DNA from: Caecitellus pseudoparvulus
Lineage: Eukaryota; Protista; Bigyra: Bicosoecida
Direction: 5' to 3'
Assembly: GCA_965644315.1 (NCBI GenBank)
Contig: CBFFRQ010000089.1
Coordinates: forward strand, 372,001 to 436,000
Length of the DNA stretch: 64,000 nucleotides
Shown here: in pieces, positions 1 through 64,000 of the stretch
How the letters are laid out: each line of letters starts with the position of its first letter
How positions within the stretch are numbered: the stretch's first letter is position 1
Program-made: the position numbers and the translations under genes
The notes under the pieces: generated by a model
What the model was told of the DNA's origin: nothing
What the model saw: only the letters and a program-made list of their open reading frames with translations
Databases searched by the model: none

Positions 1-6
1 CGTGCC

Positions 7-2478
7 ATGGTGGGCCCTGTGGCCCTGTCCCTGTCTTCCTCCGCGCTGTCCTCCATCTCCACCCTGCCGACACAAGTGGACAGTGCTGAGCTGTCGCTGC
101 ACGTGACGACACCCCTGCCCATCCCAGGCCCAGGGCAGCCCCAGGCAGCTTTCGGCGTCATGCCGCCCCCCACCGCGTGGAAGCACCACCTGCACCTGTG
201 GCAGAACCCCTTTGCCGTGGCGGAGTTCCACAAGGTGCCGCTGTGGTCGCCGGCGCACTGGGCCGTTCTGCGAACACACTACGCCCCCCTGGCTGAGCTG
301 GGCTGCACCAGCATCACCGCCACCATCCTGCACGACCCGTGGGGCAGCCAGACGCACACGCCGTACGCTAGCATGGTGCGGTGGCTGGTGCGGGAGGTGG
401 GCGGTTCCGTCACGCTGTCCTTCGATTTCTCCGTCTTTGACGCGTGGGTCACCATGTGCCTGCAGCTGGGCATCGGCCCCCTCATCCACGCGTACTCCAT
501 CCTGCCCTGGGCGGCAGACGGCGGCGGCAGCGAGGTCAAGGCCGCCCAGCCCAGCCAGTACGTCATGTTCAACGAGACGCGGCAGTGCATGCAGCGGGTG
601 TGGGCGCACCCTCTCCAGCCCACCTATGCCGCACTGTGGGTGCCGTTCCTGGAGGCGTTCCAATCCCACCTGGCCCGGCGGGGGTGGCTGGGCATCACGG
701 CCGTGGCGGTGGATGAGCGCCCGCCAGAGGAGATGGCTGCCGCCATCGCCATGGTGCGTGCCCACGCGCCTGGCCTGCGCCTGGCCCTGGCTGGCAACTA
801 CCACGCCGAGCTGAGCGAGCACGTGGATGACTGGTGCGTCTGGCTTCGGGCGCCCATGCCGGGGCCAGGCGTCGTCCCGGGTCGTAACTGCGTGGCCAGT
901 CCGACGGCACCCTTCGCGGCCATGTTCCAGGGCTCCGCTGACGCCCGGTGGGGGACGCAGCAGGTGGATGCGGGCACGCAGCACCTGGCCTCGGCCCTGC
1001 GCCGGCGTCCACGCACCGACTCCACCGTGGCCGATGCAGGCATGGCGGGAGACGCGTGGGACCCTGCCGCCGACGCGTCAGCCCGAGGCCTGGCAGCCCG
1101 CAACGTCGCCCGTACAGGCGCCCCCAGCACCGCCATGCCCGTGGCTCTGCCGCCTGTCAGCGGGGGCATTCCCCCCGCCTTGGCGGACCGGGCAGCAGCG
1201 CTGGCTGGGCGCCGCACGACGACGTTCTACACCTGCTGCGGCCCCGTCTCACCCAACACCTTCACCGCCAGCCCGCCTCTGGAGAGCACGTGGCTGCCGC
1301 TGTTTGGCGTCGCGAACGGGTATGATGGGTACCTGCGCTGGGCGTACGACTGCTGGACTGCGGAACCCAACATCGACACCCGGTACCGCCCCCGCTTCTG
1401 GCGGGCAGGGGACGCCTTCCTCGCCTACCCCAACGGGCAGCCCTCCGTGCGCATGCTCATGCTGCAGCGGGGCATCACGGCAGCTGAGAAGCAGCGGCAG
1501 ACAGTGGGCAGCTTCCTCATGACCCTGCACCACCTGAGCGGGCAGGGCTCCTCAACACAGGAAGTGCCTGCTCTGGCCCAGGCGCTGGAGGGGTCTGGGG
1601 GCGCGTCGCCCAGTGGAGGAGGGGGCACCGTGCCTGCGCTGCCGCCACAGCTGCAGCCAGGCCTGTCCATGCAGTCCAGCATGGGTGACGTCACCCTGGC
1701 TGTGGAGGCGACCCCCTCCGCCCTGGCACCAGCTCAGGGCCCCGCCATCCTCCCCGCCCCCGCGCCTGATGTCTGGTGGGCGGACACGGTCAAGGCGCGG
1801 GTGGTGCCGGGTCTGGGCAGCATCGGGGACACGCTGGCGGGTGTCCTGGAGCGGGGTGCCAGCGCAGGCCACGCGCGGCCAGGGGGCTTCACGGCCTGGG
1901 ACCTTACCCACCAGGAATCCTTCAGCGCCGTGCACCGCGTCCTGCACAGCGGGGAGGCGGGGGTGCGGCTGTGGATCGGGGCGCTGTTGACTGTGCTGCG
2001 GCGCCTGCACAGCGCAGACACCGCCGAGTGGCCCCTGCCGCGGTGGCCGTCAGACGTCCTGGCAGACGACGTGGACGGCGCCTTTGCGCGCCTGCTGACG
2101 TCCAAGCCCGTGTCGGAGTGGAGCGCGGAGGAGGTGGCGGCGGTGACGGCACAGGCGAGCGGGCACCCGGACATCGCCAGCCACGCGGCCTGGATCGCGC
2201 CGGCGCACGTCAAGCCGTCCCTGCTCTTCGGCCCCGTGCGCAGCGAGCTGCCTGCCATCGACATGGGGCATGCGGCGGAGAAGGAGGTGGCCACTGGGCT
2301 GGGCCCCAGTGCGCCGCCAGGCACGTCCCAGCACTTGTTCCTGCCACGCACCAGCCACCCCCTGGTGGCACAGGCGGTGGGGCGGGCCGAGGCGTGGCAG
2401 CAGATGGCCGACTACGTCGTGCTGGGCCTGCTGGCTCTGCATGGGGATGAGGGGAACGGGCTGGGGGGGTCCGCGTGA
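7..2478 (+). CDS. Glycoside hydrolase family 123-like (DUF4091-type) protein; true start may lie upstream of the window
   Basis: Motifs LHLWQNPFAVA..VPLWS, TILHDPWGSQT..YASMVRW, FDFSVFDAWV, AVDER, TFYTCC..PNTF, GYLRWAYDCW, AGDAFLAYP resemble the bacterial DUF4091/GH123 family. Low-complexity inserts; no intron needed. Confidence 0.75.
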   Translation: MVGPVALSLSSSALSSISTLPTQVDSAELSLHVTTPLPIPGPGQPQAAFGVMPPPTAWKHHLHLWQNPFAVAEFHKVPLWSPAHWAVLRTHYAPLAELGCTSITATILHDPWGSQTHTPYASMVRWLVREVGGSVTLSFDFSVFDAWVTMCLQLGIGPLIHAYSILPWAADGGGSEVKAAQPSQYVMFNETRQCMQRVWAHPLQPTYAALWVPFLEAFQSHLARRGWLGITAVAVDERPPEEMAAAIAMVRAHAPGLRLALAGNYHAELSEHVDDWCVWLRAPMPGPGVVPGRNCVASPTAPFAAMFQGSADARWGTQQVDAGTQHLASALRRRPRTDSTVADAGMAGDAWDPAADASARGLAARNVARTGAPSTAMPVALPPVSGGIPPALADRAAALAGRRTTTFYTCCGPVSPNTFTASPPLESTWLPLFGVANGYDGYLRWAYDCWTAEPNIDTRYRPRFWRAGDAFLAYPNGQPSVRMLMLQRGITAAEKQRQTVGSFLMTLHHLSGQGSSTQEVPALAQALEGSGGASPSGGGGTVPALPPQLQPGLSMQSSMGDVTLAVEATPSALAPAQGPAILPAPAPDVWWADTVKARVVPGLGSIGDTLAGVLERGASAGHARPGGFTAWDLTHQESFSAVHRVLHSGEAGVRLWIGALLTVLRRLHSADTAEWPLPRWPSDVLADDVDGAFARLLTSKPVSEWSAEEVAAVTAQASGHPDIASHAAWIAPAHVKPSLLFGPVRSELPAIDMGHAAEKEVATGLGPSAPPGTSQHLFLPRTSHPLVAQAVGRAEAWQQMADYVVLGLLALHGDEGNGLGGSA

Positions 2479-2612
2479 CGCACTGCACGGCACAGCAATT
2501 CACCCCACACCTGCACACTTGCACGCCCGCTCACACTACTTCTGCCAAGTGGTGCACCGTGCCTTTCGGTGCCTGTTGTGGTTAACTGACGCGGCGGCGG
2601 GCTTCAGGAGGC

Positions 2613-3716
2613 ATGGCTGATGCAGCGATTTCCGCAGCGCCCAGCACAGAAAGCGTGGGCAAAGTGAAGCAGCGGCACAAGCGGGAACTGCGCAGACTGG
2701 GCGTGCAGATCAAGTCCTTCAAACGTATGAGCAAGCTGCCCAAGGACGAGCTGGCAGCCAAGGTTGCGCAGATGGAGGCTGAGTTGGCTGCCAAGCACGT
2801 CGAGGAGCTGGCCCAAGCGGAGGCTGCGGCCGACTCGGACGCCACGCCTGCCCAGGAACCCACACCCAGCAGCCCGGCCCCGGCCCCGGCCCCGGCCACG
2901 TCTGCCATCGCCTGCACGACATCCGACCTGGATGCAGCGGCCGCCGCCACTGGGGGGGACCCCTCCCGCATGAGCCGGGCTGCAAAGAAGAAAGCGGCGA
3001 AGAAAGCGAAGGAGGCGGCCCGCCTGGCAGCGCTGCGGGCAGAGGCGGAGGCGGAGGCAGCTGCCATGGGCAACCCCAAGGAGCAGGAGATGGAGGCGTT
3101 GGCCTCCCATCTCGCGGCAGCGGACCAGCACATCGTGAAGGTGCCTGCCGACGGCAACTGCCTCTTCGCAGCGGTGGCGGACCAGTTGAGGGCCCTGGGA
3201 CAGGACGGCGCTGACGCCTTGAAAGATGTGCAGGCTAGTGTCCAGGGGCATCCCGCCACGCTGGACGCTCTGGGCGAGGCGCTGCCGGTGTCTGACGCAG
3301 CTGCCCTGCGCCTGGCCGCAGTGCAGTTCATCGGGCGGCATGGGGAGGACTTCGCCGCCTTCCTCACGAACACAGCGGGGGACGGCGTGGGCGTGCAGGC
3401 GTACTGTGCCGACATGGGGGACCTGAGCAAGGGCAGGTGGGGTGGGCAGCCTGAGTTGCTGGCCTTGGCACGTCTGTTGCGGGTGAAGCTGACGGTTGTG
3501 CAGGTGGATGACGTGAAGCGCTGCACACCCTCCCGCCCGCCCAAGCTGCACACCATGACCATGGGGGAGGACACGGCAAGGGCAGGGGCCCCCACGCTGT
3601 GCCTGGCGTACCACCGGCACTACTACGCGCTGGGGGAGCACTACAATTCTGTGCGGCGGGGGTCTGGCGGGGGAGGCGGCAGCTCCGGCGGGGGCCTCAT
3701 GGGCGACGCCCAGTGA
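2613..3716 (+). CDS. OTU-domain deubiquitinase (OTUD6/Otu2-like)
   Basis: N-terminal RHKRELRRL coiled coil, catalytic VPADGNCLFAAV, WGGQPEL, and C-terminal LAYHRHYYALGEHYNSV. Confidence 0.9.
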   Translation: MADAAISAAPSTESVGKVKQRHKRELRRLGVQIKSFKRMSKLPKDELAAKVAQMEAELAAKHVEELAQAEAAADSDATPAQEPTPSSPAPAPAPATSAIACTTSDLDAAAAATGGDPSRMSRAAKKKAAKKAKEAARLAALRAEAEAEAAAMGNPKEQEMEALASHLAAADQHIVKVPADGNCLFAAVADQLRALGQDGADALKDVQASVQGHPATLDALGEALPVSDAAALRLAAVQFIGRHGEDFAAFLTNTAGDGVGVQAYCADMGDLSKGRWGGQPELLALARLLRVKLTVVQVDDVKRCTPSRPPKLHTMTMGEDTARAGAPTLCLAYHRHYYALGEHYNSVRRGSGGGGGSSGGGLMGDAQ

Positions 3717-3915
3717 CAGCGACCAGGCTCGCAGTCCTGCAGCACTTTCGAATACACACCCTTTTGTCCCGCGCTCCCCAGCAGCGTGGCCACACTTCCC
3801 GCGCCGCTGCCTTCCTGCCGCACAGCAGGACCAGCAGGAATCCAGGCCAGCGCAACGCCACTGCAACCCACGCACGTGGCGAACGTGAAACGAAGCGGAC
3901 AGCCGTCCTTACATC

Positions 3916-6088
3916 ATGCCTCGACGCAAGGTGCGTGGCGCGCCCGAGCACGCCCTGCATTCGGCATGGCAGGGGCAGGTTTCGGCAGGCAGCAGAACAA
4001 CCAAATTCCGCACAGCCCATGTAGTCCTGCCCCGCCGCGGCCCCCACTCGGCTGCACGCGGCCAGCCCACACGCTGCACGCCCTTTACACCCCTATCTGT
4101 CCCCCCTCGCCGCTGCACAGGGCGCCGGCCGCAGGGCAGCCATCAAGGCCCGCCTGGCCGAGCTGGAGCAAGCCAAGGAGGAGGGTGGCAGCACGCCCGC
4201 CTCTGGCGGTCCCCCCTCCGTCGCCTCTGCCACGACAGGGGGCAGCACGGCACCCTCCACAGCCGCTGCCGGCGCGAGCGGCGGTGCGCCCTCTGCCACG
4301 GGCGGCCTGAAGTTCGCAGGACTGAAGGGCAACGAGCTGCACCAGCGGCTGATGGACGACGCCATGGCTGGCGCAGCCATCACCACCTCCACCAGCAAGG
4401 ACAAGCTGCCCTCCACGCTGCGCGACATCAAGGTGGAGAACCTCAGCATCGTCCTGTACGGCAACGAGCTGGTGAAGGAGGCGGAGCTGACGCTGAACTG
4501 GGGGCAGCGGTACGGCCTGCTGGGGCCCAACGGCTGCGGCAAGTCCATCCTCATGTCCGTGCTGGGGCGGCGCCTGGTGCCCATTGCCGACGGCCTGGAC
4601 ACGTACCACGTCGTGGGGGAGATCGAGCCCACCGACATGACTGCGCTGGAGGCGGTGCTGGCAGTGGACTCAGAACGCGAGGCACTGGAGACAGAGGCGG
4701 ACGCGCTGGCGGAGCAGCTGGCTGAGGAGGGTCTGGATGACGAGACCATGGAGGCCATCAACGTGCGCATGACGGATGTGTACGAGCGGCTGGAGGAGCT
4801 GGAGGCGTCCACGGCCGAGGCGCGTGCGGCGAAGATCCTGCACGGCCTGGGCTTCTCCGCCGCCGCCCAGCGCAAGAAGACGCGAGAGTTCAGCGGTGGC
4901 TGGCGCATGCGCATCTCCCTGGCCCGCGCGCTGTTCCTGAACCCCTCCGTGCTGCTGCTGGACGAGCCGACGAACCACCTGGACATGGAGAGCGTGCTGT
5001 GGCTGGAGCAGCACCTGGCGCAGTTCAAGAAGATTCTCCTGCTGGTGTCGCACTCGCAGGACTTCATGAACAGCGTCTGCACCAACATCATCCGCATGCA
5101 CCAGCAGAAGATCATGTACTATGGCGGCAACTACGACACGTACGTGGCCACACGGGAGGAGCATGAGATGCACCAGATGAAGCGCTTCAACTGGGAGCAG
5201 GACCAGATGAAGCACATGAAGGAGTACATTGCCCGCTTCGGCCACGGCACCAGCAAGATGGCACGCCAGGCACAGAGCAAGGAGAAGACGCTGGCCAAGA
5301 TGGTCCGCGGCGGCCTCACGGAGAAGGTGGAGACGGAGAAGTCCTTCAAGATGTCCTTCTTCGACCCCGGCACCATCCCGCCCCCCGTCCTGCAGCTGCA
5401 GGACATCTCCTTCGGCTACCCTGGCTGCGAGCTGCTGTACGACAAGGTGGACCTGGGCGCAGACCTGGACTCCCGCATCGCCCTCGTGGGCCCCAACGGC
5501 GCCGGCAAGACCACCCTGCTGAAGCTCATGTGCCGGGAGCTGGTGCCCACCACGGGCAGCGTGCGGCCGCACCCCCACCTGCGCATGGGGCGGTACACGC
5601 AGCACTTTGTGGACACGCTGGACCTGTCCCTGTCGCCCCTGGAGTTCTTCTGCAAGGAGTACCCCGACAGGCACATTGACGAGGTGCGGCAGATGATCGG
5701 CCGCTTCGGCATCTCGGGCACCAACCAGACCAAGACCATGGAGCTGATGAGCGACGGCATCAAGTGCCTCGTCGCCTTCGCGCAGGTGGCGTACCAGAAG
5801 CCCCACATCATGCTGCTGGACGAGCCGACGAACCACTTGAGCATTGAGAACATCGACGCACTGGCAGGCGCCATCAACAGCTTCGCGGGCGGCGTGCTGC
5901 TGGTGTCGCACGACATGCGTCTCATCTCCCAGGTGGCCAAGGAGATCTGGGAGTGCCGGGACAAGAAGGTCACGCGGTTCCCAGGGGACATCATGGAGTA
6001 CAAGGCCAAGATGGCCAAGGAGCTGGAGGAGGCGGCCATGGCCTTCGAGGCGGAGCACGCCGCGGCCCAGGCCACTGGCAGCGGGTGA
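3916..6088 (+). CDS. ABCF2: ABC-F family ATPase (ABCF2/Arb1-like); exons 3916-3930 and 4121-6088
   Basis: Two ABC cassettes (GPNGCGKS, FSGGWRMR, LLLDEPTNHL; GPNGAGKT, MSDG, LLDEPTNHL), linker YIARFGHG, no TM segments. MPRRK|GTGCGT...CACAG| joins in frame to the long ORF. Confidence 0.92.
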
Positions 6089-6227
6089 GGCGGGGCGGGG
6101 GCGGGGGCTGCCTGGTCTCCCGAACAATGCAGCGCGCTTCGCAGGCGGTGGGGCGGCGTCAAGAAAGCTACATTTAGCAACGGGCACTGCACCACTCACG
6201 TTCACGCACCGAGACAGACGCACATGG

Positions 6228-8147
6228 TCACCACACCCCGGCGTCGGCACCACGCCCCTGCGGCGTGAAGCCCGACACCGCCCCCCCCTCTGACTGCACA
6301 AAGGCTGTGCCTGCAAAGTGCAGGGGAAGGGAGACGGCTGGCAGGCGGCCGGGCCGCTGGGCGCGGGCGAGGGCGCCGCTGGGGACAGGGGGGGGCTCCA
6401 CCGTGGACCCGTCGCTGTCCCCACCCCCATTCCGCATGCTGAACGTCAGGTCTTCCTGCCCCAGCTGTGTGTGTGGCCGGGGCAGGGAGGGCGGGAAGCG
6501 CTTGTGCTGTGGCAGGGGCGGTGCTGGGTGGCGGTGGCCAGGCCCACCCGGCCGCAGGTCCTGCAGGGGGTACATGGCGGGGCTGGGTCCGGGCAGCTGC
6601 TCTGGGCCGTGGTGTGCCCCAGGCACGGCGTGGGGCGTGAGGGCGGTGCCAGCACCGTCCTCCCCCCCCTCGTCCGCGTGCAGCAGCACATCCCCTGTGC
6701 GGGATGGGCCCACCACGCCGCCCTCCCGCATGGCCGCCTGCAGGTACGACGCCATGAAGCAGGCGTCCACGATCCACCCCACGCCGAGGAAGTTCAGTGT
6801 ACAGGTGGCCAGCAGGCCGTGGGCGGTGCGGCCCAGGTAGTAGTGGTGTAGGCCCAGGAGGCCCCCCACAGGCAGCCAGCAGGCCCACGCCACCGTGGCC
6901 GATACGTGCACAGTGTGCTGGGAGTGCAGGCGATTGTACGCTCGAGCCAGGCTGTGCTGGTTGCCGCCCAGCAGCACGAGGCGAAGGGGGCGGGGCGCGT
7001 CGCCGCCGCCCTCCTCCTCGTCCCTCACCTCGCCTTGGGCGCTCTGTGGCGGCGTCACCACCAGCGTGGCACAGCCCGTCTGGTGTGCTTTCTCAGCAGC
7101 CCGCACCAGCATCACCTCGCGCTCCCGGGCTTGGGAGTACACATTCAAGTACTCCAGCAGGTACAGACCGTCCATGAGCCACAGGACGCCAAAGCCGCCC
7201 AGGGAGCAGACGTATGCAGCAGCCATCCACCAGTTGCCCAGGATGAAGTGGTGGCCCCCCACCAGCCCCGACCCCAGCCAGGCAGCCCACAGGCTGATGC
7301 CCTTGAGCACTTCGCGAGGGGAGGGAATGCCCGCTGCCTGGGCGCGCTGGCGAATGTTGGCGTGCTCCACGTGCCTGTCGTGCAGGCACAGGAAGATGCC
7401 CAAGTCTACAATGTACCCCACCCCCAGCGCGCCGCACGTGCAGGCGTGCAGGCACCCGAGACGAGGCTCACCCACTAGGCAATGGTTGCAGCCAAGCAGC
7501 CCCGCCGGCGGCAGCAGGGACAGCACCTCCAGCTCGATGCTCACGAGGCTCTGGTCCAGCTCAGGTTCGGGTGTGTGCAGCAAGTCACCCTGCTGTGCTG
7601 CTGTGGCCACGAGCCGCCGTGCCCGGCGCTGCACCGCGTCGGCCAAGTCCACGTCCTGCGTGACTGTTCTCGCGCACCAAGCCCGCAGCGTCGGCCAGCA
7701 CAGGCGCACCAAAAACTTGCGCGCCTCGTACCCGACGCTGTACTGCCGGGGAATGCGATGGTTCGCGGTGGACACGTGCTGGGGCAGGCGCACGAGGTCC
7801 CACACCGCCCACACAATGCCGCCGCCCAGAGTGCCTGCCATGACACAGGCCCGGCTCCAATTGCGCAGGTACCAATGCGCCCCCCCCAGCAGTGAAAAGG
7901 GGGGGAGCAGTGCCTGTATGTATGCTTCCGCCATGTACTTGCGGGCGCCGTAGCGGTTGCCGTTCACTGCTTTCACCCTTGTGTGCAACATGCATGCCTG
8001 CGAACGGCAGGTTGCGCAGCAGGCGGTGTTTCGGCGCCTGTTCAGGCCTCGCAGGGAGCAGGGTGCACGACTCACGTCCACCAGCCACACAACTGCAAGG
8101 ATTGGGAACGCCACCTGCAGGGGCAGCACTGCCAGCAGCACTGCCAT
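6228..8147 (-). CDS. Multi-TM2-domain membrane protein (four TM2-like units); start approximate
   Basis: Four repeats of GxxGxHxxxxG...TLG/SLGGFGVxWxxD, e.g. GGLLGLHHYYLGRTAHGLLATCTLNFLGVGWIVD. The ORF is open to 8615, but the hydrophobic start at ATG 8147 is more plausible. Confidence 0.7.
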   Translation of the reverse strand: MAVLLAVLPLQVAFPILAVVWLVDVSRAPCSLRGLNRRRNTACCATCRSQACMLHTRVKAVNGNRYGARKYMAEAYIQALLPPFSLLGGAHWYLRNWSRACVMAGTLGGGIVWAVWDLVRLPQHVSTANHRIPRQYSVGYEARKFLVRLCWPTLRAWCARTVTQDVDLADAVQRRARRLVATAAQQGDLLHTPEPELDQSLVSIELEVLSLLPPAGLLGCNHCLVGEPRLGCLHACTCGALGVGYIVDLGIFLCLHDRHVEHANIRQRAQAAGIPSPREVLKGISLWAAWLGSGLVGGHHFILGNWWMAAAYVCSLGGFGVLWLMDGLYLLEYLNVYSQAREREVMLVRAAEKAHQTGCATLVVTPPQSAQGEVRDEEEGGGDAPRPLRLVLLGGNQHSLARAYNRLHSQHTVHVSATVAWACWLPVGGLLGLHHYYLGRTAHGLLATCTLNFLGVGWIVDACFMASYLQAAMREGGVVGPSRTGDVLLHADEGGEDGAGTALTPHAVPGAHHGPEQLPGPSPAMYPLQDLRPGGPGHRHPAPPLPQHKRFPPSLPRPHTQLGQEDLTFSMRNGGGDSDGSTVEPPPVPSGALARAQRPGRLPAVSLPLHFAGTAFVQSEGGAVSGFTPQGRGADAGVW

Positions 8148-8868
8148 CGATGCAACGCGATGAAGGGCAACTCCAAATCTGCGCACAGTGCGAGTGCTCG
8201 GGGTCGTCAGCAAAAGGCCATGAGCGTGCGACACGCCCAGGGCGCCTGTACAGTTCCACATCTGGCAATTCCGAGGTGGGGATGGCCTTTCAGCGCCCGC
8301 GCGACGGCACGTGGTAACCTCGACCAATGTCAACGCTGCGTGCTGAGTGCGTGTTTCCCGGCAATGCCCCAGAAGCGCCCACTGCAACTTCAGCCTCCAC
8401 GGCACGTACTCATTCAGGTACACAGCAGAAAGCGTTCCAAACGTGAAAATGTGCAGAAGCAGCGCGGTTCCGCAAGTCCGAGCGAACGCCGGCAGCCGGT
8501 CTGGAGCCGGGCGAGGGAGAGCCTGCGGAACTTGGCCAGCCGACCTCGTCACCCGCCTCTTCGGCACAGGGCGCACTTCCAGCGCGCCCCCGTCCAGCTG
8601 GCCCTTGCCTAGCATGTCAAACGTGGGCCTGCAGGTTGTGTCAACATGTCAAGCACGCCCTGGTCAGGGCCTCGGGGGAGGGGCGACGCCTGCACTGGGT
8701 TGGCCTGGCAAGCTTCCACGCAGCTGGCTCTGGGAGCGTGCTGGCAACACAGGCGCGAGACACAGAGGGTGCATTCGACAGCACAGGTCACCCTATTCGA
8801 AGTTCTTTATTGTGCGTGTCGGTGCGCTGCAGTTTGAGCGGGCAATGCCTGCTGCACCCCAGCACACC

Positions 8869-10804
8869 TCACACGGAATCCACCGACCCTGCACGGCGCT
8901 CTGCACTTCCCTCCCCCGCCTGTGACCCGTCGCTGTCTTCACCACGGGTGCGGATGAAGAGCGGAGTGAGGTACTGCGCATCCAAGTACCCCCATGTGTA
9001 CGCATCGGGGCCGTCGCCATCACCACCCCCCTCACTGTCGCTCCCCGCACCTGGGCGTCGAGGCCTCGGTGGCGTGTGGGGAGCCGGGGACTGTGCGTCA
9101 GGGGGGGTCGAGGCGCCCTGAGGGGGGGGCGGCGGCGGCGGCTCTTCCTGTGTCGCGACGGGGGCGTAGTCCCCCTCCCCCTCCCCTGCCGGCTGTGCGC
9201 ACAGGCGCTTGGCCCGGACGAGGGGCCCAATGCCGCCCCCGATCACGGCCAGGGACAGCAGGACGATGAAGAGAGAAGCGCCCTCCATGACCTGCGCTGC
9301 TGCGGCGTCGGGCAGCACGCTCCGAGCAGCTGCAGACAGGGCAAAGGCGGTGCCGCCGCGCAGGCCGCTGAACCACATGACAAAGGCGTGGGTGGGGGGC
9401 ACGTGACGGGGGTCCTGGGGCCCTGCCTGGGCGTTGATGAGGGCTGTGCAGGCATACACGTGCACCGCCCTGCCCACGAGGCACGCCACTACACTGCCCA
9501 GCAGTGTGGACCACATGCCCAGCAGGCCAGGCTGCACCAGCATGGGCAGGCTCAGGCCGATGTACACGAACACGAGGGCCTCGCAGATGAACGCCATGAC
9601 TGAGAAGAGTGCCAGGGAGAAGGCGCGCGTGGGCTGTGTCAGGTTGCGCCGCGTGTAGTGCGCCATGCCCACGCCGGTGAAGAGGATTGCCACCACCCCG
9701 GACAACTGCAGGCCCTCTGCGAGGAAGTAGGCGGAGAAGGGCAGGAGGGTGATGAGGGCGCGTTCCAGGCCGGCCAGGGTGGCGTCGGGTCGCAGGTGTT
9801 TGAACAGCAGGGCTGTGGAGGCCGCCACCCCCACGCCGATGAGCGTGCTGCCCAGGAAGGTGGTGAGGAAGGACAGCACGCCCCCCAGCACCGTGCCGAA
9901 GGACAGGGACGTCTGGCCGTGGAAGGACATGAGCGTGTGGAACAGCACGATGGCCACTGCGTCGTTCAGGACGGCCTCCCCGAACACCAGCGCGTACAGC
10001 TGGCGGTCCACCCGCAGCGCCGTGAACACGGCCAGCACCGTTACGGGGTCTGTCGCTGAGGCAACGGTGCCGAAAATACTGGCATCCAGCGCAGACCACT
10101 CTGTGCACGTGCGGGAAGGGTGTGCAAGGTGCGTCTCCATGGCGCTGCAGGGTGAGCTTGGGGAAGAGCAGACGGCGCAGGCCAGCCTCACCAAAGCCGA
10201 GTCCGAGCGCCCCCTGGATCCACATGAACATGCTCACGACAGCAGTGGACAGCAGGGTCCCCAGCAGTGCGTATGTGGAAATGGGCCAAAAGTGCTGGAA
10301 AAACGACTCCTGTGCAGCCCGGGCGGGAGCAGGGTGGTTTGTCCGCGGTCAATGCCCAGCTCGCAACGCTCGCGAAACGCGCACCCGGTGCATGCTGTAC
10401 CCCGACTCGAAGATGACCACTGGCAGCAGGGCAGAGAAGAAAATCCCCGAGAAGCTGTCGTGCACTGCACTGCGAATGAGCTGCAGCTGTTCGCTGGCCC
10501 CGCTCCAGATCACAGCAGCGATCACGGCGCCGCAGAAGGTGAAAACCCAGGCCTCCGGCACGCTGGACCGCGCCCGCCGCATGGCCACCACGACGAGCGT
10601 GCCCACCACCAGCACCCCCAAGCACACGAACATGGCCAGGAACCCCGACGCAGTGCGGGCCTCCTCTACCTCCGGCGCCACCTGCTCAGTGGGGGACGGC
10701 AGCCCATCCAGGCCCAGCTCTGGTCCAGCATGGCTGCCTGAGCCAGTCGCATTGCCACCAGCCAGCAGGGACAGAGCAGAGGCGAAGAGTGGGGCAGCCA
10801 CCAT
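8869..10804 (-). CDS. Na+/H+ exchanger (CPA1, NHE/NHX type); introns 10310-10384 and 10101-10191
   Basis: LLPVVIFESGY, SATDPV, VFGEAVLNDAVAIV, LSGVVAILF, WFSGLRG motifs. Both GT-AG introns restore the frame. Confidence 0.92.
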
Positions 10805-11130
10805 GCTGCCTTCTGTTGTCCCCCTCGCCCCTGCGATGTGGCGTGTGCCTGTTGCGGGTGCGGGGAGTTTGCCGCCGCCGCCAGTCTGCAACGCCTCGCC
10901 TCAACGCGCACCCTGGCGGCAATTCAACCCTGCTGCCCAAAACTGACAGCCTGAGGATGCGTGACAGGCGCGACATGCTGCTCCCAAGTGCGGTGGGGCT
11001 GCCACCGACTGCAAACGTTTGTTTTCCTCTGCAGTGGCCTCACGAGGCCCGGCTCAGAGTGCAGCTTGGAGCCAGTCATTTTCCGCGCACTCACAGCCTG
11101 CCTTCCGGCAGTTGTCGCCGCCGCAGCAGC

Positions 11131-14100
11131 ATGGCTTCGCCCACAGCTTGCGGGTGGGGCATACTGTCCATACTGCTGTTGCAGCTGGTGATGCACGTTC
11201 GTGCCTCCATCATCTGCGAAGCGGGATTCTTCGTGAACGGCACAGTGTGTGACCTCTGTCCTGACGGGCAGTACATGCCCCGGAGCAACCACAACATGAC
11301 GTCGTGCGACGGGTGCGCCATGGGCTGGACGCCGAGAAACAGCTCCACCGCCCCTCGAATCAAGATGAAGGAGGCCTGCTCTGAGTGCCTGCCGGGGTAT
11401 GCCAAGGGCACAGTGGGGCCTGACGAGTGCACGCTGTGCTTGGCAGGGACCCGCTCAGACGACTTGCGGCAGGTACTGGAAACAACCACCGAGGTGATCC
11501 CGGGGGATCCTGATCAGGACGTGTACAATGGCCGCACAGAATGCCGCGGCTGCGTGGCTGGGCTGTACTCCGCGACGGATGGAGCGTCGGCCTGCGACGA
11601 GTGTGCCGCTGGCACAGTCACCACCTCACAAGGCAAGACGGCCTGCGATGACTGCACGCCGGGGAAGTTCACGGCCGTGAGTGGTGAAAAGGAGTGCTTC
11701 GACTGTGCCAAGGGCTCCTTCAACAATATCACTGCCGCCACCACCTGCGAACTGTGTGCTGTGGGCAAGTTCCAAGATGTGCGCGGCAGCACCACCTGCA
11801 AGGACTGCCCTCAGGGCACCGTGGCCAACTCCACACTACCGGGTGCAATCACATGCGTGGACGACGGCCCAGATAACTGCACTCTTGGCGAGCGTGCTGT
11901 CATCGTGGACCCCGGTGTGTTGACGTGCTTCGCCTGCCAAGCCGGCAGGTACAGCGACGCAGTCAACCAAACCAGCTCCGAGTGCACTGCGTGCCCGGTG
12001 GGCACCAGCACTGACTTGAACCTCGGCGCGGAAGATGTGTCGCAGTGCCTTGCCTGCAATACCGGGCGGTTCGGCAACGAAACCGGCCTGCCCGAGTGCA
12101 ACGCGTGCAGCCCTGGCTTCTACACCCCTGACAACGGGACCGCCTTCACGTCCTGCATCGCGTGTGAACCTGGCACGTACGGCTCGTCAAGTGGCATGTC
12201 TATGTGCACGGCGTGCCCAGCGGGGAGGGCCTCCTCGGCCGTCAACGCGACGACCAATGAGACGTGCGCACTGTGCGAGTCTGGCAAGTATTCAAGCGAC
12301 GTCGCGGGCTCCACATCGTGCGAGTCCTGCCCGCCCTCCAAGGTGACGTCCGGCTCGGCACCAGCAGGGGCCAGCGTGAACGACTTCAACATCGTGTGCC
12401 TGGACCCCAGCACGTCCCCCACAGCCACGCCCTCCTCCACACCTTCCTCGACGCCCAGCCACACCGCCAGCTCCACGGCGTCGCCCACTGGCACGGCGAC
12501 GCCCTCACCATCGGGCACGGCGACACCCAGTCAGTCCCCTACACACACTGCCACGGCCAGCAGCACAGCCTCCAGCACTGCCTCGCCCAGCGTCACTCCC
12601 AGTGGCACTGCGAGTGGGTCACCCACAGCCTCTGGCACACCGTCCCAGTCGACATCCCCCACTGCCACGTCAAGCGGCACACCCTCCTCCACCGCCACGC
12701 CCAGTGCTTCGCCATCTGCGACGCAGTCACCCACACGCACTGCCACGCCCAGCAGCACAGCCAGTAGCACTGCCTCGCCTACTGGCACTCCCAGTGGCAC
12801 TCCCAGCGTCACACCCTCCTCCACCGCCACGCCAAGTGCTTCGCCATCTGCGACGCAGTCATCCACTGCCACCCCTACCAACACACCCTCCTCCACCGCC
12901 ACGCCCAGTGCTTCTTCAACCGCGACGCAGTCACCCACACGCACTGCCACGCCCAGCAGCACAGCCAGTAGCACTGCCTCGCCCACCGTCACTCCCAGCG
13001 GTACTCCTACTGGGTCCCCGTCGGCCACTGGCACGCCATCGCAGTCAATGTCCCCCACTGTCACTCCCAGCGGCACAGCTTCCCCTTCTGCCACGCCAAG
13101 TGCTTCGTCGTCTGCGACGCAGTCGCACACTGCCACCCCCACGGGGACGCCGTCTGCTTCCGTGTCACCGGACGAGACGCCGACACAAACTCCCAGCCAG
13201 AGCATGACTGCGTCACCCTCCAGCACTGCGGCGGCGTCCGGCCCCGCCACGCCCAGCAGCACAGCCTCCAGCACAGCCACGGGCTCGCCGTCGTCGTCAC
13301 ACACCGCAGCCCAGACACCGCTGGCCTCGGAATCGCCCACCGCCACGGTGACCGCCACTCCTGACAGCACACGCAGCACAGGCACCCCATCCCCCTCCCC
13401 CAGTGTCTCCACCACCCCCGGCATGCCAGGCTTCGGCACCCACACACCCTCGCCCTCACCCTCCCCGTCCGTGTCAGCCAATGACACGGCGCCTGCAGCG
13501 GCTGCCGTGCCCAAGGCAGAGCCCCCCGTGTCTGGCGGCGGCATCGCAGCCATCATTGTCGCCTTGATCGTGCTGCTGGTGCTGGTGCTGCTGCTCCTGG
13601 CCTACGCTCGTTACCGCCAAGTGCGCCGCCGGTGGCAGGACGGACACCGCATGTCTGTCGCACCAGTGCGGCCGCCGCCTGGAAGCGGGCGTGACATCGT
13701 CAACCCTCTGGCAGCCGCAGGCGGCGGCGCGGTGCTGCAGCAGGCGACGGGCCCACCAGCCCTGGCTGCTGGCGGCAACAGCGCCATGGCGGCAAAGCTT
13801 GCCGGGCGTGAGCTGCAGGCGCCCTCCTTCGCAGAGTGGGTGCGGTCGTCCAAGGTCCGGGCGCAGTTTGACGCAGAGAGCCGCGGTGTGGCGTCGGGCG
13901 GGGGCGACGGGGGCACACCCGGTGCCGCTGCGCCAGCCGTGCCGTCCTTGGCCGACGCCGTGACTGGCCGGAAAGGCAGCATGTTCGAGGACTCCCTGGA
14001 GATGCGGCGCATGGACCAGCGCGCAGGGAAACTGCAGAACTTCCAGGGCACCTCCACCCGCATGATTTTCCGGCCCTCACAGCTGACGGCAGCGCACGGG

Positions 14101-14208
14101 GGAGACGTGTCTCGCCAGGCGTCCACAGAGGCGGCGGCCGCCAGTACACAGCCCACGGCGCCAGGCTCTGCACAAAGCAGGGTGAACCCCATGCTGGCCA
14201 GAAAATGA
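11131..14208 (+). CDS. Type I surface protein: signal peptide, Cys-rich GCC2/GCC3 (ephrin-receptor-like) repeats, S/T/P mucin-like stalk, single TM, cytoplasmic tail
   Basis: Repeated CxxCxxGxY/F units, about 350 aa S/T/P/A-rich stalk, TM IAAIIVALIVLLVLVLLLLAY followed by basic residues. Confidence 0.85.
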   Translation: MASPTACGWGILSILLLQLVMHVRASIICEAGFFVNGTVCDLCPDGQYMPRSNHNMTSCDGCAMGWTPRNSSTAPRIKMKEACSECLPGYAKGTVGPDECTLCLAGTRSDDLRQVLETTTEVIPGDPDQDVYNGRTECRGCVAGLYSATDGASACDECAAGTVTTSQGKTACDDCTPGKFTAVSGEKECFDCAKGSFNNITAATTCELCAVGKFQDVRGSTTCKDCPQGTVANSTLPGAITCVDDGPDNCTLGERAVIVDPGVLTCFACQAGRYSDAVNQTSSECTACPVGTSTDLNLGAEDVSQCLACNTGRFGNETGLPECNACSPGFYTPDNGTAFTSCIACEPGTYGSSSGMSMCTACPAGRASSAVNATTNETCALCESGKYSSDVAGSTSCESCPPSKVTSGSAPAGASVNDFNIVCLDPSTSPTATPSSTPSSTPSHTASSTASPTGTATPSPSGTATPSQSPTHTATASSTASSTASPSVTPSGTASGSPTASGTPSQSTSPTATSSGTPSSTATPSASPSATQSPTRTATPSSTASSTASPTGTPSGTPSVTPSSTATPSASPSATQSSTATPTNTPSSTATPSASSTATQSPTRTATPSSTASSTASPTVTPSGTPTGSPSATGTPSQSMSPTVTPSGTASPSATPSASSSATQSHTATPTGTPSASVSPDETPTQTPSQSMTASPSSTAAASGPATPSSTASSTATGSPSSSHTAAQTPLASESPTATVTATPDSTRSTGTPSPSPSVSTTPGMPGFGTHTPSPSPSPSVSANDTAPAAAAVPKAEPPVSGGGIAAIIVALIVLLVLVLLLLAYARYRQVRRRWQDGHRMSVAPVRPPPGSGRDIVNPLAAAGGGAVLQQATGPPALAAGGNSAMAAKLAGRELQAPSFAEWVRSSKVRAQFDAESRGVASGGGDGGTPGAAAPAVPSLADAVTGRKGSMFEDSLEMRRMDQRAGKLQNFQGTSTRMIFRPSQLTAAHGGDVSRQASTEAAAASTQPTAPGSAQSRVNPMLARK
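12410..13480 (+). repeat. Imperfect coding tandem repeats of the mucin-like stalk
   Basis: Recurrent blocks such as ACACCCTCCTCCACCGCCACGCC(C/A)AGTGCTTC and CAGCAGCACAGCC. Confidence 0.8.
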
Positions 14209-14282
14209 GCCGTGCTGGGGCGGGGCACAAAGCCTGAAAGTGTGCATAGTGGGCGTGCGTGGCCAGGTCGTTCGGCTTGAAT

Positions 14283-17200
14283 TCAAGATAGTGCTGACAG
14301 CAAGGCTTCCAGCTTGGGGCACATGACCACCAAGTGCTTCTGCTTGCTCACCTCCAGCGCCGCGGCGATGGAGGACCGCAGGCCCTGCGCGCTGAAAATG
14401 GCGGCGGTGCCGCCGGCGTGCTTGGCCATGGCGCTGACGGTGTCAATCAACACCTGTGGCTGTGGCTGCTGCTTCTGCATCTCCTCCCGAATGCTGAGGG
14501 AGAGGCGGGAAAGGACGGGGGGCGCGTTGGCGAATTCCCGCGCCAGGTCTGGGGAACGCGTCACCAACGTGTTCAGCGGCTGGAACAGCCCCTCCACCAC
14601 CCTACTGGAGGCGAACACGGCTGAAATGGAGTTGATGCTAGTGCTTTCGCTGGCCAGGTGGGTCGCCACCTGCCCTGTGCGGTCGGCAGCCACCCACGCC
14701 GCCAGCGCCTGCAAGGCAGACGACTCCCAGCCAGTGGAACTCAGCAGGCGCAGGTACAGGTCCACACCGCCCGCATCCCACAGCGCTTCGTGGGACGCGC
14801 CGCCAGCTTGGGCTTGCTGTGTGAGCAGCATGATGGCAAAGGGCTGCAGGGGGCTGCCTTTGCGGAACGCCAGCGCCCGCAGCGGCAGCAGAACACCCGC
14901 CGAAGCCGCATGGCGGCGGCGAGAGCGGTCGACGAGGCACAGCAGCAGGAGTGCGTTGAGGACTTGCTCCTGCATGTAGGACTGCAGGGGCGTGAACTTG
15001 ACGTGGCTGGGGCAGGGTGCGCGGGGAATGCCAAAGGCGTCCCGCTGTGTCAGCCCAGTGTTGCGGGCGAGAAACGTCACCAGCGCCTCCACGCCTTCAG
15101 CCGCCGTGATGGCACGCTGGGCGCCTTCGCCCCGCACCAGCAGGCGCAGTGTGTGCAGGACATGCTTCACGAGGGGCGCGTACAGGGGGTGCCACAGCAG
15201 GGCCGAGGGGGCGGGGCGCATGACGAGAATGAGCGTCGCCACAACACTGCGCGTGCCCACTGCGTCGCACAGCTGCACGCCGCCACTGGCCAGGTAATTC
15301 ACCGTGTCCAGCAAGAGACGCATGTCCCGCAGCACAGAGGACAGCATGGACTTGACATGCTGCGGCAGGGGGGGCAGTGCTGCCCACGGGTCGCGTGCCA
15401 GCTCCGCGGGGGGCGCGCCCTCGTTCACTGACGGCAACGTTGCAAGCTGGTCCATCGTCGTTGGCGACATGGCCTTGGGCAGGCTGCCCTGCAGGAACTG
15501 CACCTGAGCACTGCCCTGCATGAGGGAATTCTTCGTGTCTTGCGCCACCTCCCAGCCCTGGCAGGCGGCCTCGGAGCCTGCCGACACGGCAATGTCCAGC
15601 ATCGTGTGCGGCGCCCAGGACACGGCGGAGTTCGCAGAGGCGGCGCGGCGGTGGCCCACCCGCCGTGGCGGGGGCCTGCGGGCCAAGGTGCCCCCGCCCT
15701 CCTCCCCTCCTGAGCTGGAGTCGTCGCTGCCAGACGCGATGGCGCCGTAGGCGAAGCGATCCAGCTCGGTCGTGCCGGTCGCTGTGCGACCACGTCCGCT
15801 CCGGCCGCCTGGTCGGGTCAGCGACCGCGACCTGGGCCGCAGGGTGCTGGCTTGTTCCTGTGCGATGTGGCGGGCCACGCTGAACAGGGTGACTGCCGAG
15901 TGTGCCGTGACGCCCCCCCGTGGCGCCTGGCGGCTGGACAGGGGGGATGTGGAGGGACTGCGGTCGGCGAGGGACATGCCGCGCCGGATGGCAGCCGGTG
16001 TGGAGTTGGGCGTGCCGCCCGACGCGCGTGCCTTGGTGGGTGGGGTGTGTGCGGCGGCCTCCAGGGGGCGGTGTCCGCCCCCCCGTTTCCGCCGGGCGGC
16101 GTTCAGGGTGGCGTGGGCACCCCCCCCGTGGCGCCGAAAGGCATCGGGCGCCAGGGTCCACTGCGCCGCCATGGTGCTGCGTGGGGCGTGTTGCATCTTC
16201 CGTGGGGGGCTGCTCTTCGTGCGTGCTCGCAGCGGGTGGGGCACAGTGAGGGAGTCCGAGTCACTGTCCTCGTCCGCCCACTTGGCCAGGGCGCTGCTGA
16301 CTGCAGGTTTGCGGGCGGGCTCGCCACTGGGGCTGCGGGGTGTGGAGGGCGCCTCCTCTTCGCCACTGGACTCTGACCCAGAGCCAGCCTGCACCCCCTC
16401 CTCCAACGCGTGACACAGCACGTTGCAGGCGTAGTAGAAGCCAGCCCGCAGTGCTCGCACGATGGGCGGCAGCGCCCCCGCTCGCACCAGCAACCGCCGC
16501 AGCTCATCGTGCGACACCACCACGCCAGACTCCTCCGTGACCACTGCCAGGAGGCCGTGCACGCCCACACGCAGCAAGGCCTGGTCCAGGCCGCCTTGCA
16601 CTGCAGTTGCAGCGGGTTGGGCCGTCCCCGCTGGCGAGGGGGGGTACTCTGCCTCCCCCATGCTGCTGGCGATGAGGGGCTTCATGCCGGCGTTCAGCTT
16701 CAGTAGGTCGGACGTGTCCTCCGCATCCAACGTGTCGTCAGACGCCTTGCCAGAGGGCACGAAGGGGGTGTCCATGCCCCCGGCACCTGCCAACTGCAGA
16801 GCTCCGATGACGGGGGCCGTGGGGGTGCTGCCATGGGCCGGGCTGCCTGGCGCGCTCCCGTCACTGCCCGTCGCGTGCATGAGCTGCACGAGGGCCTGCA
16901 CGCCGCCACACCCCACGAACACACGCAGGTTGCTGGCGTCCCCCACCGCCACCCTGTGGATGAAGCGAGCCGCCTGCAGTCGCACACCGGCCGGGAAGGA
17001 GCTGCCCGTGAAGCGCAGGATGATGGGCAGACCGCCCACGAAGCACACGGTGGCGACACGACTATCCTCATCTGCCACCAGGGTGTTCAGCACCCGCAGT
17101 ATCCACTTGGTGGCACGGGGGGAGGCTCCCCAAGCCTGCAGCAGTGCAAGCAAGGCGGGGATGCCGCGGCGCTCCACGCACGCCTGCCGCATTTGAGCCT

Positions 17201-19777
17201 TGTCCTTCAGCAGACTGAACAGCGCCTCCATATTCCGCACCAGCACGTCATGCGCCACCTGTGTCGCCTCCAGACGCCCAAGCAGAGTGCTGAGAGCGGT
17301 GGAGAACTGCTGGTACAGGGCGGGTTCGAGGCCCCCTGCCTCGCGGCGGGAGGGGGCCTGCGGAAGACACCGCACGAACCCGGGCACACGCAGGGAGGAG
17401 GAAGACTTGGAGGGCTGCAAGGGGGGGTGAGGGGTGGTGGCGGTCTTTGTCGCCGGCGCTGCCCTGGTCCCCCCCGCGTCCCCCCCGTCACTGTCACTGT
17501 CCGCCCAGCCAGCCAACGCGCCGGCTGTTTGGGTCTGCCCAGTGCCGCCCGTCGGTGCAACTTGTGCTGCCTTGCCCTTGGCACTGGACAGGGCGGCCTT
17601 CCAGTCGTCGTCATCGGAGGAAGAGTCGGCCATGGCGGCAAGGGGTGCAGGGGGGGGCTTGGCGGGGCGTGGGGCCAGCGGACGTGCGTCGTCGGAGTCA
17701 CTCGTGGAGGCGTCAAACGCATCTCGCAGGGCTGCAGCGGAGACCGCACCCCCCTTGCCCTTCAGCTTGGCAGCCAGTTGCGCCTTGAGGTCGGCGACAC
17801 CCCCCCCTGCCGGCCCCTTGGAGGGGGGTGCGCCCCCAGCTTCCACATCCCCGCCCCCAGCTCCAAAGTCCCACACCTCATCGTCGTCCCCACTGCTGCC
17901 ATGTGCTCGCCCCGGCCCGCCACTGGCCCCCCCTGATCCCCCACTTGACGAGCGTCCCACATCCCGAGGCAGCGTGCGGGATGCGAACCCCGGCGGGCCC
18001 AGGCGAATCTTCGGCCGAGGGGGGCGGGGCGCGCCGCTCTGCCACGCATCAATGTCCGCCTTCGTCACCGTGCCGTGCTTGGGCAGCTTGCGGCGCAGGG
18101 TCACTCCAGGTGCCAGGGGGGCACCGTCTCGTGCCGCGGCGTCCGCTGAGGACACGGCGGAGGGTGTGGCGGGGAGGCCGCCTTGGGCTGGGTCTGCACC
18201 CGACTCTGCCGCCGCCGCCTCCTTGTGTTCCAGAACAAGCCCCCGCACAGCCATGGCCTGCGCCGCGGCCTGCAGGTCTGACCAGTTCTTGGCCTGTTCC
18301 AGGGAGATGGCGATGGGGCCCGCCTGGTCCGGGGGCGCGGCAGACGGGGACACGGGGAGTGGCGTCTTGGATGCGAGGATCTCCAGCTGCTCGTCACTGT
18401 CCTCGTCGTCGTCGTCCGCCGCGTACATGACGCCCATGGCCAGGGCGGAGGCCTTCTCCTCCGTCAACAGGCGGGCCGCCTCCAGACCCCCCGCCACCAC
18501 AGCACCCCCCTCCGCCCCCATCCGCTGCCGCATGGCCTCCGTGAGGAGTGAGCCACTAGCACCGCCAGAGCCCCCCCCCTGGGCCTGCCCTGATGCCCCC
18601 TCCGCAGGCACCACCCCCTTGTCAAAGTCCCAGAAGCCATCGCTGTGCTCGCTACCCCCCTCCGAAGCCACACTGCCGGCAGCGGCAGAAGTTGGCGGCA
18701 GGGGAGGTGGTGCCACAGGGGGGATGCCACCGCCGCCGCCGCCGCCGCCGCCAGTGCTTGAGGACGGACTGGGGGGGTCCACCGCGATGCTGGATGCCGC
18801 CACTGCCTGAGCTGCCGCCCTGCCGTTGGTCTGGATCCACGCCTCGCCGATGAGCTCCTTGGCGGTCTTGCGGAAGGAGGGCGTTTTCTTGAAGCACTCG
18901 GTGAGAAACGCCCTCAAAGTCGGGCTCGCGAAGGGCGGCAGGGGGGGACACGGGTCCTGCACGATGCGGAACAGCGCCGACATGGGCTCCAGATCGAAGT
19001 ACGGCGGTTCCCCCGTGATCATCTCAATCACCGTACACCCGACAGCCCAGATGTCCGAAGCAGCCGACGCGCCAGACATCTCCACCACCTCTGGAGCCAG
19101 CCAGTACGGCGTGCCTGCCACGCCCATGTCCCCGTCCGTCGCGTCCACCGCCACGCCAAAGTCCGCCAGCTTAATCGTGCCCTGCCCCGTCACCAGCAGG
19201 TTGGCGCCCTTGATGTCGCGGTGCACCACACCCTGCTCGTGCAGGTAGGCGAGTCCACGAAGAATCTGCACGGTGTACATGGCAGCCACCTGCTCCGACA
19301 GAGGTCCGAACATCTTGATGAGGGACAGAATGCTGCCCTGGTCCACGTACCTGTGAAGGGAGCCGAGATGTTGGGGGGTGGGTGCTTTGTGTGTGTGGCT
19401 CACACAGTCATGCCAGGCGCCGCCTCACGCACTCCATCATGATGAAGAGCGAGCCCGTGGAAGCATGACTCCCGTAGTACTGCACGATGTTTTCGTGGCT
19501 CAGTCGCTTCATCAAGTCGATCTCCGCCTGCGCACAGCGCGGCAGGCGCGCGGCAGTGCAGCGTTAGTTTCGCCGGCGTTTCAGCCAGCCATACCTGCAA
19601 AGCAGCGCTCTCCCCCTCATCCATGCGAGACACAGCCATGTGCTTCACGGCGCAGGAAGATCCCCGCGTCTGGTCCATGCCAAGGTACACGATGGCAAAC
19701 CCTCCACGCCCCACCTCCCTGCCCAGCTTGTAGTGCGACACTTGCGTGCCGGCCGGCAGCGGCTTGGGAGCTGGCAT
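14283..19777 (-). CDS. STE-group Ser/Thr kinase, SepH/Cdc7/Cdc15/MAP3K-epsilon-like, with C-terminal ARM-like repeats; introns 19528-19594 and 19351-19432
   Basis: GRGGFAIVY, AVK, HRDIKGANLL, LADFG, GTPYWLAPE, GEPPYFDLEPMSALFRIVQD. Splicing restores AEIDLMKRLSHENIVQY and MEYVDQGS. Confidence 0.88.
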
Positions 19778-20037
19778 GGCGCTGCAGCGAACGGGCGGCC
19801 CACAACGCGCAGCGGTCTGGTCCGCCGCTGAAGCTGGAGCCTGTCGCCGCCAGCCTTTACAAGGGGCAGCGCAGCCCCGCTCTTACACGACATGAATTTA
19901 GACGCAGAAGTACAGTGTGGCATCGCGAGGGAAGCGTTGTCAAGGCATTGCGGTGGACGCTGGGCAGCAGCCTGTGGCACGAAACGGCATTTATCTGAGA
20001 CAGCGCCATCTTCCAGTGTGGAGGGAGTGCTTTTCAT

Positions 20038-20549
20038 TCATGCCTGCCCTGGAGCCGCCTGAACACCAGCGCCGCCTGCTGGCTGGTTCGTCTCAGACGT
20101 CGACTCAGCCAACACCTCCCCCGCTGTCTTGCCGTCTGCATCCGTCACAGACTCGTCTGCCCCTGCCGCGACCAACATCTCGAAGCATGCCCTGCTGCCA
20201 CTCCTGGCAGCCGCGTGCAGCGGCCCAGTCTTGCCCACTGGCCCGTTGGCGCTTGCGCCCGCTCCCAGCAAAGTTTGCAGCACATCCACATGTCCACCTG
20301 CAGCAGCCGCCTCAGCTGCCGACACGTCGTCCTTGTTCTTCGTGTCCAGGAAGGAAACTTGGAAAATCAAACCCTTTACCCTCTCCAACTTACCCTCACC
20401 CGCGGCAGCCTGCAGAGGGCCGGGGGAAAGAGAAGCTTACATGCGGAAATTGCCCCGCCACGCCAAAGCTGCAGCCTCACGATGAGGGAGTCAGAGGCAG
20501 AGGGCCCTGCACTGGAACTACCCATGACACGGGGCATCTTCATAGCCAT
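20038..20549 (-). CDS. Small ankyrin-repeat protein; predicted intron 20410-20480
   Basis: AAAAGGHVDVLQTLLGAGA, GPLHAAARSGSRACFEMLVAAGAD, DADGKTA. A GTGAGG...TGCAG intron joins a 23-codon first exon in frame. Confidence 0.75.
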
Positions 20550-20758
20550 CTTGTAGTGCAAAGAGCTGGGGTGCGCCTCGATGTTTGTGAGCTTCGCGAC
20601 ACTTGGTTGGTATTGCTGTGTCGAGTGGAAAACGTTGCACGTGGCTGCAAGTCCAGGCGCCTTCGGGTGGGTTGCGACACTGGGAAAAGTAAGACGGAGA
20701 CGGGGCATGGTGTGACACGCTCGTGCAGGGGGCATGGTCATGGTTTGCATTTTGGCAG

Positions 20759-23700
20759 CAGGGATCGTCAGGGTGTCCGGCTCCGCACCCTTCGGGTGTC
20801 CGGCTGAAGGGGGCCTTCGGCCCCTCCAGCTGGACACCCGGGTGTCCGGGAACTGGCCTTCGGCCAGTTCTTGAACCCCCCCTCAAAGACCTCAATAAAC
20901 GATATCCTGTGGTCCATTGCAGCGCCTTATGGGTAGAATGCGTCTTTTTGTGTCATCCTCTGTGAATCTGTGTCCGTTTGAATGCGCTTCAAGTGAGATA
21001 CCCAATCCTTGGCAGAGCACGCAAGCAACTTTATGGTCATATTTGATTATTTGTACAGATATTGCTGCAGCTTTGCATCTGGGCAGGCAATCTTGTCCTA
21101 CTCAACACGGTACCAAGCCCAAATACTGCAAAATGTGTGCGATACTGCTTGTACGGCACTGTTTTGGTTGGCGTGGTGATCTGTGGTCTGTGTGGTGTCG
21201 CTTGCCTGGATGCCCAGAGCTCCGCGTACGCCCTCCTGTACAAGGAGCGAAAGCCATGAGGGGTGGAAATAGTATGCAGACACACTTTGCGATGAAACCT
21301 TGCCCAAATCGCGCAAAAGGGAATTAGTATCAAGCAGGAGAGGCGCCTCCATTGAGCTCCCGGATCCACCCGCCTGGACCATCCTTGAAACTTGTCTCCG
21401 CAAGCAGTGTCTCGGGCCTGAAAAGAAAGCCCGCCAAGATCAGTGCCTCAAAGCCAACTTTGCATTGGTATGCTATCTTCAGCACCTGATCTGTTTCTCC
21501 ACACGTCATCAAGCGTTCCCTGCTTCCCTCCACCGGACCTCGGCGCCTTCTTGGGACCGCTTGGAGGCGCTCCTCCCGCTCGGACTCTCTTCTTGCCACC
21601 AACAGCCCGGCGTGAAGGGGCAGCTGAAGCCCCGGCAAGTGAGCATGCACGCGCAGCAGGGGCAACTCGAGAGGAAACAAGCTGCCCAGCTAGCCCATCC
21701 AGGCCCTTGACGAGTGCCTGGCCCTGCTCCTGGCGAACAGAGTCGACTGAAGAGTTGCACACTTTGAAGCGTGGGGTCAGCCAGTCCCTGATGCGCCGAG
21801 TCACAAACTGCTGATTGGAAAGCAGCAGAAGTTGGCTGCCAAGCAATTGTGTGTGTGCCCTGGTCCTCTTGCCACTGGCACACCAGTCGGTCAGCACGGA
21901 GAAGAAGCGCTCAGCGCCTGCACTTGTGACTGGTGTTGAGTACAATGCCTGCGCTATACGGGAGAGGAGAGGCCAAGTTCTTCGTTTTTCTCTCCACCAT
22001 GCCTCCAGATCTTTGCAGGGCTCGGCTTGCTTTCTGCCATCGCTGCCGATCTCAAGGCAAGCAAGCTCTCGGTGACTCTCACAGTATGCGACAAAGTGAC
22101 GCCACTCTTCCTCAATTTGCAAAGCAGTCCCCACGTTGTTGTTCAACAAGTGTAGCAGCTCTTGTCCATGGTTTATCTGCCCTCTGCAAAGGTTCATGAC
22201 CAAAACACAGAACCTAGCAGAACGGGGAAGCTTCCCAGGCTCTGCGTGCGTGTAGTACTTGGGGACTGACTTTTCGAGGTGTGCAAAGCGAAGACCAGCG
22301 TCTGGCCGTGGGCGCAGCAGGTCCATGAGCTTCCACCTGGCGGCGATGACTGCGCCCCACTCCTTGAGCTTCCTCCATCCCCGATCCGCAGCCTGGAGGC
22401 GCAACTTAGCGGCGGTTGCTCGAGCGTGCTGCGGAGCTGGCAGGTATCTTCTCGCAGAATCTGAGTCACGTATAAAGCTCCCATCAAGCTCAGCTAGACA
22501 CTTTGCTCTTCCTGCCCGGTCTGCACCGACTATGAGTACCTCAGCAGAGAGCGTGGGTTGACGTTGCCCTTGTCTAATTTCTCTCAGCTTGTTCTCAACA
22601 AATGCAAACATTTCTGTACCACCCTCATGACCCATGTGACTTTGCAACTTTTCAATCATGCTCACAAGTGGTCTTGCCACTTCAACCATTGCTGCAAGCT
22701 GCAGCATTGTGTCAAACCTGCGCAGATTATTCAATGCCCTTTCTGCCTTGTTCTCAAACACAGTTGTGTTAGACCCCGAGCCGGAACGCGACTGAGCTGA
22801 AAGCCACGCAATCAAGGCCTTCCTTTTGATTAGGATCGCTTTCGCAGCTTTCCATACACTGCCCCAGCGTGTAGGTGCGAAGAGGTAGTCAGACGAGTAA
22901 GCCGATGCCGCCTTGGCAGACTCGCGATGGGGAGCAGGGTTCTGGCCAGCAAAGAGGTCTTTGACGCGCTGACAAACTTCAACACCCCACTCGAATTCGT
23001 CGAACACTTCCCCCACGGCCAATGCTGCCGAGTGTGCCATGCAGGGCACGCGTGGCAGCAGTGCCAAGCTCGCCATCCCCTTCCTGACAGAACTGGAGTC
23101 AAGCCACTCACACAGCACTCGTCGGCAAAATGTAGCCTTGCTCTCGTCCAGCTTTTTATGTGGAACAGAATCATCGCGCACGCGCATGAAATCAGTCGAA
23201 GCTGCTTCCTCAATCTCCCTCCTTGTCAGATTTGTGACGGGATCAACAATCTCAACCTCAGGTCCAGGATCCCGAGAAGGAGTGGCAGCTACAGGTGTAC
23301 TTAGGTCAAAGTAGTCGTCACCCAGGCCTGCTGCATCTCGCCTTCTCACTTCCTCCTGGCATTGAATGCGGCCGAGCGCAGCAGCAGCTTCCTTGGTTAG
23401 ACCATCGAGGCGATGCCCAAGTGCGCATTCCACTTCACGACGGCAGCTTTCACCAGCAGGCAGCGCAGAGATTGCGCTGCCGAGGCGTTGCAAGTCTTTG
23501 ATGGCCCTCACATTGACCGTGGCGTTGTCACATACAATCCCAGCCAGTCTGGCTGGGTTGAGATCCAGCTCGTACAGGACCACAAGGATCTGCTCCGTGA
23601 TTGCACGGGCATCTGAATGATCTACCTTCAAGAAAACTCGGCAAGGAATCGGCTCTGGAAGCAGCGAAGGGCATGACAGCACGACTGTAGTACAATTCAG

Positions 23701-24898
23701 CATCGTGTGGCTGATGCTTGTGTCATCCACTTGAAGGGACACCATGGCTTCTGGTTTCTCTGCCAGCTTCTTGCGCAGATCAGCAGTTATGTCATCGGCT
23801 GCTTGTCGAATGTCCCTGTACATCGTGCTTGAAGAGGCTTCTGAACCCCATACGGTCATCAGCATGTGGTTCTCAGGGGACATCACCTTCGCAATCTGTT
23901 GCGGCGACAGCCCATAGGAAGCGAAGTTCTGCACCAGAAGTTTTTGAGCGATTCGCGAGTGAGACTTGCTATCATGAGCGATCGTCTCTCCCGAGACAGG
24001 CACTGACTCGACAAGTACCTGTGCCTCATGCACGAGGTTCCGTGTGACGTGTCCCAGGGCTCTGTATGCCTCACTGTCAGACTGAGCTTTCATGGGCTTC
24101 TCAACACTGAACGTTTTGGCCAGTGCAAGAACTTCTTGCTTGGTCATGTGATGCTTGGCCGGCAGGTGCTTTCTGAGAAGCGTTTCCTTTCGTGCTTCAA
24201 CGAAGCACTTCAGGGTCTCGGACCACAGGATTGGTTTTCCAGTGCGCGAATCTGACCGCTGGAAATCCGCGAGACTGTTCCCTTTTGCCTTCCAACCCTT
24301 CAGCCCAAGAATTGCAAGCAGGGGGAAGTTGCCAATGCGTAGATCTGGGCACACAGCCCTCCACTTCTCAACTGCAGCCTTCCCTTGATTCTTGGTCTTG
24401 GTGTCGCAGAAGTGACGGAGTGCCTCCCGGCTGCAAAGCTCTCGCAAGAGGCAGCCGTTGCGGAAGAAAACCTTCAATTCAGTTGACAATCTAACAGCTC
24501 GAGGGAGCTCAGCGACAGTCACATCCTCCCCAGACTCAGCCGTGCCCTCTGCCATGATGAGGCGTAAAGTGAAACGTGACCGAAACCCCGGCTGACAGCA
24601 CCTCCGTTGCAAACGAACCTGGTTGTGTTCAGGAGCCTAGGGGCGTAAATATCAAGCCTCAAATACAAAACAGTGTTATGATTTGGTGCATTGATGGCAA
24701 AGTGGCACTTGACCCTGCTCGGGGACCAGCGCTGGCAAGCAGGCGGAGGGAGGAGGATGAGCGTCTCTCAGCACCTTGCACACGGGCGGCGAAGGGGGGG
24801 GGGGTCCACAAGGGGGGCACCCCCCCCAAGGTTGGGGTGTCCGGCATCTCAGCAAAAAAGGTGCGGAAATAGCTTCCCGGACACCCTGACGATCCCTG
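20759..24898 (-). mobile_element. Complete hAT DNA transposon (4140 bp)
   Basis: Perfect 22-bp TIRs CAGGGATCGTCAGGGTGTCCGG (20759-20780 and 24877-24898), 8-bp TSD TTTGGCAG (20751-20758 and 24899-24906), internal transposase, lower GC than host genes. Confidence 0.96.
21448..24555 (-). CDS. hAT transposase
   Basis: SLQVDDTS (D1), IVCDNATVN (D2), CMAH (CxxH), TRWGS, and WWREK..WPLLSRIA..TPVTSAGAERFFS (E, C-terminal dimerization domain). Uninterrupted ORF; start taken at MAEGTAES. Confidence 0.92.
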   Translation of the reverse strand: MAEGTAESGEDVTVAELPRAVRLSTELKVFFRNGCLLRELCSREALRHFCDTKTKNQGKAAVEKWRAVCPDLRIGNFPLLAILGLKGWKAKGNSLADFQRSDSRTGKPILWSETLKCFVEARKETLLRKHLPAKHHMTKQEVLALAKTFSVEKPMKAQSDSEAYRALGHVTRNLVHEAQVLVESVPVSGETIAHDSKSHSRIAQKLLVQNFASYGLSPQQIAKVMSPENHMLMTVWGSEASSSTMYRDIRQAADDITADLRKKLAEKPEAMVSLQVDDTSISHTMLNCTTVVLSCPSLLPEPIPCRVFLKVDHSDARAITEQILVVLYELDLNPARLAGIVCDNATVNVRAIKDLQRLGSAISALPAGESCRREVECALGHRLDGLTKEAAAALGRIQCQEEVRRRDAAGLGDDYFDLSTPVAATPSRDPGPEVEIVDPVTNLTRREIEEAASTDFMRVRDDSVPHKKLDESKATFCRRVLCEWLDSSSVRKGMASLALLPRVPCMAHSAALAVGEVFDEFEWGVEVCQRVKDLFAGQNPAPHRESAKAASAYSSDYLFAPTRWGSVWKAAKAILIKRKALIAWLSAQSRSGSGSNTTVFENKAERALNNLRRFDTMLQLAAMVEVARPLVSMIEKLQSHMGHEGGTEMFAFVENKLREIRQGQRQPTLSAEVLIVGADRAGRAKCLAELDGSFIRDSDSARRYLPAPQHARATAAKLRLQAADRGWRKLKEWGAVIAARWKLMDLLRPRPDAGLRFAHLEKSVPKYYTHAEPGKLPRSARFCVLVMNLCRGQINHGQELLHLLNNNVGTALQIEEEWRHFVAYCESHRELACLEIGSDGRKQAEPCKDLEAWWREKRRTWPLLSRIAQALYSTPVTSAGAERFFSVLTDWCASGKRTRAHTQLLGSQLLLLSNQQFVTRRIRDWLTPRFKVCNSSVDSVRQEQGQALVKGLDGLAGQLVSSRVAPAARACSLAGASAAPSRRAVGGKKRVRAGGAPPSGPKKAPRSGGGKQGTLDDVWRNRSGAEDSIPMQSWL

Positions 24899-25221
24899 TT
24901 TGGCAGAGTGCATGGCATGCGGAAGGTGTGATAGACAAGACAGGCGCTCGTCAGCCTCATCCCCCTCCAAAGGCGCAAGCCTTGGTGCCATCGCAAAGGG
25001 CATGCGGTACAGAAAAAGTAGAATCTGCACTGGGGGTACCTGCTCGCCCCACTCGACGTACAAGGCCTGAGTGCCAAAGTCGCAGCGGGAAGGGCGATGA
25101 ACGGGAGCTAGCCGTTGCGGGTGGAAGGCACAAGAACACTGATTCATGTCATATCAAAAATAATGCGTTATCTGCAAGCACAATGCCAGCTCGTGAGCGG
25201 CGGGGCGTGGCCTTGCGAGCC

Positions 25222-25683
25222 TCAACGCAGCACGAAGAAGTAGACCAGCACAAACGTGCACACGATGAACGCCACGAGCAGGCAGATGTTGCTGCCGCCC
25301 CCCGCAGCCACCATGGAGTCCAGCTGCCGCATGGTCGTGCCAAGCAAGCTGTCCGCTTGCCCCGCGCTGCTTCCCTGTGTGAGGCGGGCAGATATGGGGG
25401 AGGGGTGGTGCAGGGATGAAATGCGCAGGCCGATCGCTGCAACGCACGATTCCGGAAAGCATGGCATTGTGGCGCTGCAGCTCAGTCAAGGTGCCTTGCA
25501 TGTGCTGTGCAGGGCAGCGGGGTGAAAGACAATGCACAGCAGCGCCAGAGTGGTAGCGCAAGCCAGCCGCCGACACACCCCACGCAGCACTTCCGTTTTG
25601 GAGTGCAACTGGTCCCACAGGGAGTTGTTGTCCGCCTCCAGCACAGACGCAGAAGTCTCTTGCGCAGAGCTCGAGTCATCCAT
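25222..25683 (-). CDS. BET1: BET1-like Qc-SNARE; exons 25683-25579, 25504-25448, 25374-25222
   Basis: Spliced product MDDSS..LEADNNSLWDQLHSKTEVLRG|HMQGTLTELQRHNAMLSGI|GSSAGQADSLLGTTMRQLDSM..CLLVAFIVCTFVLVYFF gives a SNARE coil plus C-terminal TM. Two phase-0 GT-AG introns of 74 and 73 nt. Confidence 0.8.
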
Positions 25684-26607
25684 CCGGGGCGCGGTGCCCT
25701 GTGCCGGAAATGAGCATCGCAAAGGTGTGCACCACGTGACAACGCCCACGAAACGCACGCCGCCTCACCGAAGCGCCTGCAAACAGCTGCCGGCGGTTGC
25801 CTGCATGCCCTGACATGCTACCGCGATACATGTGATCAGCGTCTTGCGCGAAGGTGTTTCTGGTCCTTCAGAAGGTGTCACACGTTGCCCAGAGGGCAAG
25901 GACTTGTGTAGCTTGGCTTTGGCTGGCTTCGCTCCCGTTGTGCAGTCACAATCAGTGCACTTGCGTGTGTCGTCGTGGCTGGTTTGCACAGAGCAGCTGA
26001 GCAGTTGGAGAATATAGTTTTTCTCAGTTGTGCTTGGTGAGCGTAGTTGTTATCGGACCTGTTCTCTGGCAGTGACAAGAGTATAAACTATTGGCAAGGC
26101 TTTGTAAGGAGAGCAAAACTGTGTAGCTGTGTTGCTCGAAACAAGGTCGACCTGAGCAAAGAATGCATTTGCTTTCAGGACATGAAAAGAAGATGTGGAT
26201 TGCCACCTTCGGCCGAGAATTGGGCAAGCCATGGTATGTGGATTCGACCTAGTCCGACTTCCATCGACCCATGTGAGATTTAGAATCGCCCAAGTGCCCT
26301 ATTCTTCATCACTGTGCAAGGGACAGTTAGGGGAGCTTAACAGGGGACAGGTGGGGCGTTTGACATGTTAGGTGGGCGTTCCAGCCAAGATGGAGTCGTG
26401 TATCACAGACAATCAGACTTAATTTTCGTTCAGCACGTTGGCAGGAAACACGATTCAGATTGTATTGTTCGACAGAAGGCAAACATGGGCTGCTTCTGCA
26501 GGCTACTTGGTGTGGGAACGAGTCTTGGAAACGCGGAAGTGGTCTGCAGCATCAGAGAGAGCAAGACTAGCTTCAATGCGTTGCATAGACCTTGCCTGGC
26601 GGCGGCG

Positions 26608-29600
26608 TCACCATGACCGGTATTCCCGATTCCGAAGTCTCACGATTGCGTCCTGGTGACCTTGCTTTGCTGCAGCCTTGTACCACCGCACAGCCTCAGC
26701 ATCATCGAAGGCCACGCCCCTGCCACTGGCGTACATCATTCCAAGGCAGTACTGTCCTTCCGCATGTCCCTGCTCAGCCGCTGCCCTGTACCACCGCACC
26801 GCCTCAGCCTCATCCTTGGCCACGCCCCTGCCGTTCGCGTACATGTCGCCAAGCATGCACTGCCTCTCCGCATGTCCCTGCTCAGCCGCTGCCCTGTACC
26901 ACCGCACCGCCTCAGCATCATCCATGGCCACGCCCCTGCCCCTGGCGTACATCATTCCAAGGCAGTACTGTCCTTCCGCATGTCCCTGCTCAGCCGCTGC
27001 CCTGTACCACCGCACCGCCTCAGCATCATCCATGGCCACGCCCCTGCCCCTGGCGTACATCATTCCAAGGCAGTACTGTCCTTCCGCATGTCCCTGCTCA
27101 GCCGCTGCCCTGTACCACCGCACTGCCTCAGCATCATCCTTGGCCACGCCCCTGCCCCTGGCGTACATCATTCCAAGGCAGTACTGTCCTTCCGCATGTC
27201 CCTGCTCAGCCGCTGCCCTGTACCACCGCACCGCCTCAGCATCATCCTTGGCCACGCCCCTGCCCCTGGCGTACATTTCGCCCAGCTTGGTCTGCCCACC
27301 CGCATGTCCCTGCTCAGCCGCTGCCCTGTACCACCGCACTGCCTCAGCATCATCCTTGGCCACGCCCCTGCCGTTGGCATACATGTCGCCCAGCCCGCAC
27401 TGCCCCTCCGCATGTCCCTGCTCAGCCGCTGCCCTGTACCACCGCACCGCCTCAGCATCATCGAAGGCCACGCCCCTGCCCCTGGCGTACATCATTCCAA
27501 GGCAGTAGTGTCCCTCCGCATGTCCCTGCTCCGCCGCCGCCCTGTACCACCGCACTGCCTCAGCATCATCCTTGGCCACGCCCCTGCCGTTCGCGTACAT
27601 GTCGCCAAGCATGCACTGCCTCTCCGCATGTCCCTGCTCAGCCGCTGCCCTGTACCACCGCACCGCCTCAGCATCATCCATGGCCACGCCCCTGCCCCTG
27701 GCGTACATCATTCCAAGGCAGTACTGTCCTTCCGCATGTCCCTGCTCAGCCGCTGCCCTGTACCACCGCACTGCCTCAGCATCATCCTTGGCCACGCCCC
27801 TGCCGTTCGCGTACATGTCACCCAGCTTTACAAAAGCCATTATACTTCCCGACTCAGCTGCTCGACGCATAGTTGCAGTATCCACCCCAGCACCCTTTCC
27901 GCACCATGCTCCATCCTCAACCCCAGCCACACCCTTCATGTGCTGGAAAAAAGCCCTTTCCATATCACCTCCGCCTTGCAAAATCCCCCACACGCCGATG
28001 CAGTCACTCGAGTCCCTCCCAAGCGCAGCCATGCTCCCTACACTTCTTTCAACATCAACCAATCCGTTGCACTTCCCAGCCTTCCGAATGTCACCAGTCT
28101 CCTGCACTTTTTCCCGCCACCTTCGCATACTATCCCACAAACCTTGCACCTCTCCTTCACCGCTCGCAGCCACAACATCCCAAACACGGCCAATGCCACG
28201 ATCTTGAACTTCACCCCGCGCCAAACCTACACCATCGGCACACCCACTTCCCTCTCCCTTGTCCCACATGCCCACTCCACCAAAACTCGTTAGCACACTC
28301 CCACCTCTATCACCATCACTATCGCCATCACCATCACCGCCACCACACCCCAGGCCCAACGTGCTCCTCAACGCATCACGCCACTCTCCATCCCCACCCT
28401 CTACCTGTCCCATACTCGCAACACACACACGAACTGATGCCACACCCCGCACCACATCTTCTGGATCACCATTACCCCCTTCCACCACGAGTGCCCCCAA
28501 AGCACTTCCTCCTACATATCCAACCTCTGACTCCTCACAAGTTCTCAACACGCCCAAACACTTCCGTGCCCAATTCGCTCTCACATGGTCCCCGACATCC
28601 TCCCACCCTTCTCTTGTCAGTTCATGAAGCACAGGCACCCCCACATCCGCAAATACCTGCAGCACCACGCTCATCCACACTCCCAATGGATCACGAGCAT
28701 TGCCATAGCCTTGTTTTACGCACACAGCCACACCCTTCAGCGTCTGAACAGGCGGCGCACACCCCTCACTCTTTGCCCACGCATTCAGCCGTTGACCCAG
28801 CAGCAGCCCAGACACAGCATCACACACCTCCTTTCTACATTCTGCCACCCACTCACCATCACCTCCCTCCCCAAACAGTACTGGAACCTTGAACTCACTT
28901 CGCCACTCCACCACCATGCCTCCACCATCAGCACGCAGGAATGCACGCCCACCGCCACTCACATCCACATTCACACTCGCACCCACACCATCGCCCTCCA
29001 CCATGTCCACCTCTGGCACACCAAGACTCCCAAGCTTGCCCAGAGCCTCCGCCATCTCTTCCACATGACATGCTGTGCTTGCCATGGAACCTTCATCACT
29101 CTCACTCAACCGCTCGGAGGTGGCATGTAGTATGGACTGAGCACCACCCACTGTTCTCCTTATATCCACACCCCCCGCACCATCCACTTCAACTTCACCA
29201 ACCACACCCCGCACATGCCGCGGCACCCATGCAGCCAGCCCACACAGCACAGTCTCACGAGCATCGCACGTCTCCAGCCAGAAGCTCACCCGCCGCCACG
29301 CAACCACAATGCTCCCGTACACACGGTCCAGCCGCGCCTCATCCACCCACTCGTCTCGCACCAGTGTCCCCCGCACCATGTCTTGCAAGGCATCCTGTGC
29401 CATGTGCACTCGCCAGCACAACCTCCTCAACCCTCGCTCAGCTCGCTCAAGCACCTTGCCTCTCGTTTCCTCCAGAATCCGCACCAGCCCAGCCTCGATC
29501 CGCCCCAGTGCCTCCAGCTGTCTCTCCACACCCATCCACTCCCCAATCTCGGGCATAGGCTCGCCCACCGCGCTTGCCAACCCTTTCAGTGCTTCTGCAA

Positions 29601-29880
29601 CTTCGCCTCGCACAGCCACGCTATCCACACATGGCCCTCGAGCCACATCAATCAACGCATCGACAGGTCCGATGCCCGTGGTCGCCCCACCTGCACCTGA
29701 TGCAGACATGATGACACTCCCGCTCTCTGTGGGTGTGGCAGGGGCCATGAAATGCCACAGGCGTTGTGGGCAGCACTTGTCACAACTGGCGACGCTCTCA
29801 CCAATTTCCGCTCGTCGAATCAAGAAGCAAGTCACGGCAAGCTGTGATTGATGTTTCGCCTTCGGCAAACGAAGAGACAT
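26608..29880 (-). CDS. Large protein with an unknown N-terminal region and 11 C-terminal Sel1-like repeats; start could be 29880, 29748 or 29709
   Basis: LGxMYAxGRGVAxDDAEAVRWYRAAAEQGH repeated 11 times in a single uninterrupted ORF. Confidence 0.88.
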   Translation of the reverse strand: MSLRLPKAKHQSQLAVTCFLIRRAEIGESVASCDKCCPQRLWHFMAPATPTESGSVIMSASGAGGATTGIGPVDALIDVARGPCVDSVAVRGEVAEALKGLASAVGEPMPEIGEWMGVERQLEALGRIEAGLVRILEETRGKVLERAERGLRRLCWRVHMAQDALQDMVRGTLVRDEWVDEARLDRVYGSIVVAWRRVSFWLETCDARETVLCGLAAWVPRHVRGVVGEVEVDGAGGVDIRRTVGGAQSILHATSERLSESDEGSMASTACHVEEMAEALGKLGSLGVPEVDMVEGDGVGASVNVDVSGGGRAFLRADGGGMVVEWRSEFKVPVLFGEGGDGEWVAECRKEVCDAVSGLLLGQRLNAWAKSEGCAPPVQTLKGVAVCVKQGYGNARDPLGVWMSVVLQVFADVGVPVLHELTREGWEDVGDHVRANWARKCLGVLRTCEESEVGYVGGSALGALVVEGGNGDPEDVVRGVASVRVCVASMGQVEGGDGEWRDALRSTLGLGCGGGDGDGDSDGDRGGSVLTSFGGVGMWDKGEGSGCADGVGLARGEVQDRGIGRVWDVVAASGEGEVQGLWDSMRRWREKVQETGDIRKAGKCNGLVDVERSVGSMAALGRDSSDCIGVWGILQGGGDMERAFFQHMKGVAGVEDGAWCGKGAGVDTATMRRAAESGSIMAFVKLGDMYANGRGVAKDDAEAVRWYRAAAEQGHAEGQYCLGMMYARGRGVAMDDAEAVRWYRAAAEQGHAERQCMLGDMYANGRGVAKDDAEAVRWYRAAAEQGHAEGHYCLGMMYARGRGVAFDDAEAVRWYRAAAEQGHAEGQCGLGDMYANGRGVAKDDAEAVRWYRAAAEQGHAGGQTKLGEMYARGRGVAKDDAEAVRWYRAAAEQGHAEGQYCLGMMYARGRGVAKDDAEAVRWYRAAAEQGHAEGQYCLGMMYARGRGVAMDDAEAVRWYRAAAEQGHAEGQYCLGMMYARGRGVAMDDAEAVRWYRAAAEQGHAERQCMLGDMYANGRGVAKDEAEAVRWYRAAAEQGHAEGQYCLGMMYASGRGVAFDDAEAVRWYKAAAKQGHQDAIVRLRNREYRSW
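26650..27837 (-). repeat. 11 x 108-bp near-identical coding tandem repeat (Sel1)
   Basis: 1188 bp = 11 x 108; recurring core CGCATGTCCCTGCTCAGCCGCTGCCCTGTACCACCGCAC on the + strand. Confidence 0.95.
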
Positions 29881-30322
29881 GAACTTAGATAGGCAGCTTG
29901 TGATCAGCGACCGGGAAGTTGTGTAGGAGGAGAGTTTTGCATGGAGCGACGACTTGAGCAGCTAATTGCTGCGCCACCCACACTAATAGGTCTCGTGAAA
30001 CCTTACAGTAAGAAATTGCTGATTGACTACTGTAGGAGTTCAGGCTTATATCAGAAATGGCGAAATGAGGATTCTTGGGATATTTGAGTTGGGAACCCCA
30101 CCAAAAACTGATCGATATGTACTTCATGCGGAATCAATCGCTTGCACTCGCCAGCCTGATGCAGGTTTTGCTGTAGGTCGTAGTGATTGGCAAGTGAGAA
30201 TTGCGGAAATCGGTTTGCAGGAATAAAATGATACTTCACTCAAATCCAACTCAGAGCATACTAAAAGCTGCACAACTTATCCCAGTACTACGGACTTTAG
30301 TTTTGGCTTGGATTCTTTCCAG

Positions 30323-31660
30323 ATGGCCGCCCATCCGGCTGGCGGGAGCCAGCATGGTTCCCAACCCCACTCAACAACCCCGAATGGCCAACAGGATGCC
30401 GTACAACGCGGAATCGTAAAACCCAGAGGAGTCCCAGTCCCAGATGACGTTGTACTGACCCTTTTCGCAGTGAGTTTTGGCGCTGGATCTTGCTGCTGTA
30501 GGTGTGGTACCCCACAAACCCGTTTCAAATGAAACGCCTAGATTGCCTCAAGCTGGCTGGAGAAGAAAATGGACGAAGGTGGGTCCCTTGTCGATGCTCT
30601 TCCGCATAAAGCTGCAGAAAAGACCCAGTTTATCAAGTTCTTGGAGCGATTGATCAGCGCGGGAGCCGGAACCGTGGACGTCCCCGGTGGCGTTTCATGG
30701 CTGGTGCGGCCTGAGCATGCAGCTGCATACCTTGGCGTTCCAACAGAGGGAAACGTGGGCCCTGCAGGGCTGTACTGGTCTGCTGCACATGCCCAAGCAA
30801 AGTTGTCAGCTTTCTTGGCAGACCGCAAGAACGGGAAGTCTGTACAGAGGACTTTCCACAACCTGCAATTGAAGGGCAGACTGCGACGGGGACTCAAGGA
30901 AGCCATCCAGGCCCTTGAGCTTCTTGCAGAGCATGCAGTGGAAAATCCAGCCGTGGCATTCCCAGAGGATCCAACTAAATGCCCTTCTGATCCAGCATTG
31001 CTCCCATTTTCAGCCTTGCTGCGGGTACATGTTCACAACCAGGAGGCTCACTCAGGTCCGTGCCTTGGCCCCACCCTGACTCCGGGAAGTGAAGAAGTTG
31101 CACGCTTCGCAGCAGCTTTCGGGTACATTCGTTACCATTCAGTGGTGCGCATGGCTGTTCGCGTGAACCCAAAGCTTGAGCGAAGCCGACGGAAGCGTCA
31201 GCGTACGTCCCCGGCCCTCGATCGACCACGGTCCAAATCGGTTCGAGGAGCTCAGACCCCAAGCCCGGGACAGGCGGGTACCCCTAGCAACATTGCTGAT
31301 ACGCTGGTTGATGAACTTACTGAGGCGGCATGTCAGATCGACCCCGCGGCAGTCCCCTTCTTGTCTGTCGAGACCGCTCTGTCTCTTGAGGAGCAAGACG
31401 CTGCAATCGCAGCAGTAGCACAAGCAACTGAGGCTTCAGCATCAAGACGCAATGCTGGAAACCGCGGCAGTGACCCAAGCGGTCTGTTTCACAGCGCTGC
31501 AGTGCTTCGAAAGGCTGCCCAACAAGCAAAAGAGTGCTTCGATGTGTCAAGGGACTCTCAACGCATGCACGACACTCTGAAGGAGGCTCTTGTCCAGCTC
31601 TTGGACAGGATGACGTCGATCGAGCAAGCAGTGACACGGATAGAGGCTCGTCTTGCATGA
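30323..31660 (+). CDS. Transposon accessory protein (ORF2), unknown family; exons 30323-30469 and 30542-31660
   Basis: A GTGAGT...TAG 72-nt phase-0 intron joins a 49-codon exon in frame with the 363-aa ORF. Basic NLS-like RSRRKRQR and a C-terminal coiled coil. Lies within the TIRs. Confidence 0.7.
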
Positions 31661-31829
31661 TCCAGGGGACACACCTTTCACTCCTTCCGTCCCGAGTGTA
31701 AAGTCATTGTATTTGTTGTGTATGGTGATCAGAGGAGGGAACAGGAGCGAGACACGGCTTTGCTGATCAATGCACGCTGCCGGGTGGGCCAGGGGGAAGA
31801 CACCATTGAGAGGGGTGGTGTCCTCGAGC

Positions 31830-32280
31830 TCACTTCGGTAGGGCAGATCCCGCTGCCGTGGCTGTGCCTTGCGAAGCGCAGGAAAGTGTCAGCCGGTGAA
31901 CGAGGTCGCCCCTCGTACCAATGCAAGACAACCCCGTTTCTTCACATCGTTGGCGAAGCTGGTCGATGGTCATCCGCGCTATCGAGTCCGGGTCCAGACA
32001 AGGGTCACCCTCAAGGAGAAGTCCAGACGCAAACTCCACGAGCGGGCTGTCCTCCAAACCAGATCCCGGACACTGCAACAGGCTAAGCTCCACTGGAGTG
32101 CAGTTCTTGTCCAATGCCAACCTCTCTGCGATCAGAGGGAGTGTGTTGTACAAGTGCGTCGCTGCTCCCGAGGAGTGCAGCTCTTGTTCCTCGGTTCCAT
32201 CCTCGTGGTAGTAGTACACCTCCCACATTGCGGTGTAGGGGTGGACCAACACTGCGTAGCCTCGCTCGGGTTGTGACCCC
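31830..32280 (-). CDS. SAP-domain-containing segment, probably the frameshifted C-terminus of the PHIS transposase
   Basis: MTIDQLRQRCEETGLSCIGTRGDLVHRL fits the SAP consensus. The frame overlaps the transposase ORF end across a G6 run at 32277-32282. Confidence 0.65.
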
Positions 32281-34039
32281 CCGAGTACATGAGAGGTTCG
32301 TTTTGCCGAAGGACCATCCCGTGAAACCACTTTCGCAGTCGTGGCATGACTTCCTGTTGTGCACTGCCTCGACTCCGTGTATGACGGGGTTGACCCGGCA
32401 CAGCAGATGCTGTGCCGGGCTTCTTGCTCCTCTTCTTCAAGGATGACAAGCCCCCTTGGTCCAGGTCCTGCAGCACCTCGCGATCAAGTCCATGGAGCAG
32501 CGTCGTCATGGTTTGGATCTGCTCCCAAAGCTCTGACGAGGCCCCGCGAGGGGGCTGGGCTTCAACCTCAGGCGCAGATTCCCCTTGTGCATCACGCACA
32601 GCTTTGGCAACGGCCTGATAAGCCACCTTCATGGGTCGCTTGTTGCGCCGGACTTGCATCAGTCGGGGCAGGTCTTCAAATGTGCGATCTGCTGCCTCCC
32701 CTAATGCACGGTCGGCCTTTACAGTGAGATGGAGCAAGCTCAACGAGTGATTCTTTCGAAGCAGCCATGACTCGCTTCGGAGGCTGCGACGAGTGTAAAG
32801 CATCCGAAATGCAACAAGACCTGTGACCGCCTTGACCGTCAAGAGCAGAAGTGCCTTTTGGTCTGCGAGGAACGGCATCTGTGAGTGTCTTTCGCTCAAC
32901 CTACCATTGAACGACTTGATGACGTTGTTGCAGTTCTCCACTACAAGCCTTGCGCTGCTTATCATCTCCGTTCGCAGATCCAAGCTAAGCAGCATCCCAG
33001 ACGCCATGCGCAGCCTCTCGAGCTCTTCGGCATCCTCCCACCCAGCCTCAATGTGCTGGGTGATCTTGTCGGCCCACTGTTTGAGGTGGGATGGCTTGTC
33101 TCCCGCTACAATGTGCTTGTTGGAGTGCCAGTACAATGCATCTCCTAGCAGCAGATCGCCTGGCTCCATGACTCCATGGCGGCGCAGGGTTCGCACCGCG
33201 TCTGACGCCGCCGCAACTTCAGACTGTGATCCAGGCCCCATCTCAAAAATAGCCAAGGGAACTCCAGTGAGGTCTGTCACAAGCAGGAAGTCGTAACCTG
33301 GAATCTTGTGGTGGACGTTGTAGTGGGATTGGGGTCGGCCCGGCATCGCTTGCATCGGGATGGTTACCCCATCCACTGCCCCGACAACACGGCCAAGTGC
33401 GCCGCCAAAAATCCCGTGAGACACGTCCCGCTGATCTTCGGGTATCTTGAGCATCAAATTTCTGGTGGCAACAGAGAGGACGAAGGGAATCACCTCCCGG
33501 AAGATCCCATGCATAGATCCTTCCGGCATCTTCGTAATGATCGCCAGAGCGGCAGGAGGGTGCCCACGGAGCTGGGAAATGCAAATGAAAATCCGTACAA
33601 AGGCTGAGTGCTGCTTGGTTTGCATGTTTTTGGCCTTTACGAGAGCTCTCTGGACTTCGTCAGAGAAGTGCCTGTACATCTCTGCGTTCATCCCCGTTAA
33701 CCTCCAACAGTGCCTCGGGTTCTGCAGCGTCGCTTCAATAGACTGGCGAATGACAAGTGGCTTGATCCTACGAAGCCTACCTCTGCCTTTTGCTGCTCCG
33801 AACTTCGCTTCCCGCTGATCCCTGCGGGTGTAGCCTTCGGCTCGAAGCTGGCCTGCCAAGGCATGCACCGAGTGTACAAGCAACGACTGCCCTGTGACAA
33901 GTGAGGCCGCACCAAGGTTCATCATGTGGGCACTTGCTTCAAGAATTCCTTGAGCTATTCCGCGTGACGACCTTTCCGGGACAGCTGTGGCCGTTCGCAA
34001 CGGGGCGCCGGATCGGTCTCGTTTCGTCGCCATCACCAC
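32132..34039 (-). CDS. PIF/Harbinger-type DDE transposase (DDE_Tnp_4/HARBI1-like)
   Basis: VVGAVDGVTIP (D1), YNVHHK, LLVTDLTG, GPGS, LLGDALY (D2), SSARLVVEN (E); upstream HTH-like region RLTGMNAEMY...FREVIP. Confidence 0.85.
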   Translation of the reverse strand: MVMATKRDRSGAPLRTATAVPERSSRGIAQGILEASAHMMNLGAASLVTGQSLLVHSVHALAGQLRAEGYTRRDQREAKFGAAKGRGRLRRIKPLVIRQSIEATLQNPRHCWRLTGMNAEMYRHFSDEVQRALVKAKNMQTKQHSAFVRIFICISQLRGHPPAALAIITKMPEGSMHGIFREVIPFVLSVATRNLMLKIPEDQRDVSHGIFGGALGRVVGAVDGVTIPMQAMPGRPQSHYNVHHKIPGYDFLLVTDLTGVPLAIFEMGPGSQSEVAAASDAVRTLRRHGVMEPGDLLLGDALYWHSNKHIVAGDKPSHLKQWADKITQHIEAGWEDAEELERLRMASGMLLSLDLRTEMISSARLVVENCNNVIKSFNGRLSERHSQMPFLADQKALLLLTVKAVTGLVAFRMLYTRRSLRSESWLLRKNHSLSLLHLTVKADRALGEAADRTFEDLPRLMQVRRNKRPMKVAYQAVAKAVRDAQGESAPEVEAQPPRGASSELWEQIQTMTTLLHGLDREVLQDLDQGGLSSLKKRSKKPGTASAVPGQPRHTRSRGSAQQEVMPRLRKWFHGMVLRQNEPLMYSGGHNPSEATQCWSTPTPQCGRCTTTTRMEPRNKSCTPREQRRTCTTHSL

Positions 34040-34802
34040 TGGGTGAGAATTCGGCTTGGAAGAGGAAACCGGGCGAACAAATGGCGGAAGTTATGAGAAA
34101 GCTTGAGGTTGGCCATGAATTGCGTGAAATTTTTGAGCCAGCGCTTATTCTGAAAGAGGTAGACGGCCTTGGGTGATTGGCCGTTTTCTTTCGGTGCCCG
34201 TAACGCCAACGGCCAACGGCACCATCAAACAAAAAACTCAAATTTGAAGTATTTGAATTTTGGCGAAGCCCCCCCGCCGGGTCTTGTTGCGCAAAACCTC
34301 CAAGAACGCAAAATTGCTCTAAGAATGTTGAGCATAGTGCTAGACCTTATATCAGTTTGTCCTACATTTGCCCTTATTGCAGGGTTTCACGAGACCTAAC
34401 TAAAATGAACTGCCATCGAAGCACAGACAAAGTTCAGCACCCCGCACTCGTTCCAGAAGCTCCGAGCAGAAGCACAACACTACCGTTCAGATCAAACGCT
34501 GCTCGACAATCCAATTCCAAGGTGATCTTCTTCTCCATGCTTGTCTGCTTCGCACGCGAGCTCACCCTTCTCCACTTCGCCTCCCACGAGAGCCTTTCCT
34601 TTCAATCACGAGTTACAAAAACCAGACACCCCACAATTCCCACAATTTATCTATGTACGGCGCTTCCCCATGCTTTATCTGCCCAGCTGCACTCCGTAGC
34701 AAGCCTCGTACACCGCAGACTGCCTCAGCAGCTTCATCATCTTTGCCCAGGACACAGCTTCAGGGACCCGGGCAAGGTCGTGACGCAGGAGCACCCATCG
34801 CC

Positions 34803-35664
34803 ATGAACGGGTCATGGAGCTCTGCGTTGTCGAAGATCGTCTGGTACGGCGCTTGAGCTGTGCAGTAGGCCGCGTGACCACTTGCCACATCACCCGCTTC
34901 CCTTGCTGCACAGCAACGTGATTGGGAACGTCTACCCCGCCTATGCAAGCTACCTGGCTGTGCGGGAGGCTGATCCTGAGGAGCACAAACAGTGGCTGAT
35001 GTATTGGTGCGTTGGGCAGCTTGCAGTGTGGCTTGGGGCTGGCGCTGGCATGCCCGTAACGCGCGCCGAAACGCCAGGCATGCCACGTGACTGTGCTCGC
35101 TGTGCAGGATCGTGAACACAGTCTTCATCATCTTTGAGATGTTGGCCGACCAACTTGTATCCTGGTGCGTCTCCAGCATGCTTTTGCGTGCTCTTCAGAG
35201 GCGCGAAACCCTCTCCTTTCCGTCACAGGGTGCCGCTGTACTGGGAAGGCAAGATTGCTTTCGTGTTGTGGTTGACTCTGCCCCGCTTCCGTGGCGCAAC
35301 ATACCTGTACGAGCAGGCTGTCGCTCCCTACATCACACAGTACGAGGGTGACATTGACAAGCACTTGGCCAGTCTGGCCGACTCGGCGTCTGCTGGCGTG
35401 GCGAAGCTGAAGGAGGCTGGTGCGCACCACCTGCGCCAGCACAGCACACAGGCCCTCACGCTGATGGCCGAGATGGTGTCTCCACGGGGCACGACGGCGC
35501 CTGCCCTGTCTGACATCCACGAGGGCGCCGACACCGCTCCTCCCGCCCACGCCGCTGCCCCTGCTCGGGCTGGCGTTGATTCGGAGGGCGTGCTGCAGGA
35601 GGGTCCCAACGGCTTTGACACAGACGCCAAGCCCGCCTCTACTCTGCGTCAGCGCCGCAAGTAG
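34803..35664 (+). CDS. REEP/DP1/Yop1/HVA22 family protein, four exons
   Basis: GNVYPAYASYLAV..EEHKQWLMYW|IV..FE..DQLVSW|VPLYWEGKIAFVLWLTLPRFRGATYLYE, with three GT-AG introns. Confidence 0.9.
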
Positions 35665-35677
35665 GCGTGCATTGCCC

Positions 35678-37093
35678 TCACACCGGCACCAAGATGACGC
35701 CCTGGCCCCGCTTCGCCTCTGCCGCCACCGCTGGCCAGGCGCCTAGCTCCGTGGTCCGGTCCTCAGCCATCAGACGCAGCACTTTGCCTGCTGCTGCCGC
35801 CTGGGACGTGCCCATCACGGCATTGGCCAGGTTGTCCTTGGCCTGGCGCCGCAGACTGGTCATGGCCTGGGCCTGATCGTCCGCAGTGTCGGCTGGTGTC
35901 GGCACATACGCCGCAGGCAGCTCCCGTAGACTGCCCGGTGTGGGCTCCCAATACAACCGCACCTTCACGACAGAAGTCTCCACAACACCGTCACCCCCCC
36001 CAGTCAGATCTAGCATGGGCAGCGCCTCGGTTTCCCGGCGTTGCCGCTTGGGCTGGTGTTCCGCCTTGACTGCGTCGGCAGGGGGGGGCGCTTGTCCACC
36101 CTCCCCCTCATCATCTTCCGTGTCTGAATCCTTCAACTCCAGGATGCCGTCATCGCCCACCTCGTACGAGCGGGCGGGGGCCATGCGCTTGCCGCCTCCC
36201 ACGGCGCCCCCTCCTCGAGCCGACGCGCCAGCCTTGTTCGGGTGCACTGTTCCGGACGCACCCGATGTTCCGGCTTGCTTCTTGCGTTCCAGGTCCATGG
36301 CAAGGGTGTCCCTGTACTTGAACAGGAACATGACGGGGTGCGAATCGCCGATGCCCCACGCCGCCACCTCCTCCAGAGCCCGAGGCTTGATGTCTGGGCG
36401 GTGGGTGGCTTGGTTCTGTGTCAGGGCGGCCTTGGTGTCCCCCCCACCCGCCGTCAGCGCCGTCTTGCGCAGGGAGCCCACAGTGCACGTCTGCGTCGTG
36501 GGCCTGTCCAGCTGCACCACCTCGTACACCATCACCTTCACCTCGCCGTGGTTGACGGGGGCAGCGGCAGCACCTGGCGCAGCCGCTGCAGCCGCCCCAG
36601 CACTGCCGCCTGGTGCTGCCGCTGGGAGGGCTTCTGTTCGAAACGGCACCACGTCAGTGAGCACGTCAGGCCACTGGGCCGTGCGGGGCCAGCCTGGGCA
36701 GGGAAGGGCAAGCAGGAAAGTGCACACGGCTGTGGACGGGGGGCGGCGGCAAGGCGCAGGTGCGGCACACACCTTTGATGGCGAGGTTGGAGCCAGGCTC
36801 CAGCCAGTAGGTGTTGGAGAAGACCTTTTCGCCGTCCACCCACACTGCCACCACCCGGCGAGTGGTGGAGTAGTTGAAGAGGCGAATGGAGTACTGCGTG
36901 CCTGGCTCAATGCAGACATACGTGCTCTGCCTGTGCTCAAGCGGGGGGGAGAGGGGGCGTCTGTGTTGGCGTGGTGCTGGCGCTCCGCATGCGCCTGCGC
37001 CACCACGCACGAGTCATTGGACAGGGACTCCTCCAGGAAGTCCAGCCCGTTGGCCTGCACCAGTGTGCAGGAAATGGGGCCGAATCGCACCAT
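35678..37093 (-). CDS. Hypothetical protein, probably two introns
   Basis: A coding-like middle exon QSTYVCIEPGTQYSIRLFN..VAVWVDGEKV lies in a second frame, preceded by a GTGCGT...CACAG intron. The 3' part has host-like codon usage. Exon limits are uncertain. Confidence 0.55.
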   Translation of the reverse strand: MVRFGPISCTLVQANGLDFLEESLSNDSCVVAQAHAERQHHANTDAPSPPRLSTGRARMSALSQARSTPFASSTTPPLAGWWQCGWTAKRSSPTPTGWSLAPTSPSKVCAAPAPCRRPPSTAVCTFLLALPCPGWPRTAQWPDVLTDVVPFRTEALPAAAPGGSAGAAAAAAPGAAAAPVNHGEVKVMVYEVVQLDRPTTQTCTVGSLRKTALTAGGGDTKAALTQNQATHRPDIKPRALEEVAAWGIGDSHPVMFLFKYRDTLAMDLERKKQAGTSGASGTVHPNKAGASARGGGAVGGGKRMAPARSYEVGDDGILELKDSDTEDDEGEGGQAPPPADAVKAEHQPKRQRRETEALPMLDLTGGGDGVVETSVVKVRLYWEPTPGSLRELPAAYVPTPADTADDQAQAMTSLRRQAKDNLANAVMGTSQAAAAGKVLRLMAEDRTTELGAWPAVAAEAKRGQGVILVPV

Positions 37094-37645
37094 GCCCGCG
37101 AGGAGTTCGACGAGGGTGCCGCGCCGCAGTCACGTTCGGAGCGGCGTCGGTGCAGCTCAAGTTCCGCAGCCCAGCTGGGAATCTATCGACGCGGCTGACC
37201 ACCGACCCAGGTGTCAAGGGGCGCCAAACCACACCCTTCAGTACACGTTGAGGTTCTGCTGTACAATGCCTGTCATTTTTTTATACTGATGGGCTTTGTG
37301 GAGCACTGCGTTGCCAATTGGGGGCCATGCGATAGGGAAACGCTCGCTCGGACGTGGCCAGCACTTGCCGCCAGACGTGACGTGACCCAAAAGTCAAACT
37401 GTCCTCGACCCGGCTCGCGCCTCAAGGCAAGCAAGTGCTGCGAACCCGTACGAGTTCCTGCAGCAGCTTCCATCTTCCAGTGTCTTCCACTCTTGCGCGT
37501 GTCTTCAGCTGACCTTTGAGGCACACAGCTTGAGTCTTGCAGAGCCGATTGCGTTGACGCGGCAGAAGGCCAACCCAACCATCTCCACCTCGCCCCACAC
37601 CCCATAATAGTGGCATATTAAATATAAGACTGCCGCGGGAACGCC

Positions 37646-39911
37646 ATGGCAGACAGTTCACGCGGGTCAGACGTGCTGCCGGAGCCGGTGCGTGAGGCGG
37701 TCCAATTTCCGCGTCACGCCAGGGCGCCCATGCTGGTGCATGCGCCCCCCCCTGCGCATGATGCAGGTGTTGCAAGGGCTGTTTGACCGCAATGCAGACC
37801 GGCGCAAGGCTGCTGCGGCGGACTTGGCTGGCCTGGTGCGGCAGTGGAAGGGGGAGGGCGGGGAGGGCAAGCTGCAGGCGCTGGTGGAGATGCTGGCAGA
37901 GCACTTTGTGAACTCCTCCTCCATCACGCAGCGCAAGGGCGGGCTGAGCGGCATCGCGGCCGTGGCGGCCACCCTGCGCCACGAGACGTCTGCGTACTTG
38001 AACCTGTTCATCCCCTCCGTCCTGACGTGTTTCAGCGACACGGATGCGGGTGTGCGGCAGCAGGCGCTGGACACTCTGTTCAACATTGTGCAGTATACGG
38101 AGGGCGACACGCTGCCGTACTTGAACGTCATGTTCGTGGGCCTGTGCAAGCTGGCGGCAGACGTGGACCCCGACGTGAAGAACTTGCTGGAGTTGCTGGA
38201 TGGCCGGCTGAAGGGCATGGTGTCCTCCGCACGCGGCTTTGACGTGGCGGCGTTCGTGCCACTGCTGCGCGACCATGCTAGTAGCAGCGACATGTACATT
38301 CGGCGCCTGTTCGTGTCCTGGGTGACTACGCTGGACAGTGTCCCCGAGATCAACATGCTGGAGTACCTGCCCGACACCATCGACGGCCTGTTCAACATGC
38401 TGTCGGACGCGAACAAGGAGCTGCGGTCGGAGGCCAACGCGTGTCTGGAGGAGTTCCTGCAGCAGATCGCGGCGGTGCCCAGGGAAGACTTTGAAGAGTG
38501 CGTGGCGTTCCAGCCCATCGTCGCATCCCTCGTGCGCGCCAGCAACGCCGACAACCGGTATGCCCGCGTGACGGCCATGCAGTGGCTGTACCAGCTCATC
38601 GACCTGGCAGGGGACATTCTGGCGCCCGTGTACGCGCCACTTCTGGACACCGTCCTGGCGCGCATGGGGGACAGCCAGCAGGAGATCGTGGAGCAGGCGT
38701 TCAAGACGGCGGACCTGTTCATGAGCCTGTTGCAGCGGGGGCAGGGCGAGCTGGACATCACCAACCTCCTGCGCATCGTGACCGACACGCTGCCGTCCCA
38801 GGACCAGCTGCAGCGGTCGGAATCCCTGCGGTGGACGCAGATGCTGCTGGCGAAGTTTCCCGACCAGGTCATGCAGGGCGTGGAGCCGCTGCTGCTGGCG
38901 CTGCTGCACAACCTGACGGACGAGAGCGTCGTGGACGTGTTGAAGTTGAACCTAGACACCCTCGCGCGCCTGGCGCTGCACGACCGGCACTTCTTCTTCA
39001 CCACCATCCTCAAGCGGCTGCTGACGCTGCTGGCAGGCGACCGGCGGCTGCTGGAGGCACGGGGGGCGTTCATCGTTCGGCGCCTGTGTCTGTTGCTGGA
39101 TGCGCGGGATGTGTACGTGGCCTTTGCGCGGTTGCTGCGGTGGGACCCGCACGTGGAGTTCGTGGCGGTGTTTGTGGAACTCCTGAGCCTCGTCCTGCTG
39201 ACGTCAGGCGAGATGAAGGACTTCCGCACGGCCCTGCGGGGTGCCCTGCGACGGGAGGGCAAGCGGGACATTTCCGAGCTGCTGCCAGCGACGGCGCCAG
39301 TCGGGGAGGAGGGCGAGGAGCCCCCCACGCAGCACGTGGACGCAGCGGACCTGGGGGACTTTGACATCTTCGCCACCCTCCTGTGCACGTGGTGCCACAA
39401 CCCCATTTCCACCGTCGCACTGTGCCTGCTGGGGGAGGGCTACGAGCTGGCACAAGCAGTGGTGGCGTCCCTCGTGGAGGCTCAGGTGTCCGTGGGCTTG
39501 CTCATGCAGCTGGACAAGCTGGTGCAGCTGATCGAGAGCCCTGTGTTCGTGCAGCTGCGCGTGCACTTGGTGCACCCGGAACGCAGGGACCACCAGTGCC
39601 TCCTGCGGTGCCTGTACGCGTTGCTCATGTTGCTGCCGCAGTCCACTGCCTTTGGCCTGCTGCGGGACCGACTGCAAAGCACGACGTCCCTGCACATTGC
39701 AGTGGGCGGCGGCAGTGGCGGAGGCTGGAAGCCCCTGCTCCCGTCTCCCGAAGTGGCGTCCGTGCCAGATGCGGAGTTGGCGAAACGCATGGGCGCAGTC
39801 ATGGCGCACTACAAGGCATGCCAGGCTTGGCGCACACAGCTGACTGCAGCACAGGCTGGTGACACAGAAGTGGTGGACAGTGAGAGTGGTGAGGGCGCTG
39901 CGGCGTCGTGA
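37646..39911 (+). CDS. VAC14: VAC14 (PIKfyve/Fab1 complex scaffold); intron 37688-37766
   Basis: HEAT repeats, RKGGLSGIAA, LCKLAADVD..VKN..ELLDGRLK, LLEARGAFIVRRLC, WCHNPISTVALCLL, QLDKLVQLIESPVF, LLMLLPQSTAF. Confidence 0.95.
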
Positions 39912-39937
39912 GGGTGTGCGTGAATGCATTGCTGCCG

Positions 39938-42900
39938 TCAGGCGGCGGGTTGGTCGCCGCCCTTCCACGCGCTGGCGTCATGCACCAGCCGAGGCGCCAG
40001 GGGCAGCCCAATCATGTCCCGGGCGTTGATGAGGGCTCGGCGGTACGTGTTCATGCTGTGCGCGACGAAGCTGGTCTTGGAGGCGGCTTGCAGGCGTTTC
40101 TCGATGAAGCTGGGGCTGACGATGGCGTTCCCGAACACGTCCACCAGCACGGGGACACCCACGTGCTTGTACAGCATGATGAACTTGGGAATGTCGGTGA
40201 TGACGTCTCCGTCGGCCTCCACCCGGAATGTGCCGTCGTTGCTGGCGTCGTAGAGACGTGCGAACGTCGCGTTGCCCACGCGTGGGCTGCCAAACGTGTA
40301 CACTGTCACGCCGCTGTCCCCGACGGATCGCTCAGGAGCAGAGGGCAGAATGCCCACTGCGGGGTCTGCCTGCGGCCCTGTGATGTCCAGGAAGTCCCCT
40401 TCAAACTGCACGAGGGCCTCGTCGTCAATGTCCCCCGCATCCAGCAGGTCGCCGCAGCACCGGCACTCGCAGCAGGAACACGGCAGGCCGCAGCACTCGC
40501 CGCAGTCACACAGCCCACCACTGTATGGAGTCAAGCCGTCGCCTTCCCCGCTGAGGTGTGGGAGGCGTGTCTGCCGTGCCCTGCGCCGGGATGACCCCCC
40601 TCCTTCCGCTGCGCCACCGCCCCCAGCACTGGCTGTGGACCGGCCACTGGGCAGCTGCCGCACCTCCCCAGTCAGGGGATCCTCATACGTGCCAGGCGGG
40701 CGCAGGGCTTGCGTGGAGCGCGCCCCTCGTGCCATGTGGGCCCACGCCCTGCGGTGTGTCCGCACGAACTCCCGCATGTCGTACGCCGCCATCTGCGCCA
40801 GGGCGCCGCCCAAGCTGTGCCCTGTAAAGAACAACGACGCATGCGGGCCAGCCTCGGCGAGTGCCGACAGCACCTCGCCCCGCAGTTGAGTGCGCACAGA
40901 GGAGTAGGCACGCCAGAAGCCCTGGTGCACGAGGGGCAGCGCCTGCCGCACGCCCGGCACACACGCGCAGCACCGGCAATTCCGCGCACAGCACCGGCTG
41001 AGGCAGGTCAAGCTGCAGGTGTCAGAGGGAGCGTCAGGGGGTGGCGGTGCCGCCTGGGCACTGTCGCTGACCAGTGAGTCCCCAGTGCTGCCTTCCCCGA
41101 ACACCACCTCGGAACGCATGAAGGCCAGGTCGGTCTGGACGTTTTTCTTGGAGGCCGTGCCGCGGAACGCGACGACGACGCGGGGGCCCCGAACCAGCAC
41201 CATGGCCGCCGTGTCGCTGCCCGCATTGTACACGAAACGGTGCAGTGTGAAGCCGTGGGGGGGTGCCAGCAGAGACCCTGCCCCTGAGTCTGTGACTGCG
41301 CCAGTTTCGGGTGCAGGCGTGACGCTCGCGCCGCCCGCTGCCAGGATGGCCGTCGCCTCGGGGGGGTCGAAGTACACAGCCCACGCGAAGTCAAAGAGCC
41401 AGCAGGCGGTGGTGAGGCTGAAGCGGTGTTCGTCCTGCACTGTGGAGGAGGAGCCCAGAACACTGCCAATGGACGCCGTGAACCACGCCATGCCGTTCAG
41501 GAGCGCAGAGGCGCCGCCCCCATCCCCCACGCCCTGCAACACACTGCCAGAGGCGCCAGGTGCCTCCCCATCTCCGTCCATGCCGGAACCAGCGCCTGCT
41601 GGGGGGGGCAGGTACACCGCAGCCACGGCCAGCGCATACGCCGTCACGACGAGGTACTCCGCTGGGGGGCTCTGGCCTGAGGAGACGGCTGCGATGGCGG
41701 ACGCCAGGAGCTGGGCGGGGGTGGTGGCGAGGGATGCGTCTGGGGAGCTGTCCACGTGGTGTGCCAGGCGGGCTGACTGGACGGTGCGGTGGAGGAAGGT
41801 GACGAGCGGCACGACGTTCAGGCCCAGGACGAACACGACGACGATCCACTGCTGCCACATGAAGAAGCGGAAGGTCAGCTGCTGCATGCGGGAGGGGCCG
41901 TAGGGCAGGCGGCGTAATACGCGGGAGGTGCGCAGCGTGACCAGCAGGAACCACACGAACCACGACCCCAGCAACACACCGTACAGCGCCCCCGTCCCCA
42001 GCAGCGCCGCCCGAATACTCTCCAAGGTGTCTGCATCCAGGATCACTGGGCGAGGGGGGTCGCACACCCCCTGCCCCCCCGGCAAGCACGCCCACTGCCC
42101 AGGCGCCAGCAGCATCACCTGTGCGCCAGCCACCGCCGTGAGCAGCGCGGCAAAGGCCGCCTTCCAAGCGTAAAAAGCACAGGGCAGGGAGCCTGCCAGC
42201 TTGATGTACCGCAGGCCATCCATGAACAGCAGCCAGAGTAGGAACAGGGCCGCCCAGGACACTGCCGAGACGATGTTGGCGGCGAGGTACCACCCTGGCG
42301 GCACCCACTGCCGGGGCAGCAGCTCCAGGGCGATGAACAAGGGGTTCTGCCACACCACCACGGTAATGAGGAGGTACCCCACCCACCGCCGGAAGGGTAC
42401 CCACAGGCGGAAGCTGCAGCAGCAGCGCCACAGCGCTGAGCGGGCGGCTTGCCCTGGAATCCTCCGTAGCTCCCACACCGCCACACGCCACCACCAGTAC
42501 GTGGAGAAGGCCAGGGTCAGCAGCATCATGCTGGCCCGCACGACGAGGTCGGTCACTCGCTCCGTGGCTGTGAAGTACCTCAGGCGCGCTGTCGTGGCCT
42601 TGCTCAGACTCGTCACATTCACGCCGGTGAAGGTGAGAGACAAGTTGTAGGCAGTGTACCCGCCCGCTGCAGCCGCTGAGAGCTGCCCCTTGGACAGCAG
42701 GCTCGTGGCTCCACAGGCAGGCTCGTTCCCGGGCGGGCAGCCAGGCGTGGGGGGCTCTGCGGCCTGCAGCAGCGCATCAGCGGCTGCCTGCCACTCGGCA
42801 GCCTTTTCATCGTCCTGCCAGGTTTCCCGCACAGCAGAGACGTTTGAAGGCGTGGAGGGCATGCAGGGACATGGAATGTGCACTGTTTGATTGGTTCCCG

Positions 42901-43402
42901 CGGCCAGCTGGCTCCATTGGATGCGCCCAGCGGCGGAATCTGCGGCCGCCGCGAGGCTGCCCCCGAAGAAACGATACTGAAACGCCAGCACGAGGACGGT
43001 GTTGCCCAGGTCAGGGCGCGGCTCCTGCAGCAGCAAGTCCAACTCAAAGGAGCCGTCCAACAAGTCAAGGCCATTGACAGCACTCTGCCAGAGGGAGGCA
43101 TTGCGTGCTCCTGGCACGGGCAGCACACAGGACGTCTGGCCCTGTGCGAGGGCAGGCAGAGCGGCCGCGCTGGCGCAGGGGCGTGCCACGAACTCCACCG
43201 ACCGGTGCAGGAAGGTCTGCGCGCTGAGCACGGCCAGTGCCACGCCCAGAAGCAGTGCACAGTACGTGAAGCCCAGCACCAGTTTCGCGTACAGGGGCGA
43301 CAGAGCCTCCAGCAGGATGCGAGGCTGTACCTTGCGGGCTTTGTGGGCGGGGCTGCCGAGGAGGGCTGCAGAGCCCCCCTCGCTACCCCTGCGCCCCAGC
43401 AT
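39938..43402 (-). CDS. Multi-pass membrane protein (Wntless/TMEM181-like TM region) fused to a class-3 lipase domain
   Basis: Multiple TM helices with QNP and LFLLWLLFMDG motifs. Lipase motifs VVAFRGT, VHQGFW, TGHSLGGALA, YTFGSPRVGN, DVITDIP, HSM. Confidence 0.85.
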   Translation of the reverse strand: MLGRRGSEGGSAALLGSPAHKARKVQPRILLEALSPLYAKLVLGFTYCALLLGVALAVLSAQTFLHRSVEFVARPCASAAALPALAQGQTSCVLPVPGARNASLWQSAVNGLDLLDGSFELDLLLQEPRPDLGNTVLVLAFQYRFFGGSLAAAADSAAGRIQWSQLAAGTNQTVHIPCPCMPSTPSNVSAVRETWQDDEKAAEWQAAADALLQAAEPPTPGCPPGNEPACGATSLLSKGQLSAAAAGGYTAYNLSLTFTGVNVTSLSKATTARLRYFTATERVTDLVVRASMMLLTLAFSTYWWWRVAVWELRRIPGQAARSALWRCCCSFRLWVPFRRWVGYLLITVVVWQNPLFIALELLPRQWVPPGWYLAANIVSAVSWAALFLLWLLFMDGLRYIKLAGSLPCAFYAWKAAFAALLTAVAGAQVMLLAPGQWACLPGGQGVCDPPRPVILDADTLESIRAALLGTGALYGVLLGSWFVWFLLVTLRTSRVLRRLPYGPSRMQQLTFRFFMWQQWIVVVFVLGLNVVPLVTFLHRTVQSARLAHHVDSSPDASLATTPAQLLASAIAAVSSGQSPPAEYLVVTAYALAVAAVYLPPPAGAGSGMDGDGEAPGASGSVLQGVGDGGGASALLNGMAWFTASIGSVLGSSSTVQDEHRFSLTTACWLFDFAWAVYFDPPEATAILAAGGASVTPAPETGAVTDSGAGSLLAPPHGFTLHRFVYNAGSDTAAMVLVRGPRVVVAFRGTASKKNVQTDLAFMRSEVVFGEGSTGDSLVSDSAQAAPPPPDAPSDTCSLTCLSRCCARNCRCCACVPGVRQALPLVHQGFWRAYSSVRTQLRGEVLSALAEAGPHASLFFTGHSLGGALAQMAAYDMREFVRTHRRAWAHMARGARSTQALRPPGTYEDPLTGEVRQLPSGRSTASAGGGGAAEGGGSSRRRARQTRLPHLSGEGDGLTPYSGGLCDCGECCGLPCSCCECRCCGDLLDAGDIDDEALVQFEGDFLDITGPQADPAVGILPSAPERSVGDSGVTVYTFGSPRVGNATFARLYDASNDGTFRVEADGDVITDIPKFIMLYKHVGVPVLVDVFGNAIVSPSFIEKRLQAASKTSFVAHSMNTYRRALINARDMIGLPLAPRLVHDASAWKGGDQPAA

Positions 43403-43485
43403 GCCGCGTAGCCGGCAGGGAGCGAGAAAACAGGCGTGCCTTATCAGATGGTCTTGGCGTTGGCATGCATTTTGCGTTGAGACGG

Positions 43486-44918
43486 TCAGTGCTTCTTCTC
43501 AAACAGGTAGTGGATGACGCCCCACTCAGTGCCGTCCTTGTAGTCAAACATCTCAGCACAGGCCTGTGGGGGAGGGGGGCGCGTGGGGTGGGTGTGGGCG
43601 GCGGCGGGTGGCGTGCGCTGTGAAACGCACGAGGTAGAACAGGCGCCAGTTGACGAGGCGCTTGGTGACTTCCGCTTCACTGGCGGGTGCGGAGCCGTAA
43701 GCAGAGGCGAGGATGAGCTTGGCGGCGGCGGTGTTGGAGTCCATCTTGGCCAGCCACTCGTTGCAGGTGCGGCCGTAGTGGCGGCCGTTCATCCACCACC
43801 TGTCCACCACCGTCATGTCCTTCTGGAAGTGCAGGAAGAGGTCCTCGCTGGGCATTTGGCCGTTGGTGAAGAAGTTCTCCGCCATCCACCCCTCGTCGTA
43901 CGTCCAGGGGGTGGTCTTGTGCGCGAAGGTGTGGGTGAAGAACTTGCCGCCGGGCTTGAGCCAGTTCCGCACGCGCGCGAAGATGGCCTCGTAATTCCGC
44001 ACGTGCTCCAGCATCTCAATGGACACGACGCGGTCGAACTTGCCGTGCTCCGCGTCAAACACGTTGGCGTCGGCGGTGATGGCGGTGAGGCGGCCAGCAG
44101 CCCCCATGGCCTCGGCCTGCTGGCGGATGTGGGCACCCTGGCTCTTGGAGTTGGAGACGCAGGTGACTTTGACATTGGGGTAGGTGGCCAGCGCCCACAG
44201 GGTGAAGGAGCCCCAGCCACAGCCCAGGTCCAGGATGGTCTGCCCGTCCTTCAGCTGTGCGCGGGCAGCCACCAAGTCGAAGGCGGCGTCCTCGCTGTCG
44301 TTCAGAGTGTTCACGCCTTCGGGCCAGTAGCCACAGGAGTACTTGCGACGGTGGCCCAGGCACAGCTCGTAGAACTGGGGGGGGATCTCATAGTGCTGCT
44401 CGTTGGCTTCCTCAGTTGCCAGCGCAACAGTGGACTCCCGCAGCTCTGCACGTGCACGTGGCGGCGCGGGGTGGGCAGGGAGCGGGCGTCGAGGCACAGG
44501 CTTCGGCCTGCGGGAATTGCCACCGCTGCAGGCCGCAGGTGCCGGCGCATTGTTCCGGGCTGCCGACGCGCACGCCGCACTCACTGCGCACGTAGTCCAT
44601 CAAATACTCCACATGTTCCTCCATCGTCGGCTTGACGTACTCGTCAAGGGAGCCCCTGTCACGCAGGCGTCGAGGTGCGGCGTGTGCAGCGGGTGCAGGC
44701 GGGTGGCCGCCCCGCACCACGCCAACTCACTGTAGCTGCAGGCGGATGGCCAGGCGGGTGAGGAAATCGGGGAACATGTTGGCCTCCACCAGGGGCATGA
44801 CCATGGGCTGGATGACAGACACCAGCAGGTTGGCAAAGGCGGTGCGGACCCAGCCCGGCACCAGCGCCAAGCTGCCTTCCACCAGCCATGACAGCGCCGC
44901 GCTGATCAATGCAAGCAT
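43486..44918 (-). CDS. SAM-dependent methyltransferase, coclaurine N-methyltransferase/cyclopropane-fatty-acid synthase family, four exons
   Basis: ANEQHYE, KYSCGYW, ILDLGCGWGS, FDRVVSIEMLEHVRNY, WMAENFFTNGQMPS, and last exon EMFDYKDGTEWGVIHYLF. Confidence 0.9.
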
Positions 44919-45319
44919 GGTGATAGGGGTGTGTGTGGCCTAGAGAGCACAAACACACGCTCACATGTACTGTGGCGCGTGGCGGTGCGCAGGGGTTGTG
45001 TTGTAGGAGCGGCGAGTGGGATGTGCGTGGTGGCTTTGGCTGCCCCTTGGCGTGTGTGTCACTGCTGACCAAAGTGACGTCACGGTGGCCCCCTCACGCG
45101 AATTGTGAGGGGGGGTGCGGTCGCCCAACGCCGCAGCCCTCGCGAGCAAATTATGCCACTCGTTGCCACCAGCCGTCCGCAGCAGCGCCCTCCAGCCGCT
45201 GCCAACCGTTCGTGAGCTCGCGTGGCCGTGAGCCGCCAAGCCTGCCGCTGCTCGAGCGCTGTGGCCGCACATCCGCTCTGCGGCTGTGACGTGGTCTTGC
45301 ACTTCCGCCCCTCCTCGTC

Positions 45320-48300
45320 ATGGATTGCATGCGTTGCCCGGTGCGCACCGTGTCACGGGAACTCCGAGGGTATGGTTCCTGGGTAGCACACGGAAATCGA
45401 CCCATTTGGTGCGTGCTCCTGCTTTCTCTTTGCCTCGTTTCCGCCGCGCAAGCGCTACACGGCGGAAATGCGATTTCCGCCGGGCGGAAGTGTCTCCAGC
45501 GCTGGTTTGCGTTGCTTTGTGCGATCCAGTGTCTCTTATGGTATTTCAATGCGATATCTTTTGTTTATTGATAGTATAATCTTGGATTTATACCTTGCAA
45601 CGGATGTTTCAGTCCCATTCGGACGCACGGCAGGCTTGCTCACTCGCGCCGTATTTCCGCCCAATTCCGCAGGACCGCCGCCGTAACGTTCGTCGTCCTC
45701 ATCGCGCTGTCTGTGGGCATGGTGGTGCCCATCACGCCCCCAGAGAACGACACTGAGTACCTCTTCACGCCCCGTGTTGGGGAGGCCAAGGTGTGTGCGC
45801 CTGCAGGCTGGCCGGAGATTCCGAGAAGGTTTCGCTCAATTTCCGCACTTCACCGCCACGTCGCCACCACAGGATGACCGGCGGGAAATGCGGCAGCTCT
45901 TCCCCGCGAACATCTCGCGCTTCCACAACTTCATCGTGCACAAGGCCAACGGTGGATCCCTGTGGAACACTGGCGACCTGCGCCGCGTGCTGTCGGTGCG
46001 TGCACGGCGCAGCATTTCACCTCGTCGGCGCTCGCCCACCTCAGACGCCCCACCCCCACTCGCTCCAGGTCCAAGCCGCCATCGTGAACAGCAGCTCCAC
46101 GACTTCCCGCCCACTGCTGGGCCTGGAGGTGTTCTCAGCGCTGGACTGCCTGCCCCCGCTCACCGGCAACGACTCCTCCGTCCCCTCCATCACCTCCCCC
46201 CTCTGCTTCACGCCTGACTCGGAAGGGCGCTTCGTCGCAGCCACCGTCGCCGTGGTGGGCAGCCGCCCCAACCCCTCCGGCTCACCTGGCCAGACGGACA
46301 CCCTGGTCACTGCAGCTGACGCGGTGAAGGTGGAGTTCTCCACCCTGGCCACTACGAGTGAGCAAGAGGAGCGCAGCGTGGAGTGGGAGGCAGACATGGA
46401 GGACCTCCTGGGGGACCAGGCCCGCCGCCTGGCCTCACACGGCCTGGTCATGCGCCACAACCTGCAGTCGTCCCTGGACCGGGACCTGGAGGCCAGTCAG
46501 GGCAACGACATCATCCTGGTCGTCATCACCTTTGTCCTGCTCACCAACTTCGCCATCGGCATGAACACGTCGCGGGACGGCGTCATCTCACGCACGACGC
46601 TGGCCTTCGCAGGCGTCGCAGCAGCCGGGCTGGCCATCCCCCCCACCTTCGGCCTCATGAACTACCTGGGCGTGCCTAACATCGCCCTCGTGGGCTTCGC
46701 GCCCTTCCTCGTCCTGGCCATCGGAGTGGACGACGTCTTCGTCCTCATCTCCGCGTACAACAAGACCAACCCCAAGAGCAGCGTCGCCGATCGTATGGCC
46801 GACACGCTGGCCGAGGCAGGCGTCGGCATCACCATCACCTCACTCACAGACGCCCTGGCCTTCGGCATCGGCGGTACGTCGCTCTTCCCCTCGGTGCAGA
46901 TCTTCTGCGCATACTCCGGCACCGCACTCCTCGTGGTGTACCTGCTCATCCTCACGCTGTTCGTCCCCGTCATGGTGTGGGACGCTCGTCGCGAGGCCGC
47001 AGGCATCTCCAACCACACCTGCCGCAAGGTGCAGCGTGATGAGAAAGACCAAACCAGCCCCTCAGACAGCACGGCCAGCAGCGCCACTGCGTCTCCCGCC
47101 ACCACTGCCCCTGCCAAGGCCCCTGAGGATGTCGAGGACGGCTTCTCCGACGACAACCCCATGCGCAGTGGCGGGTCCACGCCCGCCCCCAGCAAGGCGC
47201 AGCCAGTGCTGGCAGACCTGTGGGAGCCCCTCTCCGACCTCCTCGTGCCGGCACATGACTACGTGGGCAAGTGGATGGACCGAGCTGCCGCCGCGACGCT
47301 GGGCCCTGCCATCACCTCGCCTCCTGCAGTGATCGCGGTGCTCGTATTGTACGCTGGCCTCATCGCGCTGGGCGTGGTGGGCATCATGAACCTGCCACAA
47401 GGTCTCAAGTTGAAGCAGCTGTCCCCAGACACCTCCCAGCTGGTGCAGTACTGGGACAATGACGCCGCGTACTTCTCCTCCCGGGTGGGCATGCCCATCG
47501 ACATCGTGTACACGGCCGACTTGCAGTACACGGCCCCCGCCACACGGGCCCTCCTCGTCACAGCGGCGGAAGGGCTGGCTGACTTGCCCCTCATCGAAAG
47601 CCGCGACGTGACGTGGGTGGAGGCGTACGAGGCGTTCCTGGGGCCCTCAGCGTCCAGCCAGCCGCAGACTCTGCAGCAACTGCACGGCAACCTGACAACC
47701 TTCCTCACCACGCCCGCTGGCGGCCCCTACCGCACAGACTTTGCCCTGGACAACGCCGCGACGGGGGAGCGTTTTGCAGCAGACGACGTCGCGGGGCCTG
47801 TCGCGGCAGTGGCCTCTGGCGCAGGCATCCGCATCGCTGCCTCGCGCGTCACCATCCGCACGGTGCCCTTTGGCGACGACACGGTGAAGCAGGCAGACAT
47901 CCTCATCACCGTGCGGCGCAAGGTGGCTGACCAGCGCGTGGACCTGGGCCTGGGGTCTTCCTTCGCCTACTCCCCGGCATTTATTTTCTTTGAACAGTTC
48001 GAGAGCATCGTCAGCAGCACTGTGTCCACGCTGGCAACTGCAGTTGCCGCCATGCTGGCCATCGCCGTCGTGCTGCTGCCCGATGCCATGAGCGTGCTGC
48101 TGGTGACGCTGAACGTCCTCACCATCGACCTGGGACTGTTCGCGTCCATGTGGATGTTCGACATCCCCCTCTCCACCATTTCCATGATCAACCTCGTCCT
48201 TGCCATCGGCCTGGCGGTGGATGCCAGCGCCCACGTCGCACACGCTCAGCTGCACGCCAAGGGTTTCGCGCTGGTGGAGAAACGCACCTCTGCACGCCCC

Positions 48301-48711
48301 ATCGCCCTGCCTGCCGGCGTGGACATTGCCAAGGGCGTGGAGGGGTGGTTTGCAGGGGATTCCCGGCGTTTCCGTGCCGTGGAGGCGCTGACGGAGATGG
48401 GGCGGCCCGTGTTCAACGGCGTCGGCAGCACGCTGGTCGCGCTGGTGCCGGTGGCCTTCTCCTCCTCCTACATCTTCCGCACCTTTGCCTCCATGAACGC
48501 CATCACCCTCATCCTGTCCCTCTTGCACGCCCAGTTCATCCTGCCGGTCATGCTGTACTTGGTGGGCCCACCCCGCATCGCCCACGACGCCACCGTTGCC
48601 GACGCCTCCTGCTGCGGGGCTGCCTCTGCAGAGGAGCCTGCGCCCACGACACCGCCGCCCACCTCGGGCCAGCGCCAGGCGAAGAAGCCTGCCTCGCCCA
48701 CCTCCTCCTAG
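45320..48711 (+). CDS. Patched/NPC1-family sterol-sensing-domain (RND-type) membrane protein; introns about 45409-45672, 45791-45872, 45996-46068
   Basis: PFLVLAIGVDDVFV, AGVGITITSLTDALAFGIG, FEQF, SMINLVLAIGLAVDASAHV, YIFRTF. Upstream exons give N-terminal YGSWVA..TM..EYLFTP. Confidence 0.9.
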
Positions 48712-49157
48712 ACCCTCGCCACACCCTGTGTGCGTCGGCGTGTCATGCCTGGCCATCCCAGGCAAATGCATGTTGCAAGCCAAGGCGAGCGGCAGTGCTG
48801 GGGAGCATGGCGCAGACTCCATGACAGTGCCATCAACCGCTCACGGCTCTGCGCCTGTGGGCTGCCTTGCGCCGCCCTTTCCCGCTGTGAGGGAGTGAAG
48901 CGGCCTTCCATACGCCACCTTCCACAGCAGCCGTGCATTCCTTCCACACGCAGCAAAACAAAAACACACAAATCGCACCCAACCACGGCACCCTGCAAAG
49001 ATAACACAGGATGCTGTCACACCAAGCTTCCCCGTTTCTTTTCAGTGGCGCAGCGGCAGGCGGCAGCCACTTGTCTCCGGCCTTCGACAAGGCAGCGTTT
49101 CATGCTCCACACGCCACCTTGGAAAACCCACCCCCAGCCTTCCCCTTCCAGCCCCAC

Positions 49158-50753
49158 ATGGCCCATGCCTCGTCGGCGACGAGGCTGGGCGGATACAAGC
49201 GCCGGGCTGACGAGCTGCAGATGGGCGATGTGCACGTGAGCGGCACGGAGAGCCGGCCGAAAAACATGCGCGTTTCATCGTGGTGCGGAGACAGCTCCCC
49301 TGTGCCCTCCCCCTTCGAGGGCTTCGGGTCCTCCATGCACAGTGCAGTGCCAAGCGAAAGCACAGGCTCCTCCACTCGTCTTGGTGGCTTCAAGCGCCAG
49401 CGTGATGCCTCTGACAGCCCTCACCTGTTCCTTGGCTCTCCTTCTGGAAGCCCCGATGCCGCTGCAGCAGCTGCCGAGGGCGGCCCAGGGCAAGCCACGC
49501 CACAGGGGGGGCACGGCATGGCGCCACTGCACTTGGCCAAGCGCCGGGCCAGCTTGCTGCCTCCACCCCCGCCTTCTGCCGAAGCAGGCGCCATCGTGCC
49601 TTCCCGCCGCGGCCTCACCGCCGACCGCCGCACCTCCTCCCACGGCGGGCGGGTGGTGCTGTGGCTGGACACACACGGGCGTGTGTCTGCCGTGGTGCCT
49701 GCGGCGGGGCACACGTCAGGCACCTTCAAAGGCAAGCTGCACCCCATCCTCCGCATCCCCGCCCTGGACCTCTCCTCCACCCTGGCCCTGGACCTGCCCA
49801 CCCTCCTGGAGCGCCAGCAGCTGGTGCCCCGCCACACCGCCTCCACCTTCCTCAGACGAGCCGCGCAGTGGCTGGCTGACCGCTTCGTGTGGAACGTGCC
49901 GGAGATGTACGACCCCGTACAGCCGGAGGACTGGCGGGGCGGCGGCGGCCTGGGCCTGGGCGCTGGGCCCCGCATTGAGATTCTGGAGGAGGACCCCCGC
50001 CCCCAGCAGCGAGGCGTGGGGGGCCTCTTCACAGAGGGCGAGGGGGAGGAGGGCAGCGCCGGGTCTGAGGAGGGCGACGCCTTCCTGCCCGACGTCGAGC
50101 TGCGCCCCGCCACGCCGCAATCCCCCGTGTTCCTGGCGTCACACCAAGCACCCGCGCCAGCTGCCGACTGCGTGGCGCAGTTCACAGGCCTGCAGTTCAC
50201 CCAGCCACGCCGGGCAGCAGCCCCTGTGCCCGTGGCTGTCGCGCCGCGGTCGGGCACGCCGTACCCCGGCGACGACGATGACGTGGTGCTGGGCGTGGAG
50301 GTGAACTCGGCCGACCTGCCCACACTCGCCAACCACCTGGCGCAGCAGTTCAACCTGGCGCGCACAGCAGCCCCCACAGCGCCGGCAACCCACACAGCGC
50401 ATTCCGTGGCGGGGCAGAGGGGTCTCTTCGCAGCGCGGGACAGGGGCACTGTCGCCCCAGGCCGGCTGGGGCCCGGCACGCCCCCCTCGGGGCACTTTGC
50501 TGCGGCGCATGCCCCCCCCCACACAGGGCCCGGCATCCCCGCTTCGTTCACCAACACAGGCGGCGTGCAGTCAGGCGCGGTGCTGCTGCCCACCCCGACC
50601 GCACACCCCTCTGGCGTTGCCTCTGCGCCTCTAGCAGCACAGCCGCTGCAGGCAGGCGCGTTTAATGTGAGCGGTGTGTCCCAGCTGCCAGGCGCCACGG
50701 CCGCTGCCCCCACTCCGGGCCTGGTCGTGGACGACGATGAGGATGACCTGTAG
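49158..50753 (+). CDS. Hypothetical low-complexity protein; start uncertain
   Basis: Long ORF with host codon bias and a duplicated TRLGG(Y/F)KR motif; no recognised domain. Confidence 0.55.
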   Translation: MAHASSATRLGGYKRRADELQMGDVHVSGTESRPKNMRVSSWCGDSSPVPSPFEGFGSSMHSAVPSESTGSSTRLGGFKRQRDASDSPHLFLGSPSGSPDAAAAAAEGGPGQATPQGGHGMAPLHLAKRRASLLPPPPPSAEAGAIVPSRRGLTADRRTSSHGGRVVLWLDTHGRVSAVVPAAGHTSGTFKGKLHPILRIPALDLSSTLALDLPTLLERQQLVPRHTASTFLRRAAQWLADRFVWNVPEMYDPVQPEDWRGGGGLGLGAGPRIEILEEDPRPQQRGVGGLFTEGEGEEGSAGSEEGDAFLPDVELRPATPQSPVFLASHQAPAPAADCVAQFTGLQFTQPRRAAAPVPVAVAPRSGTPYPGDDDDVVLGVEVNSADLPTLANHLAQQFNLARTAAPTAPATHTAHSVAGQRGLFAARDRGTVAPGRLGPGTPPSGHFAAAHAPPHTGPGIPASFTNTGGVQSGAVLLPTPTAHPSGVASAPLAAQPLQAGAFNVSGVSQLPGATAAAPTPGLVVDDDEDDL

Positions 50754-50803
50754 ACTGCTTCTCAATGTATTCATGCTCAGATGCCGCTGGCCTGCCGAAC
50801 ACC

Positions 50804-52354
50804 TCACCGCCGGCGCCTGGAGCTGGGCGTGTACCCGGCATCATACGCAGCACGCTTCTTCGGATCGCGCAGCGTCTTGTACGCCTGCAGGATGGCCTGT
50901 GTGCGGGCAGAGGCGGCGGCCAAGTCCATGCCCGTGTTGAGGTTGTGGTCGGGGTGGTACAGCATCATCTCCCGGCGAAAGGCCTTCTGCACCTCGGCAG
51001 TGCTCGCAGCGGGTCCCAAATCCAGCCCCAGCACTGCGTAGTAGTCCGTCACGTCCACGGGGGGCGGCTTGCGGGTCGCCTTGGCTTTCGCCGCCGCTGC
51101 TTCCGCTGCCGCCTGCGCTTGGGCGCGTTTCCGCTGCTGTGCACGCTCCGCTGCCGCAGCCGCCTCCCGTGCTGCACGGTCAGCTTTTGCTTTCGCATCT
51201 GCCTGTGCTTTGGCCTGTGCCTTGGCCTGTGCCTTGGCCCGCGCAGCACTGTCAGCGTGGTGGTCGCTGCGCGAGGTGGCGTTGTCGCGACGGGCGCGAC
51301 CTGCCGACCGGAACACCCACTCGTCGGACATGGCCGCTTGCATGGCACGCTCAGTGGCGCGCTCCTCCACCCACTCCTGCATGCTGGTCTGCTTGCGGTG
51401 CAAGGCGCGCCCGATGAAGGTGGCCTGGTACACTGCGAACGACAGCAAACCCGCCGCCATGACGGGCGGCAGCAGCAGCAGGCGCAGGGCCGTGGCGGCG
51501 ATGACGAGGGCAGGCTTCAGCATGCCCGGCGCCATGATGGTCGCAGCGACGCCAGAGGTGGGCACTGCCCAGTGGATGTTCTTGATGCGCCGCACGGCGG
51601 CGGCGACACTGGGCCCGAACAGGGAGGCGGTGTCCTGCAGGCCAAACGCTTGCCCCGTCACGCCGTTTATGAAGACGCGGTACTCCACGCCCCAGTGCGA
51701 GTACTGCACCACGTGCACGGGCATGAGGACCCGTCGAGAGGTGATGTCGTGCAGGGTGGTGTGGATGGGGGCACCGGGGTGCACTGGGCCCAGCACCTCC
51801 GCTTCATGGGCTGACACCGCCGCACGCACGCGGGCCAGGGCGGTGGCCTCGAACACCTCCCAAGAGTCAATGTCCACCTGGGCAGGCACTGTGGACTTCA
51901 AGGGGTCTCCCAGCACCGGCGCCTGGCCGATGTCCAGCAGGTCTGCGGAAAACGGCACCGCGTCAGCGAGGTCGTTCTTGGCCACTTCCAGCATGCTGCG
52001 GCGAAAGGTGTGCCCAGCGTACACCTGCATGTCTGCCGTGTGCGTCTCGCGGTAGTACGTCCGCCCCGCCACGGCCACCTGCACGGAGCAGTCGAATGCC
52101 CAGAAAGGCAGGTACCAGGAGCTGGCGCTGGTGGGTGTGGGTGTGAACAGCAGCGGTGTGTGGTTGCGCACCCAGGCCTTGAAAGCCGCCTCTCGCTCCT
52201 CTGCGGAGACACGGAAGGGAAGTGCCTCCATTCCGCCCTGTGACGCGAAGTGTGCGCTGCGGAAAGCGGCACTTTGCCGTGCCGCCACACCGAGCCAGCG
52301 CCACGGCCGGCGGGCCACACTCGGCAGCCACCCCAAAGTGCTTCGCGCCAGCAT
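50804..52354 (-). CDS. C-terminal J-domain (DnaJ) protein with central TM segments and a probable mitochondrial presequence
   Basis: DYYAVLGL..EVQKAFRREMMLYHPD..ILQAYKTLRDPKKRAAYD; Arg-rich, acid-poor N-terminus. Confidence 0.85.
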   Translation of the reverse strand: MLARSTLGWLPSVARRPWRWLGVAARQSAAFRSAHFASQGGMEALPFRVSAEEREAAFKAWVRNHTPLLFTPTPTSASSWYLPFWAFDCSVQVAVAGRTYYRETHTADMQVYAGHTFRRSMLEVAKNDLADAVPFSADLLDIGQAPVLGDPLKSTVPAQVDIDSWEVFEATALARVRAAVSAHEAEVLGPVHPGAPIHTTLHDITSRRVLMPVHVVQYSHWGVEYRVFINGVTGQAFGLQDTASLFGPSVAAAVRRIKNIHWAVPTSGVAATIMAPGMLKPALVIAATALRLLLLPPVMAAGLLSFAVYQATFIGRALHRKQTSMQEWVEERATERAMQAAMSDEWVFRSAGRARRDNATSRSDHHADSAARAKAQAKAQAKAQADAKAKADRAAREAAAAAERAQQRKRAQAQAAAEAAAAKAKATRKPPPVDVTDYYAVLGLDLGPAASTAEVQKAFRREMMLYHPDHNLNTGMDLAAASARTQAILQAYKTLRDPKKRAAYDAGYTPSSRRRR

Positions 52355-53037
52355 CTCTGGCAGTGAACGGGGCAAGAGTGGGTGTGCTATGCTGTTTCAA
52401 GCTCGGCTCATGCGCTCCGCTTGAGGCAGGCTCGCTGCAGCAGGGTTGCGTCGCAGGGAGTGTTTCGCGGGCGTTTCGCACGAGCAACACGCCTTGCTGC
52501 TCCCGGGCTTCGGGCGTGAATGGGAAGAAAAGGAAAGGCGCAAAGTGATCAGACTACGGCTCCCACGTCTGGAGGGTATTTTTTGGTGTGTCAAGGTTTG
52601 TGCTTGTCTCGCCATGTGCGTGCGGGACGATGGCATCTGAGGCAAGTCACTCGCCAACCACGCCGGCAGGGTGCCCGGGCCATTTCAGATCCGCGCAGCA
52701 CATTTTTCCAACGCCATTCAATTCATCACGAGTGTTTCAAATCCCGTCAAGCATCCAGACCCCTCTCAAGGTCCGTGCATGGCCCTGCACTGCTGGGGTT
52801 CTGTGGGAGGCAGGGCGATTTCCGCAGCGCTCCCGAGCCGCATCCGCAGCCCGCCCGCACCGTTCCCCTTGTCCGCTGTGCTGACCACAGGCCGATTTCT
52901 GGATTTGATTTGCACATTTCAGTGTGAATCGCCTCCTTTCCACGCACGTTTCCTGGTGAGTGCTCGCTGGTGCGCATGGATTGCCGCCTTTCCTTCGGCG
53001 GGGTGAACCACGTGTGCCGCTGCGCCTTTCCACAGCC

Positions 53038-53705
53038 ATGGCTACTGTTGCTGAGGGGCTTGCGCCCGAGTACGGCTGGGTGGCGCTGAGTCTCGTGGGC
53101 ATCGGTGCCCAGGTGGTGCTCACAGGCATCCCCGTGGGCGGCGCCCGCCGCAAGGTGTTTGGCAAGGGTGCTCCCATTCGCGAGACTTCGGAGTTCAAGG
53201 CGCTGCAGGACGAGCACAAGAAGGCCTACAACGGCCAGATCTCCGACAACGGCTATCCTGACATGGGCGACGGCCGATTTGGCGCCCTCCTCTCCTACAA
53301 GGGTGCGTGTGTCGGCGTAGCTGTCCGCGCAAGCGTGCCTGACGTGGTCACAGGTGTCGTGCCGCGTCACACCAACGCACCACGCACACATTGCTGCCCT
53401 GCACAGAGTGGCACGACTTTGCCTGCGCCCAGCGCGCGCACCAGAACTACGTCGAGGGTGCCGCTACCATCATCATCATTCTCTCCGTCCTCTCCCTGTG
53501 GGCACCCCTGCTGGCTGCAGTGTGCGGCGGCGTTTACATGGTGGGCCGCCAGCTGTACGGCATGGGGTACCGCTCCACAGCTGGTAGCGGCGGGCGCCTG
53601 GTTGGCGCCATCATCCTGGACATCGCCTTGGTCGTTGCGTTCTTTGCGGCACTCTGGTTTGCCGTAAAGCACACGGGCGCCCTGGACGGCCTGCTTGGGC
53701 AGTAA
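53038..53705 (+). CDS. MAPEG family protein (microsomal glutathione S-transferase 3-like); intron 53303-53406
   Basis: EYGWVAL, VGGARRK, GYPDMGDG, FACAQRAHQNYVE, GRQLYGMGY. Confidence 0.9.
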
Positions 53706-54058
53706 CGCGGCGTGCGCCTTGGTGCCCCGCGCCCAGCCGCGCCCGCACTCCAGCTGGGGTGAAGCGTGGCTGCTGCAGATACACAATGCATGCACCTTCG
53801 TGTCGCCGTGGCGTGAGGGCTGGGCGCAAGGGAGCTGTGTCCCCAAATCCGAAACGCTGGACAGCGATGGCGAAGGGCGCGATAGAATGGCAGGGCTGAT
53901 CCATCAACACACACAACTAACGTCTAGGAAGCGGCTAAAGCCCTGCACAGACCATTTGGTGCCAGGGAATCCCGTCCTGGCGCTGCCACAGGCCACAGCA
54001 AAAGAACTTGGACCAGCGCACGCCAGCACCTGACAGGCGCCACTGACACCTGCTCGGC

Positions 54059-57000
54059 ATGTTTGCGTGTCAATATGAGGAGCCTTCCCACGGCATCATT
54101 CTGCCGGCGCACCGGCAGTTCACGCAGCTGCTGGATGCGTTCGCAGGGCGAGGCAGTGGAGGGGGGTGGGGCGTCGCGGCGACCAGCTCGGGCGAAGGCC
54201 ATGACGCCGCCGGCGCAGAGGCGGCAGCGGCTGGCAGCTTCCAGTCCATGATCCAGCAGTTACAAGTGAATGTGGGCAGTCGGCGGCCGCTGTTGCTGGT
54301 GCACCCGCCAGGCGCAGACCTGCACAGCGCCATGCGAGTGTGGGTTGCCAGCATGCAGCAACGGACCGTGGAGGTGGAGGGGGGTGCCCGCATGGGGGGT
54401 GGCGGGGGAGGCCCCCCTCACACCCCTGCACGAGGGGCCTCCTCCGCACCCTCCTTCGCACCCACCCCCAAACGGGTGGGCCGCAGCCCCGCCATGGCGG
54501 GGGGGGGTCGACCCCCCTCCACAGCCCCCTCCGCCGGCGCGAAAGACAGCGCCGTCGCCGACGCGGCAGAGGGGACTCCCGAGGCGTTTGTGTTCTTCCA
54601 CGATGCGAGGTCGTCCCGCCACGCCGCCTCCACACGCCTGCTCCTCTTGCGCCTGCTGCGGCAACTCAGCATCGCCTTCGGCGTGCCGTACCCGGCCGAG
54701 GCCGCCACTGGCGTGCCCACGGAGAGCTGGCTGGCATGGCGAGTGGGCATGTTGTTGGACACGGTGTCAGACATGTGCAACGCAGCACACGGCGGCGGCA
54801 GCGGCGCCGACACCGCCACCTGCCCCTTCAAGGCCTGTGTCATCATCCTGGCAGGGGTGGAGGCACTGCGTTCGAGCCAGTTCGACCCCCTGCAGTGGCT
54901 GCCCCTGGCCTTGCCCCCCCATGTCCACCTGCTGCTCACGTGTGCAGTCAGTGTGCCAGATTTGCTGGCCCTGTGCCCCCCCCCTACGGCGCTGCTGGAG
55001 GGGGGGGGGCACAGAGCCGGAGGGGGGGGCGCTGGCGGTAGCGCTGGGGCCACACCGGGGGGGCGTGGGGGCCTGTCCTCTTCTCCCCAGCGGACATCGG
55101 CTCTGACCAGGGCTGGCATCATCGCACAGGCAGTGGCTCAGATGGAGGAGGAGGAGGGAGGGGGGGATGCGCCCCCCCCCACTGTGCCGGGGCTGGATGC
55201 GCCCCTGCTCAAGTCCGTCTCCATGCGGCTGCCCAAGCACAGGGGGGGGCGGGATGGGGATGAAGACGTATCAGTTGGTCTGGGTTTATCCCCTTCGGAG
55301 CACGGGTCGGGCGCTCCTGGCGCGGCGCCGGGGGGGGGTGGCGAGCTTGCGGGACCCCCCCTCCAAACCCTCATGTCCCTGGGCCTGCCAGCTGTTCGGC
55401 GCGGGTTCCGGCTGTTTCTGGGAGGTTTCGAGCGCTTCCGAACGTGGCAGGTCGCCCTGTCCACCAAGCAGCACCTGCAAGCCCACGAAGATGCGTTGCA
55501 GGGGGGTGACAAGGCGGTGAAGGGGGGCGGGGACACACCCCTGCACCCTCGCCAGGGGGGGGGGGCGGGTGGCGCCACCACCCCCGCCAGCAGCCCCACC
55601 ACCACCACTACCCCCCGTCGACCGCCCCCCAGTCGGCACGTGTCTGTCGTCTCCGCCACACGTCGCAATCGACGTGGATCGCTCACCTTTGCCCGGCTGG
55701 GGGTGGCGGAGGAGGCTGCTAGCACTGTCAAGGGCACCGGAAGGGGGGGTGGCGCGGGAGCCGAGGGGGGGCGACGAGGGGGGTAGGGGGGGCACCGAAG
55801 GGGAGGATGACCACCAGGACAGCGCCGACCCTGCCTCCTCCGCGGCAGGGGCCGCCATCCAGTCTGCGGTGCTGTTGGAGAGTCTGAGGCGGTCGTGGCC
55901 AGTCATGGCTGTGCCCATGGAGTTCCCGTTTGTGGGGGCGGTGGGGGACGTGGAAGTGCCCACACTGCCCTACGTGCATGCCGGCATGAACGGCTCGCAT
56001 GCCGATGTGCATGGGCGCACGCCGATGCGCTCGGCCAGCACGCCCATGGTGCGGAAATTGGACGCCGCCCCCGACACGCCAGGCCACGAGACGCTGCTTC
56101 TGGCCAAGACAGAGCTGCTGCGGGTGCGCATGCGGATACGGCAGGTGGAGGCCACGCCTGCGGAGCCCCCCCCTGGCAAGGGCGGCAAGGGGGGGGGTGA
56201 CGGTCGACCCCCCCTCGCGCCGGAGGGCAGCACCCCCTTGCGCCCCGCCAACCCCCTCACCCACGATGCCGAGGCGGTGTACGCGCCCCCCGCCTGGTCC
56301 TGGCTGCCTCTCCTGGCCTTCGAGCCACAGGAGTGGGGCACCCTGCCCGCCCAGCGGCGAGTGCAGGCGTACGTGTCCGCTGTGAACACGCGGGGGGGGC
56401 TGGTGTACACGCCCCTGTACATCAGCCTGCGTGACAAGGCGTCGTACATCAGCGCCCGCCTGGGCATGCTGCTGTGCCAGGCGTACAGCGACCTGCGTCG
56501 GCACGTGCGACCTGCCGCGCGCCAGTGCATCAGGGATGCGGCCGTGTGTGTGGACTTTAGCAGTCCCACTGCGGGGGGGGGTGGCAGGGGGGGTGAAAGG
56601 GGCCTTCCACGACGGCGTGGACTCCGAGGGCGTGGAGAGCGCTGCCTCGTCCCTGGGCTCCTCCAGGGGGGGTTTGGTCCTGCCTGAGGGGGGGGGTGGC
56701 GCGGACGACGGGGGGTCGTCCATGGGTGGCGCACGATCTGACATCGCAGGGGACGACTTCGCATCGGACGCCGGCGGCGTCACCGCGGCTGGTGGCGAGT
56801 CCATGGCTGTGGGGGGCTCTGGTCGCGGCGACGCCGCTGGCCGGCGCCCGGCTGGTCGTGCTGCCGTGATGGCGGCGCTGGCTGGGGTGGATGAGGGGGG
56901 GTCGGGGGACTCCTCCTCCTCCTCTGGCTCGTACACGGACGTCGGCAGCGGCGAGTTCGAGGGCGGCGGGGAGGATGGTGCGTTGCCTTCCTCCCCCTCC

Positions 57001-60000
57001 TCCGACGAGTCACACTTCGTGCCCAGTCCTTCCGACTTCCCCGCTGACGAACTGCTGTGCGTCGGCATCAATGACCCCGCCAGCGACTGGGAGCGGTACT
57101 TTCTCCCGGCACAGCCCTGGTTTCGCCCTGCTGCTGTGGCTGCCGTGGCGACGGGCATCACCCACGCATCAGCGACGGGGGACTTGTTGCCGGAGGGGGT
57201 GGACATGCTGCTAGGGGCTGTGGCGCAGTGGTGGGCGGCTGCTCTCGCGTGGCACAGCCTCAGCAGTGTGGCGGTGTACCGTGATGCGTTGCTGTGCGCG
57301 GCGGGGGAGCAGGGGGGTGGCACCCCCCCTGCACACCCCTCCCTCACCGCCCGCCTAACGCACCTCACCGCTGCGTTGCTGGCGCCCAAGTGGTGTGCAG
57401 CGCGGACGGCAGAGGGGGGCGAGGGGGGTACAAGGGGGGGTGGCTCACCTCCTCCCCACCCCCCTCATCTCGCACCACACTCGCGCCAGGTCAGCACCAA
57501 GGTCTTCACGGGCCTGGACAGCAGCACGCTGGGGCTGGGGGCGCACGCGTTCCCTGTGGGGGGGGGTCAGGGCACGTCGTCGATCTCAGATCGCGAGCGC
57601 ACCGGCGACAGCGCCCAAGTCCTGGTGTCCCAAGTGCCTGCGGACGCGGTGCTTGCGGAATTTGAAGCGGGCCTCTGCGGCCACCTCTTGGCAGGTGTCG
57701 CGGCAGTGTTGGCGGGAGTGGGCAGTGACGTCACATCATCCGCTGCCACGGAGGGGGGTGGCGCCCCCCCTGCCTCTGGCGCCACTGTGGCCACGCCAGG
57801 CAGGGGGCCCCCATGCCGCAGTCTGGCGGGGGGGGACGCCGCCCCCCCCTGTCCGTGTCCACGGGGTCCCCCGCCGGCCCCCCCCCCACCGTGCCCCGGA
57901 CCCCCCCCTCCTTCTCCAGCCTCGTCGCAGCGTGCCTGTTGCAGGACCTGCAGACACGCCGTGGAACTCTGCCGCAGCCCCAAGCTGTACTACCTATCAT
58001 CGCATCCCGCCTGCTGCTCCTGGGCACCAGTCGCTGGTGCCCCTTCGCCGCCCTCACTGCTCTGGGTGGCATGCTGCGCACACAGGCGGGGGTGGAGTGT
58101 CTGCTGCAGGGGTGTGGGCTGGTGGCGGGGCGGCTGCGTGCTTCCGTGGCGCGTAATGCGCCAGACGCATCCCCCGCGCTGCTGGTGGGCGCAGGGTACG
58201 GCAAGCTGCACCACATGGCAACGCTGATGCACGTGGTGCTGCGGGGGGTGGGCGCAGTGGGCATGGGCCCACCTCCCCGCACCAAGGGCCCACCTTCCGC
58301 CCGTCCCCGCACCGCAGCCACCTCTGCAACGGCAGCCACAGCCCACTCGGAAGCGGTGTCGAGCGCCATGCAGGCTGTGGCTGCGGCACGGGCGGCGGCG
58401 GGGAGACCCCCCCCTCCCGTGGATGTGAGCCCCCCTCAGCGGGAGACCCCCGCCGGCAAGCCTCGTCGTGCGGCGAAGCAGCGGAAGGACCCCCTGGCGG
58501 GGGAGGCGTTCGCGCCTGATGTGCTGGTGATGGAGGCGCGGGGGGCGGGGGACAGGGGGGGCGTACCTGGTGCGTGGCTGGCCCCACCCCCCGCTGCCGG
58601 CATCCCCCTGGCGCAGCACCCCCTCCTCACCGCCCACACAAGTCTGTTTGTGGCCCGTGAGGGGCTGGCTGGTGCCACCCTCACGTGGCTGCTGCAGCAA
58701 GACGTCGCTGCGACCATGGTGGCGAGGGGGCTGGACGTGGGGGGGCACTGTCCGGAGGGGGTGGAGGGGATGGGCGCACCTCCCCACCCTGTGCCACGCG
58801 GAACACCCCTTGCCGGAACAGGCTCTGCAGTGTCCGAGGATGGCGGGGATTGGATGGGGGAGGGCGGTGCGGGCGGTGGGCCCATGTTCGAAGGCCTGCC
58901 GCACCTGTCAGCCCACGCTGCGGGGGCGGCATGGGCCCATGCTGCCCTGGCCGCCATGCGGCACTGGTGGGCCCTGCCCACGGAGCAGAGCAGTCCGCCC
59001 CACGTGGACGTGGACTTTGCCGCAGCATCAGCCCACGCGTCCCCGCGGGGTGGGGCGGGGTTTGTGCAGGAGGTGCTGGGGGTGGGCCCAGCCCAGCAGG
59101 CCTGTGGCGTGGCAGCGGGCGACGTGCCCACTCAGTACGCCATGATGCCCCCGGGCGCTGCCACGCTGCGACTCGCCCTGCTGCGTTGGTTCGGCGCGTT
59201 GACTCGCAGCTGTGGGAGTCAACGCGCACCAGGCCCGCTGCTGCGCCTGTGGCTGGCAGCGTCCCGAAGTCGGGTGCACTACGCGGTGGAGCCGACTTCA
59301 GATCGCAAGGTGCTGGTCGCACGTGCCGACGTCACCCTCTGGCAACGCAGCGACACCAGCCTGCCCGCCCCGCTCCCCCTCCCGTCTCCCTTTGCCATCG
59401 GACTGGCGTGTGATGTGACGCTGATGGGGGGGCGGGAAGGGGACATCGCGGCACTGCTGAAACGCGTGGCACCCCCACCCACGCCGGCCGATGCACCCCC
59501 CCCCAGCGCCCACATCCCGGCCGACCTCATCGCTGCTGCGCTACACGGCCGGGTGGGGGGCGGCTCCCACGCCGCCGCCGCAGCCCTTGCTAGTGTCCGT
59601 GCCGCCTACGCCCACCTGCTGGGGGCAGGGGGCGCCATGGACGCGCCAGCAGTTGCGTCAGCACTGGGGCTCACCCCAAGTGCAACTGCAACCCCAGCCC
59701 CCGGCCACGGCGGGTGGGCCAGTCCCTCCTTCTCCGTCATGACCACCAGTCCCTCCCGCAGACTGTGGGGCAGCACGGCAGGCGGCGTGAGTGGGCCCAC
59801 CGAGGCCGCACAGGCCATCGCCGCCGACACCGCCCGCTCCACACTTGCCCTGTCATCGGGGGGGCTACCAGACACCGTGGCACTGCACTCTGCAGCACTG
59901 GTCGGCATTTCCGCCGCACGGCGGCGGTGGGCTGATGCGTTGCGGGGTCTCCTCGTCGCGCTGCGGAATTGGGAAACCGCCGTCTTCACCACCCGTGGCA

Positions 60001-63000
60001 ACCTTGCCGCGGGCGGTGGGCCCACTGAAGGCGACGCCGTGTCTCTGAATTTCGGCAGCACGGGGCGGTCGCACACTGCCAGCGGGCGACGCCCTGGGAC
60101 AGCTGCAGGAGGCACTGCCAGCAAAAACGCCGCCATGCGAAACGCGGCAGCTCAAGCGGCCGGCATCGCGCAGATCGGCCCCTTCCGCGTACAGCCCAAG
60201 GTGTGGCTGCAGGCCCTTCTGCTGACCACGCCCCCTGCCGCTGTGCGCGGCATGGTGGGGCGGGAGCTGCCCTGGGCGGTGTTTGCACTGCTTGCGAACA
60301 GGGAAGCGCTGCCGCTGCTGCTGCCGCCAGCTCAGGCTGGCTCCACCCTGGATGTGGGGGCGTCAGCCGCCACGGGGAAGGGGGGGGGCACTGCAGCGGC
60401 CCCCCATCCCCCTCACAGCTCCACTGCCAAGGGTGGCGCCAGTGCACTGCCGGCTCTGCAGGCTGCGAGTGGCATTGCGAACGCGCTCATGACAGGCACA
60501 CTGGACAGTGGGGGGGGTGCAGAGTGGCTGGAGATGCAGAGCCTGCTCACTGCACCTGACATGGTGCTGAGCATGTGGGGCGCTGATGGGCAGGTGATGT
60601 TGGAGCAGGGCAGGGGCGGGGTGGGCCCACACGGCGCCCCCCCCCGGCGTGGCGGCGGCACCGCCCCCGAAGGCCGGGCACGTGACAGGGGGGGTGCCGT
60701 GAAGGGGGTCGTGCCGACGGGCGCTGAGCTGCGTCAAGCTTGGACCACCCTGAACACCGCCCACGCCCAGAAGGACTCCCCCGGTCCCGTCGGCGGCGGC
60801 TCGGACGCCGGCTTCAACCCGGCCGTCGGCCCGCTCGCTGCGACGTGGCTGCACTCCACCCTGCACGACGCCAGCGCCATTCGGCGGGAGGTGCAGCGCA
60901 TCGCGCCGTGGCAGCTGTACCTGCCTGGCGCCTTCCTCAGTGGAGGCACGGGGGCGTTCTGTGCCCTGCCACACATCACCGTGTCCAGCCTCAGCGGCAG
61001 CATGGCTGAGCGGGCGGCGGTGCCGCTGGCCACCAGCATGAGCGTCGTGTGGCGCACCATGCACCGCCACACGAAACAGCTGACACAGGCACGATCTGAA
61101 GTCGTGGGTTTGACCAACGAGGAGGTGCTGGCAGGGGGCGGGTGGGGCGGCACGCCTGCCATGCCCGGCCCCGCCCCCGTCGACGGCGGCGAAGAAACCG
61201 ACTCCATTGACATCCTCGTGGCGCCCCCACACCGCCAGTGCCACTCGGCATCCAAGCCGGGCTTTGCACGAGTGGTGCCGTCCAGCCTCAGCAGCATGGA
61301 CGTGACGCGGGAGGACCTGCTCACGTTCTGGGGCGTGTTCAGCGGCGTGCGACCTGCCCCCCTGTCGGGCGACTGCAGCACCGACCCCGCGCCCCTCTCG
61401 CGCCTGGCTGTGGCCCTGCACGCCGGCGCGTCCCCCGCCACACACCAAGGCTTGGCGGCATCCCTTGTGCAGAACACCACTCGGGGTGTTCCGGCCTCCC
61501 TCGGCAGCAGTCTGGGCGGCTCAAGCTCCGCTGGCGGGTGGGGTGCCGCTGCCAGCCCAGGCGCGCCGCCCCCCCTCCTCTCCACCTTCCTGGGGCTGTG
61601 TGAGGCGGACTTTGACTCGCCCGATGCTGCGTTGCCAACTGCAGGGGCAGGGAGCGGCGGGGATGCCCACAACTTCACCGCTGCGCTGCTAAGCCTGGGC
61701 ATGGGCGCGCACTTGGGAGCTGGGGATGTGTTGGTGTTCCCAGGCATGCACAGCGCTCTCAGCCCGGCAGTGGTGCTGGACAGCGCACACCTGGCGCTGC
61801 CGCCTCAAAGCAGCTCGGGACACGTGAGTGTTCCGCAGAGCATGTGTGTTCCAAGTGCCCCAGCGCTGTTGCTGCGCGGCGAGTGCCTGCTGGCCCACGT
61901 CACGAACAGCGACGCTGTGCGGCCGGAGCTGGAACACGGAACACGCCTGGAACTGACCCCCGCTGCCACGGCGCCTCTGCGTGCCGCCGATGCAGAGGCG
62001 GCGTCCACCGCTGCCGGCGCCTGCCTGCGTCGTCTGCTGCGACCTGCCGACCCACCCTGCGCTGAGGCCAAGGGCAAGGCGCGACGGCAGGTGCGGGGTC
62101 CCTTCGCCAGCCTGCTGGGGCTGTACAGCCACGGCATGGGCGCACTGGCACATGCCTTCTTGCACTGGGCGTCGCCTGTGACCAGCACGGGCGCGCCGCT
62201 GGGGCGCATCATCCCACCGCATGCCACCCGCCGCCTGCAGCTGCTGTTTCACGCCGACCCCGTCGTGCTGTACAACCGCAGTGTCAGTTCCTGGGCCCAG
62301 CGCACAGTGGGGAACGGGACGTCTGCGCAGGCCCATGCGGCAGTGGTGAGCACGGTGGGGGCGCTGCTGTTCGAGCTGGGAGTGCGTGCGAGCGAAGAGG
62401 CGACGGGGGCGGCCAGCGTGTCGCAGGCGCCGAGCGGCACCTCGCACAGCCTGGACCTCGGCAGCCTGGGCGACGAGGCGGTGCGAACGGGGGATGCGAC
62501 CGCCTCCGAATCCAGTGGGGATGAGGGGGGGGGCGTGTCCACTGATGGCAGGGCGCTGTCCCAGCTGCTGCGCGAAGGGGCGGCTGACTCGCCCGGCGCG
62601 CCGCCGAAAACCGCACTGAACCAAGCAACCACCCTGCGAGGGGGCGGGGCAGGGCATGGGCCGCCCTCCACCTCCCGCCTGGGGCTGGGCTGGCGGCGGT
62701 GTGGGCTGGCAGTGTCCCAGGCCGTGTTCGGGTCGCAGTGCGACCTGGCGGGACACACCATGGCTGCGCTTGCGGGAGAATTCTCCCGCACCCCCTCAGG
62801 TGGCTGGGCCGCCGCCCCCACTGGCGTCGCCCTGCCGCCCACACACGTCAGTTTGCTGCCGGCACTGAGTGTGTGCACTGTGGTGGGTGTGGAGCCCCTG
62901 CCCTCCATCCCCTTCAACATGCTGCTGAGCGTGCTGCAAGGTATGGAGGGGCGGGCAGCGGATGCCATGGGGGTGTCAGGCCCCCCCTCCACACCCCTCA

Positions 63001-64000
63001 TGGGGGCCTCCCGCACCTCCCAGCGCCCGCCCACGCCCAGCAATGCCGCAGACATGAGCCAGCTCGCCGGGGCAGGCGCTGGGAAGGCGGGGAACACGAC
63101 GGCCTCCGGTCGCTGGGCGTGGGGTCGCGCGGGGGCGTTCGCGCCTTCCGCAGCTGCCAGCGTCTCGGGCGCAGGGCACATGAACGCATCCACACACAGC
63201 AGTGCCAGCCCTGCCCCAACAGGTGGGCCCACCTCCCCCGGGCGTTTCATCATGCCGCGCCTGGCGTTCTTTTCACTGTTGCGCCGGGAACGCCTGGCCG
63301 ACCTGCGGTTTTTGCACCGCCCCGTCCCCGACCGTGTGCTCAAGAGCCTGGGCCTGGGGCCGGCGCTGAAGCACTACCCACGTGCCGTGCGACCACGCAA
63401 GCCCCCGACGGTGGAACAGTTGTTCCAGACCAAGTCTGCCATGCAGCAGCAGACGTTGCGGGGGGGGGCGCCTGTGCCCGACAGCGGCAACGCGCGTGAC
63501 GCGCCCGCTTCTCCCCCCACCAAGCCCCAACTGCAACCCCTGACTCCCCGGCAACGCAGCGTGTCTCGCGGCACCCAGTCCACCCCCGCTGCGGCCCAGG
63601 AAGTCGCTGGCACCGCCCGCGACCTCACCACCACCAGCCTGTCGCAGCGACAACCCTCCCTCAACGTGACCCTGCAAGCCGGCGCCAGCACAGGCCTGAC
63701 CGCCGTGGCTGACGTGCAGCTGGCGAAAACGCCCCTGCGCCCCACCACTGCCAAGCGCAGTGCCAGCGTGCAGGACCGTCGACACGCCTCAGGCCACCGC
63801 ATCCTGCACCGACACGCCGCCGCCATGCAACCCTCCAAACTCGCCCTGCCAGCGGTGGGTGCCATTCTCTCCGCCGCAGACGACAGCCAGTTTGGGGCAC
63901 AGGTGGAGGCGGCACCCCTGTCGCGACTGCTGCACCGGGATGACTGGGCATTTGAGGACCGAGTCGTGCTGCACAGCGTGAGTCAGGGTGGCACCATGTA
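54059..64000 (+). CDS. Very large Ala/Gly/Pro-rich protein with a degenerate NACHT-like (NPHP3/TEP1-type) N-terminal region; broken by several frame changes and running past the window end
   Basis: FVFFH..LLRLLRQL, VIILAGVEAL, WLPLALPPHVHLLLT resemble NPHP3-type NACHT domains, but no intact Walker A is seen. Successive + frames (54059-55786, 55569-56687, 56431-58227 and further) hand over near G/C homopolymers. Confidence 0.55.

What the first reader, a model, noticed from the sequence alone, without database searches (positions are those of the whole stretch)
29982..34403. PHIS/Harbinger-type transposon with atypical termini: TAGG-starting TIRs and an apparent 5-bp TSD (ACTAA)
Seen: 26-bp TIRs (outer 16 perfect, three transition mismatches), ACTAA immediately outside both ends, a DDE_Tnp_4-like transposase with D, D and E present, and a second convergent gene. 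Known: PIF/Harbinger elements usually make 3-bp TWA duplications and ISL2EU elements 2-bp AT; as I recall, the 5-bp group (NuwaII) prefers CTNAG. ACTAA fits none of these. An alternative reading is GG-starting TIRs with a TA duplication, which would leave the ACTAA match as chance and is also non-standard. Inference: this may be an undescribed PHIS lineage with its own cleavage stagger, inserted recently.
Basis: partly seen in the sequence, partly recalled or inferred. Interest (0 to 1): 0.8.

Follow-up and report, generated by a model that had tools for sequence, protein, structure and literature searches.

The report
Harbinger-related transposon leaving five-base scars
This is a very recently active 4.4-kb cut-and-paste jumping gene of a marine protist that duplicates five bases of its target, where the papers I read give zero to four for its known relatives, and it belongs to a small separate branch of the Harbinger/IS5 group that I could not find described.

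Summary
Confirmed. The element spans window 29987-34398, with 26-bp TAGG..CCTA inverted repeats, a DDE transposase and a convergent orphan gene. The genome holds about ten near-identical copies. All seven two-ended copies have a 5-bp target duplication, with six different sequences, so ACTAA is not a motif; the preference is N-Y-W-R-N. The TA/GG reading is refuted, and an empty site in a wild metagenome has the length a 5-bp duplication predicts. The full transposase is 734 aa (HTH, DDE, ~100-aa unassigned domain, SAP); the window's frameshift is probably a homopolymer assembly error. The transposase forms a 100/100 clade with 13 ~700-aa relatives (own genome, marine or saline samples), with its own motifs (Y..HH, G.G..E). 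Its nearest outside relatives are PHIS/ISL2 transposases, and its sister group is unresolved. A second TAGG family also points to 5 bp; a GG family gives 4 (or 6). Reviews give 0-3 bp (Harbinger relatives) or 0-4 bp (PHIS with IS5). Verdict: new PHIS-related lineage with a longer stagger. No Repbase or labelled Pangu/Spy references could be tested. The scan noted this family before on other copies (s1-652646, s1-661177).

The parts
29982..29986 (.). left copy of the 5-bp target-site duplication (ACTAA)
29987..30012 (+). left TIR, 26 bp, starts TAGG
   Evidence: identical in all full copies
30569..31660 (+). ORF2, 363 aa orphan helper: N-terminal ~200-aa region, low-complexity linker, predicted C-terminal long helix
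   Evidence: no Pfam or Atlas hit; synonymous excess 16:12 against L058, p 7e-4; a second gene at the same place in every full relative
31830..34033 (-). transposase, 734 aa in the 7-C form: HTH (aa ~92-192), RNase H-like DDE core, helical region, unassigned C-terminal domain, SAP
32936..33373 (-). catalytic triad: D221 (33371-33373), D298 (33140-33142), E366 (32936-32938); clade motifs H241-H242 and E272
32277..32282 (.). run of 6 C here, 7 C in three other assembled copies and in two short-read runs; the 6-C form breaks the transposase frame; probably an assembly error in this copy
32010..32326 (-). clade-specific C-terminal beta-rich domain (aa ~570-675), no known fold assigned
   Evidence: conserved across the clade; pLDDT 80-90; not covered by any VIA match, not folded alone
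31887..31979 (-). SAP domain, found only in this family of the clade
   Evidence: Pfam PF02037 E 1.5e-5; VIA Z 6.1, rmsd 1.4, 43 aligned to a SAP structure; 1 of 6 own-genome members
34373..34398 (-). right TIR, ends CCTA
34399..34403 (.). right copy of the target-site duplication (ACTAA)

Best explanation
An autonomous, very recently active two-gene cut-and-paste DNA transposon of a separate PHIS (Harbinger/ISL2EU/IS5)-related lineage. SHOWN: the element ends, ~10 near-identical copies, 5-bp duplications of variable sequence with a central A/T, an RNase H-fold DDE transposase with an intact triad, a conserved second gene, and a deleted derivative with intact ends. INFERRED from what is established for DDE transposases: the transposase binds the TIRs through its HTH, excises the element and joins the two ends to target phosphates 5 nt apart; host gap filling gives the 5-bp duplication. 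The weak Y-W-R core suggests a symmetric, bendable target like the 3-bp CWG/TWA cores of Nuwa and Harbinger, cut one base further out on each side. ORF2 most likely acts as the DNA-binding/assembly partner, as Myb/SANT ORF1 does in Harbinger (inferred from position and architecture only). The C-terminal domain and SAP probably add non-specific DNA or chromatin contact (inferred, weakest step).
For: 7/7 exact 5-bp duplications and no other register works; central W in 12/13 flanks, p 8e-5; empty site of the expected length; depth 807 vs 77-80 = ~10 copies; profile search gives 15 hits at E<=1e-10, then generic DDE_Tnp_4 at E>=1.5e-7; clade support 100/100, stem 0.89; motif alignment with PHIS/ISL2; fold matches Tn5 (Z 10.3, rmsd 5.8, 245 aligned) and other DDE enzymes; same anatomy in relatives.
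Against: No labelled Pangu/Harbinger2, HarbingerS, Spy or PHISTA sequence was in the tree; AU tests reject no sister grouping (p 0.10-0.28). No RNA run holds the element. ORF2 has no homologue of known function and its model is unusable (pLDDT 40). TSD evidence for relatives comes from short-read contigs that may be chimeric.
Confidence: 0.78

Rival explanations
1. A long-branch member of an already named PHIS group (most plausibly Pangu/Harbinger2/HarbingerS, whose second ORF also lacks known motifs) that has shifted its stagger to 5 bp.
For: Han et al. 2015 found no motif in Pangu ORF2, and Pangu TIRs start AG or GG; the tree leaves the sister group open.
Against: Pangu is defined by ANT 3-bp TSDs, not met here; none of the 26 nearest PHIS-type proteins falls inside the clade; the ~300-aa C-terminal extension and the HH and SE motifs are clade-specific among the sequences compared.
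Confidence: 0.13
2. Already catalogued in Repbase or Dfam under a generic Harbinger or ISL2EU label, with the 5-bp TSD recorded.
For: Repbase holds families never described in papers (own knowledge); I could not search it.
Against: No clade protein carries an informative name; the host has no named close relative (Vac14 at most 41% identical to named species); reviews of 2023 and 2025 list no 5-bp PHIS TSD.
Confidence: 0.07
3. The element starts GG and duplicates TA (or 3 bp), and the 5-bp match is chance.
For: TA is present at both ends of every copy, and GG-starting TIRs are common in PHIS.
Against: Six different 5-mers are each repeated exactly outside TAGG..CCTA in 7/7 copies; the empty site lacks TA and has the 5-bp length.
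Confidence: 0.01

Closest known systems
PIF/Harbinger
   Same: DDE_Tnp_4-type core with HTH, two genes, short TIRs, ~4-4.5 kb, A/T-centred target
   Different: 5-bp N-Y-W-R-N duplication instead of 3-bp TWA; no Myb/SANT detected in ORF2; ~730-aa transposase with extra C-terminal domain; Y..HH and G.G..E where the Harbinger-like proteins have Y..RK and PGS.HD
Pangu / Harbinger2 / HarbingerS
   Same: two genes, second ORF with no known motif, PHIS-type DDE
   Different: ANT 3-bp TSD not met; phylogenetic relation untested for lack of labelled references
NuwaI / NuwaII
   Same: target core often C-W-G-like; NuwaII has a 3-versus-5-bp ambiguity
   Different: outer bases here are variable and still duplicated, so 5 bp is unambiguous; no fixed CTNAG; no Myb/SANT; TIRs start TAGG
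ISL2EU / Spy / bacterial ISL2 group of IS5
   Same: aligned DDE motifs; same unresolved node of the tree
   Different: no THAP or HTH_Tnp_4 match, no YqaJ nuclease; TSD 5 bp instead of 2 (ISL2EU) or 0 (Spy)
Transib and hAT5 (other 5-bp duplicators)
   Same: 5-bp TSD
   Different: different transposase families; no profile or motif match

Membership tests
PHIS superfamily (broad) | transposase alignable over the DDE core with Harbinger/ISL2EU/IS5 (E<1e-4 criterion in Han 2015) | tested here: met
   PF13359 E 1.2e-6; nearest outside proteins scanned are all DDE_Tnp_4; triad aligned
PHIS superfamily (broad) | TIRs and cut-and-paste anatomy | tested here: met
PHIS superfamily (broad) | TSD of 0-3 bp (PMC12730594) or 0-4 bp (PMC10045372) | tested here: not met
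   5 bp in 7/7 copies
PIF/Harbinger | TWA 3-bp TSD | tested here: not met
PIF/Harbinger | Myb/SANT second protein | tested here: not met
   no Pfam or Atlas hit; model too poor to exclude a very divergent one
PIF/Harbinger | nests in the Harbinger clade | tested here: inconclusive
   outside the 13-row Harbinger-like clade (99/92) in the best tree; sister relation not rejected, p-AU 0.096
ISL2EU | AT 2-bp TSD, THAP-HTH-DDE, YqaJ second gene | tested here: not met
Spy | no TSD, AAATTT target, single gene | tested here: not met
Pangu/Harbinger2 | ANT 3-bp TSD | tested here: not met
Pangu/Harbinger2 | nests with reference Pangu transposases | not testable with these tools
   no labelled reference sequences available by id
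NuwaI/NuwaII | CWG or C|TNA|G target, Myb/SANT ORF2 | tested here: not met
PHISTA | TA TSD | tested here: not met

The most novel reading that the evidence does not exclude
A new group-level branch of PHIS, as deep as Harbinger, ISL2EU and Pangu, so far seen only in marine and saline samples, in which sister families with alignable transposases cut their targets with different staggers (5, 4 or 6, possibly 3 nt) and which has already yielded a domesticated catalytically dead host gene. The active families in one genome would be a natural series for finding what sets the stagger of a PHIS transpososome.
Probability: 0.55. Interest if true: 0.65.

Novelty: new variant of a known kind. Interest (0 to 1): 0.5.

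Why it matters
TSD length is the trait by which PHIS groups are defined, and it reflects the spacing of the two active sites on the target. A lineage with a firm 5-bp duplication extends the range given in the reviews I read, and shows that 5-bp TSDs cannot be used alone to call an element Transib-like or hAT5. Intact, recently active families with different staggers in one genome make the determinant testable by domain swaps. The element is also a candidate tagging tool for a protist lineage with no named close relative.

Tried and rejected
GG/TA and 3-bp registers: rejected. CACTA at 29981-29985: flank coincidence; other copies have unrelated flanks. Programmed frameshift at the C run: unlikely, since relatives encode the tail in frame and the dominant short-read form is 7 C; 6 C does occur in the decayed C95-type copy, so it is not excluded for this copy. 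Word search for transposase homologues: none. PDB sequence search and NCBIfam: no informative hit. ORF2: only a 91%-identical relative, no Atlas hit, model pLDDT 40.

Full report
Observation. Inverted repeats of 26 nt lie at 29987-30012 and 34373-34398, the outer 16 perfect, with ACTAA directly outside both. Inside are a plus-strand 363-aa ORF (30569-31660) and a minus-strand transposase that matches DDE_Tnp_4, tail to tail.

Copies. The genome (30.6 Mb, 215 contigs) holds six complete copies, three cut by contig ends, one 1,937-bp internally deleted copy, one left-end fragment and one older 95%-identical truncated copy with stop codons. Apart from the older copy they are identical except for one base in a C run. 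In the probable source run the element has depth 807 against 77-80 for its flanks, about ten copies. This is a very recent burst. The deleted copy lost ~2.5 kb at an 11-bp microhomology and kept its ends and duplication.

Target duplication. All seven two-ended copies are flanked by an exact 5-bp direct repeat: CCTAC, CTTGT, TCTCA, CGAGA, GCAGA, ACTAA, GCAGA. One match has a chance of about 1e-3. Moving the boundary inward two bases gives only the invariant TA, which leaves the 5-bp matches unexplained; moving it outward merely re-reads the middle of the 5-mer. The central base is A or T in 12 of 13 known flanks (p 8e-5), with a pyrimidine before and a purine after favoured. A contig from a wild marine metagenome joins 29960 to 34403 with 25 letters between, in register with the window's flank; 25 is the number a 5-bp duplication predicts, against 27 for 3 bp and 28 for 2 bp. 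That allele is diverged, so it supports the length rather than the exact sequence. Another run (organism B) has the element at a different site.

Transposase. Three assembled copies have seven C at window 32277-32282 and a single 734-aa frame (34033 to 31830); the window copy has six and a frameshift. Short-read contigs of the source sample and of organism B carry only the 7-C form. Contigs drop minor variants, but six of nine assembled copies cannot be a minority, so most 6-C calls are assembly errors; for this one copy it is probable, not proven, because the decayed older subfamily does show 6 C. The model (mean pLDDT 74.6) has an HTH, an RNase H-like core with D221, D298 and E366, a helical region, a small beta-rich domain and a SAP domain. 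Structure searches return DDE transposases and integrases for the core (Tn5 Z 10.3) and SAP domains for the tail; residues ~440-670 are unmatched but were not folded alone.

Relatives. A word search found nothing, so I used the full profile search once. It returned 15 proteins at E<=1e-10, several full length (~700 aa), then a gap to generic DDE_Tnp_4 proteins at E>=1.5e-7. Five further families sit in the same genome. The contigs of the relatives, mostly marine or saline metagenomes by their source records as I recognise them, show the same anatomy: transposase, convergent orphan gene, TIRs, 4.2-4.7 kb. On 287 core columns the 14 clade members form one branch (100/100, stem 0.89) in an open polytomy with Harbinger-like, ISL2EU-like and bacterial ISL2-group proteins (the catalytically dead pair L057/P0063 and fragments were left out). 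AU tests reject no sister grouping. Labels for the outside proteins came from Pfam domains only; no named Pangu, Spy or PHISTA sequence was available. The clade replaces the usual K after the Y motif by H and the [HS]D motif by E.

Ends in relatives. Two more families start TAGG (P0003, L078; 36-45% identical proteins). In the P0003 family one contig's left flank ends CTGGT and two others' right flank begins CTGGT, which fits one insertion with a 5-bp duplication split across short-read assemblies. Family E starts GG; one contig gives a 4-bp CAAG duplication inside C..G, which could also be read as 6 bp. One further contig may show 3 bp (L066). So 5 bp is firm for this family, likely for the TAGG subclade, and not general to the lineage.

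ORF2. It has no Pfam, Atlas or distant sequence match, but it shows an excess of synonymous changes (16:12 against L058, p 7e-4; 10:13 against the older copy, p 0.07) and has positional counterparts with weak N-terminal similarity. A Harbinger-like helper role is an inference from position and architecture.

Comparison with the literature. Han et al. 2015 (PMC4482050) define the PHIS groups by TSD: TWA, AT, none, ANT, CWG, and C|TNA|G, which they judge most likely 3 bp. Kojima 2025 (PMC12730594) states 0, 2 or 3 bp for Harbinger relatives, and PMC10045372 states none or 1-4 bp for PHIS with IS5. I found no 5-bp PHIS group in five searches; Repbase could not be searched. The element works like a Harbinger-type transposon and passes the broad transposase test for PHIS, but fails the defining TSD of every named group.

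Limits. No RNA run holds the element. The host is an intron-poor, GC-rich marine eukaryote without a close named relative. Earlier notes of this scan reached the same reading on other copies and sister families; I saw them after forming my own and do not count them as evidence.

Verdict. Real, recent and unusual for its group: a new variant (lineage) of a known kind. Interest 0.5.

Noticed in passing
L057 (G000:C94, ~158.9-161.1 kb); L073: Single-copy clade member with the triad and HH motif lost but an intact 740-aa frame; a 94%-identical counterpart in another sample lies between ankyrin and Pro-kuma_activ genes with no ORF2 and no TIR found. Candidate domesticated pseudo-transposase.
   Followed up: partly
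L047-L056 (family E): Ten ~99.9%-identical copies; a G6/G7 run splits the frame in some, like the C run here, probably the same assembly artefact; C at -5 in most flanks.
   Followed up: partly
G000:C181:1-9190 (L045, L050): A family E copy is nested inside a family C element, whose far TIR lies just beyond it.
   Followed up: partly
window 20759-24898: hAT element with perfect 22-bp TIRs and a 1054-aa ORF with the hAT dimerisation domain.
   Followed up: no
window 26608-29880: Sel1-repeat gene (11 repeats of 108 bp) whose 5' region is multi-copy in the genome (depth); the element sits about 100 bp upstream of its ATG, in a GC-poorer stretch between it and a likely divergently transcribed gene.
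   Followed up: no
L028 (G000:C95): Older 95% subfamily copy, truncated and with stops; the same left flank appears in a wild metagenome, so that insertion is shared. Its first base is C here and T in the wild contig.
   Followed up: partly
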